Shown here piece after piece: positions 1 through 35,182 of a stretch of 35,182 bases of DNA. The translations under genes and the position numbers were made by a program. The stretch is from Fidelibacterota bacterium. Its GTDB lineage: Bacteria; Fidelibacterota; Marinisomatia; Marinisomatales; UBA1611. The stretch covers positions 1-35,182 of the forward strand of contig JAYNUL010000005.1 of the NCBI GenBank assembly GCA_038281125.1, given 5' to 3'. Numbering within the stretch: the first letter of the stretch is position 1; every line of letters starts with the position of its first letter. The notes below the pieces were generated by a model. That model did no database searches. It saw nothing but the letters and a program-made list of their open reading frames with translations, and had not been told where the DNA came from.

Positions 1-986
1 GAACTTCTTATTGGGAATAACCAATAGCTATGAGTAGGGTTTGCAGAGCCATGAATATCACAATTTTTGAGGAGATTTTTTAGATAATCTCCGACCTCCT
101 TCCTTTGAGAAATATGATTTTCTTGCATTGAGGTTAATCTATAAAGCAAATACCTAAGGTGAGAGGTAGAGGGGTTTTTTCTAATTGCTTCAAAAAGATT
201 ATCATCTTGAACCATCCTAACAGATGAAATAATTGCCTTATCATAATCAATTTTTAAAAACCTACAAGCCAATATAAAAAAACCATAAATAAACGGATTT
301 GATAATATCTTCAGGGCAATATATTTCAATACTTTTTTTCGAAATTCAGCATTCTTTATTTTTGGATATTTAGAAATTTTATTATTGATTTCTTTTTTTA
401 ATTCCTTATCCATTGTAAATCCAATGGCCCCACCTAAAGCAGTAATGGATTTAATTGAACCAAAGCTGAACATACTAATATCGGTCTTTGACTGTTTTGC
501 ATATCCATTTATTCCATTGTATGCTTGTGCACAATCCTCGACAATTAGGACATCAGATCTTTTATCTAAAGCCTTATAAACAGGATCCATCTCCATTCTG
601 GATCCAAATAAATGCGCAACTACAATCATCACTGTTTTTTTTGATACTGCTTTATTCAGAGCTTCCTTTTTTAGCTGAAGCGTTTCCATATCCAAATCTA
701 TTGGGACAATTTTCAGGCCATGTGATTCAACAATCTTCACCATATCTGGAATCGTAATTCCAGTCATAATTACTTCGCTACCTTTTTTAAAATTCTTTGT
801 GAGGAGCAGAGAATCAAAAATTGTCCTTACAGATAGTCCCACAATAACATTTTCCATGGGCCATAAGTTTTCGATCTCATAAATTATTTTTCTTTTGTCA
901 AGCCTGGGAACAATTGTCATTGTGAGCGCTGACAAAATATTCCCAAATGAATAATCAAGCTTTTTTCTAGGATAGACTCTGATCAT
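1..986 (-). CDS. DegT/DnrJ/EryC1/StrS-like PLP-dependent aminotransferase (C-terminus lies beyond the left edge)
   Basis: This ORF is missing from the supplied track because it is open at the edge. My own translation starts at the ATG at 986-984 (MIRVYPRKKLDYSFGNILSAL...) and stays open to position 1. It contains ...LIVEDCAQAYNG... and ...SMFSFGSIKSITALGGA..., which resemble the DegT-family EDxAQA and SFxxxK (PLP-lysine) motifs. Confidence 0.7.
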   Translation of the reverse strand, partial: MIRVYPRKKLDYSFGNILSALTMTIVPRLDKRKIIYEIENLWPMENVIVGLSVRTIFDSLLLTKNFKKGSEVIMTGITIPDMVKIVESHGLKIVPIDLDMETLQLKKEALNKAVSKKTVMIVVAHLFGSRMEMDPVYKALDKRSDVLIVEDCAQAYNGINGYAKQSKTDISMFSFGSIKSITALGGAIGFTMDKELKKEINNKISKYPKIKNAEFRKKVLKYIALKILSNPFIYGFFILACRFLKIDYDKAIISSVRMVQDDNLFEAIRKNPSTSHLRYLLYRLTSMQENHISQRKEVGDYLKNLLKNCDIHGSANPTHSYWLFPIRS

Positions 987-1016
987 AATGAAAAAGATTT
1001 TAGTAAAGGAATATTA

Positions 1017-1397
1017 CTAATATATTACCACAATTTTTATTTCTGCAATTTCAAACCAGTCCCAGAAATTAGATTGATCTAATTTTAGAATACCATCTTT
1101 AAAATTGAATCTCAGACGTTTGCGGTACAAGGACTCAGTGAACCATTCAGAGTTATCTCTTTTGTAATAAATAGCGACAAAAGGAGGACTATCTTCTTTA
1201 AGATCTGGTATTAATAATGTGCAAATGGCTTCGTTGAATTCACCTTCAGCAGTAATAAAATCTATCTTCGAAAAACTGTATACTCTTTTTTTTATTGATT
1301 GATATTCGGATAGATTTTTTTCATGCTCCTGTCCAAATAAATCTAACTGAAATACTAGAGCAATAAATAAAGCGATAAGAAAAGGGTGATTTGGCAC
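1017..1397 (-). CDS. hypothetical small secreted protein
   Basis: 126-aa ORF with a GTG start. The N-terminus is hydrophobic (PFLIALFIALVFQLDLFGQ). It sits 14 nt downstream of the preceding gene and 30 nt upstream of the DegT-like gene. I recognise no family motif. Confidence 0.5.
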   Translation of the reverse strand: MPNHPFLIALFIALVFQLDLFGQEHEKNLSEYQSIKKRVYSFSKIDFITAEGEFNEAICTLLIPDLKEDSPPFVAIYYKRDNSEWFTESLYRKRLRFNFKDGILKLDQSNFWDWFEIAEIKIVVIY

Positions 1398-1411
1398 CCT
1401 TTAATTTGATT

Positions 1412-1864
1412 CTACTTTTTCTTACGCCCAAAGAATCCTTTTTTCTTTTTAGGTTCTTCTTCTTTCGGCTGTTCCTCAGCGGGCTTTTCTTTCGTACCTG
1501 CCTCTATCTTTTTTTCCCACTCACTCATTTCTTCTGTATTGAGGCCTGGGCCATCTTCTTGGTCATTATCAACTTGAGGAGTCTCATTAACGACAACATC
1601 TGGGTTATTCCAAATCTCTTTTAATTTTTCATGGCGTTTTTCAGAATTATCCTTTAGACGGCCAAGCATCTCATTTACTTCCTCATGAAAATCAGCAATG
1701 GTCTGTTCAAGTCGATTAATTAATTCTTCCTGAAGTGGCCCACCAAAACCATCACCAACCTGCTCCATAAGGTTGCCAAATTGATCCATTAGATATTGTT
1801 TTTGCGGGTCTATTTTAGGGACAGTGCTCTCTTGAACCTCCGGTTCAGCAGGTTTTTTTGGCAT
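1412..1864 (-). CDS. hypothetical acidic, probably coiled-coil protein with a polybasic C-terminal tail
   Basis: 150-aa ORF. A GGAG sits about 7 nt upstream of the ATG (acGGAGtaattATG). The core is rich in E/D/K and the tail reads ...KKKKGFFGRKKK. No signal peptide. Confidence 0.55.
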   Translation of the reverse strand: MPKKPAEPEVQESTVPKIDPQKQYLMDQFGNLMEQVGDGFGGPLQEELINRLEQTIADFHEEVNEMLGRLKDNSEKRHEKLKEIWNNPDVVVNETPQVDNDQEDGPGLNTEEMSEWEKKIEAGTKEKPAEEQPKEEEPKKKKGFFGRKKK

Positions 1865-1881
1865 AATTACTCCGTATGTGA

Positions 1882-2691
1882 TTAAAAATTTTCTTTTTCA
1901 TATTCAGCTTCTGACAAAATAATTGTATCAGTAGGTGTTAACAATGTACTTATAGCATCAAACACTTCGCTACTAAAAATCAAACCAATTATTGTTCCAA
2001 ATATTTGATGATATGCGCTAAGATCTTTTCTTGGAATTCCATGTTCATTATATGTTACAGGACGTTGTGCATTATAAAGGCTGGCCATTGCGAAACCAGT
2101 TAAGCCTGTTACAAAAAATGTGTAAGGTCGTAAGTAATCAAAATTCCCTAAAAATGGCCGATAAGAAAATCTATCTATTTTTTTTAACTCAATTTTTTCA
2201 ATTGTAGTAGCTGTTTGTATAAACAATGTATTATCAACAACATTTAATAACGTTCCGCTTAACTTTTTATTTTTTGAGTGTCTAAGAATAACAAATTGTG
2301 GCTTTGGTATTTCATTAACAATTTTTTCTGCTCGAAGAAAATCCATTCCTTCATACATTGCAGAAACTAGTTTTTTTGTCAAAACAGGTTGATTATCAAC
2401 ATGTACTTTTAATTTGTCAAATTCATTTTGATTGATATAGCGATTTACTTTATTGATCTTTCCATTAATCTTTTTGACAATATCAATTCTATACTTTTCT
2501 TCGCCAATTTTAATTAACTGCGCATTAATTAATTGTTTTTCCTTTGGAAATATTCTGTAAAACCGATTTTCATGTTCATCGATCTCTGTTCCAACATTTG
2601 GACTAAGAATAATTATTTCTGTTCTGCCAAAAAGACTATGAACATTTAGGAAAAAGAAAACAATAATTATTTTAAGAATAGTTATTATCAA
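1882..2691 (-). CDS. hypothetical membrane-anchored protein
   Basis: 269-aa ORF with a TTG start that overlaps the upstream gene's TGA stop by 4 nt. The N-terminus is hydrophobic and two hydrophobic segments lie near the C-terminus (YTFFVTGLTGFAMASLY, IFGTIIGLIFSSEVF). Confidence 0.55.
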   Translation of the reverse strand: MIITILKIIIVFFFLNVHSLFGRTEIIILSPNVGTEIDEHENRFYRIFPKEKQLINAQLIKIGEEKYRIDIVKKINGKINKVNRYINQNEFDKLKVHVDNQPVLTKKLVSAMYEGMDFLRAEKIVNEIPKPQFVILRHSKNKKLSGTLLNVVDNTLFIQTATTIEKIELKKIDRFSYRPFLGNFDYLRPYTFFVTGLTGFAMASLYNAQRPVTYNEHGIPRKDLSAYHQIFGTIIGLIFSSEVFDAISTLLTPTDTIILSEAEYEKENF

Positions 2692-4943
2692 AAGTTAAAT
2701 GAGGTCTCAATATTGTTTTGCTGGATAGTTTCCATTTTACCAGTTCCATCGTCTCGATAAAATTGTCTGAAATCCCATATGAGACTTACACCTTTACTTA
2801 GCTCATAGCCTATCTTGTAGCCTACTATGGTGTTTTCAGTTGGATTTTCAAAGTCAAATGGGTTGTCATCATTATTTCGTTGATAATATGCCATTGCTGA
2901 ACTGATTTTAGGTATGTTATCCGTATTTAGGCTTAAATAAGAGGAGAAACTTTTTAATTCTGTTGTATCCGCTTTCATGTTTGCATAACTTGCTGAAAAA
3001 GATATTAAATTAAACAGATTTAGCCCCGCTGATCCAAACAATCCACTTGACTTACTACTGTCCCCATAGGTTTCAAAAACCATCATATCTTTTGTCCGAA
3101 TGATGGTTTGATTTTCAACAGTTGAAGTGACTACCCTATTCAAATCGTATGCCTGATCAAAATACTGAGGGATATAGGAGCCATTTATAATTCTATACTC
3201 CAGTGATAGGTTCAATATTTTAAAGATAGTTGACCTTAAACCTGGTATAGTGATACCTGATCCAGACCTTTCCGGCCTTGAGAATGTTGAATCATCATTA
3301 GTAAACCCAGGAAAATTAAGCCTATTAAATTCAGTGTAAATATCTAGGCTAAATGCATCTGACTTGATCACTGGGTAGCCTATGTCTACTGAAAACCCAC
3401 TTGTTTTTGCAGAATTATTTTTAAGACTAAATGGTGTTGCTTTTAAATTTATATCATCAATTGACTCATTAGCGTCAATGATATTATCCCCATCGGCATC
3501 TATATCGATCAATGAATCAATCATTGAATCACCATGCCCTGGATCTGGCCAACCATCCCCATCAGTATCGTTCCAAAGAGTGCTATCATCAGGGAAATCA
3601 TCAAAAACATCTGGGTATGAATCCTTATCCCTATCCTTAAGACCAGAAAACATATTCCCATCTATTATATAATTCATACCGATTGAAAGTGGTATATCCT
3701 CAGAAACTTTATATGCAAGTCTTAGTCCAGTTACCGTTCCACCTCTGCTTAAGTCTTTTATATTTGAAAGAAATAATTCTCCAGAAACAGGACCAATATT
3801 AAACCCTGTATTGAAACCTACTCTTCTGACTGATGGGAATTCCATCATGTTTGAATAATTGTTCATCAGCCCACCATAGCCTAATGTCATGGATTCAATA
3901 GCGCCATATTTCCCCCAGTAGGGATCAACTTTACTGCCGTATTTGATATATAAAATTTTATCTAGTAAAAGACCCGGGTCATTTTCAATATCCCAATCTT
4001 CATTTCGAACATTACCCTCGTTGTCTAGGTACACAACAAGATCAAGTCCAATACCAATCTTCCCAATATTGATTTCAGGTCTCAGGGATACTTGATTATA
4101 TAGTACACCATCAAGTGTTGCTGAACCAATACCAAGACCCATTGAAAATGGTTTTGGTGGTGGTCCGGTTTCAGGAGCTTCCGGGAGATCCCCATCATCA
4201 GCCTGCTTGGACTCATTTTCTAGTTCCTCAGGTTGCTTGGGCTCTACCTTGTCTATCTTATTATCTTTAATTTGTTTGGATTGAATTTTTTCAGTGACCT
4301 TTGGTTTTTGTTTGGCTTTTTTTGTGTCTTGTTCGGGCTCAAGATCGACTGGTTCCTCAACCTCTGGATCTGGTGGATACTCCCCTGGTGAACTAGGAGC
4401 CTGGACCAAATTCCCGGTAGCGTTGCTTACTGCTTTTTCACCTGCACCAACGCTTACAGTTTCTCCACTGATCATATTAAGAACCTCAAAACGTCCCTTT
4501 TTACATATAAACTGATCTACGCCTGTCTGAGAGACTATAGCCGCAAATTCGGTACCTTTTACACTTGCTACTGAAACTGGTGTCTGAATTCTATAATCTT
4601 TTGTTCTTCCTTCTTTCTTTATATCATTTAACAAAGTTCCCTTTACTATGTCAACAGTACGGGAATTCCGGGTATCCATGAAACTAAAAGTAGTATTCTC
4701 TCTAACTTTTAAAATAGATCGATCATCCAAATAAATTATTGCAGCAAAACTATTTTCCCTTACTTTGATCTGGTCACCATTTCTTATTGAAGCACCAGCT
4801 CTACCTTCTTCTGAAAATGTATTCATCCCTAGTCTTTTAAAGTAGACCCTTCCCTCAGCCTTAACTAATCTGGCAATGACTTGACCATATACATGGGAGG
4901 AAAAAATAGCGTAAATGAATAAAATATATAATGTTCTTGTCAT
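2688..4943 (-). CDS. FecR-domain protein fused to an outer-membrane beta-barrel-like region with thrombospondin-type-3-like Ca-binding repeats
   Basis: 751 aa with a signal peptide (LYILFIYAIFSSHVYGQ). The N-terminal region is FecR-like (VKAEGRVYFKR...IRNGDQIKV...AAIIYLDDRSILKVRENTTFSF...VKGTEFAA). A P/E/K-rich linker follows. Aspartate-rich repeats read DTDGDGWPDPGHGD...DIDADGDNIID. The remainder has alternating beta-strand-like sequence and ends in ...SFNF, a typical OMP terminal Phe, directly before TGA. Confidence 0.7.
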   Translation of the reverse strand: MTRTLYILFIYAIFSSHVYGQVIARLVKAEGRVYFKRLGMNTFSEEGRAGASIRNGDQIKVRENSFAAIIYLDDRSILKVRENTTFSFMDTRNSRTVDIVKGTLLNDIKKEGRTKDYRIQTPVSVASVKGTEFAAIVSQTGVDQFICKKGRFEVLNMISGETVSVGAGEKAVSNATGNLVQAPSSPGEYPPDPEVEEPVDLEPEQDTKKAKQKPKVTEKIQSKQIKDNKIDKVEPKQPEELENESKQADDGDLPEAPETGPPPKPFSMGLGIGSATLDGVLYNQVSLRPEINIGKIGIGLDLVVYLDNEGNVRNEDWDIENDPGLLLDKILYIKYGSKVDPYWGKYGAIESMTLGYGGLMNNYSNMMEFPSVRRVGFNTGFNIGPVSGELFLSNIKDLSRGGTVTGLRLAYKVSEDIPLSIGMNYIIDGNMFSGLKDRDKDSYPDVFDDFPDDSTLWNDTDGDGWPDPGHGDSMIDSLIDIDADGDNIIDANESIDDINLKATPFSLKNNSAKTSGFSVDIGYPVIKSDAFSLDIYTEFNRLNFPGFTNDDSTFSRPERSGSGITIPGLRSTIFKILNLSLEYRIINGSYIPQYFDQAYDLNRVVTSTVENQTIIRTKDMMVFETYGDSSKSSGLFGSAGLNLFNLISFSASYANMKADTTELKSFSSYLSLNTDNIPKISSAMAYYQRNNDDNPFDFENPTENTIVGYKIGYELSKGVSLIWDFRQFYRDDGTGKMETIQQNNIETSFNF

Positions 4944-5034
4944 ATTAAGACTTTTAGTTTTTTCTATATCAAAATTACTTCTTTATTTTTTGAAGACCAT
5001 TAACTGAAAAAAATATAATTGACTTCCACTATTT

Positions 5035-6732
5035 TTAGCTCCAGAATTTTTTCTTGCTAGTTTTTCCTATACCTGGATTAAAACTATTGGTTGGATCTAA
5101 ATCTTTATAAAAGCTTGATAGAAGTGGTTTTGCAAAATATTCATGACCAACATTATGTTCCGCAGGATACTCTGCTCCAATTGAATCATAATATTTCAAT
5201 AATTTTTGCATTAATTCTTCTCCGTTTACGCCTTTTTTAACAATGTAATTATGATGTAATACATGGCAAAATAGATGACCATAATATAGTTTCATTTCAA
5301 ATGAGCTATCAATTTCTTCAGGCAGATTCTCAAACCAATCTAATTCATTTCGAGGAAGGGCAATATCCAATGATAACATTGACCCAATATCTTTTTTATG
5401 AACTGAGTGATATCGTCCTAACGCACTTGCAGCAACAAAACGATGTAAAATAGCCTTCTTAGCTTCCTTTTCATTGCATTCAAAAAAGTTGCCTTCATTT
5501 TTTTGAAAAAAATTATCAAAATATTCTTTTGCCTCTTCAATTCCTTTATCAGATGTTTCAATTATCCAATGGTGTTCATACTTATCTCTATAATCTTCCA
5601 TACGGAGAGGTAGATGATTAAAAGTAATTTTGGTTAAAAATTGCATTAATCTATCTGAAAAATGATCAGGAAGAATTTTTACCTTATCAGCAATTAAATC
5701 TACTATTCTTTTAAATTCAAATAACTTTGGAATGTAATCAGCTCCTAGTTTGTCAATGACAATAAAGGTATCCTTGCTATACTTTTTCGCAGCATCATAA
5801 CAGTCCCTATGCAAATATTCTCCTGAGGTTGGTAGATGTTTAAATTGAGATAATATATCGCGACGAATAGATGTAAGTACTCTTGGACTATTAGTGCCTA
5901 TATAAAACACTTGATTACGTTTTGGTATTGGATAGGTATCCAACCGTACAGCGAAAACAGCAACCTTACCCGCGCAGCCTGAAGCGCCATGTAAACGCCT
6001 TCTATCTGCGTTAAAGCGCGATGGAGTATCTGCTTCAATATTTCGTACTCTTTTTTCATATTCATTGTCGGATGCAAGCTTATCAGGATACTTTATTTGA
6101 TCCTGGTTATAATTCTGATTTTGTAAATTATATAGAATCTCTTTTGGATTGTCACCAAGTTCAATACCTAAATCATTTATAAGTACCAGATTCCCACTCG
6201 TATCAATTTTTGCGTAAAGAGCAAGCTCTGTATAAGCTGGGCCTCTTTTAATTAGAGCACCTCCTGAGTTATTGCATACGCCTCCCACAATGGATGCTCC
6301 TATACAGGAAGATCCAATCACAGAGTGCGGTTCTCTACCATATGGCGCTAATTTTTTTTCTAAACCAACTAGTGTACTTCCTGGAAAACTAACAATTTGT
6401 TTACCTTCGTTTAAAACATGAATGTTGCTGATACGCCTGGTATTGATAATTAATATAGGACGATCATAATCGTCACCAAAAGGTGTAGAGCCACCTGTTA
6501 GGCCGGTGTTAGCCGCTTGCATAATTATGATAATGTCCATATCTACACATACCTGAATAGTTTGCCAAATCTCAAACAGTGTTCCGGGTTTGGCAACAGC
6601 TAATGCTTCCCCTTCGCCATAACGCCAGCCCTTTGAGAAAGGAAGCTTACCCCATTCTGTAGTAATTATATTCTTTTCACCAATAATGTTACTCAGATCT
6701 TTTATGAAGTGATCTTTACTAAAGTGACTCAT
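5035..6732 (-). CDS. dld: quinone-dependent (FAD) D-lactate dehydrogenase
   Basis: 565 aa. It is collinear with E. coli Dld as I remember it: MQAANTGLTGGSTP, REPHSVIGSSCIGASIVGGVCNNSGG, GCAGKVAVFAVRLDT, YPAEHNVGH and NPGIGKTSKKK near the C-terminus. Confidence 0.9.
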   Translation of the reverse strand: MSHFSKDHFIKDLSNIIGEKNIITTEWGKLPFSKGWRYGEGEALAVAKPGTLFEIWQTIQVCVDMDIIIIMQAANTGLTGGSTPFGDDYDRPILIINTRRISNIHVLNEGKQIVSFPGSTLVGLEKKLAPYGREPHSVIGSSCIGASIVGGVCNNSGGALIKRGPAYTELALYAKIDTSGNLVLINDLGIELGDNPKEILYNLQNQNYNQDQIKYPDKLASDNEYEKRVRNIEADTPSRFNADRRRLHGASGCAGKVAVFAVRLDTYPIPKRNQVFYIGTNSPRVLTSIRRDILSQFKHLPTSGEYLHRDCYDAAKKYSKDTFIVIDKLGADYIPKLFEFKRIVDLIADKVKILPDHFSDRLMQFLTKITFNHLPLRMEDYRDKYEHHWIIETSDKGIEEAKEYFDNFFQKNEGNFFECNEKEAKKAILHRFVAASALGRYHSVHKKDIGSMLSLDIALPRNELDWFENLPEEIDSSFEMKLYYGHLFCHVLHHNYIVKKGVNGEELMQKLLKYYDSIGAEYPAEHNVGHEYFAKPLLSSFYKDLDPTNSFNPGIGKTSKKKFWS

Positions 6733-7160
6733 TCAATTGGTCTGCATCTTTCTCTAATTAATTCAGGAACTGGAATAGTACTATTATCTTTATAACTATA
6801 TGCTACTAGTTTGAAAATAGCAGAACATATTAAGTTTTTATTTTCTGCATGAAATATACCAGCTAAAAAGTCAAAACTCTTATTACCTACCCTTGATATT
6901 CTGTGACCAATTTCAAGCTTAGAAGGGTGAATAGTTTGATCAAGATAATGAACTTCCATGCTCGCAAGGATGGTACTTTCATCCATCTCCCTTCTTATTC
7001 CTGAGTAGCCCAGTTGAATATATACATCAACCCTTGCAGACTCCATGTATGATAAATATGCTGTATGATTAATATGGCTTAAAGAATCCATATCTCTCCA
7101 TCTAGTTTCCATAATGGTCCAAAAATCAAGATCTGAATGATGTAATTTTTTAATGTCCAT
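6729..7160 (-). CDS. acyl-CoA thioesterase, hotdog fold (YbgC/4HBT-like)
   Basis: 143 aa. ...TRWRDMDSLSHINHTAYLSYMESARV... matches the 4HBT-type motif (VRYEDTD..GHVNN..Y..Y.E). It overlaps the dld start by 4 nt. Confidence 0.75.
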   Translation of the reverse strand: MDIKKLHHSDLDFWTIMETRWRDMDSLSHINHTAYLSYMESARVDVYIQLGYSGIRREMDESTILASMEVHYLDQTIHPSKLEIGHRISRVGNKSFDFLAGIFHAENKNLICSAIFKLVAYSYKDNSTIPVPELIRERCRPIE

Positions 7161-7240
7161 GCAATAAACTTAACTCAACAGTGTATTTACTTTCATCAAA
7201 AGATTATCATTGAAAAAATAATTTGTTGTAATTTTGCTAC

Positions 7241-8176
7241 ATGAAAGCTTGTTTTTTCATTATTACTCTAAGTGTAACAAATCTTTTTGCTCAACCTAAG
7301 GAAGGTGTCGAATTTAAGTTGAACACGATATCTGGTTATGTGATTGATAGTCTTAGCTCAAAACCAATAATGGATGTAAATGTTGATATCTACACTGGAA
7401 ATGGAATATTGAAGCATTCTACAATAACGGATGAATTTGGCTATTATGAAAGGTCTATAGTAGGATACCTCTGGAAACCAAAGATCAAATTCTCACTACA
7501 TAATTACTATAAAAAGGCGCTCAGACTCAATCCTGATGTACTGGATAGTAATTTAAATATGAGCGTTAATGTGATGATGCTCCCAGTACCAGAAGAAAAA
7601 AGAATCCCAGATTTAACTAAAAGTACTATAATAAATCGTGCAGAAACTTTTTTCAAAATTGGAAATGTCTTTTATTATCTTACTAATCAAAATAATGCTG
7701 ATCGTATTATCATAAAAACAGCAGAGGCTTTAGAAACTAATCCCGGTTTTATAATAATGAAGGTTAATGATACACACTATGATGTAGCTAGGTGTTATGT
7801 GCCTCAAGAGGGGAAATATGAAAATCTTTCATTCATTATGAAAAGTCTTTTATCTGATCCAATTTTTGAAAATTCAAAAAATCCTCTCTACTTAGATCAA
7901 AAACTTTTGGAGCCTTCTGTTATCTACGGTTACGTGATGAATATCTTGACCGGAGACCCTGTAATGGGTGCTGAAATCATTATCAGTGAACCATTTAAAA
8001 GAAGAATTTCTGATGAAAATGGCAAGTTTGCATTTTACCTTAATGATTCTGGTAGATATGATATCATTATGAACCCCCCACCTCGTTTTGAAAGAGTAAC
8101 ATTTGCAAAACCTGAAATAATCATTAATCAAGAACGAGGTGGATGGTTTAAATCTAATTTTTATGTGCGCCCTTGA
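7241..8176 (+). CDS. secreted protein with two carboxypeptidase-regulatory-like (CarboxypepD_reg) domains
   Basis: 311 aa with a signal peptide. The two domains are ISGYVIDSLSSKPIMDVNVDIY...TDEFGYYE and IYGYVMNILTGDPVMGAEIIIS...DENGKFAF. Confidence 0.6.
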   Translation: MKACFFIITLSVTNLFAQPKEGVEFKLNTISGYVIDSLSSKPIMDVNVDIYTGNGILKHSTITDEFGYYERSIVGYLWKPKIKFSLHNYYKKALRLNPDVLDSNLNMSVNVMMLPVPEEKRIPDLTKSTIINRAETFFKIGNVFYYLTNQNNADRIIIKTAEALETNPGFIIMKVNDTHYDVARCYVPQEGKYENLSFIMKSLLSDPIFENSKNPLYLDQKLLEPSVIYGYVMNILTGDPVMGAEIIISEPFKRRISDENGKFAFYLNDSGRYDIIMNPPPRFERVTFAKPEIIINQERGGWFKSNFYVRP

Positions 8177-8754
8177 AAAAAAATTTCTTAATACAAATCA
8201 TTATACTTTTTGGAGTAACTAATATGGCTAAGTCTGAAATTGCTACCTTAGGTGGTGGATGCTTCTGGTGTGTAGAAGCTGTGTTTCAAAGAGTAGAGGG
8301 TGTTATATCAGTAAAACCTGGATATGCAGGTGGGAACGTAAAAAACCCAACATACAAGCAAATTTGCACTGGAAACACTGGGCATGCTGAAGTAGCAAAG
8401 ATCGAATTTGATCCTTCTAAGATAACTTATTCTCAAATTTTGAATGTATTTTGGCAATCTCATGATCCAACAACGCTAAATAGGCAAGGTAATGATGTTG
8501 GAACACAATACAGATCCGTTATTTTCTTTCATAATGAGAGACAGGAAGAAATTGCGAAAAAGTCAAAGATAGATGCTGATAAATCTGGATATTGGGATAA
8601 TGAAATTGTGACGGAAGTAACCCTTTTAAATAATTACTATGATGCCGAGGATTATCATGACAATTATTACAGTAATAATCCCAACCAACCGTACTGTTTA
8701 TTCGTAATCAAGCCAAAACTTGATAAACTTGAAAAACAAGGGCTATTTGATTAA
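8173..8754 (+). CDS. msrA: peptide-methionine (S)-S-oxide reductase
   Basis: Motifs GGGCFWCVEAVF, GYAGG..KNPTY..IC.G.TGHAEV, DPTTLNRQGNDVGTQYRS and YHDNYY. The track start is a TTG at 8173 that overlaps the upstream TGA and adds 17 hydrophobic residues. An internal ATG at 8224 (MAKSEIATLGGGCFWC) is an alternative start. Confidence 0.9.
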   Translation: MKKNFLIQIIILFGVTNMAKSEIATLGGGCFWCVEAVFQRVEGVISVKPGYAGGNVKNPTYKQICTGNTGHAEVAKIEFDPSKITYSQILNVFWQSHDPTTLNRQGNDVGTQYRSVIFFHNERQEEIAKKSKIDADKSGYWDNEIVTEVTLLNNYYDAEDYHDNYYSNNPNQPYCLFVIKPKLDKLEKQGLFD

Positions 8755-8860
8755 AAGCACCTCAATTATAATATAAATTAATTGATCGCACTTCATGAGG
8801 GTTTTTTTGGTTGGATAATTTTTTATATTAAAGTGAACCCAAACTAATTAAGCATTCTTT

Positions 8861-9361
8861 TCAATCATTATTCATGCCTGGATGTATAGGTTTTTTAAAT
8901 GAGTCTGTTGACAACCTTTCATCGGCGTATTTTACAAAGTCCGAACTAAAGGCAGTTTTTGAAGAATTCCACCATTCTGCTGGTCCGCCAGAAGAAATAA
9001 GTGTCAATATAGATCTCTCAAACCCTTCAATCCTTATTTGGTCAATAGATCCATAAATTCCTTGTACATAAATAGCCTCAAACCTTCGAAGTGCAACCAC
9101 CATCCAAAAATGAAATCTGATACGCTCTTCTGGAGATAAATCATCCAAGCTTTCAGAGGCCTTTACGACTATTCTGGCAAGTTCTCCATCACTTGATATT
9201 GCATTAGCAGTTAAACTCATATCCATGCTACTTTGTTGAAAGGTTTGGGAACGCAAAGCACGTGTATTTTGTTTTAATTGAATTGCGAGATAAACAAGCG
9301 TAGCTACGGTTGCTACTGCAGCAATCAATTCACCTAAACTTCCCAAATCTTGAATGGTCAT
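8861..9361 (-). CDS. hypothetical single-pass membrane protein
   Basis: 166-aa ORF with an N-terminal TM segment (LGELIAAVATVATLVYLAI). G+C is visibly higher than in neighbouring genes. I recognise no family. Confidence 0.55.
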   Translation of the reverse strand: MTIQDLGSLGELIAAVATVATLVYLAIQLKQNTRALRSQTFQQSSMDMSLTANAISSDGELARIVVKASESLDDLSPEERIRFHFWMVVALRRFEAIYVQGIYGSIDQIRIEGFERSILTLISSGGPAEWWNSSKTAFSSDFVKYADERLSTDSFKKPIHPGMNND

Positions 9362-9442
9362 ATCAAAAACCTTGAAAGAAAATTTTTTGCTTAATGCAAC
9401 TCATTCAAACGACTACCTCTAAAGTACTGTGGTAAGAATTTA

Positions 9443-9469
9443 GGAAGAGGCTCAATCGGAGCCTCTTCC
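9443..9469 (-). terminator. stem-loop immediately downstream of tRNA-Leu (candidate terminator of the tRNA pair)
   Basis: A perfect 11-bp stem, ggaagaggctc / gagcctcttcc, with a 5-nt loop aatcg. On the minus strand it begins 5 nt after the tRNA-Leu 3' end. The trailing tract is only weakly U-rich (uaaauucuu). Confidence 0.4.
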
Positions 9470-9474
9470 TAAAG

Positions 9475-9558
9475 TACCCAGGGCCGGACTCGAACCGGCA
9501 CGTCCATTCGGACAACAGATTTTAAGTCTGCAGTGTCTACCAATTCCACCACCCGGGC
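9475..9558 (-). tRNA. tRNA-Leu (anticodon UAA), type II with a long variable arm
   Basis: The reverse complement folds as a cloverleaf: acceptor gcccggg/cctgggt, anticodon stem gcaga/tctgt with loop cuUAAaa, variable arm gtccgaatggac, T arm gccgg-ttcgagt-ccggc and discriminator A. No CCA is encoded. Confidence 0.9.
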
Positions 9559-9566
9559 AACTGGTG

Positions 9567-9640
9567 AGGCGTCGGCCGGATTCGAACCGGCGAATGACGG
9601 TTTTGCAAACCGGTCCCTTAAGCCACTTGGGTACGACGCC
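9567..9640 (-). tRNA. tRNA-Cys (anticodon GCA)
   Basis: Reverse complement: acceptor ggcgtcg/cgacgcc, anticodon stem ccggt/accgt with loop uuGCAaa, T arm gccgg-ttcgaat-ccggc and discriminator U. No CCA is encoded. It lies 8 nt upstream of tRNA-Leu on the same strand. Confidence 0.9.
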
Positions 9641-9739
9641 ATACTTTTAAATTTTAATTAAAAATTGAACATAAATTTACCCAATCAATTCAATCTAACA
9701 ATTCCGTTTTTTATATATTAAGCTAATGTATCTTTTAAC

Positions 9740-9970
9740 ATGGATGTAAAACGATTAAACATTTATAAACGATTGAGAGACTTCAAGGTACCCTCAACTG
9801 TTTTAGATAATATTTTTTCAGAAGAAAATGATATTAAAATATTAGAAAATGCATTTAGAGCCTTGGTTGAGGATGGATTCAAAGAGGATGATGCAGCCAA
9901 AGAGATATCAAAAATGATTTTTAAAGAACTTGATCTTTCAGTGGAAGACTACTTAGACGACGAAAAATAG
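9740..9970 (+). CDS. hypothetical small acidic protein
   Basis: 76-aa ORF with no recognisable motif. Its 3' end overlaps the convergent gene by 22 nt. Confidence 0.4.
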   Translation: MDVKRLNIYKRLRDFKVPSTVLDNIFSEENDIKILENAFRALVEDGFKEDDAAKEISKMIFKELDLSVEDYLDDEK

Positions 9971-10305
9971 TTTATATTAAATAATGGTTTTGAAGACCGT
10001 TTAATTAAGTGGTCATATTTTTTACCACTATTAACTTCTGCTCTTATTTGCTCCATTACTGTAAAATGACGAATACCAGCTTCGTAATGAGATAAAATCT
10101 TTGCATCAAGACTATCAATTATTTGATCTGCTTTATAGACCCCATATGCTCTATAATATCCTTCTCTAGTATCTTGCCAAGCAATAGGGCTATTTTCCAT
10201 TTTACTTTTTGAAAGAAGAAAGTAATTCTCAACAAATTCATCAAGGCCTACTGGATCTTTTGCAATTAGCAGTGAGGAAACTAATATGAAAAATATCAAT
10301 CTCAT
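9949..10305 (-). CDS. hypothetical small secreted protein
   Basis: 118-aa ORF with a signal-like N-terminus (MRLIFFILVSSLLIAKDP). It lies 7 nt downstream of the oligoendopeptidase gene. Confidence 0.45.
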   Translation of the reverse strand: MRLIFFILVSSLLIAKDPVGLDEFVENYFLLSKSKMENSPIAWQDTREGYYRAYGVYKADQIIDSLDAKILSHYEAGIRHFTVMEQIRAEVNSGKKYDHLIKRSSKPLFNINYFSSSK

Positions 10306-10312
10306 TGAGTAT

Positions 10313-12004
10313 TTACAATTTATTTGGATCTACCTTATCTAACCAATCACTAACATGCTCCACTACCGTTTCCAGGCATCCATCGTTAAATGGTAATTCA
10401 AGACCTGCAAGAGCAACTAGTTTTGTAAAAGATTGACTTCCACCAGCCTTACATAGATGAACATAATCCTTCCATGCTTTTTTGCTATCTTGCTGATTTT
10501 TTATCCAAAACTGAAAAGCGCATGTTTGCGCAAGAGTGTAGTCTATATAATAGAAAGGCATTTGATAAATATGTAATTGCCCTTGCCATATACCACCTGT
10601 TTTTGGAAAGTGCAGATCATCATAATCCCTATTTGGAAGATAAATTGACTCAAAATCCAACCATCTTTGATTTCTTTCTTTTGGTGTGGCCTCAGGGTTT
10701 TCATAAACCCAATGCTGAAAATGATCAACGCATGCACCATAAGGAAGAAAAGATAGACTTCCAGCTATGTGCTTGTACTTGAATCTTTCTGTTTCTTCTT
10801 TGAAAAATTTATGCATCCATGGCCAGGTAAAAAACTCCATACTCATTGAATGAATTTCAGCTGCTTCCATGGTAGGCCATAGATACCCAAGCAGCGGTTG
10901 ATTTCTGCTTGAATAACATTGAAATGCATGACCAGCCTCATGAGTCAAAACAGTAATATCATGATCAGTACCGTTAAAATTGGAAAAAATATAAGGTCGG
11001 TCGTATTTAGGAAAAGAAGTACAGAAACCGCCTGGTCTTTTCCCTTCACGATTCACCAAGTCCATTAGCTCCTCTTCTACCATCATATCAAAAAAGTCAC
11101 CAGTCTCATTAGAAAGCTCACGATACATTACCTGTGCTTCCTTTATCAAATGATCTGGAGAACCTTTTGGTTTTGGGTCGCCTTCTTTAAAATTTATTCC
11201 ATCGTAAAAGTATAAATGATCAAGGCCCAAGATATTCTTCTTCTTTTGAACTAATTTTTTGACAACTGGAACTACATGATCTACAATTTGTTTTCGAAAG
11301 TTAGCAACTTCATTAGGACCATAATCTGATCTCCCCATTCTCATGTAACCAAGCTCTATGAAATTATCATACCCCAGGGTTGTTGCTATTTTATGTCTTA
11401 GTTTTACCAATTTATCATAAATGTCATCTAGAGCTTCAGAATTCTCGCTGAACCAATTAAACCTAGCCTCGTATGAGGCTTTCCTAATATTTCGATCTTC
11501 ATTACTGTGAAACGGACCAAGCCCAGCTAAATTGTATTCCTTGCCATCATACGTTATTTTTGCTCCTGCTGTTAGCTTTGTGTACTCATTTCGAAGATTG
11601 GTTTCTTCTTTTAACATTTCTTTTATTTTTGGATCAAAGGTTTTAAGAGATGTTTCGATGTCGGTAAGAAACTTCTCACCCCATTTTTTGGATAATTCAT
11701 CTTTATGCTTTGATTGATTGACAGCTTTTTCAAAAGAATCACCAATCTCAATCATATCAGGTCCAATAGAATCGTAGTAATCTTTTTCTGCCTTTGCATG
11801 TTCGTTGTTTATATCTCTACTAAAATTTAAACTAGCCATTGCAGAATACGAGTGGTACTCTTTATTTTGCTCATTAACATCCAAAATGATATTTATTTGA
11901 TCCTCAACTGAATGTGCATTTGAAAATTTATCCAAATACTCTTTCATTGAATTTCTTCTTTTTTCAACATCTATACGTTCATACTGTAGTTCACTATATT
12001 TCAT
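10313..12004 (-). CDS. M3B-family oligoendopeptidase (PepF-like)
   Basis: 563 aa. The zinc motif is VLTHEAGHAF with a downstream E (EAAEIHSMSMEFF). Length and layout are typical of M3B. No signal peptide. Confidence 0.85.
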   Translation of the reverse strand: MKYSELQYERIDVEKRRNSMKEYLDKFSNAHSVEDQINIILDVNEQNKEYHSYSAMASLNFSRDINNEHAKAEKDYYDSIGPDMIEIGDSFEKAVNQSKHKDELSKKWGEKFLTDIETSLKTFDPKIKEMLKEETNLRNEYTKLTAGAKITYDGKEYNLAGLGPFHSNEDRNIRKASYEARFNWFSENSEALDDIYDKLVKLRHKIATTLGYDNFIELGYMRMGRSDYGPNEVANFRKQIVDHVVPVVKKLVQKKKNILGLDHLYFYDGINFKEGDPKPKGSPDHLIKEAQVMYRELSNETGDFFDMMVEEELMDLVNREGKRPGGFCTSFPKYDRPYIFSNFNGTDHDITVLTHEAGHAFQCYSSRNQPLLGYLWPTMEAAEIHSMSMEFFTWPWMHKFFKEETERFKYKHIAGSLSFLPYGACVDHFQHWVYENPEATPKERNQRWLDFESIYLPNRDYDDLHFPKTGGIWQGQLHIYQMPFYYIDYTLAQTCAFQFWIKNQQDSKKAWKDYVHLCKAGGSQSFTKLVALAGLELPFNDGCLETVVEHVSDWLDKVDPNKL

Positions 12005-12045
12005 TATTTACTCGCAAGGTTGTTTAATTTTCTATAAATGAGTAT

Positions 12046-12918
12046 CTACCTATTACTAAGGCGCTCCTTTTTTCTTTCTTCCCTTCCTGCAGGGTCTGGC
12101 TGAGGAATGGCTCTCAAAAGTTCTCTGGTGTAATCATGGCTGGGTTTGTCAAAAATATCATCGGTTTTATTAATCTCCACTAGTTCACCATTATACATTA
12201 CGCCGATGCGATCAGAAATATGTTTCACAACTGATAGATCATGTGCAATAAAAATAATTGAGAGATTGAATTCCTCTTGAAGGTCCATCATAAGGTTAAT
12301 TATTTGGGCCTGGATAGAAACATCCAAAGCAGAAACGGGTTCATCAGCAATTATAATCTCTGGCTCGGTAGCTAATGATCTAGCAATTCCAATTCGCTGT
12401 CTTTGCCCACCAGAAAACTCATGAGGATATCTTGTAGCCTGTTCAGAGGACAATCCAACCTTGTCAAGAAGCCAGTTAACTTTTTCATTTTTTTCAATGG
12501 TGCTAAGATCAGTATTGATATCTAAGGGTTCCCTTATAATATCTTTTACAAGCATTCTTGGGTTTAAAGATGAATATGGGTCCTGAAATATCATTTGAAT
12601 ATGCTTTCTAAAGGGCTTACTATCGCTTCTAGATAAATTGCTAATCTCTATTTGGTTGTCATCAATATTTAATTTGATTTCACCTGATATTTTCACATCT
12701 GGAGCAGTTAGCCGTAGCACATTAAGTATGGCATTACCTAAAGTAGATTTACCCGACCCTGATTCCCCAACAATGCCAAGGGTTTCGCCTTTATATAACT
12801 CAAAACTTACTTTTTTTACTGCATGCACCTGGTCGATCTCTTTCTGAAGTATACCCCCAAAAACAGGGAAATCGACAATCAAATCACTTACACTTAAAAT
12901 CTTTGAAGTGTTATTCAT
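12046..12918 (-). CDS. peptide ABC transporter ATP-binding protein (OppF/DppF type)
   Basis: Walker A GESGSGKST, signature FSGGQRQRIGIAR and Walker B IIIADEPVSALD. It overlaps the upstream ATPase gene by 4 nt. Confidence 0.9.
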   Translation of the reverse strand: MNNTSKILSVSDLIVDFPVFGGILQKEIDQVHAVKKVSFELYKGETLGIVGESGSGKSTLGNAILNVLRLTAPDVKISGEIKLNIDDNQIEISNLSRSDSKPFRKHIQMIFQDPYSSLNPRMLVKDIIREPLDINTDLSTIEKNEKVNWLLDKVGLSSEQATRYPHEFSGGQRQRIGIARSLATEPEIIIADEPVSALDVSIQAQIINLMMDLQEEFNLSIIFIAHDLSVVKHISDRIGVMYNGELVEINKTDDIFDKPSHDYTRELLRAIPQPDPAGREERKKERLSNR

Positions 12919-13904
12919 GACTTTAACATTTCCGTATTTATTCTCACAAAATGTCCTTGTTCAACCTCAATTAGTTCTGGCTCTACCTTTGTGCCTCCAC
13001 ACGCACATTTTTCTGGCTCAAATCGTGAACATAGTTTGCATCCATCCCCAAGTTCAAGTATTGATGGCACCATGCCCTTAAGGGCCTTTAGACGCTTTGA
13101 TTTTTTATCTATTTTTGGAATAGACTCCATTAATGCCTTGGTGTAAGGATGTAATGGATTCTTAAATAGCTCATCTATTGTTGCAATTTCTTGAATCACA
13201 CCTCCATACATGACAATAACTCTATCACAAGTCTCAGCTATCACAGCTAGATCATGGGTAATTAGAAGAATGGCTGCGTCATTTCTTGAATCTTTTAGCT
13301 CCATCATTAAATCTAAAATTTGAGCCTGAATGGTCACATCTAGTGCAGTAGTTGGTTCATCAGCAATTAAAAGAGATGGATTGCACTGGAGTGCCATTGC
13401 TATCATTATTCTTTGCCTCATTCCTCCAGAAAATTGATGAGGATAGTCATTTATCCTTCTTTCTGGCTCAGGTATTCCGACTGCATCCAACATTTTTATA
13501 CTTTTTTTAGTTGCTTCCTCTTCTGATAATCCATTATGCTCAATAAGAACCTCATTCATCTGAACACCAACTCTCAAAACTGGATTTAGCGAAGTCATTG
13601 GTTCCTGAAAAATCATTGATATATGTCTCCCCCTATAAGCTCTCATTTCTTCGTAGCTAAGATCCAAAAGATTTTGGCCATCATAAATTATTTTACCTGA
13701 AACAATTTCACCAGGCGGGTTTGGAATTAAACGATTAATTGAAAGCGAGGTGACTGACTTACCTGAACCAGATTCACCAACAATACCTAATACTTCTCCC
13801 TTGTAAATATCAAATGAAACATCATTTACAGCTTTAACCGTACCAGCCTCAGTATGGAAAAAAGTTTTTAGATTTTTAATTTCGAATAATTTATCCATTT
13901 TCAT
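12915..13904 (-). CDS. peptide ABC transporter ATP-binding protein (OppD/DppD type)
   Basis: Walker A GESGSGKSV, signature FSGGMRQRIMIAMAL and Walker B LLIADEPTTALD. The C-terminal extension is Cys-containing (CKLCSRFEPEKCACG), typical of the oligopeptide ATPase C-terminal domain. Confidence 0.9.
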   Translation of the reverse strand: MKMDKLFEIKNLKTFFHTEAGTVKAVNDVSFDIYKGEVLGIVGESGSGKSVTSLSINRLIPNPPGEIVSGKIIYDGQNLLDLSYEEMRAYRGRHISMIFQEPMTSLNPVLRVGVQMNEVLIEHNGLSEEEATKKSIKMLDAVGIPEPERRINDYPHQFSGGMRQRIMIAMALQCNPSLLIADEPTTALDVTIQAQILDLMMELKDSRNDAAILLITHDLAVIAETCDRVIVMYGGVIQEIATIDELFKNPLHPYTKALMESIPKIDKKSKRLKALKGMVPSILELGDGCKLCSRFEPEKCACGGTKVEPELIEVEQGHFVRINTEMLKS

Positions 13905-14956
13905 CGCAGCCTGGAGTAGACCTTTGGGTCAAACGCTTCTCGCACACCTTCACCAATGAAAACAATGCATAAGAGGGTAAGAAATTGGGCAGTGACCGGT
14001 GCAAAAACCATCCACCATTTTCTTATATTTTGTAGACCTACATCCAACATTTGTCCCCAAGATGGTGTTGGTGGAGATAAACCAAACCCTAGGTAATCAA
14101 GTCCAACAAGTGCAGTGATTCCTGCCACCACAGCAAATGGGAAATAGGTAATAATTGGAACAAGTGAATTTGGAAGAATATGCTTAAACATTACTTTGAA
14201 GTTAGATTGCCCCATACTCAGAGCGGCAGCTACATATGCTCTTGACTTTTCTCGATAAAATTCAGCTCTCATTAAATAGGTCATACTGATCCAATTAACT
14301 AGTGTATAAATACCAATTAACAACAGAAATGACGGTTTTAATATCGAGGACAAAATGATAATCACAAAGAGCATCGGAAGGCTTGACCATATCTCGATCA
14401 ATCTTTGGAAAATTAAGTCAAATTTGCCACCAAAATATCCCATAGCTCCGCCAATAAGAACTCCAATAACATAATTAATTAATGTAAGGATCAGTGCAAA
14501 TGAAATGGATATATTGAATGCATAGCACAACCTAGCGAATACGTCCCTTCCCGTATTATCGGTGCCTAGCCAGTGCTTTCTTGAAGGTGGTTCATACATT
14601 TTATTACCCTCCGTGGTGATATCCTCATAGGGTGAATAGGGATAGGGAGGCATTAAAACCCAGTTACCAGAGCCAATTTGTTCAGCAAATTGGTTCTTTA
14701 ATTTCCTATATTTTGCTTCTCCGGGTACATCTTGCCCAAACTCTTTGCCTGATATGTAACCTGAAAATATTGGGAAATGAAGTGAACCATCATATTTTAC
14801 AATAAGTGCTCGATTATTAATTAATATCGGCAGAAGAAAGGATAAGGCATACAGAACCGTCAGTGTAACAAGGGAGTAGTACCCTCTTTTTAAGGTTTTA
14901 AATTTTTTCCATCTCCTCTTTAGGATGGACTCATTCATTAGATCTTGCTGATACAT
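13901..14956 (-). CDS. yejE: ABC transporter permease, YejE-like
   Basis: 351 aa. It is collinear with E. coli YejE as I recall it: ...VKYDGSLHFP..., PPSRKHWLGTDNTGRDVFARL, FQRLIEIWSSLP, RAEFYREK, LDYLGFGL and REAFDPK. Confidence 0.8.
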   Translation of the reverse strand: MYQQDLMNESILKRRWKKFKTLKRGYYSLVTLTVLYALSFLLPILINNRALIVKYDGSLHFPIFSGYISGKEFGQDVPGEAKYRKLKNQFAEQIGSGNWVLMPPYPYSPYEDITTEGNKMYEPPSRKHWLGTDNTGRDVFARLCYAFNISISFALILTLINYVIGVLIGGAMGYFGGKFDLIFQRLIEIWSSLPMLFVIIILSSILKPSFLLLIGIYTLVNWISMTYLMRAEFYREKSRAYVAAALSMGQSNFKVMFKHILPNSLVPIITYFPFAVVAGITALVGLDYLGFGLSPPTPSWGQMLDVGLQNIRKWWMVFAPVTAQFLTLLCIVFIGEGVREAFDPKVYSRLR

Positions 14957-14964
14957 CTACTTAA

Positions 14965-16239
14965 TTATTTGAACCTTATTCTTGGATCTACAAGAGCCAG
15001 TGTAAAATCGGAAATAATATTACCTAGTAACCTCAAAATAACTACGATAACCAGGAAACCCAATGTCACCGGATAATCTCTTTGTAAAACTGCCTCAAAG
15101 GCTAGCTTTCCAAAACCTTCAATATTAAATACCCGCTCAATAAAATAAGATCCTGCAATCACTACACCAATAATATGACCAATGTTTGCAGCTATTGGGA
15201 TGACACTATTTCGTATTGCATGGCCCCAAATTACTCTTTTCTCACTTATGCCTTTTGCAAATGCGGTTCGGATATAATCCTGACTTAGATTTTCCAATAA
15301 CCCATTTTTCATAAGAACAGTCAAGGTCGCAAAGCTTCCAATAGACCAGGCAATAATTGGAAGGATCATATGATGTATTTGGTCTAAAATTTTTTGAAAA
15401 ACCGTCAACTGATCCCAGATTTCTCTTGGAGAGTGAAGTCCTCCTAATGGAAAGAGATCAAAAAAGCTGCCTCCACCAAGCAAAACTAAAAGAACACCAC
15501 CTAATGCCCAACCTGGTATAGAGTATGCAATGAAAATGGCTACACTTGAACCAAAATCAAATGCAGAACCATGGTTCATTGCCTTTTTAATTCCAAGAGG
15601 AATACAAACAAGGTATGATAAAAATATTCCCGTTAAACCAAGTAATAATGATATCCTAAATCTTGGAGCCATTACCTCTGTGACTGGTTTTGCATAAATG
15701 TAAGATTTTCCAAGATTACCGGTTAATATACCTGAAAATTCTTTTTGGAAGACAACCGCCTGTGTTGATCCGTCTATTCCAATGCTATCTATTGAGGCAC
15801 TCCATACTTTGCTTATTACCCCATCAAGTTCTCTTACAACTAAATCATCATTCTTGTCTTTAATAATCTGAACGGTCCAAAGTTTACCATCACGTTTACC
15901 AACTCTCTTCTCTGCTATCGTTTGATCAACTTCAAAAGAGACCTCTCTGTGCTTGATTTCCCTGGGCCAAATACCTAGCCATATTAAGTATCTTTGGTAG
16001 ATTGGCTTATCAAACCCATAAAACCTCTCTAGCTCCTTAAGTGCACTCTCAGGTAGAACATTACCGCCAAACTCACTTGATGATGCTGCTCCCGCTTCGG
16101 CGCCACCCATTTGTAATTCCATAATTGCACGATCAATAGGGCCTCCAGGTGCTACTTGCAAAATGGTAAAAACGAGCACTGTAGAGCCCAAGAAGGTTGG
16201 GATCATAAGCAAAAGCCTTCTAGAAAAGTATGCGGCCAT
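14965..16239 (-). CDS. yejB: ABC transporter permease, YejB-like, with an enlarged first periplasmic loop
   Basis: 424 aa. It resembles E. coli YejB: RRLLLMIPTF, QVAPGGPID, ERFYGFDKPIYQRY, GGGSFFDLFPLGG, TAFAKGISEKRV and LVDPRIRF. It carries about 85 extra residues between YLIWLG and GNLGKSY. Confidence 0.8.
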   Translation of the reverse strand: MAAYFSRRLLLMIPTFLGSTVLVFTILQVAPGGPIDRAIMELQMGGAEAGAASSSEFGGNVLPESALKELERFYGFDKPIYQRYLIWLGIWPREIKHREVSFEVDQTIAEKRVGKRDGKLWTVQIIKDKNDDLVVRELDGVISKVWSASIDSIGIDGSTQAVVFQKEFSGILTGNLGKSYIYAKPVTEVMAPRFRISLLLGLTGIFLSYLVCIPLGIKKAMNHGSAFDFGSSVAIFIAYSIPGWALGGVLLVLLGGGSFFDLFPLGGLHSPREIWDQLTVFQKILDQIHHMILPIIAWSIGSFATLTVLMKNGLLENLSQDYIRTAFAKGISEKRVIWGHAIRNSVIPIAANIGHIIGVVIAGSYFIERVFNIEGFGKLAFEAVLQRDYPVTLGFLVIVVILRLLGNIISDFTLALVDPRIRFK

Positions 16240-16271
16240 TATTTTGGTCTAAGGGAATGTTATAAAAAATT

Positions 16272-18170
16272 CTAGAGATCCTTCCAAAACGTGTGATCCA
16301 TCTCACCTACATCCAACTGAGCATTAGACCTCATTGCACTTTTAAGTTTTTCTGCTTTTATATCATCAAACCACCAGTGATAAAGAATATCCTCCATTCT
16401 ACCACCATATTTTGACAACATATAATCCGGATATCCAAACTTATCCCAGAATAGAAGCCTGATGGGCGGTTCTCTAGATAAACCTAGAGCAGAATATCGA
16501 GATTCAACAATGATACTATCAATTTCTTGAATGATTTTTACTCGTTTATCATGGTCAAATTCAATATCGTAAAGCGGAAGAAGCTCATCAACCCTATCGC
16601 TCTTAAATCCATACATGTTATTATTATTCTTTTGATCTGCCAATGTGGATTTAAACATAGTCTCAGGATTAGGATATACTAGTCCACCCCATGCCTGAAA
16701 ATCTATTGTAAAGTTTCTGTCCATCAAATTTTTCCATCTAGTAGTTCTATCAATGAATTTTATTTGCATGTCTATTCCATATTCCTTCAGTATCTGTTGC
16801 ATGGGCGTTACTCTATAATCAGCAGTTTTATTTATTTCAATTGTAAACCTTAACACCTTGCCAGATTCGTTGTGGACAAGAAATCCCTCATCGTTTCGTT
16901 TAGTATATCCCGCTTCCTTTAGATACTCTAGAGCTTTTTCTGGATCATAAACATATTTTGGATTGTTAGGATTTTCATATTCACTCCCGCTGTACAAAGA
17001 GTTAATAGGAGTATATTCATTATATAATATTTCACGGTTAAACTTTTCTCTATCATAGAGGTATGAAAATGCATACCTAAGTCGTTTGTCATCAAATGGC
17101 CACTTTCTCATGTTAAAACCATATCCCCAAGTTCCAGCAGGGGAATTAGAAAATATCCTTTTTTTCTGAATCCATCCCATATTTACAGCTTCAAAATCTG
17201 TCTCGTCAACCCACATGGAAGGTTTAGCAATTTCATAAAAATCAGACTCACCTTTTTTCATTTTTTCAAATTCAAGCGTTGGATTATCTTTAACTACTTT
17301 TACAGTGATTCGATCAAAATTAAACATATACTTATTCGTTGGATGGTCCTGACCCCACCAATCATCTCTCCTTACTAGAGAATAAGATTCTTGGTTAATG
17401 ATATCTTCATCTTTAATAAGATATGGACCTGTTCCGGGTAACATTTTAAAATTATATTCTTCGAGATAGGCTGTTCCATCAAGGTCTTTTAGATAGTGTT
17501 CTGGTAATATAACCATTCCACCAAAATAAAGCATATTTCTCCAGTTTAGGTCTTTAGACTTAACCTTAACAATATATTTACTTATAGCTTCGGGTCTTTC
17601 AATTTTCCCAAATGTAATTTGGGTAGAGGGCATTAGTATTGTTTCGTCCATCCGAATATCATAAGATGCTATCACATCATCTGCGGTTACTTCCTGACCA
17701 TCTGACCATCTTGCATCTGGATTGATCCTAAAATAAAATTCCATTTTGTCATCAGAAATTTTCCAATGAGAGGCCAATGCAGGTGTTCGCTCAAGAGTGA
17801 CTGGATGGCTACCTAAAAGGCTCTCATAACACAATGCATTCATTATATAATAATTTTCGGTATAGTTGTAATACTGTCCTAGAGCTCGGAAAGTAGCTGG
17901 AAACCGACTTAGGGTAAACTTAAGGTGCCCACCCTTCTTTGCATCAGGGCTTCCATAAAACTTGTAATCCTCATCAGTAAACTTATATGTCTCAAATCCC
18001 ATGCTTTCAGCAACCTCCTCAAATCCATATCCCCCATCAGCAGGACTAGTAAGTGTGTCTTTAGGTACCAAATCATAATTTATTGAGGTTTTGGAGGTAT
18101 CTTTTCCACCTCCGCAAGAAAAGATAACAATGCTTGCTAATGTAAAGATAAATATCAATTTTTTATTCAT
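16272..18170 (-). CDS. ABC transporter substrate-binding lipoprotein, family 5 (YejA/OppA-like)
   Basis: 632 aa with a lipoprotein signal (LASIVIFSCGGG). Size and position at the head of the permease/ATPase operon fit a family-5 peptide-binding protein. Confidence 0.8.
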   Translation of the reverse strand: MNKKLIFIFTLASIVIFSCGGGKDTSKTSINYDLVPKDTLTSPADGGYGFEEVAESMGFETYKFTDEDYKFYGSPDAKKGGHLKFTLSRFPATFRALGQYYNYTENYYIMNALCYESLLGSHPVTLERTPALASHWKISDDKMEFYFRINPDARWSDGQEVTADDVIASYDIRMDETILMPSTQITFGKIERPEAISKYIVKVKSKDLNWRNMLYFGGMVILPEHYLKDLDGTAYLEEYNFKMLPGTGPYLIKDEDIINQESYSLVRRDDWWGQDHPTNKYMFNFDRITVKVVKDNPTLEFEKMKKGESDFYEIAKPSMWVDETDFEAVNMGWIQKKRIFSNSPAGTWGYGFNMRKWPFDDKRLRYAFSYLYDREKFNREILYNEYTPINSLYSGSEYENPNNPKYVYDPEKALEYLKEAGYTKRNDEGFLVHNESGKVLRFTIEINKTADYRVTPMQQILKEYGIDMQIKFIDRTTRWKNLMDRNFTIDFQAWGGLVYPNPETMFKSTLADQKNNNNMYGFKSDRVDELLPLYDIEFDHDKRVKIIQEIDSIIVESRYSALGLSREPPIRLLFWDKFGYPDYMLSKYGGRMEDILYHWWFDDIKAEKLKSAMRSNAQLDVGEMDHTFWKDL

Positions 18171-18269
18171 TTTTTTATATGTCTTTGATTCGTTAATAGT
18201 TAAGCCGCGAAAGTTAGTATTTGAAAATGTAAATTAATACGTGAAATGCTTATTTTTTATGATTCATGA

Positions 18270-18623
18270 TTAATTGGAACTTCCAGGCTTGGTTGCTAAA
18301 ACTTTTCCAGCAAAATAATAACCGAACGAAACAAGAACTACCATTGCGTGTGTAGATGTCCAAGATGCCATTGATTTAGCTTTTTTATAATCTCTTTTCC
18401 AATCATTTTCATAAAGTTTTTTTATCTGATCTTTTCCGCCACTTTTTTCACACTCTTCTATCAACTTTCTTAATTTTATCATATCCTTCAAAGGAACAGC
18501 CTTTAATCCTTTAGATTCTGAAAGTCTTATTAATGGATGGTTGCATGGATTTTTATCTTTGTTCTTTATATCTTTAGCAAAGATGATACCTAAAAAAAGT
18601 ATTGAGGATATGATCTGCTTCAA
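18270..18623 (-). CDS. hypothetical protein with a signal peptide and a C-terminal TM segment
   Basis: 117-aa ORF that overlaps the upstream gene by 4 nt. The body is K/E-rich and a C-terminal hydrophobic helix reads AMVVLVSFGYYFAG. Confidence 0.45.
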   Translation of the reverse strand: MKQIISSILFLGIIFAKDIKNKDKNPCNHPLIRLSESKGLKAVPLKDMIKLRKLIEECEKSGGKDQIKKLYENDWKRDYKKAKSMASWTSTHAMVVLVSFGYYFAGKVLATKPGSSN

Positions 18624-19339
18624 CGCAGCCCGTAGATAATTTTAATTGAAAAAATTGGAAGATCATCAATCTTTAATTCGGGCCCGGTAACCTTTTGTCT
18701 TTGAATACGCCATTCGCTAGCCTTGTATTGGTTATTCATAAAACCAGCTTTTACGTCAACGCCTAGACGAGTATTAATATAATATCGAAATCCTAAAAGA
18801 CTAGAATAACCTATCCAGTCAGATATCATAACATCTGTCGCACCCATATCTGAAACAGGGTTTTCACTACCTCCAAAGCTAGTAATAAAGTAGTTCCAAT
18901 CATCTGTCTTATCTCCAGGAGTTGTGTCCATTTCAATTCTTGCCCTTCCCCATATTGGTGCAAGAGTAAAATTCAATTCTATTTTAGGTTTCAAGCGAAA
19001 AAATGTCTCTATTGGAAAAATTCTATAGGTAAGAGATCTACGAAATACTGCCTCAGAATTGATTAAAAGTATATTTTTACCAATTTCATAAGATGTAAAT
19101 GAATTATATCCAATTCTCGCATTATTAAAAAACTCATAATAGATACCCCAGTTAAAGAGCATATTGCGGTTAAAAATTGATTTTGTTGGAAACTGCACTG
19201 TCTCATTTTCGTCAAAACCAACTAAGGTTGGTTCATAAAAACCAATGCCCATGTCAATGCTTAATTTCGGTTGTGCTTTGATAACATCACCCACTAAGGG
19301 CAACAAAGCCATTATGAATACATAGATTTGACTCTTCAT
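18620..19339 (-). CDS. hypothetical outer-membrane beta-barrel-like protein
   Basis: 239 aa with a signal peptide (IMALLPLVGDVIKAQ). Aromatic/polar strands alternate throughout (GIYYEF, GFRYYIN, GVDVKAGF). Confidence 0.5.
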   Translation of the reverse strand: MKSQIYVFIMALLPLVGDVIKAQPKLSIDMGIGFYEPTLVGFDENETVQFPTKSIFNRNMLFNWGIYYEFFNNARIGYNSFTSYEIGKNILLINSEAVFRRSLTYRIFPIETFFRLKPKIELNFTLAPIWGRARIEMDTTPGDKTDDWNYFITSFGGSENPVSDMGATDVMISDWIGYSSLLGFRYYINTRLGVDVKAGFMNNQYKASEWRIQRQKVTGPELKIDDLPIFSIKIIYGLR

Positions 19340-19361
19340 ATAGTGATGCTAATTTAAGGCC

Positions 19362-20222
19362 ATGAAACATTTCAGCTCCATATTCCTTTTTGTATTTTCA
19401 ACTTTACTGTCTGACACCACATCAACAGACGTTAAACACATAGTCATAGATCATAATGGAAATACCACTGAATGTTTTGTCGATTCCATTGGCTATCAAT
19501 ATGTTTACTTTATTCCAAGGGATTCAGTTGACACCGATTCAATGAAATTGAAAAATGCATATTACATTTACAGCGATTACGATAGGATTTTCCATCATAG
19601 CTGGAGCTTTGAAGAAAATATAAAAAGGATGGAAAATAGGACAGGAAAAGCCTACACTATTAATGGAGATACGCTTGATTTCATTGATATAAAATTTGAT
19701 AAAGATATGATAAAACCTGAAGTACTGCTCACAACAGTGCCTGGGAAATCAAAATATATTTCAGTGTTTGACCTTGAAAAAATTGAGACTGATTTTTCAA
19801 TCATGGCCTATTCAGTTGAGAGAGGCTTTTTCTACTCATTTTACACTTTTCTAATTGCTGCTACTTTTGAAATTATTGCATCTTGGGACAAGGAAAGAAG
19901 AATGGTATCTCAAGTTTGGGACCAGTATGATGATCTACTTCCAAAAGTTTCTATCATCGGTTTAAACGAACAGAAGGGCAATGGAGTTGCATATGAGTCA
20001 TTCACATCCCTTATTCCACTTACAGTTTTGATATCTATGGCATATGATGTTTATAAGGAAAAGAACAAGTTCTACTTTTCTCCTGTTTATGAAAAAAGAG
20101 AATTTGGTAGAAACATGCATGTATTTTCTTTAAAACAGCTTTTTAGAAATGGTTTCGACGAAATTATATACAAGTTAGAAAAAAATAGTTTTGGAAGAAA
20201 GGTCATTGGATTGTTTCGATAA
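19362..20222 (+). CDS. hypothetical membrane protein
   Basis: 286 aa with a signal-like N-terminus and two internal hydrophobic segments (FFYSFYTFLIAATFEIIASW, FTSLIPLTVLISMAY). It is the first gene of the + strand surface cluster. Confidence 0.5.
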   Translation: MKHFSSIFLFVFSTLLSDTTSTDVKHIVIDHNGNTTECFVDSIGYQYVYFIPRDSVDTDSMKLKNAYYIYSDYDRIFHHSWSFEENIKRMENRTGKAYTINGDTLDFIDIKFDKDMIKPEVLLTTVPGKSKYISVFDLEKIETDFSIMAYSVERGFFYSFYTFLIAATFEIIASWDKERRMVSQVWDQYDDLLPKVSIIGLNEQKGNGVAYESFTSLIPLTVLISMAYDVYKEKNKFYFSPVYEKREFGRNMHVFSLKQLFRNGFDEIIYKLEKNSFGRKVIGLFR

Positions 20223-20237
20223 AAAGAGATGTAAATT

Positions 20238-22100
20238 ATGACAATGAAAGATATGGCATATATTCCTCTTTTTTGCATATTGATATTTTCTTGCACTGAA
20301 GATCCGATTACGATCCCAGAACCTGATACGACACCGCCTCAGGCAATTGTCCTCTTTCCAATTGATGGAGAACCAGTCTCCGGTGAAGTTGTTATAGAGG
20401 TCAGATCAGTTGATAATGATAAAGTGGATTCAGTCCAATTTCTTATTAATCAGAAAAGGGTGTTTACTAATTCCAGCCAGTCCAATGATATTTTCAAATA
20501 TACCTGGGATACTGAGGAAACAGTGATAGTAGATGGCGTTCAAGAAAAATTATATGCAGAGGATCAATTTCATTATATATCCGCAATAGCATACGATCCA
20601 ATTGGAAATAGTTATGCCTCTGTTACAACGAGAAGCAAAGTAGACAACATCGACAATGAACCACCAACTGCATTCTTCTTAAGCCCATTTGCTGGACAAT
20701 ATGTAAGCGATGTAGTCAATATAGAAGTAATTGCAACAGACAATGATAGCATTCAATATGTTAGCTTTTTCATCAATAATGTTTTACAAGGATATGTTCA
20801 AGAGTCTCCCTATTTATTTCCTTGGAATACGAATTTAGTTGAGAGCGGAAACTTTTATTCAATTCATGCAAATGTAAAAGATTTAAGTAATAATACTAAA
20901 ACAATAGCACCCATAAACGTTTTTGTTGATAATGGACTTGAGAGCGATGTAACGCCACCCACTGGAGCTATTGTTAGCCCTCCTGCAGGGCTAACTGTAA
21001 GTGGTGATGTACAGATAATTGTTAGCGCTAATGACAATCGCGCAATGAAAGAGGTAGCGTTATCAATCAATGGTACCTATATAACAACGATTGAGCAGCC
21101 ACCCTTTTTTTACAGTTGGGACACTTCTCTTGAGCAAGAAGATGCAGAGCATACAATAAGTGTAGTTCTTAAAGATCTTGCTGGTAATGAGACCCCTCTG
21201 AACCCTATATCAGTGGTGGTTGATAATATCGCGCCAGCAGATATAATTCCGCCAACTGTTATTATCATGAGTCCAGTTGCCGGACAAGAATTAAGCGGAA
21301 CCATAGACATAGAAGTTATTGCAAATGACAACACTGGAATAAATTATATAGAATATTATATTGATGGACAATCATATTCAGTTGATAGTATTCCCCCATA
21401 TATCCAAGAATGGGACACGGAAACTGCAGAAGATGATATGGAACATATCATTGCAGCCGTTGGTTATGATAATGAAGGTAATTCTTCGCTTGCGACACCA
21501 ATTGCGGTATACGTTGATAATCGGGATGACATTGCCCCATCTGGGCAAATTCAAAATCCAATTCCTGGACAAACTGTAAACGGAACTATTTCCATAGAAA
21601 TCATTGCAACCGATAATATAGAGGTTGATAATGTAGAACTTTCAATAAATGGTATACCCAGAGATACACTAAGTGATTTTCCTTATGTTTATGATTGGGA
21701 TACTAGCCAAGAAATTGACGATCAGAGTCATGTAATAAGTGCAGTTGTATCAGACACTTCGGGAAACATTGGTTTTATTCCTCCTGTAAGTGTAATTGTG
21801 GACAACCAGATTAATGACTCAACTCCACCAACAGGTCTTATCTCAAATCCTATTTCTGGTCAAACCGTAAGTGGAACAGTTGAAATCACCGTGCTAGCTC
21901 AAGACGATTACGGTATTGAAAATATTACATTTTTTATTGATGGAATAAATATATCAAATGATAATACAGCTCCTTATTCGTATGCATGGGACACTACAAC
22001 CCTTGAAAATGGTAGTGAGCATACCATTTCTGCATCCATTACAGATATCGTAGGCCATCAAACGATTCTTCAACCAGTTTTAGTAACCGTATCAAACTGA
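20238..22100 (+). CDS. surface lipoprotein made of six tandem Ig-like (Big_7-like) domains
   Basis: The lipobox is ILIFSC. It has six repeats of about 95-100 aa with the pattern PPxGxIxxPxxGQxVSGxVxIxVxAxDNxxIxxVxFxIxG......PYxYxWDTxxxxDxxHxIxAxxxDxxGN....PVxVxVDN. Confidence 0.75.
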   Translation: MTMKDMAYIPLFCILIFSCTEDPITIPEPDTTPPQAIVLFPIDGEPVSGEVVIEVRSVDNDKVDSVQFLINQKRVFTNSSQSNDIFKYTWDTEETVIVDGVQEKLYAEDQFHYISAIAYDPIGNSYASVTTRSKVDNIDNEPPTAFFLSPFAGQYVSDVVNIEVIATDNDSIQYVSFFINNVLQGYVQESPYLFPWNTNLVESGNFYSIHANVKDLSNNTKTIAPINVFVDNGLESDVTPPTGAIVSPPAGLTVSGDVQIIVSANDNRAMKEVALSINGTYITTIEQPPFFYSWDTSLEQEDAEHTISVVLKDLAGNETPLNPISVVVDNIAPADIIPPTVIIMSPVAGQELSGTIDIEVIANDNTGINYIEYYIDGQSYSVDSIPPYIQEWDTETAEDDMEHIIAAVGYDNEGNSSLATPIAVYVDNRDDIAPSGQIQNPIPGQTVNGTISIEIIATDNIEVDNVELSINGIPRDTLSDFPYVYDWDTSQEIDDQSHVISAVVSDTSGNIGFIPPVSVIVDNQINDSTPPTGLISNPISGQTVSGTVEITVLAQDDYGIENITFFIDGINISNDNTAPYSYAWDTTTLENGSEHTISASITDIVGHQTILQPVLVTVSN

Positions 22101-24421
22101 TGAATAAACAATATTTTTACTTGTCAATTGTATTGATGCTGTTCCTAAGCTGCGAGGGACCATTTTTTGATGTCCCAGCTGATGAAGATTCCATTCCTCC
22201 AACACTGACAATTACTTTCCCTGCAGATCAATCAATATTGTCTGATTCTGTTTTGATAAGCGCATATGCTTTTGATAACGTCGGTCTTGAAAAAGTTACT
22301 CTTTATCTTAATGATTCTATTGTACACGAAAGCACTGAAGGTCCCTATGAATATAATTGGTCTACTCTTGAGAATGCTGAAGATGAATTCCATACCATTA
22401 GGGCAAAAGCAGTTGACCTTGCTGGGAATGAGAATTTCACAAATACGATACAGGTACTAGTTGACAATCAGGATAATATAAGTCCAACTGGGGCATTAAT
22501 ATTCCCATTTACAGGTCAAATATTAACAGGTGAAATCACCATAATCTTGGAGGCAAATGACAACGATGAGGTAGCGCTTGTAACCTTATATATTGATGGC
22601 GATTCTGTAATGACTTATCAAGAACCACCCTATCGATATGACTGGAACACTCTTGAAGAAATAGATGATGTAATCCATACCATTCATGCTCACATCCAAG
22701 ACAATGCCGGCAACCAAATAACTCTGGGACCAATAAATGTAACCATTGATAATTATGAATCAGATGATAATATTGCCCCTACTGGAACCATAACCAGCCC
22801 TCCATCTGCTTCAACCGTATCTGGTACAGTAAATATTGAAGTTAATGCTTTTGACAATTTAAGAATGGGCCATGTTGATTTTATTATTGACGGTACCGCA
22901 GTATTTAGTGACTCCCTGCCCCCTTATTCCTTTAGTTGGAATACCTTGGTAGAGGCCGAAGACTCAGACCATGTGATAAATATTAACCTGTCTGATTCTG
23001 CAGGAAATACAACATCATTATATCCTGTCACTGTATTTGTTAATAATGTTGTTGATCCTGATGTTACCCCGCCAAATATTGTAATTTACGATCCTGCGGC
23101 AAATCAGACGGTTTCTGGCACAGTTACGTTTTTAACTATTGCTACAGATGACATTGCAGTTGACAGAGTAGAGTTCTATCATAATTACGAACTGGTATTT
23201 ACCGCTACATCCTACCCATTTAGCTATGATTGGAACTCAACACTTGCGGATGAAGATACAGAACACATATGGCATGCAAAGGCATTTGATACGAGTGGCA
23301 ATGAAGCACAAACTCAACCGATGGTGCTTATTGTTGATAATGTGGACAATATTCCACCAACTGGCTTTATTCTTCATCCCTATGCGGGGCAGGTAGTCAG
23401 TGGTGATATTGAGATTCAGGTTTCTGCGTCTGATAATGTTGGTGTTAATCAAGTTACATTCTTTTTAAATGGAAATATTTTATCTTCAGATTCACAGTCT
23501 CCATTTTCTTACAATTGGAATACAACTACTGCTAGCGAAGATGAAGAACATGTTCTTTATGCTAGCATTACCGATTTGCAAGGAAATACTACAAACCTTC
23601 CATCCATTTCAGTGACTGTAGATAATGATGACGCTCCAGAAAATGACATTACTCCCCCGTTTGTATCCATTATTACTCCATTATCTACTCAAACTGTGAG
23701 CGATACAGTAGTAATCACTGGTTTTGCAACTGATAATCATGAGGTTTCTCAGGTAATGTTTTATGTGAATGATCAATTGATTCAAACCGTTACTGATTCT
23801 CCTTTTACTGCATCTTGGATTACATATGATTTACCAAATAGTTCTGAACATATTCTTCAAATAACAGCAACAGATCCCTCTGGAAATCAGTCGAGTGCTC
23901 AACCTGTTTTGGTTACCGTTGTCAATGAATATATTGGTACAATAAACAATTTTACAGTTCTGGAAACTGAAAATACTATATCACTTAATTGGGATGCACC
24001 TAATAATGCTGAGTCATTTAAAATCTACAAGGATGGTAGTTTTTTGGTAGAAATCAGTGAACAAACCTTTGATGATGTTGTTGATCCAGGTGTAGAGCAT
24101 TGCTACGTAGTATCTGCAATAAATGGTGTAAATCTTGAGGGTCCGCTTTCTGAAGAGGAATGTGGTACGAGTCTTTATCCACCATCGCCAACACTATCTC
24201 TAGCGATTGATGGCTCCCTTGCAAATCTTTCTTGGACATCTGTATCGACTGCAGAATCATATAGACTATATCAGGATAATGCTTTTATAACAGAGCTAAC
24301 CGTTCTAAATCATACACTAGATATCGGAACTGGAACAAATACCTGCTTTAAAGTTACCGCGATCAATTCAATCGGAACTGAGAGCCTAGTATCTAATGAA
24401 GAATGTGGTGCAGGGTCCTAA
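22100..24421 (+). CDS. surface lipoprotein with six Ig-like (Big_7-like) domains and two C-terminal FN3-like modules
   Basis: The ATG overlaps the upstream TGA by 1 nt (tgATGa). The lipobox is LFLSC. It has six repeats of the same type as the upstream gene (PYEYNWST, PYRYDWNT, PYSFSWNT, PFSYDWNS, PFSYNWNT, PFTASW). Two modules of about 80 aa follow (SLNWDAP...YKDG...C...EECG). Confidence 0.75.
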   Translation: MNKQYFYLSIVLMLFLSCEGPFFDVPADEDSIPPTLTITFPADQSILSDSVLISAYAFDNVGLEKVTLYLNDSIVHESTEGPYEYNWSTLENAEDEFHTIRAKAVDLAGNENFTNTIQVLVDNQDNISPTGALIFPFTGQILTGEITIILEANDNDEVALVTLYIDGDSVMTYQEPPYRYDWNTLEEIDDVIHTIHAHIQDNAGNQITLGPINVTIDNYESDDNIAPTGTITSPPSASTVSGTVNIEVNAFDNLRMGHVDFIIDGTAVFSDSLPPYSFSWNTLVEAEDSDHVININLSDSAGNTTSLYPVTVFVNNVVDPDVTPPNIVIYDPAANQTVSGTVTFLTIATDDIAVDRVEFYHNYELVFTATSYPFSYDWNSTLADEDTEHIWHAKAFDTSGNEAQTQPMVLIVDNVDNIPPTGFILHPYAGQVVSGDIEIQVSASDNVGVNQVTFFLNGNILSSDSQSPFSYNWNTTTASEDEEHVLYASITDLQGNTTNLPSISVTVDNDDAPENDITPPFVSIITPLSTQTVSDTVVITGFATDNHEVSQVMFYVNDQLIQTVTDSPFTASWITYDLPNSSEHILQITATDPSGNQSSAQPVLVTVVNEYIGTINNFTVLETENTISLNWDAPNNAESFKIYKDGSFLVEISEQTFDDVVDPGVEHCYVVSAINGVNLEGPLSEEECGTSLYPPSPTLSLAIDGSLANLSWTSVSTAESYRLYQDNAFITELTVLNHTLDIGTGTNTCFKVTAINSIGTESLVSNEECGAGS

Positions 24422-24566
24422 AGAAAAAGGGTGTCTCCTTCACATGATGTAAGATCGTGCACCAGAGAAATATCAGTAAAGTCTTCAGAATAAAAAGAAA
24501 TTAATCCTGAATTCGGTTCGTAAAGGTCTATGGTACAATATTAAGGGGCAACAGTATTAGCATAGG

Positions 24567-24710
24567 TCACATTATCAACAGATAGACTATCGTCTCATTC
24601 TTTAACCACTTCAAGCGTATAGTACATCCACTTCCTAAAAATTGACTTGTGTGAATTACATCTGAACATCCAAAAATTAAGACAAGCAGCAATGAGTAAA
24701 TGCTTTTCAT
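24567..24710 (-). CDS. possible 47-aa lipoprotein ORF (below the track cutoff)
   Basis: My translation is MKSIYSLLLVLIFGCSDVIHTSQFLGSGCTIRLKWLKNETIVYLLIM*. It has a signal-like N-terminus with the lipobox LIFGC. No clear SD or promoter is visible. It sits in an otherwise unassigned gap of about 320 nt. Confidence 0.25.
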   Translation of the reverse strand: MKSIYSLLLVLIFGCSDVIHTSQFLGSGCTIRLKWLKNETIVYLLIM

Positions 24711-24739
24711 CTACAGTAATTTATAAAGTTAGTATACAT

Positions 24740-24767
24740 AAAAGGCCCCATTAATGGGGCCTTTTTT
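24740..24767. terminator. bidirectional rho-independent terminator
   Basis: An 11-bp stem, aaaaggcccca / tggggcctttt, with loop ttaa. An A-run lies on one side and a T-run on the other, so it reads as hairpin plus U-tract on both strands. It is 1 nt downstream of the tRNA-Gly 3' end (minus) and downstream of the 20238-24421 genes (plus). Confidence 0.7.
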
Positions 24768-24768
24768 G

Positions 24769-24841
24769 AGCGAGAGACGAGATTCGAACTCGCGACCCTC
24801 ACGTTGGCAACGTGATGCTCTACCAGCTGAGCTACTCTCGC
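24769..24841 (-). tRNA. tRNA-Gly (anticodon GCC)
   Basis: Reverse complement: acceptor gcgagag/ctctcgc, D arm gctc-agctggta-gagc, anticodon stem tcacg/cgtga with loop uuGCCaa, T arm gcgag-ttcgaat-ctcgt and discriminator U. No CCA is encoded. Confidence 0.9.
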
Positions 24842-24905
24842 ATTTTTGTTTTAAAATTGTTATGCGGTAACTGAAATTATGTAATGAAGACATGGATCAC
24901 AAAGC

Positions 24906-25349
24906 TCATTTTGGATAAAATTCAAGTAACCTTGATTTTGATTGGTGAACAATGTAACAGGCACCGAGAAATAGAAAATTTTCTACTATTTTTGACCATC
25001 CAACCACTTCGCCTTCTTTAAGTCCACATCCACAATCAATATTAAATCCCCTTAATATCGCTTGAGCAATCAAAACAATAAATAAAGCCAAAAGTCCTCC
25101 GCTAATAAATGTATTAGCATTTATATAAACTCCAAAAATAATGCCCAAACCAATAATTAATTCAAGCCATGGAAGAATTATTGCAATCGAATTTTCTAGT
25201 CCAAATGGGACAACATGGTAGTTAGATATATCTCGAGCAAATTTTCCAGGATCTAATATTTTATCATAGCTAGCATAAATGAAAATTAGGCCTAATAAAA
25301 TTCTTATAACTAAAATTAATACTGGATGAATTTTATTCATTATAGTCAA
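24906..25349 (-). CDS. MauE/DoxX-family redox-associated membrane protein
   Basis: 147 aa with four hydrophobic helices. Motifs are IFIYASYDKILDP..F, LPWLELIIGLGIIFG and the characteristic NIDCGCG. It overlaps the rhodanese gene by 17 nt. Confidence 0.8.
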   Translation of the reverse strand: MTIMNKIHPVLILVIRILLGLIFIYASYDKILDPGKFARDISNYHVVPFGLENSIAIILPWLELIIGLGIIFGVYINANTFISGGLLALFIVLIAQAILRGFNIDCGCGLKEGEVVGWSKIVENFLFLGACYIVHQSKSRLLEFYPK

Positions 25350-25821
25350 TATCTAGGCCTGATTCACTCCATGTTTTCCAACCACCCTTGAAGACGAGGA
25401 TATTATTAAATCCATATTCTTGCAGGTCATAGGCAAGATCTTCACTTGATCCACAATCATCATCGCTACAATAGATAACAAATCCCCTATCAAAACCAAT
25501 CAGTGTTGCTATCTCATCGGATAGTGCATCAGTATCATCATTATTAATTGCACCCGGAATAAAACCATCTTCCAAGTATTCCTCCGAGCGCGCGTCTACA
25601 AAAAGGGTACCATTTTTCTGGAGGTTCATCGCAGTCTCTAAATTAATTTCCCTTACGCTGGGTACATCTATATTTAACTCGATATTATTAGTGCTGTTTA
25701 TCTTTTCCATTGGTTTTGCTAACCAGGAAATACCACCATCCCTTAAAGCATTAAAACTGGCACCACACAAAACCGAGATTCCTGTTATAATTAAAACTTG
25801 TTTAAATAATTTTATGTCCAA
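25333..25821 (-). CDS. membrane-anchored rhodanese-like domain protein
   Basis: 162 aa with an N-terminal TM anchor. The rhodanese-like region reads LFVDARSEEYLEDGFIPGAIN, with an active-site-loop-like VIYCSDDDCGSSEDLA and FKGGWKTW. Confidence 0.8.
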   Translation of the reverse strand: MDIKLFKQVLIITGISVLCGASFNALRDGGISWLAKPMEKINSTNNIELNIDVPSVREINLETAMNLQKNGTLFVDARSEEYLEDGFIPGAINNDDTDALSDEIATLIGFDRGFVIYCSDDDCGSSEDLAYDLQEYGFNNILVFKGGWKTWSESGLDIDYNE

Positions 25822-25830
25822 TCGCTGAAC

Positions 25831-27012
25831 CTAGTGATCGTGCCCTGCATGACGATTATTTTTGTTTTTATTTCGGGCTACTGGTTTCTTTTTTGGAGCC
25901 AGAGAGTCACAGGTTTTCACTGAAGAGGTAACAAAAGCCAATAGCTCTTCATCATCTCCAACTTTATTGTTTAGTGGATTTGTTTGAAATTTTAGAGTGT
26001 TTACTGCTGAGGCAATCACTTGCTCTGAGTTTTTTAAATCTTCCCTATATTTTTTTATAAGATTTAGTACATTTTCTTGATCTGCATAAATTTCTTCAAG
26101 ATTCTTTTCTGGGTCTTTTTTCTGGAGCTTATCAAATCTTTTTTGTACTGATTTAATCTTTTTCTCTTCGGCTGATATATCAACAAATGGCACACCTTTT
26201 TCTTTGACATCCAAGGTTAAGGTCATAAGGTATTTCCCTTGCTTGCCGCAGGAATACATAAATGGTCCATTTTCTTTTTGAGGACTATTTGTTCGGGACA
26301 TGCTTGTGTTGCCGCTTGTAACTATAAAATCAATATCTGGCAGCTTTTCAGGTAACCCATTTTGAGAAGACCTACTAGCATTCACTAGCGCGACGATGAT
26401 ATCTACTTTGTTTTCTAATTCTTTTGCATACCGATTACATGATTCAATAAAATCATCTGACTTAATGAATTCCATTGTATCCGGAATAAGATCAGTAGCT
26501 CCTATTACCCCGATTTTGAGCTCTCCTCTTTCAAAAATAATATAAGGATCAAATAGAAGTTGACCTGATTTGGAATCTTTTAGATTCGATGAAATAAAAG
26601 GAATATCTGTTTTCTTTACCATTTCCTGTAGAAACGATAAACCATTTAGTACCTCATAGTGCCCAACATTTATTACATCGCATCCAACTTTCTGAAATCC
26701 CTCCATTATTGCATTCGCACGGAAAATCTCAGAATTTTTATTGGTCGCATCAATGTTCTTTGTACTAAAAAACAGATCACCTGCATCCAAGATCAATGGA
26801 TCGATCCCGGCATCTCTCATTTCTTTGATTTTAACATATTTTCTAGACAGACCGCCTAGGGGATTCTTCTTTCAGCCACAAGGGTCTAACTGGCCATGAA
26901 CTGATCCTGACATTACCATAGTAACAGTACCATGGGCTGAGGTTTTTGTACAAGACCACATGGTCATGAACATCATTATAAATAAAAAGTAACTCTTAAT
27001 TGATAATTTCAT
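25831..27012 (-). CDS. 5'-nucleotidase/UshA-like (calcineurin-fold) lipoprotein, putative selenoprotein with an in-frame UGA at codon 47
   Basis: The track ORF (25831-26820) starts mid-domain at MRDAGIDPLILDAGD and has no signal peptide. The same frame continues upstream through a single TGA (26872-26874) to the ATG at 27012: MKLSIKSYFLFIMMFMTMWSCTKTSAHGTVTMVMSGSVHGQLDPCG[TGA]KKNPLGGLSRKYVKIKEMRDAG.... This restores a lipoprotein signal (MWSC) and the first metallophosphoesterase block (..VHG..). A SECIS-like hairpin follows the TGA. The ATG lies 6 nt after the yciH stop. Confidence 0.6.
26843..26859 (-). promoter_or_regulatory. candidate bacterial SECIS hairpin
   Basis: The mRNA reads UGA AAG AAG AAU CCC CUA GGC GGU CUG UCU AGA. 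The 6-bp stem is CUAGGC / GUCUAG (one G-U pair) with loop GGUCU. Counting the U of UGA as 1, the loop occupies positions 22-26, which puts G23 and U24 where I recall them in the E. coli fdhF SECIS (..GCA GGU CUG CAC..). Confidence 0.5.
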
Positions 27013-27018
27013 TTGTTT

Positions 27019-27342
27019 TTATCCACCACTAAGTTTCACATCGTACCCTTTTTTTGAAAGGATTTCTTTGACTATGTCGCGCTTATTGCCTTGTATAAGT
27101 ATCCTGTTTTCTTTGAATGAACCTCCAACTCCGCATCTTTTTTTTAGCTCTTTTGTCAAATTGACCATTTTTTCATCTTCATGAACCAAGCCTTTAATAA
27201 CGGTAACTATTTTCCCACCGCCTCTCCTATCAAGGTGAAGGCGTACTTTCTGTTGAGATGGTTTTGGATGATGGATATCGGTTAATTCATCATCTCTGTA
27301 AGAACCATTATCAGTTGAGTATACTATTCTAGAGTTGGACAT
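27019..27342 (-). CDS. yciH: SUI1/YciH-family translation initiation factor-like protein
   Basis: 107 aa. ...VRLHLDRRGGGKIVTVIKGL...LKKRCGVGGSFKENRILIQGNKRD.V...L...GY.VK..GG is the classic SUI1/YciH pattern. Confidence 0.85.
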   Translation of the reverse strand: MSNSRIVYSTDNGSYRDDELTDIHHPKPSQQKVRLHLDRRGGGKIVTVIKGLVHEDEKMVNLTKELKKRCGVGGSFKENRILIQGNKRDIVKEILSKKGYDVKLSGG

Positions 27343-27442
27343 TTATTTAAATTCAAACAAGTAAATTCTAAAAATGTTTCATTTTAAACTTAATAAAAAT
27401 ACTAATTTTTTATGTTAATTACACTCCATCAATAACAAATCG

Positions 27443-28789
27443 ATGCCAACAAAACTTTTCAGAATAGTCTCTAACATTTGTATTTACTCTATTTTCTTTA
27501 GTCTAAATATCTTTTCCCAATCAAATGAAAAACTAACCGGAGATATAAAAGAATCTGGCATCTACCATAAGGATATAGTACTTAAATGGAGGCCAGAGAA
27601 TAAGGAGCATGACCTTCATACTCTAGGGATTAGGGAAGCACGATTTTCATTTTCAAATATGAAGTTTACATACACCAATAATGATACATTGACCAACGCA
27701 GGAATGACATTTTCTGGACCTAATCTGACGATAAAAGATTTTGTTATTCAATCAAATATTAGATCAAAAAATTGGATAACTACCGAAAAAATAAACCGGC
27801 TAAATCGAAGAGAACGCACACCAAAGGAAGCTATTTCAATCATTGCAAATGCAATTGATTTATATTTAATGGATCATGATACCCTGCCATCTAATCTAAA
27901 TGAACTCATCATTAAAAATTATATTTCAATGGAAGCCCCTCCCTTTGATGACAATACATGGATGTACTCCTTACATCTACCTGAAAAAATTGTTTCAAAA
28001 CCAACATTCTTAAATCTTGTACCCGGTAGAGATCCTTTGCTATTTGACTGGAATTCAAGAACATTTCAAGTAGATCCGGGGAAGGATTCTCTGTATAGTG
28101 TACCGCTTGTTGATTGGAAATATGTATTCAAGATTAATGAAATATCTCAATTATATTCCTCAAATCTTGAACTAATTCTTAAGCCAGATACTTTAGATTT
28201 TGAGATTATGGTAGAGAAGGCATTATTTAAAATATCAGGGTGTTCATTTACTGCGGTCCCCAATGATATTATTGATGAGAGATCAAAAATTGTCCTTCCT
28301 GATTTAGTTCTTGAAGGTGAGAATATTGCACTTGATATCAAAAAAAATGAAATCCCTATTATTCACAGAGGAAGTGTCAGCTTTAAGATTCGCAATTTTG
28401 AAATAAAGATACCCAACGATCTAAAAGAGGAACCTGAGATACAATCTATGCTGGATGTAATGGGCATTTGGAATAATTCTCTTATGGTACGGATGTTAGA
28501 GATGGAAGTTAACCTAATTAATCAATTTACTGGAGATGCCAACTTCAAATTCCATACACCTTTTATTAAAATATCTATCAATGGTGACTTTAGTATCAGG
28601 CAAAATGGATCAAAGCCAGAGGTCTATCTGCATAACACTAAAGTTAGAATTAATCCAATTGCACTTGGAATGAGAAAGTATATCAGAAACTGGGAAAAAG
28701 ATAACGGAAGAAAATTTTCAAGAAAGGGTGCTACAATAATCTTGAACATTGACGGCCCGCTTGAGAAACCAACAATTAGAGGTTTTTAA
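27443..28789 (+). CDS. hypothetical secreted protein with an internal pseudopilin (GspG)-like segment
   Basis: 448 aa with a signal-like N-terminus (ICIYSIFFSLNIFSQ). Residues around 124-175, RTPKEAISIIANAIDLYLMDHDTLPSNLNELIIKNYI...DDNTWMYS, resemble the conserved core of type II secretion pseudopilins. The rest is an orphan. Confidence 0.55.
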   Translation: MPTKLFRIVSNICIYSIFFSLNIFSQSNEKLTGDIKESGIYHKDIVLKWRPENKEHDLHTLGIREARFSFSNMKFTYTNNDTLTNAGMTFSGPNLTIKDFVIQSNIRSKNWITTEKINRLNRRERTPKEAISIIANAIDLYLMDHDTLPSNLNELIIKNYISMEAPPFDDNTWMYSLHLPEKIVSKPTFLNLVPGRDPLLFDWNSRTFQVDPGKDSLYSVPLVDWKYVFKINEISQLYSSNLELILKPDTLDFEIMVEKALFKISGCSFTAVPNDIIDERSKIVLPDLVLEGENIALDIKKNEIPIIHRGSVSFKIRNFEIKIPNDLKEEPEIQSMLDVMGIWNNSLMVRMLEMEVNLINQFTGDANFKFHTPFIKISINGDFSIRQNGSKPEVYLHNTKVRINPIALGMRKYIRNWEKDNGRKFSRKGATIILNIDGPLEKPTIRGF

Positions 28790-28794
28790 ATTGG

Positions 28795-29517
28795 TTATTT
28801 TGAATAATTAAGCATCCAGTTGTATATCTCTTTATTTTCATAGGTTTGGGTCCATGAGTCATGTTCAACACCTCCATAAACAGTCAGAAATACATGATCA
28901 TTTACTGGACTTAGTGCTTGAAATATTATAATAGAATCGTTGACCGGATGTACGTCATCATGGTCACCATGGAATAGCCATATCGGAAGTTGATTAAGTC
29001 GCTGAATGTTATCCATTTCAGCACCTCCGCAAACCGGTATAATAGCGGAAAATAGCTCTGGTTCTTCTAATGCTATAGCAAGAGTACCTAGCCCCCCCAT
29101 GCTAAGACCAGTACCATAAATTCTATCTGAATCTACTCGATAGTCATGCTCTACTTCCTTTATTAGAGATATAAGAGAATTTACATATTCAGTTCTATCC
29201 CAGTATCCCTCCTCTGGACATTGTGGTGCAATACATATGAAAGGGAATTTGGCACCTTCGACAACCCGTTTAGGAATTCCGTGAATTTTTACTTTTTCTA
29301 AGTTAGTTCCCCTTTCCCCTGCCCCATGCAGAAATAGGACCAGAGGGTAATCCTGTTTGTTTTGTTGGTAATCATTAGGTAAGTAAAGCAAATAACTTAA
29401 ATCGACTTCCTCCGGATTTTTCTCTTTATATCTTAAGGTTATTTCTTTCATGCCGCCTTCTCCCTGAATGATGGTTACGTTGATAATAACAAAAATATTT
29501 ATTAATAGTCTGCTCAT
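28795..29517 (-). CDS. secreted alpha/beta-hydrolase (esterase / prolyl-oligopeptidase-family serine hydrolase)
   Basis: 240 aa with a signal peptide. Motifs are PLVLFLHGAGERG, the nucleophile elbow GLSMGG, and later HGDHDDVHP and GVEHDSW (candidate Asp/His). Confidence 0.75.
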   Translation of the reverse strand: MSRLLINIFVIINVTIIQGEGGMKEITLRYKEKNPEEVDLSYLLYLPNDYQQNKQDYPLVLFLHGAGERGTNLEKVKIHGIPKRVVEGAKFPFICIAPQCPEEGYWDRTEYVNSLISLIKEVEHDYRVDSDRIYGTGLSMGGLGTLAIALEEPELFSAIIPVCGGAEMDNIQRLNQLPIWLFHGDHDDVHPVNDSIIIFQALSPVNDHVFLTVYGGVEHDSWTQTYENKEIYNWMLNYSK

Positions 29518-29575
29518 GACTATTCAGATTTTAGACTAATAACTTGTTTAATAATTATACTATCCGACCTAGGGT

Positions 29576-31261
29576 TTATTTGACCATTGATAGCTTTATT
29601 GTTTCAGTAATACTGCCTGAAGAGAGCCTAAAATAATAGACTCCTGCACTTACTAAAAGGCCGTCTTGATTCTTCCCGTTCCAGATGACAACTTTTTTTC
29701 CAGCAGATTGGTTTTCCCTGAACAGGGTGGTAATTTTATTACCTCTAATATCATAAATTACTCCTTCAACTAATACTTCATCTGCCAACTGATAGGTAAT
29801 TGTTACTATTGGATTAAATGGATTTGGAAATGCATTATTTATTCTATATTCATCAAAATAAATTTTGTCTTCTATGTTTACATTTTCGCAATTCGATGTA
29901 TTTTGATCACCCTGATTTCCATCAATACAATATGGTAATTCTGAACACAAATTATTGCCGGAGATATTAAAACTTGATTGATCATCCCAGTCCAGTTCAA
30001 TATTACAGATTTCATCAGGAAGGTATCCGAATAGATTATTATTCTGTAATCTTAATCGTTCAAGATTTTGGAGATTATTAATGTTTATAGGAATCTCTCC
30101 AGTCAAATCATTATCATTTAGGTAAAGGTGGATGAGGCCTGATAATTCAAATAGCTCAGGAGGAATAATATCATAAAATAGATTTTGATGAATATAGAAA
30201 TTTTTTAGTTCTACCATATTCCCGATATCACTGGGTATTCTACCTGAAATTTGATTATTGAATACATTGAAATATTCAAGATTAATTAAGTTGCCAAGTG
30301 AATTAGGCAAAACTCCACTTAAGGAATTAACGTATAGCTTTAATTCTTTAAGATTAACCAGATTTCCAATTTCAGCAGGTATGGCTCCCGTTAAATCATT
30401 TTGAGAAAGATTTAAGTACTCTAAGGCCACCAGATTTCCAATTTCAGCAGGTATGGCTCCTGTTAAATCATTTTGAGAAAGATTTAAGGATACTAGATTG
30501 GTAAAATTCCCAATATTTTGACTAATGTTTCCAGTGACTCCAGAGTTTGATAAATCTAACTCTAATACATCATGTGCATAATAGAGTGAGTCAAATAGTT
30601 CAAAAACACCTTGGCATTCAACAATTTCCTGATTTCCAATGAATGCCTCCAAACAATCGGGGTAAGGAGGACAAAAAGAGTTATTGTCAATGTTAAAGTT
30701 TAATGGGTTACTAAAACCGATTCCAGATTCACAAATATTATCGGTAATGATACCTGTAAACTGATTATCATTCGCATGGAATTCAGATAGAAACATCAAC
30801 TGGCCTATCTCAAAAGGAAGTTCTCCGCTTAGTTGGTTATGGTCAAGAGATATTTCAACAAGTCCTGTCATATTTCCGATGCTACTTGGTACGGTTCCAC
30901 TTAGCTGATTATGTGAAAGATCCATCGACATTAAATTAGTTAGACTTCCTAATTCTTCAGGTATCCCTCCTGTTAATGAATTATGGCTTAAGTTGAATCC
31001 TAAAAGCGTTTCCATCGATACAATTTCATGGGGAATAATTCCCTCGAGGTTGTTATTGGAAAGATCTAAAAACATTAAATTTGAAAGTTGTGCAATTGTA
31101 TTTGGTATACCGCCAGAAAGTCCTTGTCCTGAAAGGTTCAGCTCATATGTGATATCAATCTCATAACAATTATCCCACAGTTCAATCTCTCCATCGTTAC
31201 ATTGCGCTAACAACCATTGGAATGAAATACATAAAAGTAATATGAAAGGATTTTTTTTCAT
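29576..31261 (-). CDS. leucine-rich-repeat protein (24-residue plant-type LRRs) with a T9SS C-terminal sorting domain
   Basis: 561 aa with a signal peptide. There are two LRR blocks of units LxxLxxLxLxxNxLxGxIPxxIGNL, each flanked by Cys-containing caps (FCPPYPDC, LCSELPYC). The C-terminus, FPNPFNPIVTITYQL...IYDIRGNKI...GVYYFRL, is the T9SS type-A sorting-domain pattern. Confidence 0.8.
   Translation of the reverse strand: MKKNPFILLLCISFQWLLAQCNDGEIELWDNCYEIDITYELNLSGQGLSGGIPNTIAQLSNLMFLDLSNNNLEGIIPHEIVSMETLLGFNLSHNSLTGGIPEELGSLTNLMSMDLSHNQLSGTVPSSIGNMTGLVEISLDHNQLSGELPFEIGQLMFLSEFHANDNQFTGIITDNICESGIGFSNPLNFNIDNNSFCPPYPDCLEAFIGNQEIVECQGVFELFDSLYYAHDVLELDLSNSGVTGNISQNIGNFTNLVSLNLSQNDLTGAIPAEIGNLVALEYLNLSQNDLTGAIPAEIGNLVNLKELKLYVNSLSGVLPNSLGNLINLEYFNVFNNQISGRIPSDIGNMVELKNFYIHQNLFYDIIPPELFELSGLIHLYLNDNDLTGEIPININNLQNLERLRLQNNNLFGYLPDEICNIELDWDDQSSFNISGNNLCSELPYCIDGNQGDQNTSNCENVNIEDKIYFDEYRINNAFPNPFNPIVTITYQLADEVLVEGVIYDIRGNKITTLFRENQSAGKKVVIWNGKNQDGLLVSAGVYYFRLSSGSITETIKLSMVK
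30358..30488. repeat. 72-bp-period tandem duplication inside the LRR gene
   Basis: 30358-30416 and 30430-30488 are identical at 58 of 59 nt (single c/t difference). This encodes the duplicated unit LNLSQNDLTGAIPAEIGNLV twice. The period of 72 bp equals one 24-aa LRR. Confidence 0.85.
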
Positions 31262-31324
31262 TATAAATATTACAAAGGTTATATATTTCTATTAAGGTAG
31301 ATCTTATGATTCATATTGATGTAA

Positions 31325-32629
31325 TTAATCAATCGATAACTCATCTGCTATAGGTAGAACCTTTCCAAATGATTTTTGTTTATGTTCATATTCCTTGATA
31401 ATAAATCCATACAATACAACACCAATAATATATAGAATTGCTGTGATTAGAAATATTTCATAATATTTAAAATTCAGAAGCCTAAGCCACTCAAATAATT
31501 TTGCACTTATGAACCAGGAGGCGCTCCATAAACTTGAACTCAGTGCACTAATTAATTCCTGATTATTCTTTCCAACATAATTCATCATTAGTTCGTTTGA
31601 TGCTGGGTGAGCCATATGCATTAAGGGCTGACGCAGAACGTATGCAGAAACTGCAATGTAGACTGCATATTCATATGAAACATAAATCTCAGTGATAGAC
31701 ATTATCACCAAACAAGCAATAGCCAGACTCTGGACCACAACAATCGTCATCCAATAACCGTATTTCTTCCTAAGAGTTGGAACCAGAAGAGAAAAGATAA
31801 ATACTAGCATGGCAGTAATACTACCCATCATACTATAATCGCTAGAATCAAAACCAAAAATCGAATTAAAAAAGAGATTAACAAAAGGTATGGTAAGGCC
31901 TGCTCCTACGGATATCAAGACTAATGGTGATATAGCCTTAAAAATAATTTTCCAATCATAAAATTTGCTTAACGAAAAAATATCTTTTTTTGGATCGGGA
32001 CTATCCTGATCATTTTCATCAATTTTCCATGCGAAGTAAACTGAAGAAATACCAATGATTGTAATGAGCCATAGGGTGTTTCGTTCATCTAGGGATATAA
32101 TTATTTCATTAACATTAATAAATGATATCCAATCTAATGTACTAATGATAAGACCTGAGAATATTGTTGACAAAGACCAGGTTGAGGCACTTAAGGACAA
32201 GGCTTCAGAGCTATTATCGTGGTTTGTATGTCTTATTATAAATGGTAATGAACAGACCCTCATCAGCATCATACCAATACCCCATGCTAGAAAGGATAAT
32301 TGAATCATAGGGACAACGGAAAAATGAATGGACTCTATTATCATTACACTGGTTACTGGAACCATTAATGCTGATAATTTAAAGAAAGGTTTAAGTTTTT
32401 TCCCTCTAATATATATTCCCAATGGAAGAGCAAATGCCAATGCACCAATAAATCTTAGCGAATTATATGAAGCTATTTCAGGGTCTGAAAATCCTTGTTT
32501 ACGAAGATAAATATTGAGAACAAGAATAAATGCAACATGGATAAGACTAAGATTGAATTCAAGTAAAAATAGCAAGTGAATATTTTTGGGCAGAGAGGTG
32601 TAACTGCGAAAAATATTTTTTAACATCAA
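31325..32629 (-). CDS. MFS-type transporter
   Basis: 434 aa with about 12 hydrophobic helices in two halves separated by a charged loop (KIDENDQDSPDPKKD). Substrate unknown. Confidence 0.7.
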   Translation of the reverse strand: MMLKNIFRSYTSLPKNIHLLFLLEFNLSLIHVAFILVLNIYLRKQGFSDPEIASYNSLRFIGALAFALPLGIYIRGKKLKPFFKLSALMVPVTSVMIIESIHFSVVPMIQLSFLAWGIGMMLMRVCSLPFIIRHTNHDNSSEALSLSASTWSLSTIFSGLIISTLDWISFINVNEIIISLDERNTLWLITIIGISSVYFAWKIDENDQDSPDPKKDIFSLSKFYDWKIIFKAISPLVLISVGAGLTIPFVNLFFNSIFGFDSSDYSMMGSITAMLVFIFSLLVPTLRKKYGYWMTIVVVQSLAIACLVIMSITEIYVSYEYAVYIAVSAYVLRQPLMHMAHPASNELMMNYVGKNNQELISALSSSLWSASWFISAKLFEWLRLLNFKYYEIFLITAILYIIGVVLYGFIIKEYEHKQKSFGKVLPIADELSID

Positions 32630-32642
32630 AAATATTTATTAA

Positions 32643-32900
32643 TTATACTGCAAATAGTATAATTTTTTTCAAAAATCCAATGATGAAAAATGCTGCAATT
32701 GGAGAGAAATCAATTCCTCCTGAATTCAACGGAATATTATTTCTAATTGGTCCAAGAATCGGCTCAGTAATAGAAAGAAGGAAAATAGAAAACTGACTAT
32801 GAGGGTCATGTGGTATCCAACTAAGGAATACCCTAATTAATATTAGAATTTGTAGTATATCAAAAGCTGTGCTAATAATAAACGTTAACAAGGTGCTCAT
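32643..32900 (-). CDS. yggT: YggT-family membrane protein
   Basis: 85 aa. ILILIRVFLSWIP......ITEPILGPIR fits the YggT pattern. It has two TM helices. Confidence 0.8.
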   Translation of the reverse strand: MSTLLTFIISTAFDILQILILIRVFLSWIPHDPHSQFSIFLLSITEPILGPIRNNIPLNSGGIDFSPIAAFFIIGFLKKIILFAV

Positions 32901-33029
32901 AATGCTAGTAAGGCGTTTTGCAATTCATGGATTTACAATCATCCTATAAGATAATAGGCAAAAAAACAAAATTCATTAATTAAAATTTCTGAAAAATAAA
33001 TTAGGCTTTGATTGACCATATTTACCAAC

Positions 33030-34370
33030 TCAACATGCAAGTGCACCCATTGGATCCCATGGGTCTAAGTGAATTGCATCTTCATTATTAAAAAGATCAA
33101 CCAACTCATCTGGAAGGTGATTTTTATGGACTACAACCTCATAGTTGTATTCGTCGAACCATTTATCAGACATGATATTATATCCCTTTTCTCCTCCTTT
33201 TGTTCCCCAACTATTTTCGACTCTCCACTTAACAGGCTTATTATGTAAATCCAGGTCTACACCAGTAAAGAGCATGGCATGTGTCATTTGACTGTCTCCA
33301 TACTCTAATCTTGTGGCCTTATCCATTCCAAACTCTAAATTGTAGAAGGAATCATAATCAAATAAATCCATATCCATGACACCTAGTTCACGATGAAAAT
33401 GCTTACTAACATCACATCCGAACCAAACAGGTTCATCAGCCAACAAGGATTTAACAGCAGCTTCTTTCATTTTTTCACTATCAACATTTAGATAACGAAT
33501 AGGGTTACCCTCAACTACATTACCCAAGTAGTCTACCGTATAGACTTTATTGTATTCTTTATCGGACATAGGACAATTAATTAAACATACGTATTCATCA
33601 AGATTGAGACCCACATGATCTTTGTAGAAAGACTGTGGTGTCATATCGGTAAAACGAATAAATTTCTTTTTCTTGTCCCTTGACTGCCAATTAATTTTTG
33701 TTGGAGGTGTTCCTAAGTGAATGGTAAGCATTTTATAGATGTCCTGCAGCATCAATTGCTTTTGTTTTAATAGATCATCATCACCCACCCCGTCACTAAT
33801 TGCATGCCGTAGAACTTTAGCATTTTCTCTTAGCTTCCTGGTAATCATTCTATTCATATATCTAGAATTACTGGATGAGTAGGATTCAGGCATCTCAGTT
33901 TGAGGTACTACACCATATTTATTTACAAGGTTAACCCACATGTCCCACTGACCTCCATCCTGTATTGGATTGGACAATAGATGCATGATTAACCTGCTGT
34001 TCCAATCCTCCTTGGCTATCTTTATTATTGATTCTAAAAAGTAGTTAGACTTTTCAAGTTTGTCCCAAAACATGAAATAACTTTGTGAAAATTGGAAATC
34101 TTTTATAGAATATTTTCTGCCAAGATATATTCTAAAAAGATTCAACCCAGCAAACCCCCAACAACGGCCGCTTGATTTTTGATTAGTTATAGGCATTTCA
34201 CCATTGATTACATCTGAGAAAGAATGATCAATTTTTCTGTAATGGTCCCAATCCATGGCAACTTCAATTAGATTGTTGCGAAAAGTTGCATTTCTTATAG
34301 ATCTAACATGAGAATCTGAGCTCGTTAAATTTTCAAACTCATTAATTGTATTTTTATCAATTGGCTTCAT
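33030..34370 (-). CDS. pepC: aminopeptidase C / bleomycin-hydrolase-type C1 cysteine peptidase
   Basis: 446 aa. The catalytic Cys motif is NQKSSGRCWGFAG, and THAMLFTGV, VENSWG and the C-terminal WDPMGALA(C) tail are typical of PepC. Confidence 0.9.
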   Translation of the reverse strand: MKPIDKNTINEFENLTSSDSHVRSIRNATFRNNLIEVAMDWDHYRKIDHSFSDVINGEMPITNQKSSGRCWGFAGLNLFRIYLGRKYSIKDFQFSQSYFMFWDKLEKSNYFLESIIKIAKEDWNSRLIMHLLSNPIQDGGQWDMWVNLVNKYGVVPQTEMPESYSSSNSRYMNRMITRKLRENAKVLRHAISDGVGDDDLLKQKQLMLQDIYKMLTIHLGTPPTKINWQSRDKKKKFIRFTDMTPQSFYKDHVGLNLDEYVCLINCPMSDKEYNKVYTVDYLGNVVEGNPIRYLNVDSEKMKEAAVKSLLADEPVWFGCDVSKHFHRELGVMDMDLFDYDSFYNLEFGMDKATRLEYGDSQMTHAMLFTGVDLDLHNKPVKWRVENSWGTKGGEKGYNIMSDKWFDEYNYEVVVHKNHLPDELVDLFNNEDAIHLDPWDPMGALAC

Positions 34371-34469
34371 TCTTTCCCTATTTATTGTTTAAATGCTAAA
34401 GTAATATTCAAAATATAACCATGGTTTTAGTACAATATCTTCAATTCAAAATCGGATAATCGGAGAAAA

Positions 34470-35182
34470 TCATTTCAGCAATAACATCCTACCTTTTTTA
34501 AAATCAGTACCAGTTTTAATAGTGTAAAAGTAAAACCCAGTTCCAAGATCTATACCATTATCATCAGCGGAATCCCACAAAACTGACTTTAATCCTGCCT
34601 CCTGAAATCCATCATAAAGAGTTCTTACTTTTCTTCCCATTATGTCATAGATATTAATTTCAACCTTCCCACTCACTAGCAGTTCATACTTAATATTTGT
34701 AGCCGGATTAAATGGATTTGGGATATTATCAACGTGGTCTATTAGAGAATGCCTTGGATATCTATCCAATGGAAGGTTTGATTTATCAAATATGATAAAT
34801 TCCTTTTGCTTTTTCGCGTAAGGATGTTTTACAGGTGTAACAACAACATTGATTTGAGAGTATGGTGTATATCTTCCACCATGTGAAAAATTATAATCTA
34901 ATTGAATATCTATTTGCTCTTGTGCATCAATTGTGTCAATACCAGTCATTATTGGAATCCATTTTTGATTGTCTGTTACAGTATATTGATATGGTTGTCT
35001 GTAATCACTCTCGTTTTTAATAGAAATAGTAACAGTACCACTAGAGTCAATTACAACTCCGTTCATATCTACCCCATCCAAACTGATGTATGAATACGGA
35101 CTTGCCATAAGCGAAAATGCGTCAGGATGCAGGGAAGGAATTCGAAATGCTCTGTACCAGCCGTAATGCTGATTTCCTCTCA
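34470..35182 (-). CDS. T9SS cargo protein (N-terminus probably lies beyond the right edge)
   Basis: The track starts it at the ATG at 35108, but I checked that the frame stays open upstream to the window edge (...GWYRAFRIPSLHPDAFSLMASPY...). The C-terminus, IPNPFNPATNIKYEL...INIYDIMGRKV...GFYFYTIK, is a T9SS sorting-domain pattern. Confidence 0.65.
   Translation of the reverse strand, partial: RGNQHYGWYRAFRIPSLHPDAFSLMASPYSYISLDGVDMNGVVIDSSGTVTISIKNESDYRQPYQYTVTDNQKWIPIMTGIDTIDAQEQIDIQLDYNFSHGGRYTPYSQINVVVTPVKHPYAKKQKEFIIFDKSNLPLDRYPRHSLIDHVDNIPNPFNPATNIKYELLVSGKVEINIYDIMGRKVRTLYDGFQEAGLKSVLWDSADDNGIDLGTGFYFYTIKTGTDFKKGRMLLLK

What the first reader, a model, noticed from the sequence alone, without database searches (positions are those of the whole stretch)
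24769..27342. Candidate envelope selenol/thiol redox module: yciH - Sec lipoprotein - rhodanese - MauE/DoxX (- tRNA-Gly)
Four minus-strand genes are spaced at 6 nt, 9 nt and a 17-nt overlap. All three downstream products carry reactive Cys/Sec motifs: C-G-U in the lipoprotein, YCSDDDCG in the membrane-anchored rhodanese and DCGCG in the MauE/DoxX membrane protein. Rhodanese plus MauE/DoxX is a recurring redox-associated pair. Adding a Sec-bearing lipoprotein with a phosphoesterase fold suggests a relay that handles sulfane sulfur, selenium or disulfides across or at the membrane. I do not know of a characterised function for this trio. Of everything in the window, it is the best candidate for an undescribed system.
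Basis: inference. Interest (0 to 1): 0.6.

Follow-up and report, generated by a model that had tools for sequence, protein, structure and literature searches.

The report
Selenoprotein–rhodanese–MauE envelope redox module
In the abundant uncultured ocean bacteria Marinimicrobia, a known but function-unknown selenocysteine protein almost always sits beside a membrane-anchored rhodanese and a MauE/DoxX membrane protein, which points to a three-protein cysteine/selenocysteine redox chain at the cell envelope that I did not find described in the searchable literature.

Summary
The "Sec lipoprotein" is a real selenoprotein. TGA is kept in all 137 Marinimicrobia relatives examined, Cys replaces it in other phyla, and a covarying SECIS-like hairpin follows it. 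The family is already known: "UshA-like", CxU, Zhang & Gladyshev 2008; NCBIfam NF041198. Here it is a short, haem-less form below the NCBIfam cut-off.

The gene trio is the new part.
- In the window's clade, 37-38 of 39 testable species-level loci have selenoprotein→rhodanese→MauE.
- A second deep Marinimicrobia clade (26-35% identity) has rhodanese→MauE→selenoprotein at every testable locus. Fifteen of those loci fuse rhodanese and MauE into one ORF.
- The Cys homologues of Bdellovibrionota and Myxococcota lack both partners and carry a fused tetrahaem cytochrome c domain.
- The phosphoesterase metal and catalytic residues are largely replaced. PCG[U/C] is invariant, as are Cx4C in the rhodanese and CGC in MauE.

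yciH is not part of the module.

Best reading: a periplasm-facing selenol/thiol relay, probably linked to the membrane quinone pool. Substrate and direction are inferred, not shown. It is a new variant of a known kind, of moderate to high interest.

The parts
25831..27012 (-). UshA-like (5'-nucleotidase N-domain fold) selenoprotein, 393 aa. It has a signal peptide with a possible lipobox (MWS-C21), the motif D-P-C45-G-U47 and the C-terminal tail H-A-G-H-D-H.
   Evidence: (NF041198, 220 bits, profile positions 2-396 of 519). TGA is conserved in 56 + 81 relatives.
26872..26874 (-). In-frame TGA, read as selenocysteine (U47).
   Evidence: Cys (TGY) occupies the same column in Bdellovibrionota and Myxococcota homologues.
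26843..26859 (-). SECIS-like hairpin CUAGGC-GGUCU-GUCUAG. It starts 13 nt after the UGA.
   Evidence: The six core pairs are almost always paired. Columns 24/36 covary (GC 35, AU 14, GU 3, CG 1, UA 1; never unpaired in 54 sequences). The GGUCU loop is invariant.
25333..25821 (-). Single-domain rhodanese, 162 aa, with an N-terminal membrane anchor. The domain is predicted to be periplasmic.
   Evidence: PF00581, 2e-12. It lies directly next to the selenoprotein gene in 37-38 of 39 clade-A loci and is present in clade C.
25453..25470 (-). Rhodanese active-site loop C118-S-D-D-D-C123 (a Cx4C pair, acidic).
   Evidence: both Cys kept in all complete clade-A orthologues. Clade C has YC[SD]G..CS.
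24906..25349 (-). MauE/DoxX-family four-helix membrane protein, 147 aa by the longest ORF. The likely start is the ATG at 25340.
   Evidence: PF07291, 1.9e-28; PF07681, 7.7e-8. It overlaps the rhodanese stop in most loci and is fused to the rhodanese in 15 clade-C loci.
25026..25034 (-). MauE C106-G-C108 motif, in the loop between helices 3 and 4. The loop is predicted to be periplasmic.
   Evidence: xCGC[GF] in all but one MauE segment examined. The topology is inferred from the fusion architecture and the positive-inside rule.
27019..27342 (-). yciH (SUI1-family translation factor homologue). It is co-transcribed upstream but is not a module component.
   Evidence: It lies upstream in 43 of 48 clade-A loci and is absent from clade-C loci. 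RNA contigs span the yciH/selenoprotein junction.
24768..24841 (-). tRNA-Gly(GCC), 64 nt downstream of MauE and upstream of the only strong terminator. It is probably on the same primary transcript.
   Evidence: Metatranscriptome contig X1 record 1 spans 24777-25476.
24740..24765 (-). Intrinsic-terminator-like hairpin (AAAAGGCCCCA-UUAA-UGGGGCCUUUU) followed by a U-rich tail.
   Evidence: -18.9 kcal/mol. The consensus scan missed it.

Best explanation
The three genes downstream of yciH encode one conserved, periplasm-facing cysteine/selenocysteine redox module that was found only in Marinimicrobia (SAR406).

**The catalytic or terminal component** is a selenoprotein built on a 5'-nucleotidase/UshA N-domain scaffold. 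Most of the phosphoesterase metal and catalytic residues have been replaced. The conserved centre is the loop P-C-G-U, a Cys-Gly-Sec pair able to form a selenenylsulfide.

**The two partners** are a membrane-anchored periplasmic rhodanese with a Cx4C pair in an acidic active-site loop, and a four-helix MauE/DoxX membrane protein with a C-G-C pair in a periplasmic loop. Together they form the wire that exchanges redox equivalents between the Sec centre and the membrane.

**Most likely direction (inferred):** MauE acts like DsbB or the quinone-binding DoxD and passes electrons to quinone. The chain would then be substrate -> C-G-U -> rhodanese Cx4C -> MauE CGC -> quinone. In Bdellovibrionota and Myxococcota the same PCGC centre is instead wired to a fused C-terminal tetrahaem cytochrome c domain.

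**Shown:** the selenoprotein is real, the module is conserved, fusions exist, the motifs are conserved, the catalytic metal site is degenerate, and the haem domain and the rhodanese/MauE pair are mutually exclusive in the sampled clades.

**Inferred:** physical thiol-selenol exchange among the three proteins, the quinone link, the direction, and the substrate. A reduced sulfur compound or protein thiols are the leading candidates.

yciH and tRNA-Gly are co-transcribed passengers.
For: **The selenoprotein is real.**
- TGA occupies the same codon in 56 genome loci and 81 metagenome loci.
- Cys sits in that column in 19 Bdellovibrionota and Myxococcota loci and in several library proteins.
- The downstream hairpin with an invariant GGUCU loop covaries at synonymous sites.
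- TGA is an ordinary stop for MauE.

**The module is conserved.**
- In clade A, 37-38 of 39 non-redundant loci with room have rhodanese at -70 to +44 nt, followed by an overlapping MauE. This holds down to 33% identity, where the other flanking genes have changed.
- In clade C (26-35% identity), also Marinimicrobia by adjacent GroEL names, every locus with upstream sequence has rhodanese->MauE->selenoprotein.
- Fifteen clade-C loci have rhodanese and MauE in one ORF.
- Only these families are shared between the two neighbourhoods.

**Phylogeny.**
- The Sec/haem-less proteins are monophyletic (100/98).
- Clade C is sister to A+B.
- The Cys proteins with four CxxCH motifs lie outside and have no rhodanese or MauE within 8 kb.

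**Motifs and scaffold.**
- PCG[C/U], GG and R57 are invariant in 60 sequences.
- Cx4C and CGC are conserved.
- The AlphaFold model has pLDDT 90 and a 5'-nucleotidase N-domain fold.
- Motif residues are replaced relative to solved 5'-nucleotidases: DxH->SxH, GNHExD->G[HKQ]YExL, H->N, GHxH->SG.T. The bridging Asp becomes Asn in clade C.

**Expression.** Metatranscriptome contigs cover 24.7-27.4 kb only and bridge the yciH/Sec-gene, Sec-gene/rhodanese and rhodanese/MauE/tRNA junctions.

**Precedents.**
- M. tuberculosis DoxX forms a membrane oxidoreductase complex with the sulfurtransferase SseA and SodA (Nambi 2015, as cited in PMC7907618 and PMC6930017).
- TsoB is listed as a rhodanese/DsbD-fusion-like selenoprotein with motif Ux4U (PMC13188914), the same spacing as Cx4C here.
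Against: - No biochemical datum exists for any of the three proteins.
- The module was found only in one phylum, so part of the conservation could be inheritance.
- One clade-A locus with room (L018) lacks the pair nearby. In its sister species (L029) the pair lies 9 kb away.
- The nested paralogue clade B has no adjacent partner. In 2 of 3 testable loci it follows a TlpA/AhpC-like WCKPC redoxin.
- Haem-less Cys forms from other lineages have neither a haem domain nor rhodanese/MauE nearby. The 'alternative wiring' picture is therefore not universal.
- The acidic rhodanese loop is atypical for sulfurtransferases.
- The quinone link and the direction rest on analogy and redox-potential reasoning from general knowledge.
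- I could not read coordinates from the model, so the position of C45/U47 relative to the old metal site is inferred from alignment.
Confidence: 0.55

Rival explanations
1. Sulfane-sulfur (or selenium) trafficking. The rhodanese carries a persulfide on C118, as the periplasmic Sud protein and PspE do. It hands S(0) to or from the C-G-U centre. The SoxB-related scaffold processes a protein-bound sulfur adduct, and MauE/DoxX passes the electrons to quinone as DoxD does in thiosulfate:quinone oxidoreductase. On this reading the module is a small sulfur-oxidation or polysulfide-handling system.
For: - There is a rhodanese fold with the canonical catalytic Cys.
- The selenoprotein profile also matches SoxB (TIGR04486, 7e-17; PDB 4uwq and 2wdc, about 4e-10).
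- The DoxX domain is said to occur in archaeal sulfur-oxidation proteins (PMC6930017).
- The haem-fused Cys homologues recall the haem plus active-Cys chemistry of Sox enzymes (general knowledge).
- Marinimicrobia are linked to marine sulfur cycling (general knowledge; not checked here).
Against: - The active-site loop is strongly acidic (S-D-D-D). It carries a second conserved Cys where sulfurtransferases have basic or hydroxyl residues, which argues for a dithiol rather than an anion-binding persulfide site.
- The SoxB similarity is no greater than the similarity to any 5'-nucleotidase, and the dimanganese ligands are not kept.
- No sox, psr or sqr gene is a conserved neighbour.
Confidence: 0.2
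2. Dedicated maturation factors. MauE, with MauD, is needed to mature the disulfide-rich small subunit of methylamine dehydrogenase. By analogy, the rhodanese and MauE would serve only to form or repair the Cys-Sec bond, or to load a sulfur or metal cofactor, in the exported selenoprotein. The catalytic cycle of that protein would not involve them.
For: - The MauE family is named for this role (Pfam description of PF07291).
- The partners are encoded once per genome locus, while a second paralogue (clade B) in the same MAGs has none of its own and could share them in trans.
- The coupling is tight and looks translational.
Against: - The Cys homologues carry four haems fused to the same scaffold. 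That speaks for a catalytic electron path to or from the PCGC centre, not a one-off maturation step.
- Rhodanese-MauE fusions and strict adjacency in two clades are more typical of subunits than of chaperones, though they do not exclude the latter.
Confidence: 0.15
3. Metal or metalloid handling. The C-G-U loop, the His-rich C-terminal tail (H-x-G-H-[DN]-H), the acidic Cx4C loop and the membrane CGC bind and pass a soft metal or metalloid (Cu, Hg, Zn, Ni, As, Se, Te) across or at the membrane. This would resemble MerP/MerT or rhodanese-fold arsenate reductases.
For: - A His-rich tail is present in the window's protein and in many clade-A and clade-C members.
- Vicinal Cys/Sec pairs occur in all three proteins.
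- Selenoprotein forms of mercury-transport proteins are listed in PMC2398784.
Against: - The His tail is missing from many orthologues that keep the trio, for example L015, L016, L027, L036 and L047-L057.
- No metal-resistance regulator or efflux gene is a conserved neighbour.
- The tetrahaem fusion in homologues is hard to reconcile with a pure binding or transport role.
Confidence: 0.07
4. There is no functional link. The adjacency is inherited synteny within one phylum.
For: All trio-bearing loci that could be assigned are Marinimicrobia.
Against: - The gene order differs between clades A and C while adjacency is kept.
- Gene fusions exist.
- Flanking genes are not shared between the clades.
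- Adjacent genes overlap stop to start.
Confidence: 0.03

Closest known systems
UshA-like selenoprotein family (COG0737, motif CxU; Zhang & Gladyshev 2008, PMC2398784; NCBIfam NF041198 'UshA_like_PCGU')
   Same: It has the same fold, the same P-C-G-U motif and the same Sec position. It is marine and was listed among the 20 most abundant selenoprotein families in the GOS data.
   Different: The window's protein scores 220 bits, below the curated 275, and covers only profile positions 2-396 of 519. The long homologues that fill that length carry four CxxCH haem motifs, which the Marinimicrobia forms lack. In the papers I could search, no function and no gene neighbourhood were given for this family.
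Tso 'three selenoprotein operon', in particular TsoB, a rhodanese/DsbD-fusion-like selenoprotein with motif Ux4U (NF045694; PMC13188914)
   Same: A rhodanese domain with a redox pair at x4 spacing is joined to a thiol-carrying membrane protein and encoded next to other selenoproteins. The window's rhodanese weakly matches the TsoB model (E = 9.7e-5). Clade C has true rhodanese-membrane protein fusions.
   Different: Here the pair is Cys, not Sec. The membrane partner is MauE/DoxX, not DsbD-like. The associated selenoprotein is unrelated to TsoA or TsoC. The score of 20.6 bits is far below the 805-bit cut-off. I could not read the original Tso paper, so I could not check that Ux4U lies in the rhodanese loop.
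M. tuberculosis membrane-associated oxidoreductase complex DoxX-SseA-SodA (Nambi et al. 2015, as cited in PMC7907618 and PMC6930017)
   Same: A DoxX-family integral membrane protein works with a rhodanese-family sulfurtransferase in thiol redox homeostasis.
   Different: SseA is a cytoplasmic two-domain sulfurtransferase. The third partner is a superoxide dismutase, and no selenoprotein is involved. The relationship is at Pfam level only.
MauE/MauD of methylamine dehydrogenase clusters, and DsbB/DsbA
   Same: A small polytopic membrane protein with a periplasmic Cys pair is teamed with a periplasmic dithiol protein that acts on an exported target.
   Different: The periplasmic partner here has a rhodanese fold with Cx4C, not a thioredoxin fold with CxxC. 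There is no mau cluster. A quinone link is not shown for MauE.
5'-nucleotidase UshA/CD73 and thiosulfohydrolase SoxB (dimetal phosphoesterase fold)
   Same: The N-terminal domain fold matches (Foldseek E about 1e-19; sequence E 1e-10 to 1e-22).
   Different: The C-terminal substrate-binding domain is absent. Most metal ligands and the His-Asp catalytic pair are replaced. The protein is therefore very unlikely to be a nucleotidase.

Membership tests
Bacterial selenoprotein (UGA-Sec) | In-frame UGA with the reading frame conserved on both sides | tested here: met
   TGA in 137/137 Marinimicrobia relatives, with conserved protein sequence before and after it.
Bacterial selenoprotein (UGA-Sec) | Cys-containing homologues at the same position | tested here: met
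   PCGC in Bdellovibrionota, Myxococcota and several library proteins.
Bacterial selenoprotein (UGA-Sec) | SECIS hairpin just downstream of the UGA with G in the apical loop | tested here: met
   a 6-bp stem starts 13 nt after the UGA, the GGUCU loop is invariant, and there is compensatory change at one pair. The single-sequence fold energy is not unusual.
Bacterial selenoprotein (UGA-Sec) | selA, selB, selD and tRNA-Sec present in the genome | not testable with these tools
NCBIfam NF041198 UshA_like_PCGU | Score at or above the curated cut-off (275 bits) over the full 519-position model | tested here: not met
   220.2 bits, matching positions 2-396 only.
NCBIfam NF041198 UshA_like_PCGU | PCG[U/C] motif after the first phosphoesterase motif | tested here: met
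NCBIfam NF041198 UshA_like_PCGU | C-terminal region; in full-length homologues this is a four-CxxCH cytochrome c domain | tested here: not met
   the domain is present in Cys homologues of 514-564 aa and absent from all Marinimicrobia forms. That the model's last 120 positions are this domain is my inference from the lengths.
5'-nucleotidase / metallophosphoesterase (as an enzyme) | Dimetal ligands and the His-Asp catalytic pair (DxH, GD, GNHExD, H, GHxH) | tested here: not met
   only the His of motif I and the GD Asp remain in clade A. The GD Asp is Asn in clade C.
5'-nucleotidase / metallophosphoesterase (as an enzyme) | C-terminal nucleotide-binding domain (5_nucleotid_C) | tested here: not met
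   no Pfam domain is found. The model shows a helical C-terminal part instead.
Rhodanese (PF00581) | Domain score above the gathering threshold, and a catalytic Cys at the start of the active-site loop | tested here: met
   47.9 bits against 22.2; YC conserved.
Thiosulfate sulfurtransferase-type rhodanese | Six-residue, basic or hydroxyl-rich active-site loop that binds thiosulfate | tested here: not met
   the loop is C-S-D-D-D-C-G, acidic, with a second conserved Cys. The expected loop character is taken from general knowledge.
NF041203 rhodanese_LYCAU (seleno)protein | Score at or above 115 bits, and the LYCAU motif | tested here: not met
   43.6 bits. The motif here is IYCSDDDC.
MauE (PF07291) / DoxX (PF07681) | Domain scores above the gathering thresholds | tested here: met
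   99.8 bits against 27, and 33.3 bits against 23.6.
YciH (TIGR01158 / NF006536) | Score above the curated cut-off | tested here: not met
   88.1 bits against 111.65, and 91.9 bits against 142. Pfam SUI1 is met. It is a SUI1-family protein, probably a YciH orthologue.
Bacterial lipoprotein | Lipobox [LVI][ASTVI][GAS]C at the end of the signal peptide | tested here: inconclusive
   M-W-S-C21 has Trp at position -2, which is atypical. W/x-S/T-C is conserved in clade A. Clades B and C have no such Cys.

The most novel reading that the evidence does not exclude
The trio is a previously unrecognised kind of periplasmic oxidoreductase, free of flavin and haem. A Cys-Gly-Sec centre sits on a 'dead' phosphoesterase scaffold and is wired by pure thiol chemistry (rhodanese Cx4C, then MauE CGC) to the quinone pool. 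In other phyla, evolution has wired the same centre to four c-type haems. It would oxidise or reduce a small sulfur or selenium compound, or protein thiols, in the dark ocean. It would give the first function to the UshA-like selenoprotein family and a defined catalytic role to MauE-type proteins.
Probability: 0.25. Interest if true: 0.8.

Novelty: new variant of a known kind. Interest (0 to 1): 0.6.

Why it matters
The UshA-like family has been one of the abundant marine selenoprotein families since 2008, with no function assigned. Marinimicrobia (SAR406) are among the most abundant uncultured bacteria of the deep and oxygen-poor ocean.

Three results give the first concrete, testable functional hypothesis for the family:

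- This selenoprotein is locked to a rhodanese/MauE pair.
- The pair is sometimes fused.
- Homologues elsewhere carry a tetrahaem domain instead.

The results also give an experimental handle on MauE/DoxX proteins, whose biochemistry is poorly understood. Finally, they show a phosphoesterase fold re-used as a carrier of a Cys-Sec redox centre.

Tried and rejected
**Searches that failed or gave little.**
- A single-protein scan of genome contigs found nothing.
- The 24-sequence alignment was too diverse to give search patterns.
- The word-based homologue searches with the rhodanese and with MauE returned only close Marinimicrobia relatives. They did not test whether the pair recurs in other phyla.
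- The literature search for 'TsoB' found only the review.
- The listing of cluster members on clade-C selenoproteins gave no organism names. GroEL neighbours did.

**Readings rejected.**
- *Pseudogene:* rejected because of TGA conservation, frame conservation, Cys homologues and RNA contigs across the TGA.
- *TGA=Trp genetic code:* rejected. Several database entries show 'W' there, but MauE in the same operon ends in TGA, and the loci translate to those entries only 'with_TGA=W'.
- *Nucleotidase function:* rejected on the motif residues.
- *yciH as a module member:* rejected.

**Other negative or uninformative results.**
- The single-sequence fold of the SECIS region is not unusual (z = 0.91). 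The evidence for the hairpin is comparative.
- The promoter/terminator consensus scan was uninformative and missed the terminator after the tRNA.
- The weak P4Ha_N Pfam hit (below cut-off) is disregarded.
- The ORF upstream of the haem-less Cys homologue in L082 is not a paralogue.

Full report
**1. What is in the window**

Four genes and a tRNA lie head to tail on the minus strand:

| Feature | Coordinates |
|---|---|
| yciH | 27342-27019 |
| 393-codon frame with one in-frame TGA at codon 47 | 27012-25831 |
| Rhodanese | 25821-25333 |
| MauE/DoxX protein | 25349-24906 |
| tRNA-Gly(GCC) | 24841-24768 |

The MauE ATG at 25340 would give the 8-nt overlap that most orthologues show.
- The motifs C-G-U, YCSDDDCG and DCGCG are present.
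- A strong hairpin with a U tail follows the tRNA (24765-24740; -18.9 kcal/mol). None lies between MauE and the tRNA.
- Pfam and NCBIfam confirm SUI1/YciH-like, rhodanese and MauE/DoxX.
- MauE itself ends in TGA, so TGA is a normal stop in this organism.

**2. The selenoprotein is real, and its family is known**

*Family assignment.* NCBIfam's best hit is NF041198 'UshA_like_PCGU, UshA-like (seleno)protein' (E = 4.6e-65). The score of 220 bits is below the curated 275, and only model positions 2-396 of 519 are matched. A 'COG0737, UshA-like' selenoprotein family with motif CxU was described from the Global Ocean Sampling data. It had 76 Sec sequences and ranked among the 20 major marine families (PMC2398784). 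Later reviews list it too (PMC9312934; PMC13188914). None of these texts gives it a function or a gene neighbourhood.

*Evidence for Sec decoding.*
- Most database homologues begin just after the TGA, or show 'W' at it. Those with W translate only with TGA=W.
- All 56 Marinimicrobia loci from the species-level genome collection have TGA in D-P-C-G-TGA. So do all 81 loci of a second clade.
- All 19 Bdellovibrionota and Myxococcota loci have P-C-G-C.
- Downstream of the TGA, 54 distinct sequences share the hairpin CYNGGC-GGUCU-GYCNRG. One pair lies at the wobble positions of a Leu and a Ser codon. It occurs as G-C (35), A-U (14), G-U (3), C-G (1) and U-A (1), and is never unpaired. Slid controls drop from 88% to 23-50% paired.

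**3. What kind of protein it is**

- The AlphaFold model built from a 60-sequence alignment is confident (pLDDT 90, pTM 0.85). It matches the N-terminal metallophosphoesterase domain of UshA and CD73 (Foldseek E about 1e-19).
- There is no C-terminal nucleotide-binding domain.
- Aligned to solved 5'-nucleotidases, the signature residues are mostly replaced:

| Solved 5'-nucleotidase motif | This family |
|---|---|
| D-x-H | S-x-H |
| G-N-H-E-x-D | G-[H/K/Q]-Y-E-x-L |
| SH | VN |
| G-H-x-H | S-G-x-T |

- The remaining bridging Asp of 'DAGD' is Asn in the second clade.
- The residues invariant across all 60 sequences are G40, P44-C45-G46-[C/U]47, G53-G54, R57, D76, G78 and D79.

The conserved functional centre is therefore the PCG[C/U] loop. 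It replaces the loop after motif I of ordinary 5'-nucleotidases. The protein is very unlikely to be a nucleotidase.

**4. The trio is a conserved module**

Clade A holds 48 non-redundant loci with 33-73% identity.
- Of the 39 loci with at least 1 kb downstream, 37-38 have the rhodanese gene at -70 to +44 nt, followed by MauE, which mostly overlaps by 4-8 nt or more.
- This holds in the deepest branches (L047-L057), where the other flanking genes of the window (a 448-aa protein, an esterase) are gone.
- The exceptions form one small subclade. L018 has no pair within 8 kb. Its relative L029 has the rhodanese-MauE pair, still together, 9 kb upstream.

*Clade C.* A distant Sec homologue from the 50%-identity library (P0156) has the tail of a rhodanese gene, then a MauE gene directly upstream that overlaps it. 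That lead prompted a metagenome scan, which returned 80 loci.
- These proteins are 26-35% identical to the window's protein.
- Every locus with upstream sequence has rhodanese -> MauE -> selenoprotein, which is the other gene order.
- In 15 loci the rhodanese and MauE are a single ORF: N-terminal helix, rhodanese, linker helix, four-helix MauE.
- Clade C is also Marinimicrobia. GroEL genes about 3 kb away are identical to proteins that NCBI names from Candidatus Marinimicrobia/Neomarinimicrobiota MAGs.
- Clustering all flanking ORFs shows that the selenoprotein and the rhodanese/MauE genes are the only real families shared by the two neighbourhoods. yciH is absent from clade C.

*Phylogeny.* A maximum-likelihood tree shows the following:
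- The Sec, haem-less proteins are monophyletic (100/98).
- Clade C is sister to A+B.
- Clade B is a paralogue nested inside clade A.
- The Cys proteins lie outside.

*Motifs.* The conserved motifs accompany the module:
- Rhodanese: YC-x4-C(G/S).
- MauE: x-C-G-C-[G/F].

**5. What homologues without the partners have instead**

- *Bdellovibrionota and Myxococcota.* These proteins are 514-564 aa long and carry four CxxCH motifs in a C-terminal Cytochrome_C554-like domain. No rhodanese or MauE lies within 8 kb. In Bdellovibrionota the gene follows an OmpA/Pal-like gene, a DUF4398 gene and a TPR (CpoB-like) gene, and it precedes what looks like tsaD.
- *Clade B.* These paralogues occur in MAGs that also have a clade-A locus. 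They have no adjacent partners. In two of the three loci with upstream sequence the gene directly follows a TlpA/AhpC-like redoxin with WCKPC.
- *Haem-less Cys forms.* Three loci from unassigned lineages (L082, L084/L085, L086/L087) have no obvious redox neighbour.

The picture of a PCG[C/U] centre plus an exchangeable electron partner fits the large clades, but it is not universal.

**6. Topology and expression**

*Topology.*
- The selenoprotein has a signal peptide. Clade A has a conserved Cys after it (W-S-C), which may be a lipobox but has an atypical Trp at -2. Clades B and C have no such Cys.
- The rhodanese has two Lys before its single N-terminal helix, which suggests N-in with the domain outside.
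- In the natural fusions a linker helix separates the rhodanese from MauE helix 1. That places the rhodanese on the same side as MauE loops 1 and 3, and the CGC motif is in loop 3 (inference from sequence).
- All three Cys/Sec pairs are therefore predicted to face the periplasm.

*Expression.* Contigs from four marine metatranscriptomes cover about 24.7-27.4 kb and nothing beyond. Individual contigs bridge these junctions:

| Junction | Contig coordinates |
|---|---|
| yciH / selenoprotein, including the TGA | 26745-27136, 26830-27243, 26780-27039 |
| Selenoprotein / rhodanese | 25578-25981 |
| Rhodanese / MauE / tRNA-Gly | 24777-25476 |

These are assembler contigs from related strains (90-99% identity), and DNA carry-over cannot be excluded. 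This is supporting evidence for one transcript, not proof.

**7. How it most likely works**

*Shown.* Three exported or membrane proteins each carry an invariant closely spaced Cys/Sec pair. They are inherited as a unit, are sometimes fused, and are replaced by a haem domain in the Cys relatives.

*Inferred.* The pairs exchange redox equivalents in the chain selenoprotein C-G-U <-> rhodanese Cx4C <-> MauE CGC <-> membrane.

*Direction.* I favour MauE as the oxidant, DsbB-like and passing electrons to quinone, for three reasons:
- Its only conserved Cys pair is periplasmic, so it cannot take electrons from cytoplasmic thioredoxin as DsbD does.
- DoxX relatives include the quinone-binding subunit of thiosulfate:quinone oxidoreductase.
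- Quinol is too weak a reductant for disulfides.

All three points come from general knowledge, not from tests run here.

*Analogy.* A Cx4C dithiol feeding a Cys-Sec pair is the logic of mammalian thioredoxin reductase (general knowledge).

*Precedents from the literature.*
- The DoxX-SseA-SodA complex of M. tuberculosis (PMC7907618, PMC6930017).
- TsoB, a rhodanese/DsbD-fusion-like selenoprotein with motif Ux4U (PMC13188914).

*Substrate.* Unknown. Reduced sulfur compounds or protein thiols are candidates.

*Rivals.*
- Persulfide trafficking, which the acidic two-Cys loop argues against.
- Dedicated maturation in the MauE/MauD manner, which the haem fusion in relatives argues against.
- Metal handling; the His-rich tail is not conserved with the trio.
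- Mere synteny, which the rearranged order and the fusions argue against.

**8. Verdict**

- The trio is a genuine, conserved and apparently undescribed module.
- yciH is a passenger.
- The selenoprotein family is known.
- The module was found only in Marinimicrobia.
- The relay mechanism is still inference.

I reached both points from my own searches.

Noticed in passing
window 27019-27342 and clade-A loci: A SUI1/YciH-type translation factor gene sits 3-13 nt upstream of the selenoprotein gene, or overlaps it by 8-11 nt, in 43 of 48 clade-A loci. RNA contigs bridge the junction. It is absent from clade C. It is unknown whether this tight coupling to a UGA-recoded gene has any meaning.
   Followed up: partly
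window 24740-24841: tRNA-Gly(GCC) lies between MauE and the only strong terminator, so it is probably processed out of the operon transcript. Metatranscriptome word depth is very high at the tRNA, though other organisms' tRNAs also contribute.
   Followed up: partly
L042 7233-7901; L044 7375-7983: The paralogous Sec protein (clade B, no lipobox) is directly preceded by a TlpA/AhpC-like periplasmic redoxin with WCKPC. This may be an alternative thiol partner. It is seen in 2 of 3 loci with upstream sequence.
   Followed up: partly
L064, L066, L068, L069 (Bdellovibrionota): The Cys/tetrahaem homologue is the last gene of a conserved string OmpA/Pal-like - DUF4398 - TPR (CpoB/YbgF-like). It is followed by what look like tsaD and rsmA. 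This is a Tol-Pal-type envelope neighbourhood rather than a respiratory one.
   Followed up: partly
window 25831-25866 and many loci: The C-terminal tail H-x-G-H-[D/N/E/K]-H (or HDHDGDGIPDH in part of clade C) follows a Lys-rich, low-confidence linker. It is present in many clade-A and clade-C proteins but is missing from the deep clade-A branches.
   Followed up: partly
L033 ~9150, L034 ~9170-9215, L041 9828-9831: Some MAG copies have extra stops in the Lys-rich tail of the selenoprotein (L033, L034) or a frameshift inside MauE (L041). These are probably assembly errors, or real decay in those lineages.
   Followed up: no
clade-C loci, e.g. L143 279-1925; L056 1052-2890: In clade C the module often lies about 3 kb from groEL (14 loci) and next to a gene of about 520 aa that looks PpiD-like (47 of 81 loci). 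Both are envelope or protein-folding genes. The PpiD identification rests on my reading of the N-terminus only.
   Followed up: no
L011 (CAJWMM010000125.1): A 2.9-kb contig carries a typical Marinimicrobia clade-A trio. Its selenoprotein sits on near-zero branches (0.0012 and 0.0033) next to that of L012 in the tree. The contig is deposited in a MAG labelled Gammaproteobacteria, which is probably a binning error.
   Followed up: no
window 20238-24421: Two large Big_7 (bacterial Ig-like) repeat proteins lie on the opposite strand just beyond the tRNA. They are syntenic in many clade-A loci.
   Followed up: no

What the first reader, a model, noticed from the sequence alone, without database searches (positions are those of the whole stretch)
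25831..27012. Hidden selenoprotein candidate: in-frame UGA in a D-P-C-G-[U] motif of a 5'-nucleotidase-like lipoprotein
The track's 329-aa ORF begins inside the conserved fold (MRDAGIDPLILDAGD) and has no export signal. Reading the same frame upstream crosses exactly one stop, the TGA at 26872-26874. It reaches an ATG at 27012, 6 nt after the yciH stop and preceded by GGTGGA. The 46 added codons supply a lipoprotein signal (MWSC, matching the x-S-C lipoboxes elsewhere in the window) and the missing first metallophosphoesterase block (SVHGQL). The TGA falls in ...HGQLDPCG[TGA]KKNPLGGLSRK.... My recollection, unverified, is that homologues in other anaerobes read ...PCGC....GGLARR..., so the stop replaces a Cys and creates a C-x-U redox pair. 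TGA is a genuine stop elsewhere here, for example directly after the terminal ...SFNF of the beta-barrel protein and at the ends of the genes ending at 8176 and 22100. That argues against a reassigned genetic code.
Basis: partly seen in the sequence, partly recalled or inferred. Interest (0 to 1): 0.85.

Follow-up and report, generated by a model that had tools for sequence, protein, structure and literature searches.

The report
Known UshA-like selenoprotein gene, mis-annotated
The in-frame TGA is almost certainly a real selenocysteine codon in a marine Marinimicrobia (SAR406) lipoprotein, but this protein family, and essentially this same gene, was published as a predicted selenoprotein in 2008, so the finding is correct but not new.

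Summary
On the minus strand the frame 27012->25831 has one internal stop, the TGA at 26872-26874, in HGQLDPCG[TGA]KKNPLGGLSRK.

The selenocysteine reading is supported:
- The TGA sits at the same codon in all 46 Marinimicrobia loci fetched, 34-74% protein identity (45 public, 40 distinct sequences counting the window).
- The 46 upstream codons evolve as protein.
- A 6-bp hairpin with loop GGUCU starts 13 nt after the TGA. Its loop is in the same register as the E. coli fdhF SECIS. It has one covarying pair and three invariant synonymous sites.
- More distant homologues carry Cys at that column (C-G-C).
- TGA ends 13 of 32 long ORFs in the window, so the code is standard.

It is not new. The family is "COG0737 UshA-like, CxU" of Zhang & Gladyshev 2008, now NCBIfam NF041198 "UshA_like_PCGU". 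A GOS read in that paper's supplement, printed with U, is 238/240 identical to this protein.

Modest additions:
- This short form lacks the tetraheme cytochrome domain of the canonical family.
- It keeps only 2 of 7 UshA metal/catalytic residues.
- It sits in a conserved operon with a rhodanese and a MauE/DoxX membrane protein.

The selA/B/C/D genes of the source genome could not be checked.

The parts
25831..27012 (-). Complete selenoprotein gene: 393 sense codons (Sec at codon 47) plus a TAG stop. It encodes a short-form UshA-like 'PCGU' (seleno)protein.
   Evidence: Single internal stop. NF041198 UshA_like_PCGU hit E=4.6e-65, 220 bits. 99% identical to a GOS read published as a selenoprotein. 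Fold is the 5'-nucleotidase N-domain.
26872..26874 (-). UGA codon 47, read as selenocysteine, in the D-P-C-G-U-K motif.
   Evidence: TGA in 40/40 distinct orthologous sequences. Cys codon in distant homologues. 'W' in public gene calls is TGA in the DNA.
26843..26859 (-). SECIS-type hairpin 5'-CUAGGC[GGUCU]GUCUAG-3'. The stem starts 13 nt after the UGA and the loop GGUCU (26849-26853) starts 18 nt after it.
   Evidence: RNAalifold recovers 5 of the 6 stem pairs; the outer C-G pair forms in 28 of 38 sequences. One pair covaries: GC 19, AU 15, GU 4, none broken. GGC GGT CTG is invariant in 40/40, including synonymous sites. It is the local MFE at -6.8 kcal/mol, with the loop in the same register as E. 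coli fdhF. The same hairpin occurs in a canonical family member, L048.
26950..27012 (-). Signal peptide with a lipobox-like M-W-S-C. Cys21 would be the lipid-modified first residue of the mature protein.
   Evidence: A hydrophobic N-terminus and an x-[STA]-C at this position are conserved in nearly all orthologues: WSC, TSC, GAC, WTC, SSC, FSC. No signal-peptide predictor was available, so this is a pattern-based inference.
26878..26880 (-). Cys45 (TGT), the partner of Sec47 in the C-x-U motif.
   Evidence: Invariant Cys encoded by TGT (31) or TGC (9) across the 40 distinct sequences.
25333..25821 (-). Downstream gene for a membrane-anchored rhodanese-domain protein (active-site loop YCSDDDCG).
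   Evidence: Pfam Rhodanese 2e-12. Lies directly downstream of the selenoprotein gene in 39 of the 45 loci fetched, counting three contigs that break off inside or just after it.
24906..25349 (-). Downstream gene for a MauE/DoxX family membrane protein (DCGCG motif). It overlaps the end of the rhodanese gene.
   Evidence: Pfam MauE 1.9e-28, DoxX 7.7e-8. The position is conserved.
27019..27342 (-). Upstream gene for SUI1/YciH. Its stop is 6 nt before the selenoprotein ATG.
   Evidence: Pfam SUI1 4.6e-19. NCBIfam YciH models 2.5e-26, below cutoff. Adjacent upstream in every locus whose contig reaches that far, except L043 where it lies about 1.5 kb further up.

Best explanation
The TGA at 26872-26874 is a selenocysteine codon. 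The true gene is 27012..25831 on the minus strand. It encodes a 393-residue exported, probably lipid-anchored, protein of a marine Marinimicrobia (SAR406) bacterium. It belongs to the published UshA-like 'C-x-U / PCGU' selenoprotein family.

Decoding (inferred from anatomy). When the ribosome reaches the UGA, the hairpin CUAGGC-GGUCU-GUCUAG lies 13-29 nt downstream. Its apical GGUC is in the same register as in E. coli fdhF. It would recruit SelB.GTP.Sec-tRNA(Sec), and Sec would be inserted instead of termination.

Function (inferred, low confidence). The protein has the fold of the 5'-nucleotidase N-terminal metallophosphoesterase domain. It has lost 5 of the 7 UshA metal-ligand/catalytic residues. 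Instead it carries an invariant Cys45-Gly-Sec47 loop inserted just after motif I. It is therefore more likely a periplasmic redox or sulfur/selenium-transfer enzyme working through a selenenyl-sulfide than a phosphoesterase.

Canonical long members of the family pass electrons through a fused tetraheme cytochrome c. This short form lacks that domain. It is instead co-transcribed with a rhodanese and a MauE/DoxX membrane protein, which plausibly supply the substrate or carrier and the link to the membrane redox pool.
For: SHOWN for Sec coding
1. TGA is at the identical codon in 40 distinct sequences (39 public plus the window), with the public ones drawn from 42 species-representative genomes, nearly all labelled Marinimicrobia/Neomarinimicrobiota. 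tblastn identity to the window protein is 34-74%.
2. The region upstream of the TGA evolves as protein. D43, P44, C45 and G46 are invariant, while Pro and Gly use all four codons and Cys both.
3. Distant homologues have Cys (TGT/TGC) at that column.
4. Hairpin evidence:
- RNAalifold finds it.
- Pair 18-30, two third-codon positions, is GC 19, AU 15, GU 4, broken 0. None of 500 shuffles reaches the observed covariation score.
- G53, G54 and L55 are GGC, GGT, CTG in 40/40. Other invariant Gly/Pro codons use four synonyms.
- In four Cys homologues these codons vary.
5. The loop GGUC(U) starts 18 nt after the UGA, exactly as in E. coli fdhF. That sequence was verified in 5412 E. coli records. The same hairpin and spacing occur in a canonical NF041198 member, L048.
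6. TGA ends 13 of 32 long ORFs, and about 90% of the window is coding under table 11.
7. The best NCBIfam hit is NF041198 'UshA_like_PCGU', UshA-like (seleno)protein, E=4.6e-65.
8. The GOS 2008 supplement prints a 238/240-identical read with U, and another read starting at the same Met.

For function
- AlphaFold model of the orthologue P0059: pLDDT 80.5, pTM 0.79. Foldseek top hits are E. coli UshA at about 1e-16.
- hhalign to UshA gives D41->S, H43->H, D84->D, N116->H/K, H117->Y, H217->N, H252->G.
- No Pfam Metallophos hit.
- Canonical members carry four CxxCH motifs.
- Gene order SUI1 / selenoprotein / rhodanese / MauE-DoxX / tRNA-Gly is conserved even at 34-37% identity.
Against: - No selA, selB, selD or tRNA-Sec lies in the window or in about 300 kb of related loci. 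The rest of the source genome could not be searched.
- Peng et al. 2016 (PMC5029168) list three SAR406 single-cell genomes as having an 'orphan' SelD, meaning no selA/selB was detected. This is probably due to incompleteness but remains unresolved.
- The hairpin is short (6 bp, -6.8 kcal/mol). It is not significant by single-sequence energy: z = -1.2 for 39 nt and -0.44 for 81 nt.
- Only one pair shows double changes, and no Rfam family matches.
- The protein scores 220 bits, below the 275-bit cutoff of NF041198.
- The Sec loop is modelled at pLDDT below 50, and with a W placeholder.
- The functional proposal rests only on residue loss, domain comparison and gene neighbourhood. The rhodanese/MauE association is not seen next to the canonical long form or the Cys forms.
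Confidence: 0.9

Rival explanations
1. SelB-independent read-through. The UGA is suppressed by a near-cognate tRNA (Trp or Cys), helped by the downstream hairpin, so the protein carries Trp or Cys rather than Sec.
For: The Sec machinery was not found in any sequence available here. SAR406 single-cell genomes were reported with SelD but without selA/selB. Several public gene calls show W at this column.
Against: The W calls are simply TGA translated with another table. Homologues with a sense codon always have Cys, never Trp. A lineage needing Cys could use TGT/TGC, yet TGA is kept in 40/40 sequences. The loop GGUC at +18 nt matches the SelB-binding register of fdhF. The family is curated as a selenoprotein family.
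Confidence: 0.05
2. Pseudogene, assembly or sequencing error, or a gene split by a nonsense mutation. Only the 329-aa downstream ORF, or nothing, is functional.
For: Almost all public annotations call only the 329-350 aa downstream piece.
Against: The same TGA occurs in 40 distinct sequences (39 public plus the window) from independent metagenomes, MAGs and single-cell genomes. There are no other stops or frameshifts. The upstream 46 codons are under protein-level constraint. The downstream piece alone lacks the signal peptide and the first beta-strand of the fold, residues 28-35 in the model.
Confidence: 0.01
3. Reassigned genetic code, with TGA read as Trp or Gly throughout the genome (table 4 or 25).
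For: Some gene callers translated these contigs with TGA=W.
Against: 13 of 32 ORFs of at least 100 aa end in TGA, including ones overlapping or abutting the next gene (8173-8176, 22100). Table 11 gives about 90% coding density. There are no other credible internal TGAs.
Confidence: 0.01
4. Two separate products: a 46-residue lipopeptide ending at the TGA, and a cytoplasmic 329-346 aa protein made by re-initiation. The hairpin would serve translational coupling.
For: Possible starts exist downstream. Gene callers use the Leu/Met codon before GGLSR, or the ATG at MRDAG.
Against: The downstream start is not conserved in position or type: ATG, CTG, TTG or ATA at codon 52. Cys-containing homologues are single continuous proteins across this point. 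The fold needs both parts.
Confidence: 0.02

Closest known systems
UshA-like (seleno)protein: 'COG0737, UshA-like' with motif CxU (Zhang & Gladyshev 2008, PLoS Genet, PMC2398784); NCBIfam NF041198 'UshA_like_PCGU'
   Same: Same P-C-G-U motif right after motif I of a 5'-nucleotidase-like domain. Same Sec/Cys column. Same SECIS hairpin, loop and 18-nt spacing (L048). NF041198 is the best family hit, E=4.6e-65. The paper's supplement contains reads 99% and 93% identical to this protein, printed with U.
   Different: NF041198 models a protein of about 519 residues. Its last ~130 residues are a tetraheme (4 x CxxCH) cytochrome c554-like domain. The window protein stops at model position 396, has no CxxCH, ends in a Lys-rich tail plus HxGHxH, and scores 220 bits against the 275-bit cutoff. 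It is therefore a short, heme-less form that the NCBI model would not name.
E. coli fdhF SECIS (SelB-dependent bacterial selenocysteine insertion sequence)
   Same: A hairpin inside the coding region just 3' of the UGA. The apical loop begins with GGUC exactly 18 nt after the UGA, and the hexamer GGUCUG is shared.
   Different: The stem is shorter (6 bp against the longer bulged fdhF stem), the loop is 5 nt rather than 4, and there is no bulged U. Binding to SelB was not tested.
E. coli UshA / 5'-nucleotidase N-terminal metallophosphoesterase domain (PDB 1ush, 1hp1 and others)
   Same: Same fold: Foldseek E about 1e-16, probability 1.0. Profile match 97.5% probability. Periplasmic location.
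   Different: Only H43 and D84 of the seven metal/catalytic residues are kept. There is no Pfam Metallophos hit and no C-terminal nucleotide-binding domain. A DPCG insertion precedes the Sec.
UshA-like (seleno)protein family 2 (NF049981, CxxU) and thiosulfohydrolase SoxB (TIGR04486)
   Same: Both are distant relatives of the same fold: NF049981 at 2.9e-7, SoxB at 7e-17. SoxB shows that this fold can act on sulfur compounds bound to a carrier cysteine.
   Different: Both score far below their cutoffs (30 vs 140 bits, 61 vs 550 bits). The motif is CxU rather than CxxU. SoxB's dimanganese ligands are not conserved here.

Membership tests
UshA-like CxU selenoprotein family (COG0737 UshA-like; NF041198 UshA_like_PCGU) | In-frame UGA in a P-C-G-U motif directly after motif I of the 5'-nucleotidase-like domain | tested here: met
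   DPCG[TGA]K at codon 47. Identical in 40/40 distinct orthologous sequences and in the canonical member L048.
UshA-like CxU selenoprotein family (COG0737 UshA-like; NF041198 UshA_like_PCGU) | Score at or above the curated NCBIfam cutoff (275 bits) | tested here: not met
   220.2 bits, covering model positions 2-396 of 519. Canonical members P0200, P0214 and P0264 score 531, 492 and 372 bits. The shortfall corresponds to the missing C-terminal domain.
UshA-like CxU selenoprotein family (COG0737 UshA-like; NF041198 UshA_like_PCGU) | C-terminal tetraheme cytochrome c554-like domain (present in members that pass the NF041198 cutoff) | tested here: not met
   There is no CxxCH in the 393-aa protein. 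P0200, P0214 and P0264 each have four (Pfam Cytochrome_C554).
UshA-like CxU selenoprotein family (COG0737 UshA-like; NF041198 UshA_like_PCGU) | Inclusion in the sequence set on which the family was reported (GOS 'COG0737_UshA') | tested here: met
   JCVI_READ_1095390122424 is 238/240 identical and JCVI_READ_1469868 is 200/215 identical. Both are printed with U. 71 of the listed sequences contain DPCGU.
Bacterial selenoprotein gene (SelB/SECIS-dependent UGA recoding) | Cys-containing homologues aligned at the UGA column | tested here: met
   CGC or CSC in nine distant homologues. TGT/TGC in the four whose DNA was read.
Bacterial selenoprotein gene (SelB/SECIS-dependent UGA recoding) | Conserved stem-loop shortly 3' of the UGA with G/U in the apical loop | tested here: met
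   6-bp stem and loop GGUCU, 13-29 nt after the UGA. One covarying pair with no broken cells. Synonymous sites are frozen. Same register as fdhF.
Bacterial selenoprotein gene (SelB/SECIS-dependent UGA recoding) | selA, selB, selD and tRNA-Sec in the same genome | not testable with these tools
   None lie in the window or the loci. The literature reports only SelD in three partial SAR406 single-cell genomes.
Bacterial selenoprotein gene (SelB/SECIS-dependent UGA recoding) | Selenium demonstrated in the protein | not testable with these tools
   Needs an experiment. None was found in the papers read.
Catalytically active calcineurin-like metallophosphoesterase / 5'-nucleotidase | Fold of the N-terminal dimetal domain | tested here: met
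   Foldseek against the PDB: E. coli UshA, CD73 and YfkN at 1e-16 to 1e-14. The model is of the orthologue P0059, pLDDT 80.5.
Catalytically active calcineurin-like metallophosphoesterase / 5'-nucleotidase | Metal ligands and catalytic dyad (UshA D41, H43, D84, N116, H117, H217, H252) | tested here: not met
   The aligned residues are S, H, D, H/K, Y, N, G. There is no Pfam Metallophos or 5_nucleotid_C hit.

The most novel reading that the evidence does not exclude
The short, heme-less UshA-like selenoprotein, the membrane-anchored rhodanese and the MauE/DoxX protein together form an undescribed periplasmic sulfur (or selenium) redox module of SAR406/Marinimicrobia. In this reading a phosphoesterase fold has been converted into a Cys-Sec enzyme that processes persulfide, thiosulfate or polysulfide on a carrier and passes electrons to the membrane. 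That would bear on sulfur cycling in the dark ocean and in oxygen-minimum zones. The function of the family has never been established, so this reading is not excluded.
Probability: 0.25. Interest if true: 0.55.

Novelty: already known. Interest (0 to 1): 0.2.

Why it matters
As a discovery it adds little. The family has been in the selenoprotein literature since 2008 and has a curated NCBI model.

It matters in three practical ways:
1. Essentially every public gene call for this abundant marine clade is wrong. Calls are 329-350 aa truncations lacking the signal peptide and active-site loop, or carry 'W' at the Sec column. The NCBI model's cutoff would also miss the short form.
2. The function of the family is still unknown. 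The loss of the dimetal site, the fused cytochrome in long forms and the rhodanese/MauE operon in SAR406 give a concrete, testable redox or sulfur hypothesis.
3. The very simple, strongly conserved SECIS gives a clean pattern for finding more members: UGA, then 12 nt, then a 6-bp stem with loop GGUCU.

Tried and rejected
- Pfam scan of the full protein found no Metallophos or 5'-nucleotidase hit, only a chance P4Ha_N match.
- Rfam found only three tRNAs at gathering thresholds and nothing SECIS-like at E<=10 on the 121-nt region. Rfam has no model for this element.
- The single-sequence MFE of 81 nt did not show the hairpin and was not significant, z = -0.44. The evidence for the hairpin is comparative, not energetic.
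- The first genome-collection scan, with the single protein, found nothing. The alignment-based scan worked.
I used a profile of full-length database orthologues instead.
- tRNA-Sec was not found in the window or in the 40 related loci scanned.
- A scan for other in-frame TGAs with a nearby Cys, in the window and about 300 kb of loci, gave only noise in non-coding frames.
- Literature searches for Sec machinery in Marinimicrobia/SAR406 found only an 'orphan SelD' listing.
- The Sargasso Sea (2005) and Olavius symbiont (2007) selenoproteome papers do not mention the family.
- Rejected readings: pseudogene, sequencing error, reassigned code, two separate genes, and membership in SoxB or UshA-like family 2 (scores far below cutoffs).
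Full report
OBSERVATION

On the minus strand, the frame that starts at the ATG at 27012 and ends at the TAG at 25831-25833 contains one internal stop. It is the TGA at 26874..26872 (codon 47), in the context SGSVHGQLDPCG[TGA]KKNPLGGLSRK.

The ATG lies 6 nt after the TAA of a SUI1/YciH gene (27019-27342). The mechanical ORF list holds only the 329-aa piece beginning MRDAGIDPL.

TGA is an ordinary stop in this organism:
- It ends 13 of the 32 ORFs of at least 100 aa; TAA ends 13 and TAG 6.
- Table 11 gives about 90% coding density.
- No other internal TGA in the window joins two credible coding segments.

IS THE TGA CONSERVED?

A search of 5.8 billion proteins returned 404 relatives. Nearly all are called as 329-350 aa products that start just after the TGA. 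The few full-length calls show 'W' at the column. Where I read the DNA, that W is a TGA.

An alignment-based scan of one genome per GTDB species gave 42 loci. Where the record title names a phylum it is almost always Marinimicrobia/Neomarinimicrobiota; many titles say only 'uncultured bacterium'. With the loci from exact look-ups this makes 45 public loci. Together with the window they give 40 distinct sequences around the site.

All of them have TGA at the same codon. This includes the most distant group, at 34-37% protein identity.

The 46 upstream codons behave as coding sequence. D43, P44, C45 and G46 are invariant, while Pro and Gly use all four synonymous codons and Cys both. The hydrophobic N-terminus with an x-[STA]-C lipobox-like end is kept in nearly all.

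This excludes a read error, a pseudogene and a fortuitous upstream ORF.

SEC/CYS COLUMN

A profile search of 1.84 billion cluster representatives found 9527 relatives. I read 23 of them.
- Among those spanning the site, nine have Cys at the column: CGC in P0138, P0154, P0159, P0176, P0198, P0203, P0238 and P0262, and CSC in P0264.
- Seven show the W/TGA pattern.
- Five have lost the motif.
- In the four Cys forms whose DNA I fetched, the codon is TGT or TGC.

SECIS

Thirteen nucleotides after the UGA begins the hairpin 5'-CUAGGC[GGUCU]GUCUAG-3' (26859..26843).
- RNAalifold recovers 5 of its 6 pairs on 38 distinct sequences; the outer C-G pair forms in 28 of the 38.
- The pair formed by the third position of codon 52 and the third position of codon 56 is G-C in 19, A-U in 15, G-U in 4 and never broken. 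None of 500 column shuffles reaches the observed covariation score. Slid registers pair in 21-54% of cells, against 96% for the proposed structure.
- Codons 53-55 are GGC GGT CTG in 40 of 40 sequences. Other invariant Gly and Pro codons (46, 69, 72, 78) use all four synonyms.
- In four Cys homologues the same G-G-L is encoded by varying codons. The constraint is therefore on the RNA and not the protein.
- The 39 nt starting at the UGA fold into exactly this hairpin (-6.8 kcal/mol), with the loop at positions 22-26.
- The E. coli fdhF SECIS has its GGUC loop at positions 22-25, the same 18-nt spacing after the UGA. I verified that sequence as 100% identical in 5412 E. coli records under fdhF.
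- The same hairpin, loop and spacing follow the TGA of a canonical long family member (L048).

Weak points: the stem is short, single-sequence energies are not significant, only one pair covaries, and Rfam has no matching model.

WHAT IS ALREADY KNOWN

- Zhang & Gladyshev 2008 (PMC2398784) list 'COG0737, UshA-like', motif CxU, with 76 selenoproteins in 20 GOS samples and 92 Cys homologues. It appears among 51 previously described families.
- Their supplementary sequence file has a '#COG0737_UshA' block in which 71 sequences contain DPCGU.
- JCVI_READ_1095390122424 is 238/240 identical to residues 34-273 of the window protein.
- JCVI_READ_1469868 starts at the same methionine (MKISIKSYFLFIMTFMTMWSC...) and is 200/215 identical.
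- Both reads are printed with U.
- Later reviews keep the family as 'UshA-like protein, CxU' and give the NCBIfam model NF041198.
- That model, named UshA_like_PCGU, is the best hit of the window protein: E=4.6e-65, 220 bits.

The finding is therefore a correct, independent rediscovery of a published selenoprotein.

HOW THIS GENE DIFFERS FROM THE CURATED FAMILY

The score is below the 275-bit cutoff, and the match covers model positions 2-396 of 519. Members that pass the cutoff (P0200, P0214, P0264; 372-531 bits) are about 520 residues long. They end in a cytochrome c554-like domain with four CxxCH motifs.

The window protein has no CxxCH. It ends in a Lys-rich tail and a conserved HxGHxH. 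Short forms of 350-400 residues, with either Sec or Cys, are also common outside Marinimicrobia.

FOLD AND ACTIVE SITE

An AlphaFold model of the 55%-identical orthologue P0059 was built with 41 sequences (pLDDT 80.5, pTM 0.79). Its best PDB matches are E. coli UshA, CD73 and YfkN, at E of 1e-16 to 1e-14.

Profile alignment to E. coli UshA (97.5% probability) places the family's residues opposite the UshA metal ligands and catalytic dyad as follows:

| UshA residue | This family |
|---|---|
| D41 | S |
| H43 | H |
| D84 | D |
| N116 | H/K |
| H117 | Y |
| H217 | N |
| H252 | G |

The identity of the UshA ligands is from my knowledge of the UshA structures.

In the most distant orthologues even the His of motif I is Arg. 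Pfam finds no Metallophos domain and no 5'-nucleotidase C-terminal domain. DPCG is an insertion relative to UshA, immediately after motif I.

Inference: the fold is retained but the dimetal phosphoesterase chemistry probably is not. The invariant Cys45-Gly-Sec47 loop sits where the active site used to be.

CONTEXT

The gene order is SUI1/YciH, selenoprotein, rhodanese-domain protein (25333-25821), MauE/DoxX membrane protein (24906-25349), tRNA-Gly(GCC).
- The rhodanese has an N-terminal hydrophobic anchor and a YCSDDDCG loop.
- The MauE/DoxX gene overlaps the end of the rhodanese gene.
- Both downstream genes follow the selenoprotein gene in 36 of the 45 loci. In three more the contig ends inside or just after the rhodanese gene. 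The six exceptions are L001-L003, L016, L025 and L029. The 34-37% identity group keeps the order.
- This neighbourhood is absent around the canonical long form and around the Cys forms examined.
- The rhodanese's best NCBIfam hit is a weak match to 'rhodanese_LYCAU (seleno)protein'.

MOST LIKELY MECHANISM

Decoding: SelB-dependent Sec insertion at UGA47, directed by the GGUCU hairpin. The anatomy is shown; the factor dependence is inferred.

Function (inferred, roughly 25-30% confidence): an exported, lipid-anchored redox or sulfur/selenium-transfer enzyme. It would cycle through a Cys45-Sec47 selenenyl-sulfide. The fused tetraheme cytochrome serves the long forms. In SAR406 the rhodanese and the MauE/DoxX membrane protein would take that role.

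WHAT COULD NOT BE DONE

selA, selB, selC and selD of the source genome could not be searched. None lie in the window or the loci. The only literature statement found lists three partial SAR406 single-cell genomes as having SelD without the other genes. This keeps a small probability for SelB-independent read-through.

VERDICT

- Observation: confirmed.
- Interpretation: supported.
- Novelty: already known.
- Remaining value: correcting annotation, and a testable functional hypothesis for a family whose function is still unknown.

Noticed in passing
window 24768-27342 (minus strand); loci L005-L046: The gene order SUI1/YciH, UshA-like selenoprotein, rhodanese, MauE/DoxX, tRNA-Gly(GCC) is conserved across Marinimicrobia, down to 34-37% identity of the selenoprotein. 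It is absent next to the long cytochrome-fused form (L048) and next to the Cys forms (L050, L051, L053).
   Followed up: partly
L050:2501-3622 (Cys-form homologue P0154): This homologue has TGT at the Sec column but still carries a perfect hairpin, CUUGGC-GGUCUU-GCCAAG, 15 nt downstream. It may be a fossil SECIS left by a recent Sec-to-Cys replacement.
   Followed up: no
window 25333-25821 (minus strand): The neighbouring rhodanese has an unusual acidic active-site loop, YCSDDDCG (C-x4-C). Its best NCBIfam hit is a weak match (43.6 bits, cutoff 115) to 'rhodanese_LYCAU, rhodanese-related (seleno)protein'. Here the position of the U is Asp.
   Followed up: partly
P0200 / L048:2833-4446; P0214; P0264: Canonical NF041198 members carry a C-terminal tetraheme (4 x CxxCH) cytochrome c554-like domain. 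In L048 the gene is also split by the caller at the TGA, into a 51-aa ORF plus a 481-aa ORF.
   Followed up: yes
public protein databases (P0001-P0120): Practically every deposited gene call for this clade is truncated to 329-350 aa, starting at an arbitrary Met or Leu after the TGA. The rest carry W at the Sec column from table-4 translation. One such cluster has 323 member sequences.
   Followed up: yes
window 25834-25851 (minus strand, last codons); alignments A1 and A4: A C-terminal H-x-G-H-x-H tail (HAGHDH, HSGHNH, HEGHDH) after a Lys-rich linker is nearly invariant in the Marinimicrobia short forms. It may be a metal-binding tail.
   Followed up: no
window 27443-28789 (plus strand): A divergently transcribed 448-aa ORF has no Pfam or NCBIfam hit. 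It is nevertheless conserved at this position in most related loci (27-59% identity).
   Followed up: no
window 20238-24421 (plus strand) and 29576-31261 (minus strand): Two adjacent large lipoprotein-like proteins are made of repeated Big_7 Ig domains. A leucine-rich-repeat protein nearby has an FlgD_ig/Por_Secre_tail-type C-terminus, which suggests type IX secretion cargo.
   Followed up: no

What the first reader, a model, noticed from the sequence alone, without database searches (positions are those of the whole stretch)
26843..26859. Hairpin downstream of the UGA places G23/U24 exactly as recalled for the E. coli fdhF SECIS
Counting from the U of UGA as 1, nucleotides 16-32 fold as CUAGGC-[GGUCU]-GUCUAG. 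The loop bases G22 G23 U24 C25 U26 G27 are, as I recall the fdhF element (UGA CAC GGC CCA UCG GUU GCA GGU CUG CAC C), the same letters at the same positions. In E. coli, G23 and U24 in the apical loop at this spacing are the SelB contact. An exact match in spacing and loop sequence is unlikely by chance next to an in-frame UGA. The stem is short (6 bp with one G-U) and I saw no obvious bulged U.
Basis: partly seen in the sequence, partly recalled or inferred. Interest (0 to 1): 0.7.

Follow-up and report, generated by a model that had tools for sequence, protein, structure and literature searches.

The report
Selenocysteine insertion hairpin, UshA-like gene
The short hairpin is very probably a real bacterial selenocysteine-insertion signal (SECIS) that makes an in-frame UGA encode selenocysteine in a UshA-like protein of a marine Marinimicrobia bacterium, and both the signal type and the protein family are already known, so this is a correct but ordinary find.

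Summary
On the minus strand, an in-frame TGA (26874..26872) interrupts a 393-codon gene (27012..25831). Nucleotides 16-32 after it fold as CUAGGC[GGUCU]GUCUAG. G22-G27 matches the E. coli fdhF element letter for letter at the same spacing.

Folding energy alone is unremarkable (-6.8 kcal/mol, z = -0.8). The comparative evidence is decisive:
- All 43 Marinimicrobia species orthologues that cover the site keep the TGA.
- In the 42 aligned sequences, nt 19-27 (GGC GGU CUG) never vary, although Gly and Leu codons elsewhere in the gene vary freely.
- The only stem pair made of two wobble positions (18:30) covaries: G-C, A-U, G-U, U-A, never unpaired, with at least 15 changes on a tree.
- A Cys-containing sister clade in the same phylum (CGC instead of CGU) lacks both the invariance and the hairpin.
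- Distant TGA-containing relatives carry either the same GGU loop or a second hairpin about 10 nt further downstream.

The protein belongs to the known "UshA-like, CxU" selenoprotein family (NCBIfam NF041198; Global Ocean Sampling (GOS) selenoproteome). Two things are untested: whether this genome has selA/B/C/D, and whether SelB binds the hairpin. The element lacks the fdhF bulged U. Verdict: a genuine SECIS, a new member of a known kind, of low to moderate interest.

The parts
25831..27012 (-). Complete selenoprotein gene: 393 codons including one in-frame UGA, with stop TAG at 25833..25831. It encodes a UshA-like (5'-nucleotidase N-domain fold) protein with a P-C-G-U motif.
   Evidence: Translation. 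NCBIfam NF041198 UshA_like_PCGU, E = 4.6e-65, 220 bits against a cutoff of 275. PDB profile hits to the UshA/5'-nucleotidase N-domain, E ~ 1e-15. AF2 model of orthologue P0059 (pLDDT 82) matches E. coli UshA by Foldseek, E ~ 1e-17. Database gene calls are truncated 329-aa ORFs or carry W at the UGA.
26872..26874 (-). UGA codon read as selenocysteine (codon 47).
   Evidence: TGA is present at this position in all 43 Marinimicrobia species loci that cover it, plus the window. The reading frame is conserved on both sides, with synonymous variation. More distant homologues have Cys (CGC) at the same position. TGA otherwise ends 11 of the 31 long ORFs in the window.
26872..26880 (-). C-G-U motif (TGT GGC TGA), the putative redox or metal-binding site.
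   Evidence: Sequence. PCG[U/C] is invariant across the family. The family is listed as 'CxU' in PMC2398784 and PMC13188914.
26843..26859 (-). SECIS hairpin, nt 16-32 after the U of UGA: stem 16-21/27-32, loop G22 G23 U24 C25 U26.
   Evidence: MFE structure. 96.2% of cells are paired across 39 distinct orthologues, against <=54% for slid controls. RNAalifold gives the consensus stem 17-21/27-31. Pair 18:30 is GC/AU/GU/UA and never unpaired, with >=15 changes on a tree and Fisher p = 2e-6.
26848..26856 (-). Nucleotide-invariant core GGC GGU CUG (nt 19-27). It contains the apical loop (26853..26849) and G23/U24 (26852, 26851).
   Evidence: Identical in 42 of 42 sequences (codon entropy 0), whereas other Gly and Leu codons of the same gene have 1.6-2.2 bits. 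The same Gly-Gly-Leu codons vary freely in the Cys-form clade and in the distant Sec-containing relatives whose hairpin lies further downstream.
26950..27012 (-). Predicted signal peptide ending in a lipobox-like ...MWSC (Cys21), which suggests an exported lipoprotein.
   Evidence: Inference from the sequence and from the similar hydrophobic N-termini ending in Cys in full-length orthologues. No signal-peptide predictor was run.
25333..25821 (-). Downstream rhodanese-domain gene (Cys form), part of the conserved gene module.
   Evidence: Pfam PF00581, E = 2e-12. Translation. Found immediately downstream in about 39 of 44 species loci.
24906..25349 (-). Downstream MauE/DoxX-family membrane protein gene, part of the conserved module.
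   Evidence: Pfam PF07291, E = 1.9e-28, and PF07681. Synteny is conserved.
27019..27342 (-). Upstream SUI1/YciH-family gene, a conserved neighbour on the same strand.
   Evidence: Pfam PF01253. NCBIfam YciH. Present upstream in 42 of 44 loci.

Best explanation
The hairpin is a bacterial selenocysteine insertion sequence (SECIS) lying inside the coding region, 11-12 nt downstream of an in-frame UGA. The gene encodes an exported UshA-like protein of a Marinimicrobia bacterium.

Inferred mechanism, from the E. coli and Moorella paradigm: as the ribosome approaches the UGA, the 5-6-bp mini-helix presents the apical loop GGUCU. The specialised elongation factor SelB, loaded with GTP and Sec-tRNA(Sec), binds the loop through G23/U24. 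It delivers Sec-tRNA(Sec) to the UGA in the A site. The UGA is then read as selenocysteine, giving a 393-residue protein with a C-G-U motif rather than a 46-residue fragment.

Shown here:
- the UGA and the reading frame are conserved;
- Sec and Cys alternate at this position across homologues;
- the loop and upper stem are under RNA-level constraint, with compensatory changes;
- that constraint is present only in genes that carry TGA.

Inferred, not shown: SelB binding, the presence of selA/B/C/D in this genome, and actual selenium incorporation.
For: 1. TGA is conserved in 43 of 43 species-level orthologues that cover the site. The flanks HGQLDPCG and KKNP.GGLSR are invariant as protein but vary synonymously.
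2. Nt 19-27 (GGC GGU CUG) are invariant in 42 of 42 sequences, although GGC and CUG are minority codons in this gene and other Gly and Leu codons have 1.6-2.2 bits of entropy.
3. The stem shows covariation. Pair 18:30 is GC 21, AU 11, GU 6, UA 1, with none unpaired. 96.2% of cells are paired against <=54% for slid registers, and 0 of 500 shuffles reach the observed covariation score. There are >=15 state changes on an NJ tree, and Fisher p = 2e-6.
4. Negative control: the Cys-form clade, also from Marinimicrobia (YDCGCPKNPLGGLARK), uses GGG/GGA/GGT/GGC freely and has no conserved hairpin (33 of 54 cells paired).
5. Fifty-eight distant TGA-containing relatives keep GGC GGU at the same spacing with a re-registered stem. 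Pair 18:31 is GC 41 / UA 17 with none unpaired, and the change crosses the Arg codon families CGN and AGR.
6. The published bSECIS criteria for loop, stem, loop G and spacing are met (PMC13188914).
7. The six letters G22-G27 and their spacing match fdhF.
8. The family is a recognised selenoprotein family (NF041198; PMC2398784 and PMC13188914).
9. TGA is an ordinary stop elsewhere in the window.
Against: - The window's hairpin is weak (-6.8 kcal/mol, z = -0.8). It misses the -7.5 kcal/mol threshold of the bSECIS model. 32 of 42 orthologues pass it.
- There is no bulged U like fdhF U17, which is a SelB determinant in E. coli (PMC8659212).
- No tRNA-Sec or sel gene lies in the 35-kb window.
- I found no paper that documents Sec use in Marinimicrobia.
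- Rfam has no matching model.
- Nothing here demonstrates selenium incorporation.
Confidence: 0.9

Rival explanations
1. The TGA is a genuine stop or an inactivating mutation. The locus would then be a 46-codon leader ORF plus a separate 329-codon gene, as database gene callers annotate it, and the hairpin would be coincidental.
For: Most database entries are 329-aa ORFs that start at the Met downstream of the TGA. The hairpin energy is not distinguishable from shuffles.
Against: The TGA and the frame across it are conserved in 43 of 43 species. The upstream HGQLDPCG is invariant as protein but varies synonymously, which means it is translated in the same frame. Homologues with Cys read straight through the same position. 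The N-terminal part supplies the signal peptide and the first beta-strand and motif I of the fold.
Confidence: 0.02
2. TGA is reassigned in this lineage (code 4 Trp or code 25 Gly). The hairpin would then be irrelevant to decoding.
For: Several public gene calls translate this codon as W, for example P0059, P0061, P0063 and P0101.
Against: Eleven of the 31 ORFs of >=100 aa in the window end in TGA. Only this TGA is flanked in frame by long open stretches on a coding strand. The homologous residue in relatives is Cys, not Trp or Gly. Reassignment would not explain RNA-level invariance and covariation that are restricted to TGA-containing genes.
Confidence: 0.01
3. The conserved hairpin is an RNA element with another role, such as ribosome pausing for export, an RNase or sRNA target, or a DNA-level motif. 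It would only happen to sit next to a Sec codon whose SECIS lies elsewhere.
For: The stem is short. A facultative lower stem (9-13/35-39) exists in some orthologues only. In about 50 distant relatives the strongest hairpin sits about 10 nt further downstream, so the family tolerates different positions.
Against: No other conserved structure is found within nt 1-48 of the Marinimicrobia clade. The element co-occurs strictly with TGA and is absent from the Cys clade of the same phylum. Its loop sequence and spacing are those that SelB recognises in the fdhF paradigm (PMC8659212). Covariation argues for RNA pairing rather than a DNA motif.
Confidence: 0.05

Closest known systems
E. coli fdhF SECIS (formate dehydrogenase H, Sec140)
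   Same: Both are located in the coding region directly 3' of the UGA. The apical loop starts at nt 22. G22 G23 U24 C25 U26 G27 are identical at identical positions. Both have a short upper mini-helix spanning roughly nt 15/16-31/32.
   Different: fdhF has a 4-nt GGUC loop closed by A21-U26, a bulged U (U17/U18), and a long lower stem reaching back to the UGA (-14.9 kcal/mol for 46 nt). This element has a 5-nt loop closed by C21-G27, no bulge and no conserved lower stem, and folds at only -6.8 kcal/mol. The host gene, protein family and phylum are unrelated.
Generic bacterial SECIS consensus (bSECIS model of Zhang and Gladyshev, as summarised in PMC13188914)
   Same: Loop of 5 nt (model 3-9). 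Upper stem of 6 bp (model 4-16). GG at loop positions 1-2 followed by U. 18 nt between the UGA and the loop (model 16-37).
   Different: The MFE of this copy is -6.8 kcal/mol, slightly above the model's -7.5 cutoff. Most orthologues pass, with a median of -8.6.
UshA-like (seleno)protein family: NCBIfam NF041198 UshA_like_PCGU, and 'COG0737 UshA-like, CxU' of the GOS marine selenoproteome (PMC2398784)
   Same: P-C-G-U motif near the N-terminus. 5'-nucleotidase/UshA N-domain homology. Marine origin. Cys-containing homologues exist.
   Different: The protein scores 220 bits, below the 275-bit equivalog cutoff, and covers only model positions 2-396 of 519. It is a shorter, divergent Marinimicrobia clade with its own C-terminal helical region and an H-x-G-H-D-H tail. 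The canonical GNHE catalytic motif aligns to G-H/K-Y-E.
SoxB thiosulfohydrolase (TIGR04486), and DoxX-rhodanese (SseA) thiol-homeostasis complexes
   Same: The SoxB model gives a weak NCBIfam match to this protein. The neighbouring genes are a rhodanese and a MauE/DoxX membrane protein. I recall a DoxX-rhodanese pairing from mycobacterial DoxX-SseA.
   Different: The SoxB score is only 61 bits against a cutoff of 550. The dimetal ligands are not conserved. No Sox genes are nearby. Any link to sulfur chemistry is inferred from gene context only.

Membership tests
Bacterial SECIS (bSECIS consensus model) | In-frame UGA within a conserved ORF, with the hairpin immediately downstream in the coding region | tested here: met
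   The frame is conserved on both sides of the TGA in 43 orthologues.
Bacterial SECIS (bSECIS consensus model) | Apical loop of 3-9 nt and upper stem of 4-16 bp | tested here: met
   5-nt loop and 6-bp stem. A 5-bp core is conserved in all orthologues.
Bacterial SECIS (bSECIS consensus model) | At least one G in the first two loop positions, typically G[G/U] | tested here: met
   The loop is GGUCU, and G22 G23 U24 are invariant in 42 of 42 sequences.
Bacterial SECIS (bSECIS consensus model) | 16-37 nt between the UGA and the apical loop | tested here: met
   18 nt (nt 4-21).
Bacterial SECIS (bSECIS consensus model) | MFE <= -7.5 kcal/mol | tested here: inconclusive
   The window copy gives -6.8 kcal/mol with ViennaRNA. 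32 of 42 orthologues are <= -7.5, with a median of -8.6. bSECISearch's own energy calculation was not available.
Bacterial SECIS (bSECIS consensus model) | Structure conserved with compensatory changes in TGA-containing orthologues and absent from Cys-form homologues | tested here: met
   (covariation). (the Cys clade has no invariance and no hairpin).
Bacterial SECIS (bSECIS consensus model) | Binds SelB and directs Sec insertion; the genome encodes selA, selB, selC and selD | not testable with these tools
   No sel gene or tRNA-Sec lies in the window.
E. coli fdhF-type SECIS | G23 and U24 exposed in the apical loop at fixed spacing from the UGA | tested here: met
   The same letters sit at the same positions as in fdhF.
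E. coli fdhF-type SECIS | Bulged U17 in the 5' strand of the mini-helix (a SelB determinant; PMC8659212) | tested here: not met
   The stem 16-21/27-32 is continuous with no bulge, and the same holds in the orthologues.
E. coli fdhF-type SECIS | Extended lower helix pairing nt 4-14 with nt 32-41 | tested here: not met
   Candidate lower stem 9-13/35-39: the two weakest pairs form in only 17 of 39 and 22 of 39 sequences, there is no real covariation, and it is absent from the window copy.
UshA-like (seleno)protein NF041198 | HMM score at or above the curated cutoff (275 bits) | tested here: not met
   220.2 bits, E = 4.6e-65, model positions 2-396 of 519.
UshA-like (seleno)protein NF041198 | P-C-G-U (CxU) motif, with Cys-containing homologues | tested here: met
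   The family is listed as CxU in PMC13188914 and PMC2398784.
UshA-like (seleno)protein NF041198 | UshA/5'-nucleotidase N-terminal metallophosphatase fold | tested here: met
   PDB profile hits to UshA, E ~ 4e-15. The AF2 model of orthologue P0059 matches UshA by Foldseek, E = 8e-18. The model is of a 54%-identical orthologue, not of the window protein itself.

The most novel reading that the evidence does not exclude
The gene would be the selenium-dependent core of an uncharacterised exported module: UshA-like C-G-U protein, rhodanese and MauE/DoxX membrane protein. The module is conserved across the abundant ocean phylum Marinimicrobia, for which I found no published report of selenocysteine use. 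The degenerate dimetal site plus the Sec would carry out a sulfur, selenium or thiol redox reaction rather than nucleotide hydrolysis. The family would also be a natural experiment in SECIS evolution. It has two alternative hairpin positions (loop at +22 or at +32) for the same Sec codon, and a Sec-to-Cys switch within one phylum.
Probability: 0.3. Interest if true: 0.45.

Novelty: new member of a known kind. Interest (0 to 1): 0.27.

Why it matters
In practical terms, the gene is mis-annotated in public data. It appears as a 329-aa truncated ORF, or with Trp at the Sec site, in hundreds of marine metagenome entries. Recognising the SECIS restores the signal peptide and the C-G-U motif.

In biological terms, the result indicates that Marinimicrobia (SAR406), a major deep-ocean and oxygen-minimum-zone phylum, decode UGA as Sec in a conserved, probably periplasmic, protein linked to a rhodanese and a DoxX/MauE protein. 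That points to a role for selenium in their sulfur or thiol chemistry.

The contrast between Sec and Cys clades, and the two SECIS registers, make a clean comparative data set for studying SECIS constraints.

None of this changes the current understanding of Sec decoding. The SECIS type and the selenoprotein family were described in 2005-2008 and are curated in NCBIfam.

Tried and rejected
- Rfam, at gathering threshold on the whole window and at E <= 10 on 26780..26900, gave no SECIS family hit, only a chance miRNA match. Rfam seems to have no general model for this bacterial SECIS type, so this is uninformative.
- Pfam found no domain in the read-through protein. NCBIfam was needed to place it.
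- The protein-pattern scan of metagenomes failed. The tool back-translated the mis-called 'W' as TGG. I replaced it with a DNA pattern that contains TGA.
- ARAGORN called a 77-nt 'tRNA-SeC' in locus L078, next to a distant family member. Rfam found no tRNA there, so I treated it as a false positive.
- No tRNA-Sec was found in any of the 44 species loci.
- A lower stem (nt 9-13 with 35-39) predicted in many orthologues is not conserved, does not covary and is absent from the window copy. I rejected it as part of the element.
- Thermodynamic significance was tested and is not significant. The case rests on comparative evidence.
I modelled orthologue P0059 instead. The Sec loop (residues 40-52) has low confidence, so I drew no conclusion about the geometry of the C-G-U site.
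- Literature searches for Marinimicrobia with selenocysteine or selenoprotein found nothing relevant.

Full report
**1. The observation**

The finding lies on the minus strand. Reading 27012..25831(-) gives a 393-codon frame with a single internal stop, TGA at 26874..26872. The context is MKLSIKSYFLFIMMFMTMWSC...SGSVHGQLDPCG*KKNPLGGLSRKY.... Counting the U of UGA as 1, nt 16-32 correspond to 26859..26843 and read CUAGGC-GGUCU-GUCUAG. This is a 6-bp stem, including one G-U pair, with a 5-nt loop. RNAfold returns exactly this hairpin as both the MFE and the centroid structure of nt 1-55 (-6.8 kcal/mol).

A 46-nt extension of it matches fdhF in 5419 of 5426 complete E. coli genomes. The listed records match at 100%, and 5413 of the 5420 matching records match at >=99%. 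RNAfold places the fdhF loop at G22-C25. G22 G23 U24 C25 U26 G27 are therefore the same letters at the same positions in both elements.

By energy the hairpin is not special: z = -0.80, and 42 of 200 shuffles fold as well. Position and sequence together are rare, however. Among 1608 TGA triplets on both strands of the window, 22 have GGT at +22..24 and 46 have a stem of >=5 bp closing at nt 21. Only this TGA has both. It is also the only TGA in the window with long in-frame open stretches on both sides on a coding strand.

**2. The gene**

Pfam finds nothing in the read-through protein. NCBIfam places it next to NF041198, 'UshA_like_PCGU, UshA-like (seleno)protein' (E = 4.6e-65, 220 bits, cutoff 275, model positions 2-396 of 519). 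Weaker hits go to SoxB, UshA and CpdB. A profile of the family hits the N-terminal metallophosphatase domain of E. coli UshA and CD73 in the PDB (E ~ 1e-15). An AlphaFold model of the 54%-identical orthologue P0059 (pLDDT 82, pTM 0.79) matches UshA by Foldseek (E = 8e-18).

In the alignment with UshA, the catalytic GNHE motif corresponds to G-H/K-Y-E, and motif I (DxH) reads S-x-H. The canonical dimetal site is therefore degenerate. The N-terminus looks like a lipoprotein signal peptide (inference from the sequence).

The family is a recognised selenoprotein family. 'COG0737, UshA-like, CxU' was among the major families of the Global Ocean Sampling (GOS) selenoproteome, with 76 Sec and 92 Cys sequences (PMC2398784). 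NF041198 is listed in recent reviews (PMC13188914 and PMC9312934).

**3. Orthologues**

A database search found several hundred close relatives. Most are annotated as 329-345-aa ORFs that start just after the TGA. A few 'full-length' entries carry W at that position, which looks like gene calling under code 4.

A scan of one genome per GTDB species returned 44 loci, nearly all Marinimicrobia/Neomarinimicrobiota MAGs and SAGs, at 34-73% protein identity. All 43 loci that cover the site have TGA in PCG*K..[PQ].GG. Upstream of the TGA, the codons of HGQLDPCG are invariant as amino acids but vary synonymously (GAT/GAC, all four CCN, TGT/TGC, all four GGN). The upstream part is therefore translated in the same frame as the downstream part.

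TGA is otherwise a normal stop in this genome. It ends 11 of the 31 ORFs of >=100 aa.

**4. RNA-level constraint**

In the 42 aligned sequences, codons +6 to +8 (GGC GGT CTG, nt 19-27) are identical in every one. Other Gly and Leu codons in the same gene show 1.6-2.2 bits of codon entropy, and GGC and CTG are minority codons there.

The proposed stem is paired in 96.2% of cells, against 22-54% when the 3' strand is slid by 1-3 nt. None of 500 column shuffles reaches the observed covariation score. RNAalifold independently returns the stem 17-21/27-31.

The one pair in which both partners are free wobble positions is 18:30 (Leu third position with Ser third position). It reads G-C 21, A-U 11, G-U 6 and U-A 1, with none unpaired among 39 distinct sequences. 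A18 always goes with U30 (Fisher p = 2e-6). On an NJ tree of the downstream protein, the pair state changes at least 15 times. When Ser becomes Pro (UCN to CCN), the G20-U28 wobble becomes G-C.

A lower stem (9-13/35-39) that RNAfold adds in many orthologues is not conserved and is absent from the window copy.

**5. Specificity for TGA**

An exhaustive profile search showed that more distant homologues carry Cys at the same position (CGC), or 'W', which is TGA mis-called. One Cys clade (YDCGCPKNPLGGLARK) is itself from Marinimicrobia.

I retrieved DNA for eight of its proteins, which gave nine distinct sequences. The Gly-Gly-Leu codons vary freely: GGG/GGA/GGT/GGC, then GGT/GGA/GGG, then six different codons at the third position. 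Only 33 of 54 cells of the stem can pair, and the MFE structures are inconsistent.

The invariance is therefore not caused by the protein motif or by codon bias. It goes with the TGA.

**6. Wider family**

A DNA-pattern scan of metagenomes for C-G-TGA-x3-P-x-G-G-L-A-R returned 120 loci from soil, sediment, freshwater and marine samples, about 108 of which are genuine family members. Two architectures appear.

- **Type A** (58 distinct sequences) keeps GGC GGU at nt 19-24 with a 6-nt loop and a re-registered stem 16-21/28-33. It is paired in 96.8% of cells, against <=50% for slid controls. Pair 18:31 is G-C in 41 sequences and U-A in 17, with none unpaired. The switch couples the wobble base of codon +5 to the choice between CGN and AGR arginine codons.
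- **Type B** (about 50 sequences) lets the Gly codons vary. It has instead a strong 7-9-bp hairpin at about nt 24-42 with a 3-nt GGA/GGC loop at nt 32-34.

Both fit the bacterial SECIS model. The window's element is a 5-nt-loop variant of type A.

**7. Comparison with known elements**

The published bSECIS constraints are a 3-9-nt loop, a 4-16-bp upper stem, G in the first two loop positions, 16-37 nt of spacing, and MFE <= -7.5 kcal/mol (PMC13188914). All are met except the energy for this copy (-6.8). The median for orthologues is -8.6, and 32 of 42 pass.

Relative to fdhF, the loop letters and spacing are identical. The bulged U17, which a review reports as a SelB determinant in E. coli together with G23 (PMC8659212), is missing. 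So is the long lower helix. The element works like an fdhF-type SECIS in its loop presentation, but it is not a member of that narrow type.

**8. Gene context**

The order YciH/SUI1, UshA-like (Sec), rhodanese, MauE/DoxX, tRNA-Gly(GCC) is conserved in most of the 44 species loci. Rhodanese and MauE homologues also occur near distant Sec-type genes, in 15 and 24 of the 120 metagenome loci respectively. They do not occur next to the Cys clade.

This suggests an exported sulfur or thiol redox module. That is inference from context only.

**9. What is not shown**

No sel gene or tRNA-Sec lies in the window or in the fetched loci. I could not scan Marinimicrobia genomes for the machinery, and I found no paper linking the phylum to selenoproteins. 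SelB binding and selenium incorporation remain inferred.

**10. Verdict**

This is a genuine bacterial SECIS in a Marinimicrobia member of the known UshA-like CxU selenoprotein family. It is a new member of a known kind rather than a new mechanism. It is useful for re-annotation and as a comparative data set, but it would not surprise a specialist.

Noticed in passing
window 24768..27342 (-); loci L001-L044: The gene order YciH/SUI1, UshA-like selenoprotein, rhodanese, MauE/DoxX, tRNA-Gly(GCC) is conserved in most of 44 Marinimicrobia species. Rhodanese and MauE homologues also sit near distant Sec-type family members, but not near the Cys-form clade. This hints at a selenium-dependent sulfur or thiol module.
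   Followed up: partly
loci L045-L164 (metagenome), nt 24-42 after the TGA: About 50 distant UshA-like PCGU genes use a different, much stronger SECIS-like hairpin: 7-9 bp with a 3-nt GGA/GGC loop at nt 32-34. They let the Gly-Gly codons vary. One selenoprotein family therefore has two SECIS registers for the same Sec codon.
   Followed up: partly
proteins P0138, P0272-P0358; loci L165-L187: A Cys-containing clade (YDCGCPKNPLGG) of the same family also lives in Marinimicrobia, in a different gene context (PepSY_TM or peptidase M3 upstream). Both Sec and Cys forms therefore exist within one phylum.
   Followed up: partly
proteins P0206, P0211, P0221, P0258, P0169, P0238: Some distant Cys-form homologues are fused to C-terminal regions with several CxxCH motifs (multihaem cytochrome-like), or are duplicated in proteins of about 1200 aa. 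This is consistent with an electron-transfer role for the family.
   Followed up: no
window 25834..25851 (-), C-terminus of the selenoprotein: There is a conserved His-rich C-terminal tail, H-x-G-H-[DN]-H. H391 and H393 are nearly invariant in orthologues. It may be a metal-binding motif.
   Followed up: no
window 26872..26874; database entries P0001-P0120: Public gene calls for this family are systematically wrong. They are either truncated to 329-345 aa starting after the TGA, or translated with W at the Sec codon.
   Followed up: yes
window 20238..24421 (+) and 29576..31261 (-): Two large tandem proteins are made of bacterial Ig-like (Big_7) repeats. A leucine-rich-repeat protein carries a weak, sub-threshold match to the Por/T9SS C-terminal sorting domain (22 bits against a cutoff of 27), which would fit an FCB-group organism.
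   Followed up: no
locus L078 372..448 (-): ARAGORN calls a 77-nt 'tRNA-SeC (tca)' about 760 nt from a distant UshA-like Sec codon. Rfam finds no tRNA or tRNA-Sec there, so it is probably a false positive.
   Followed up: yes
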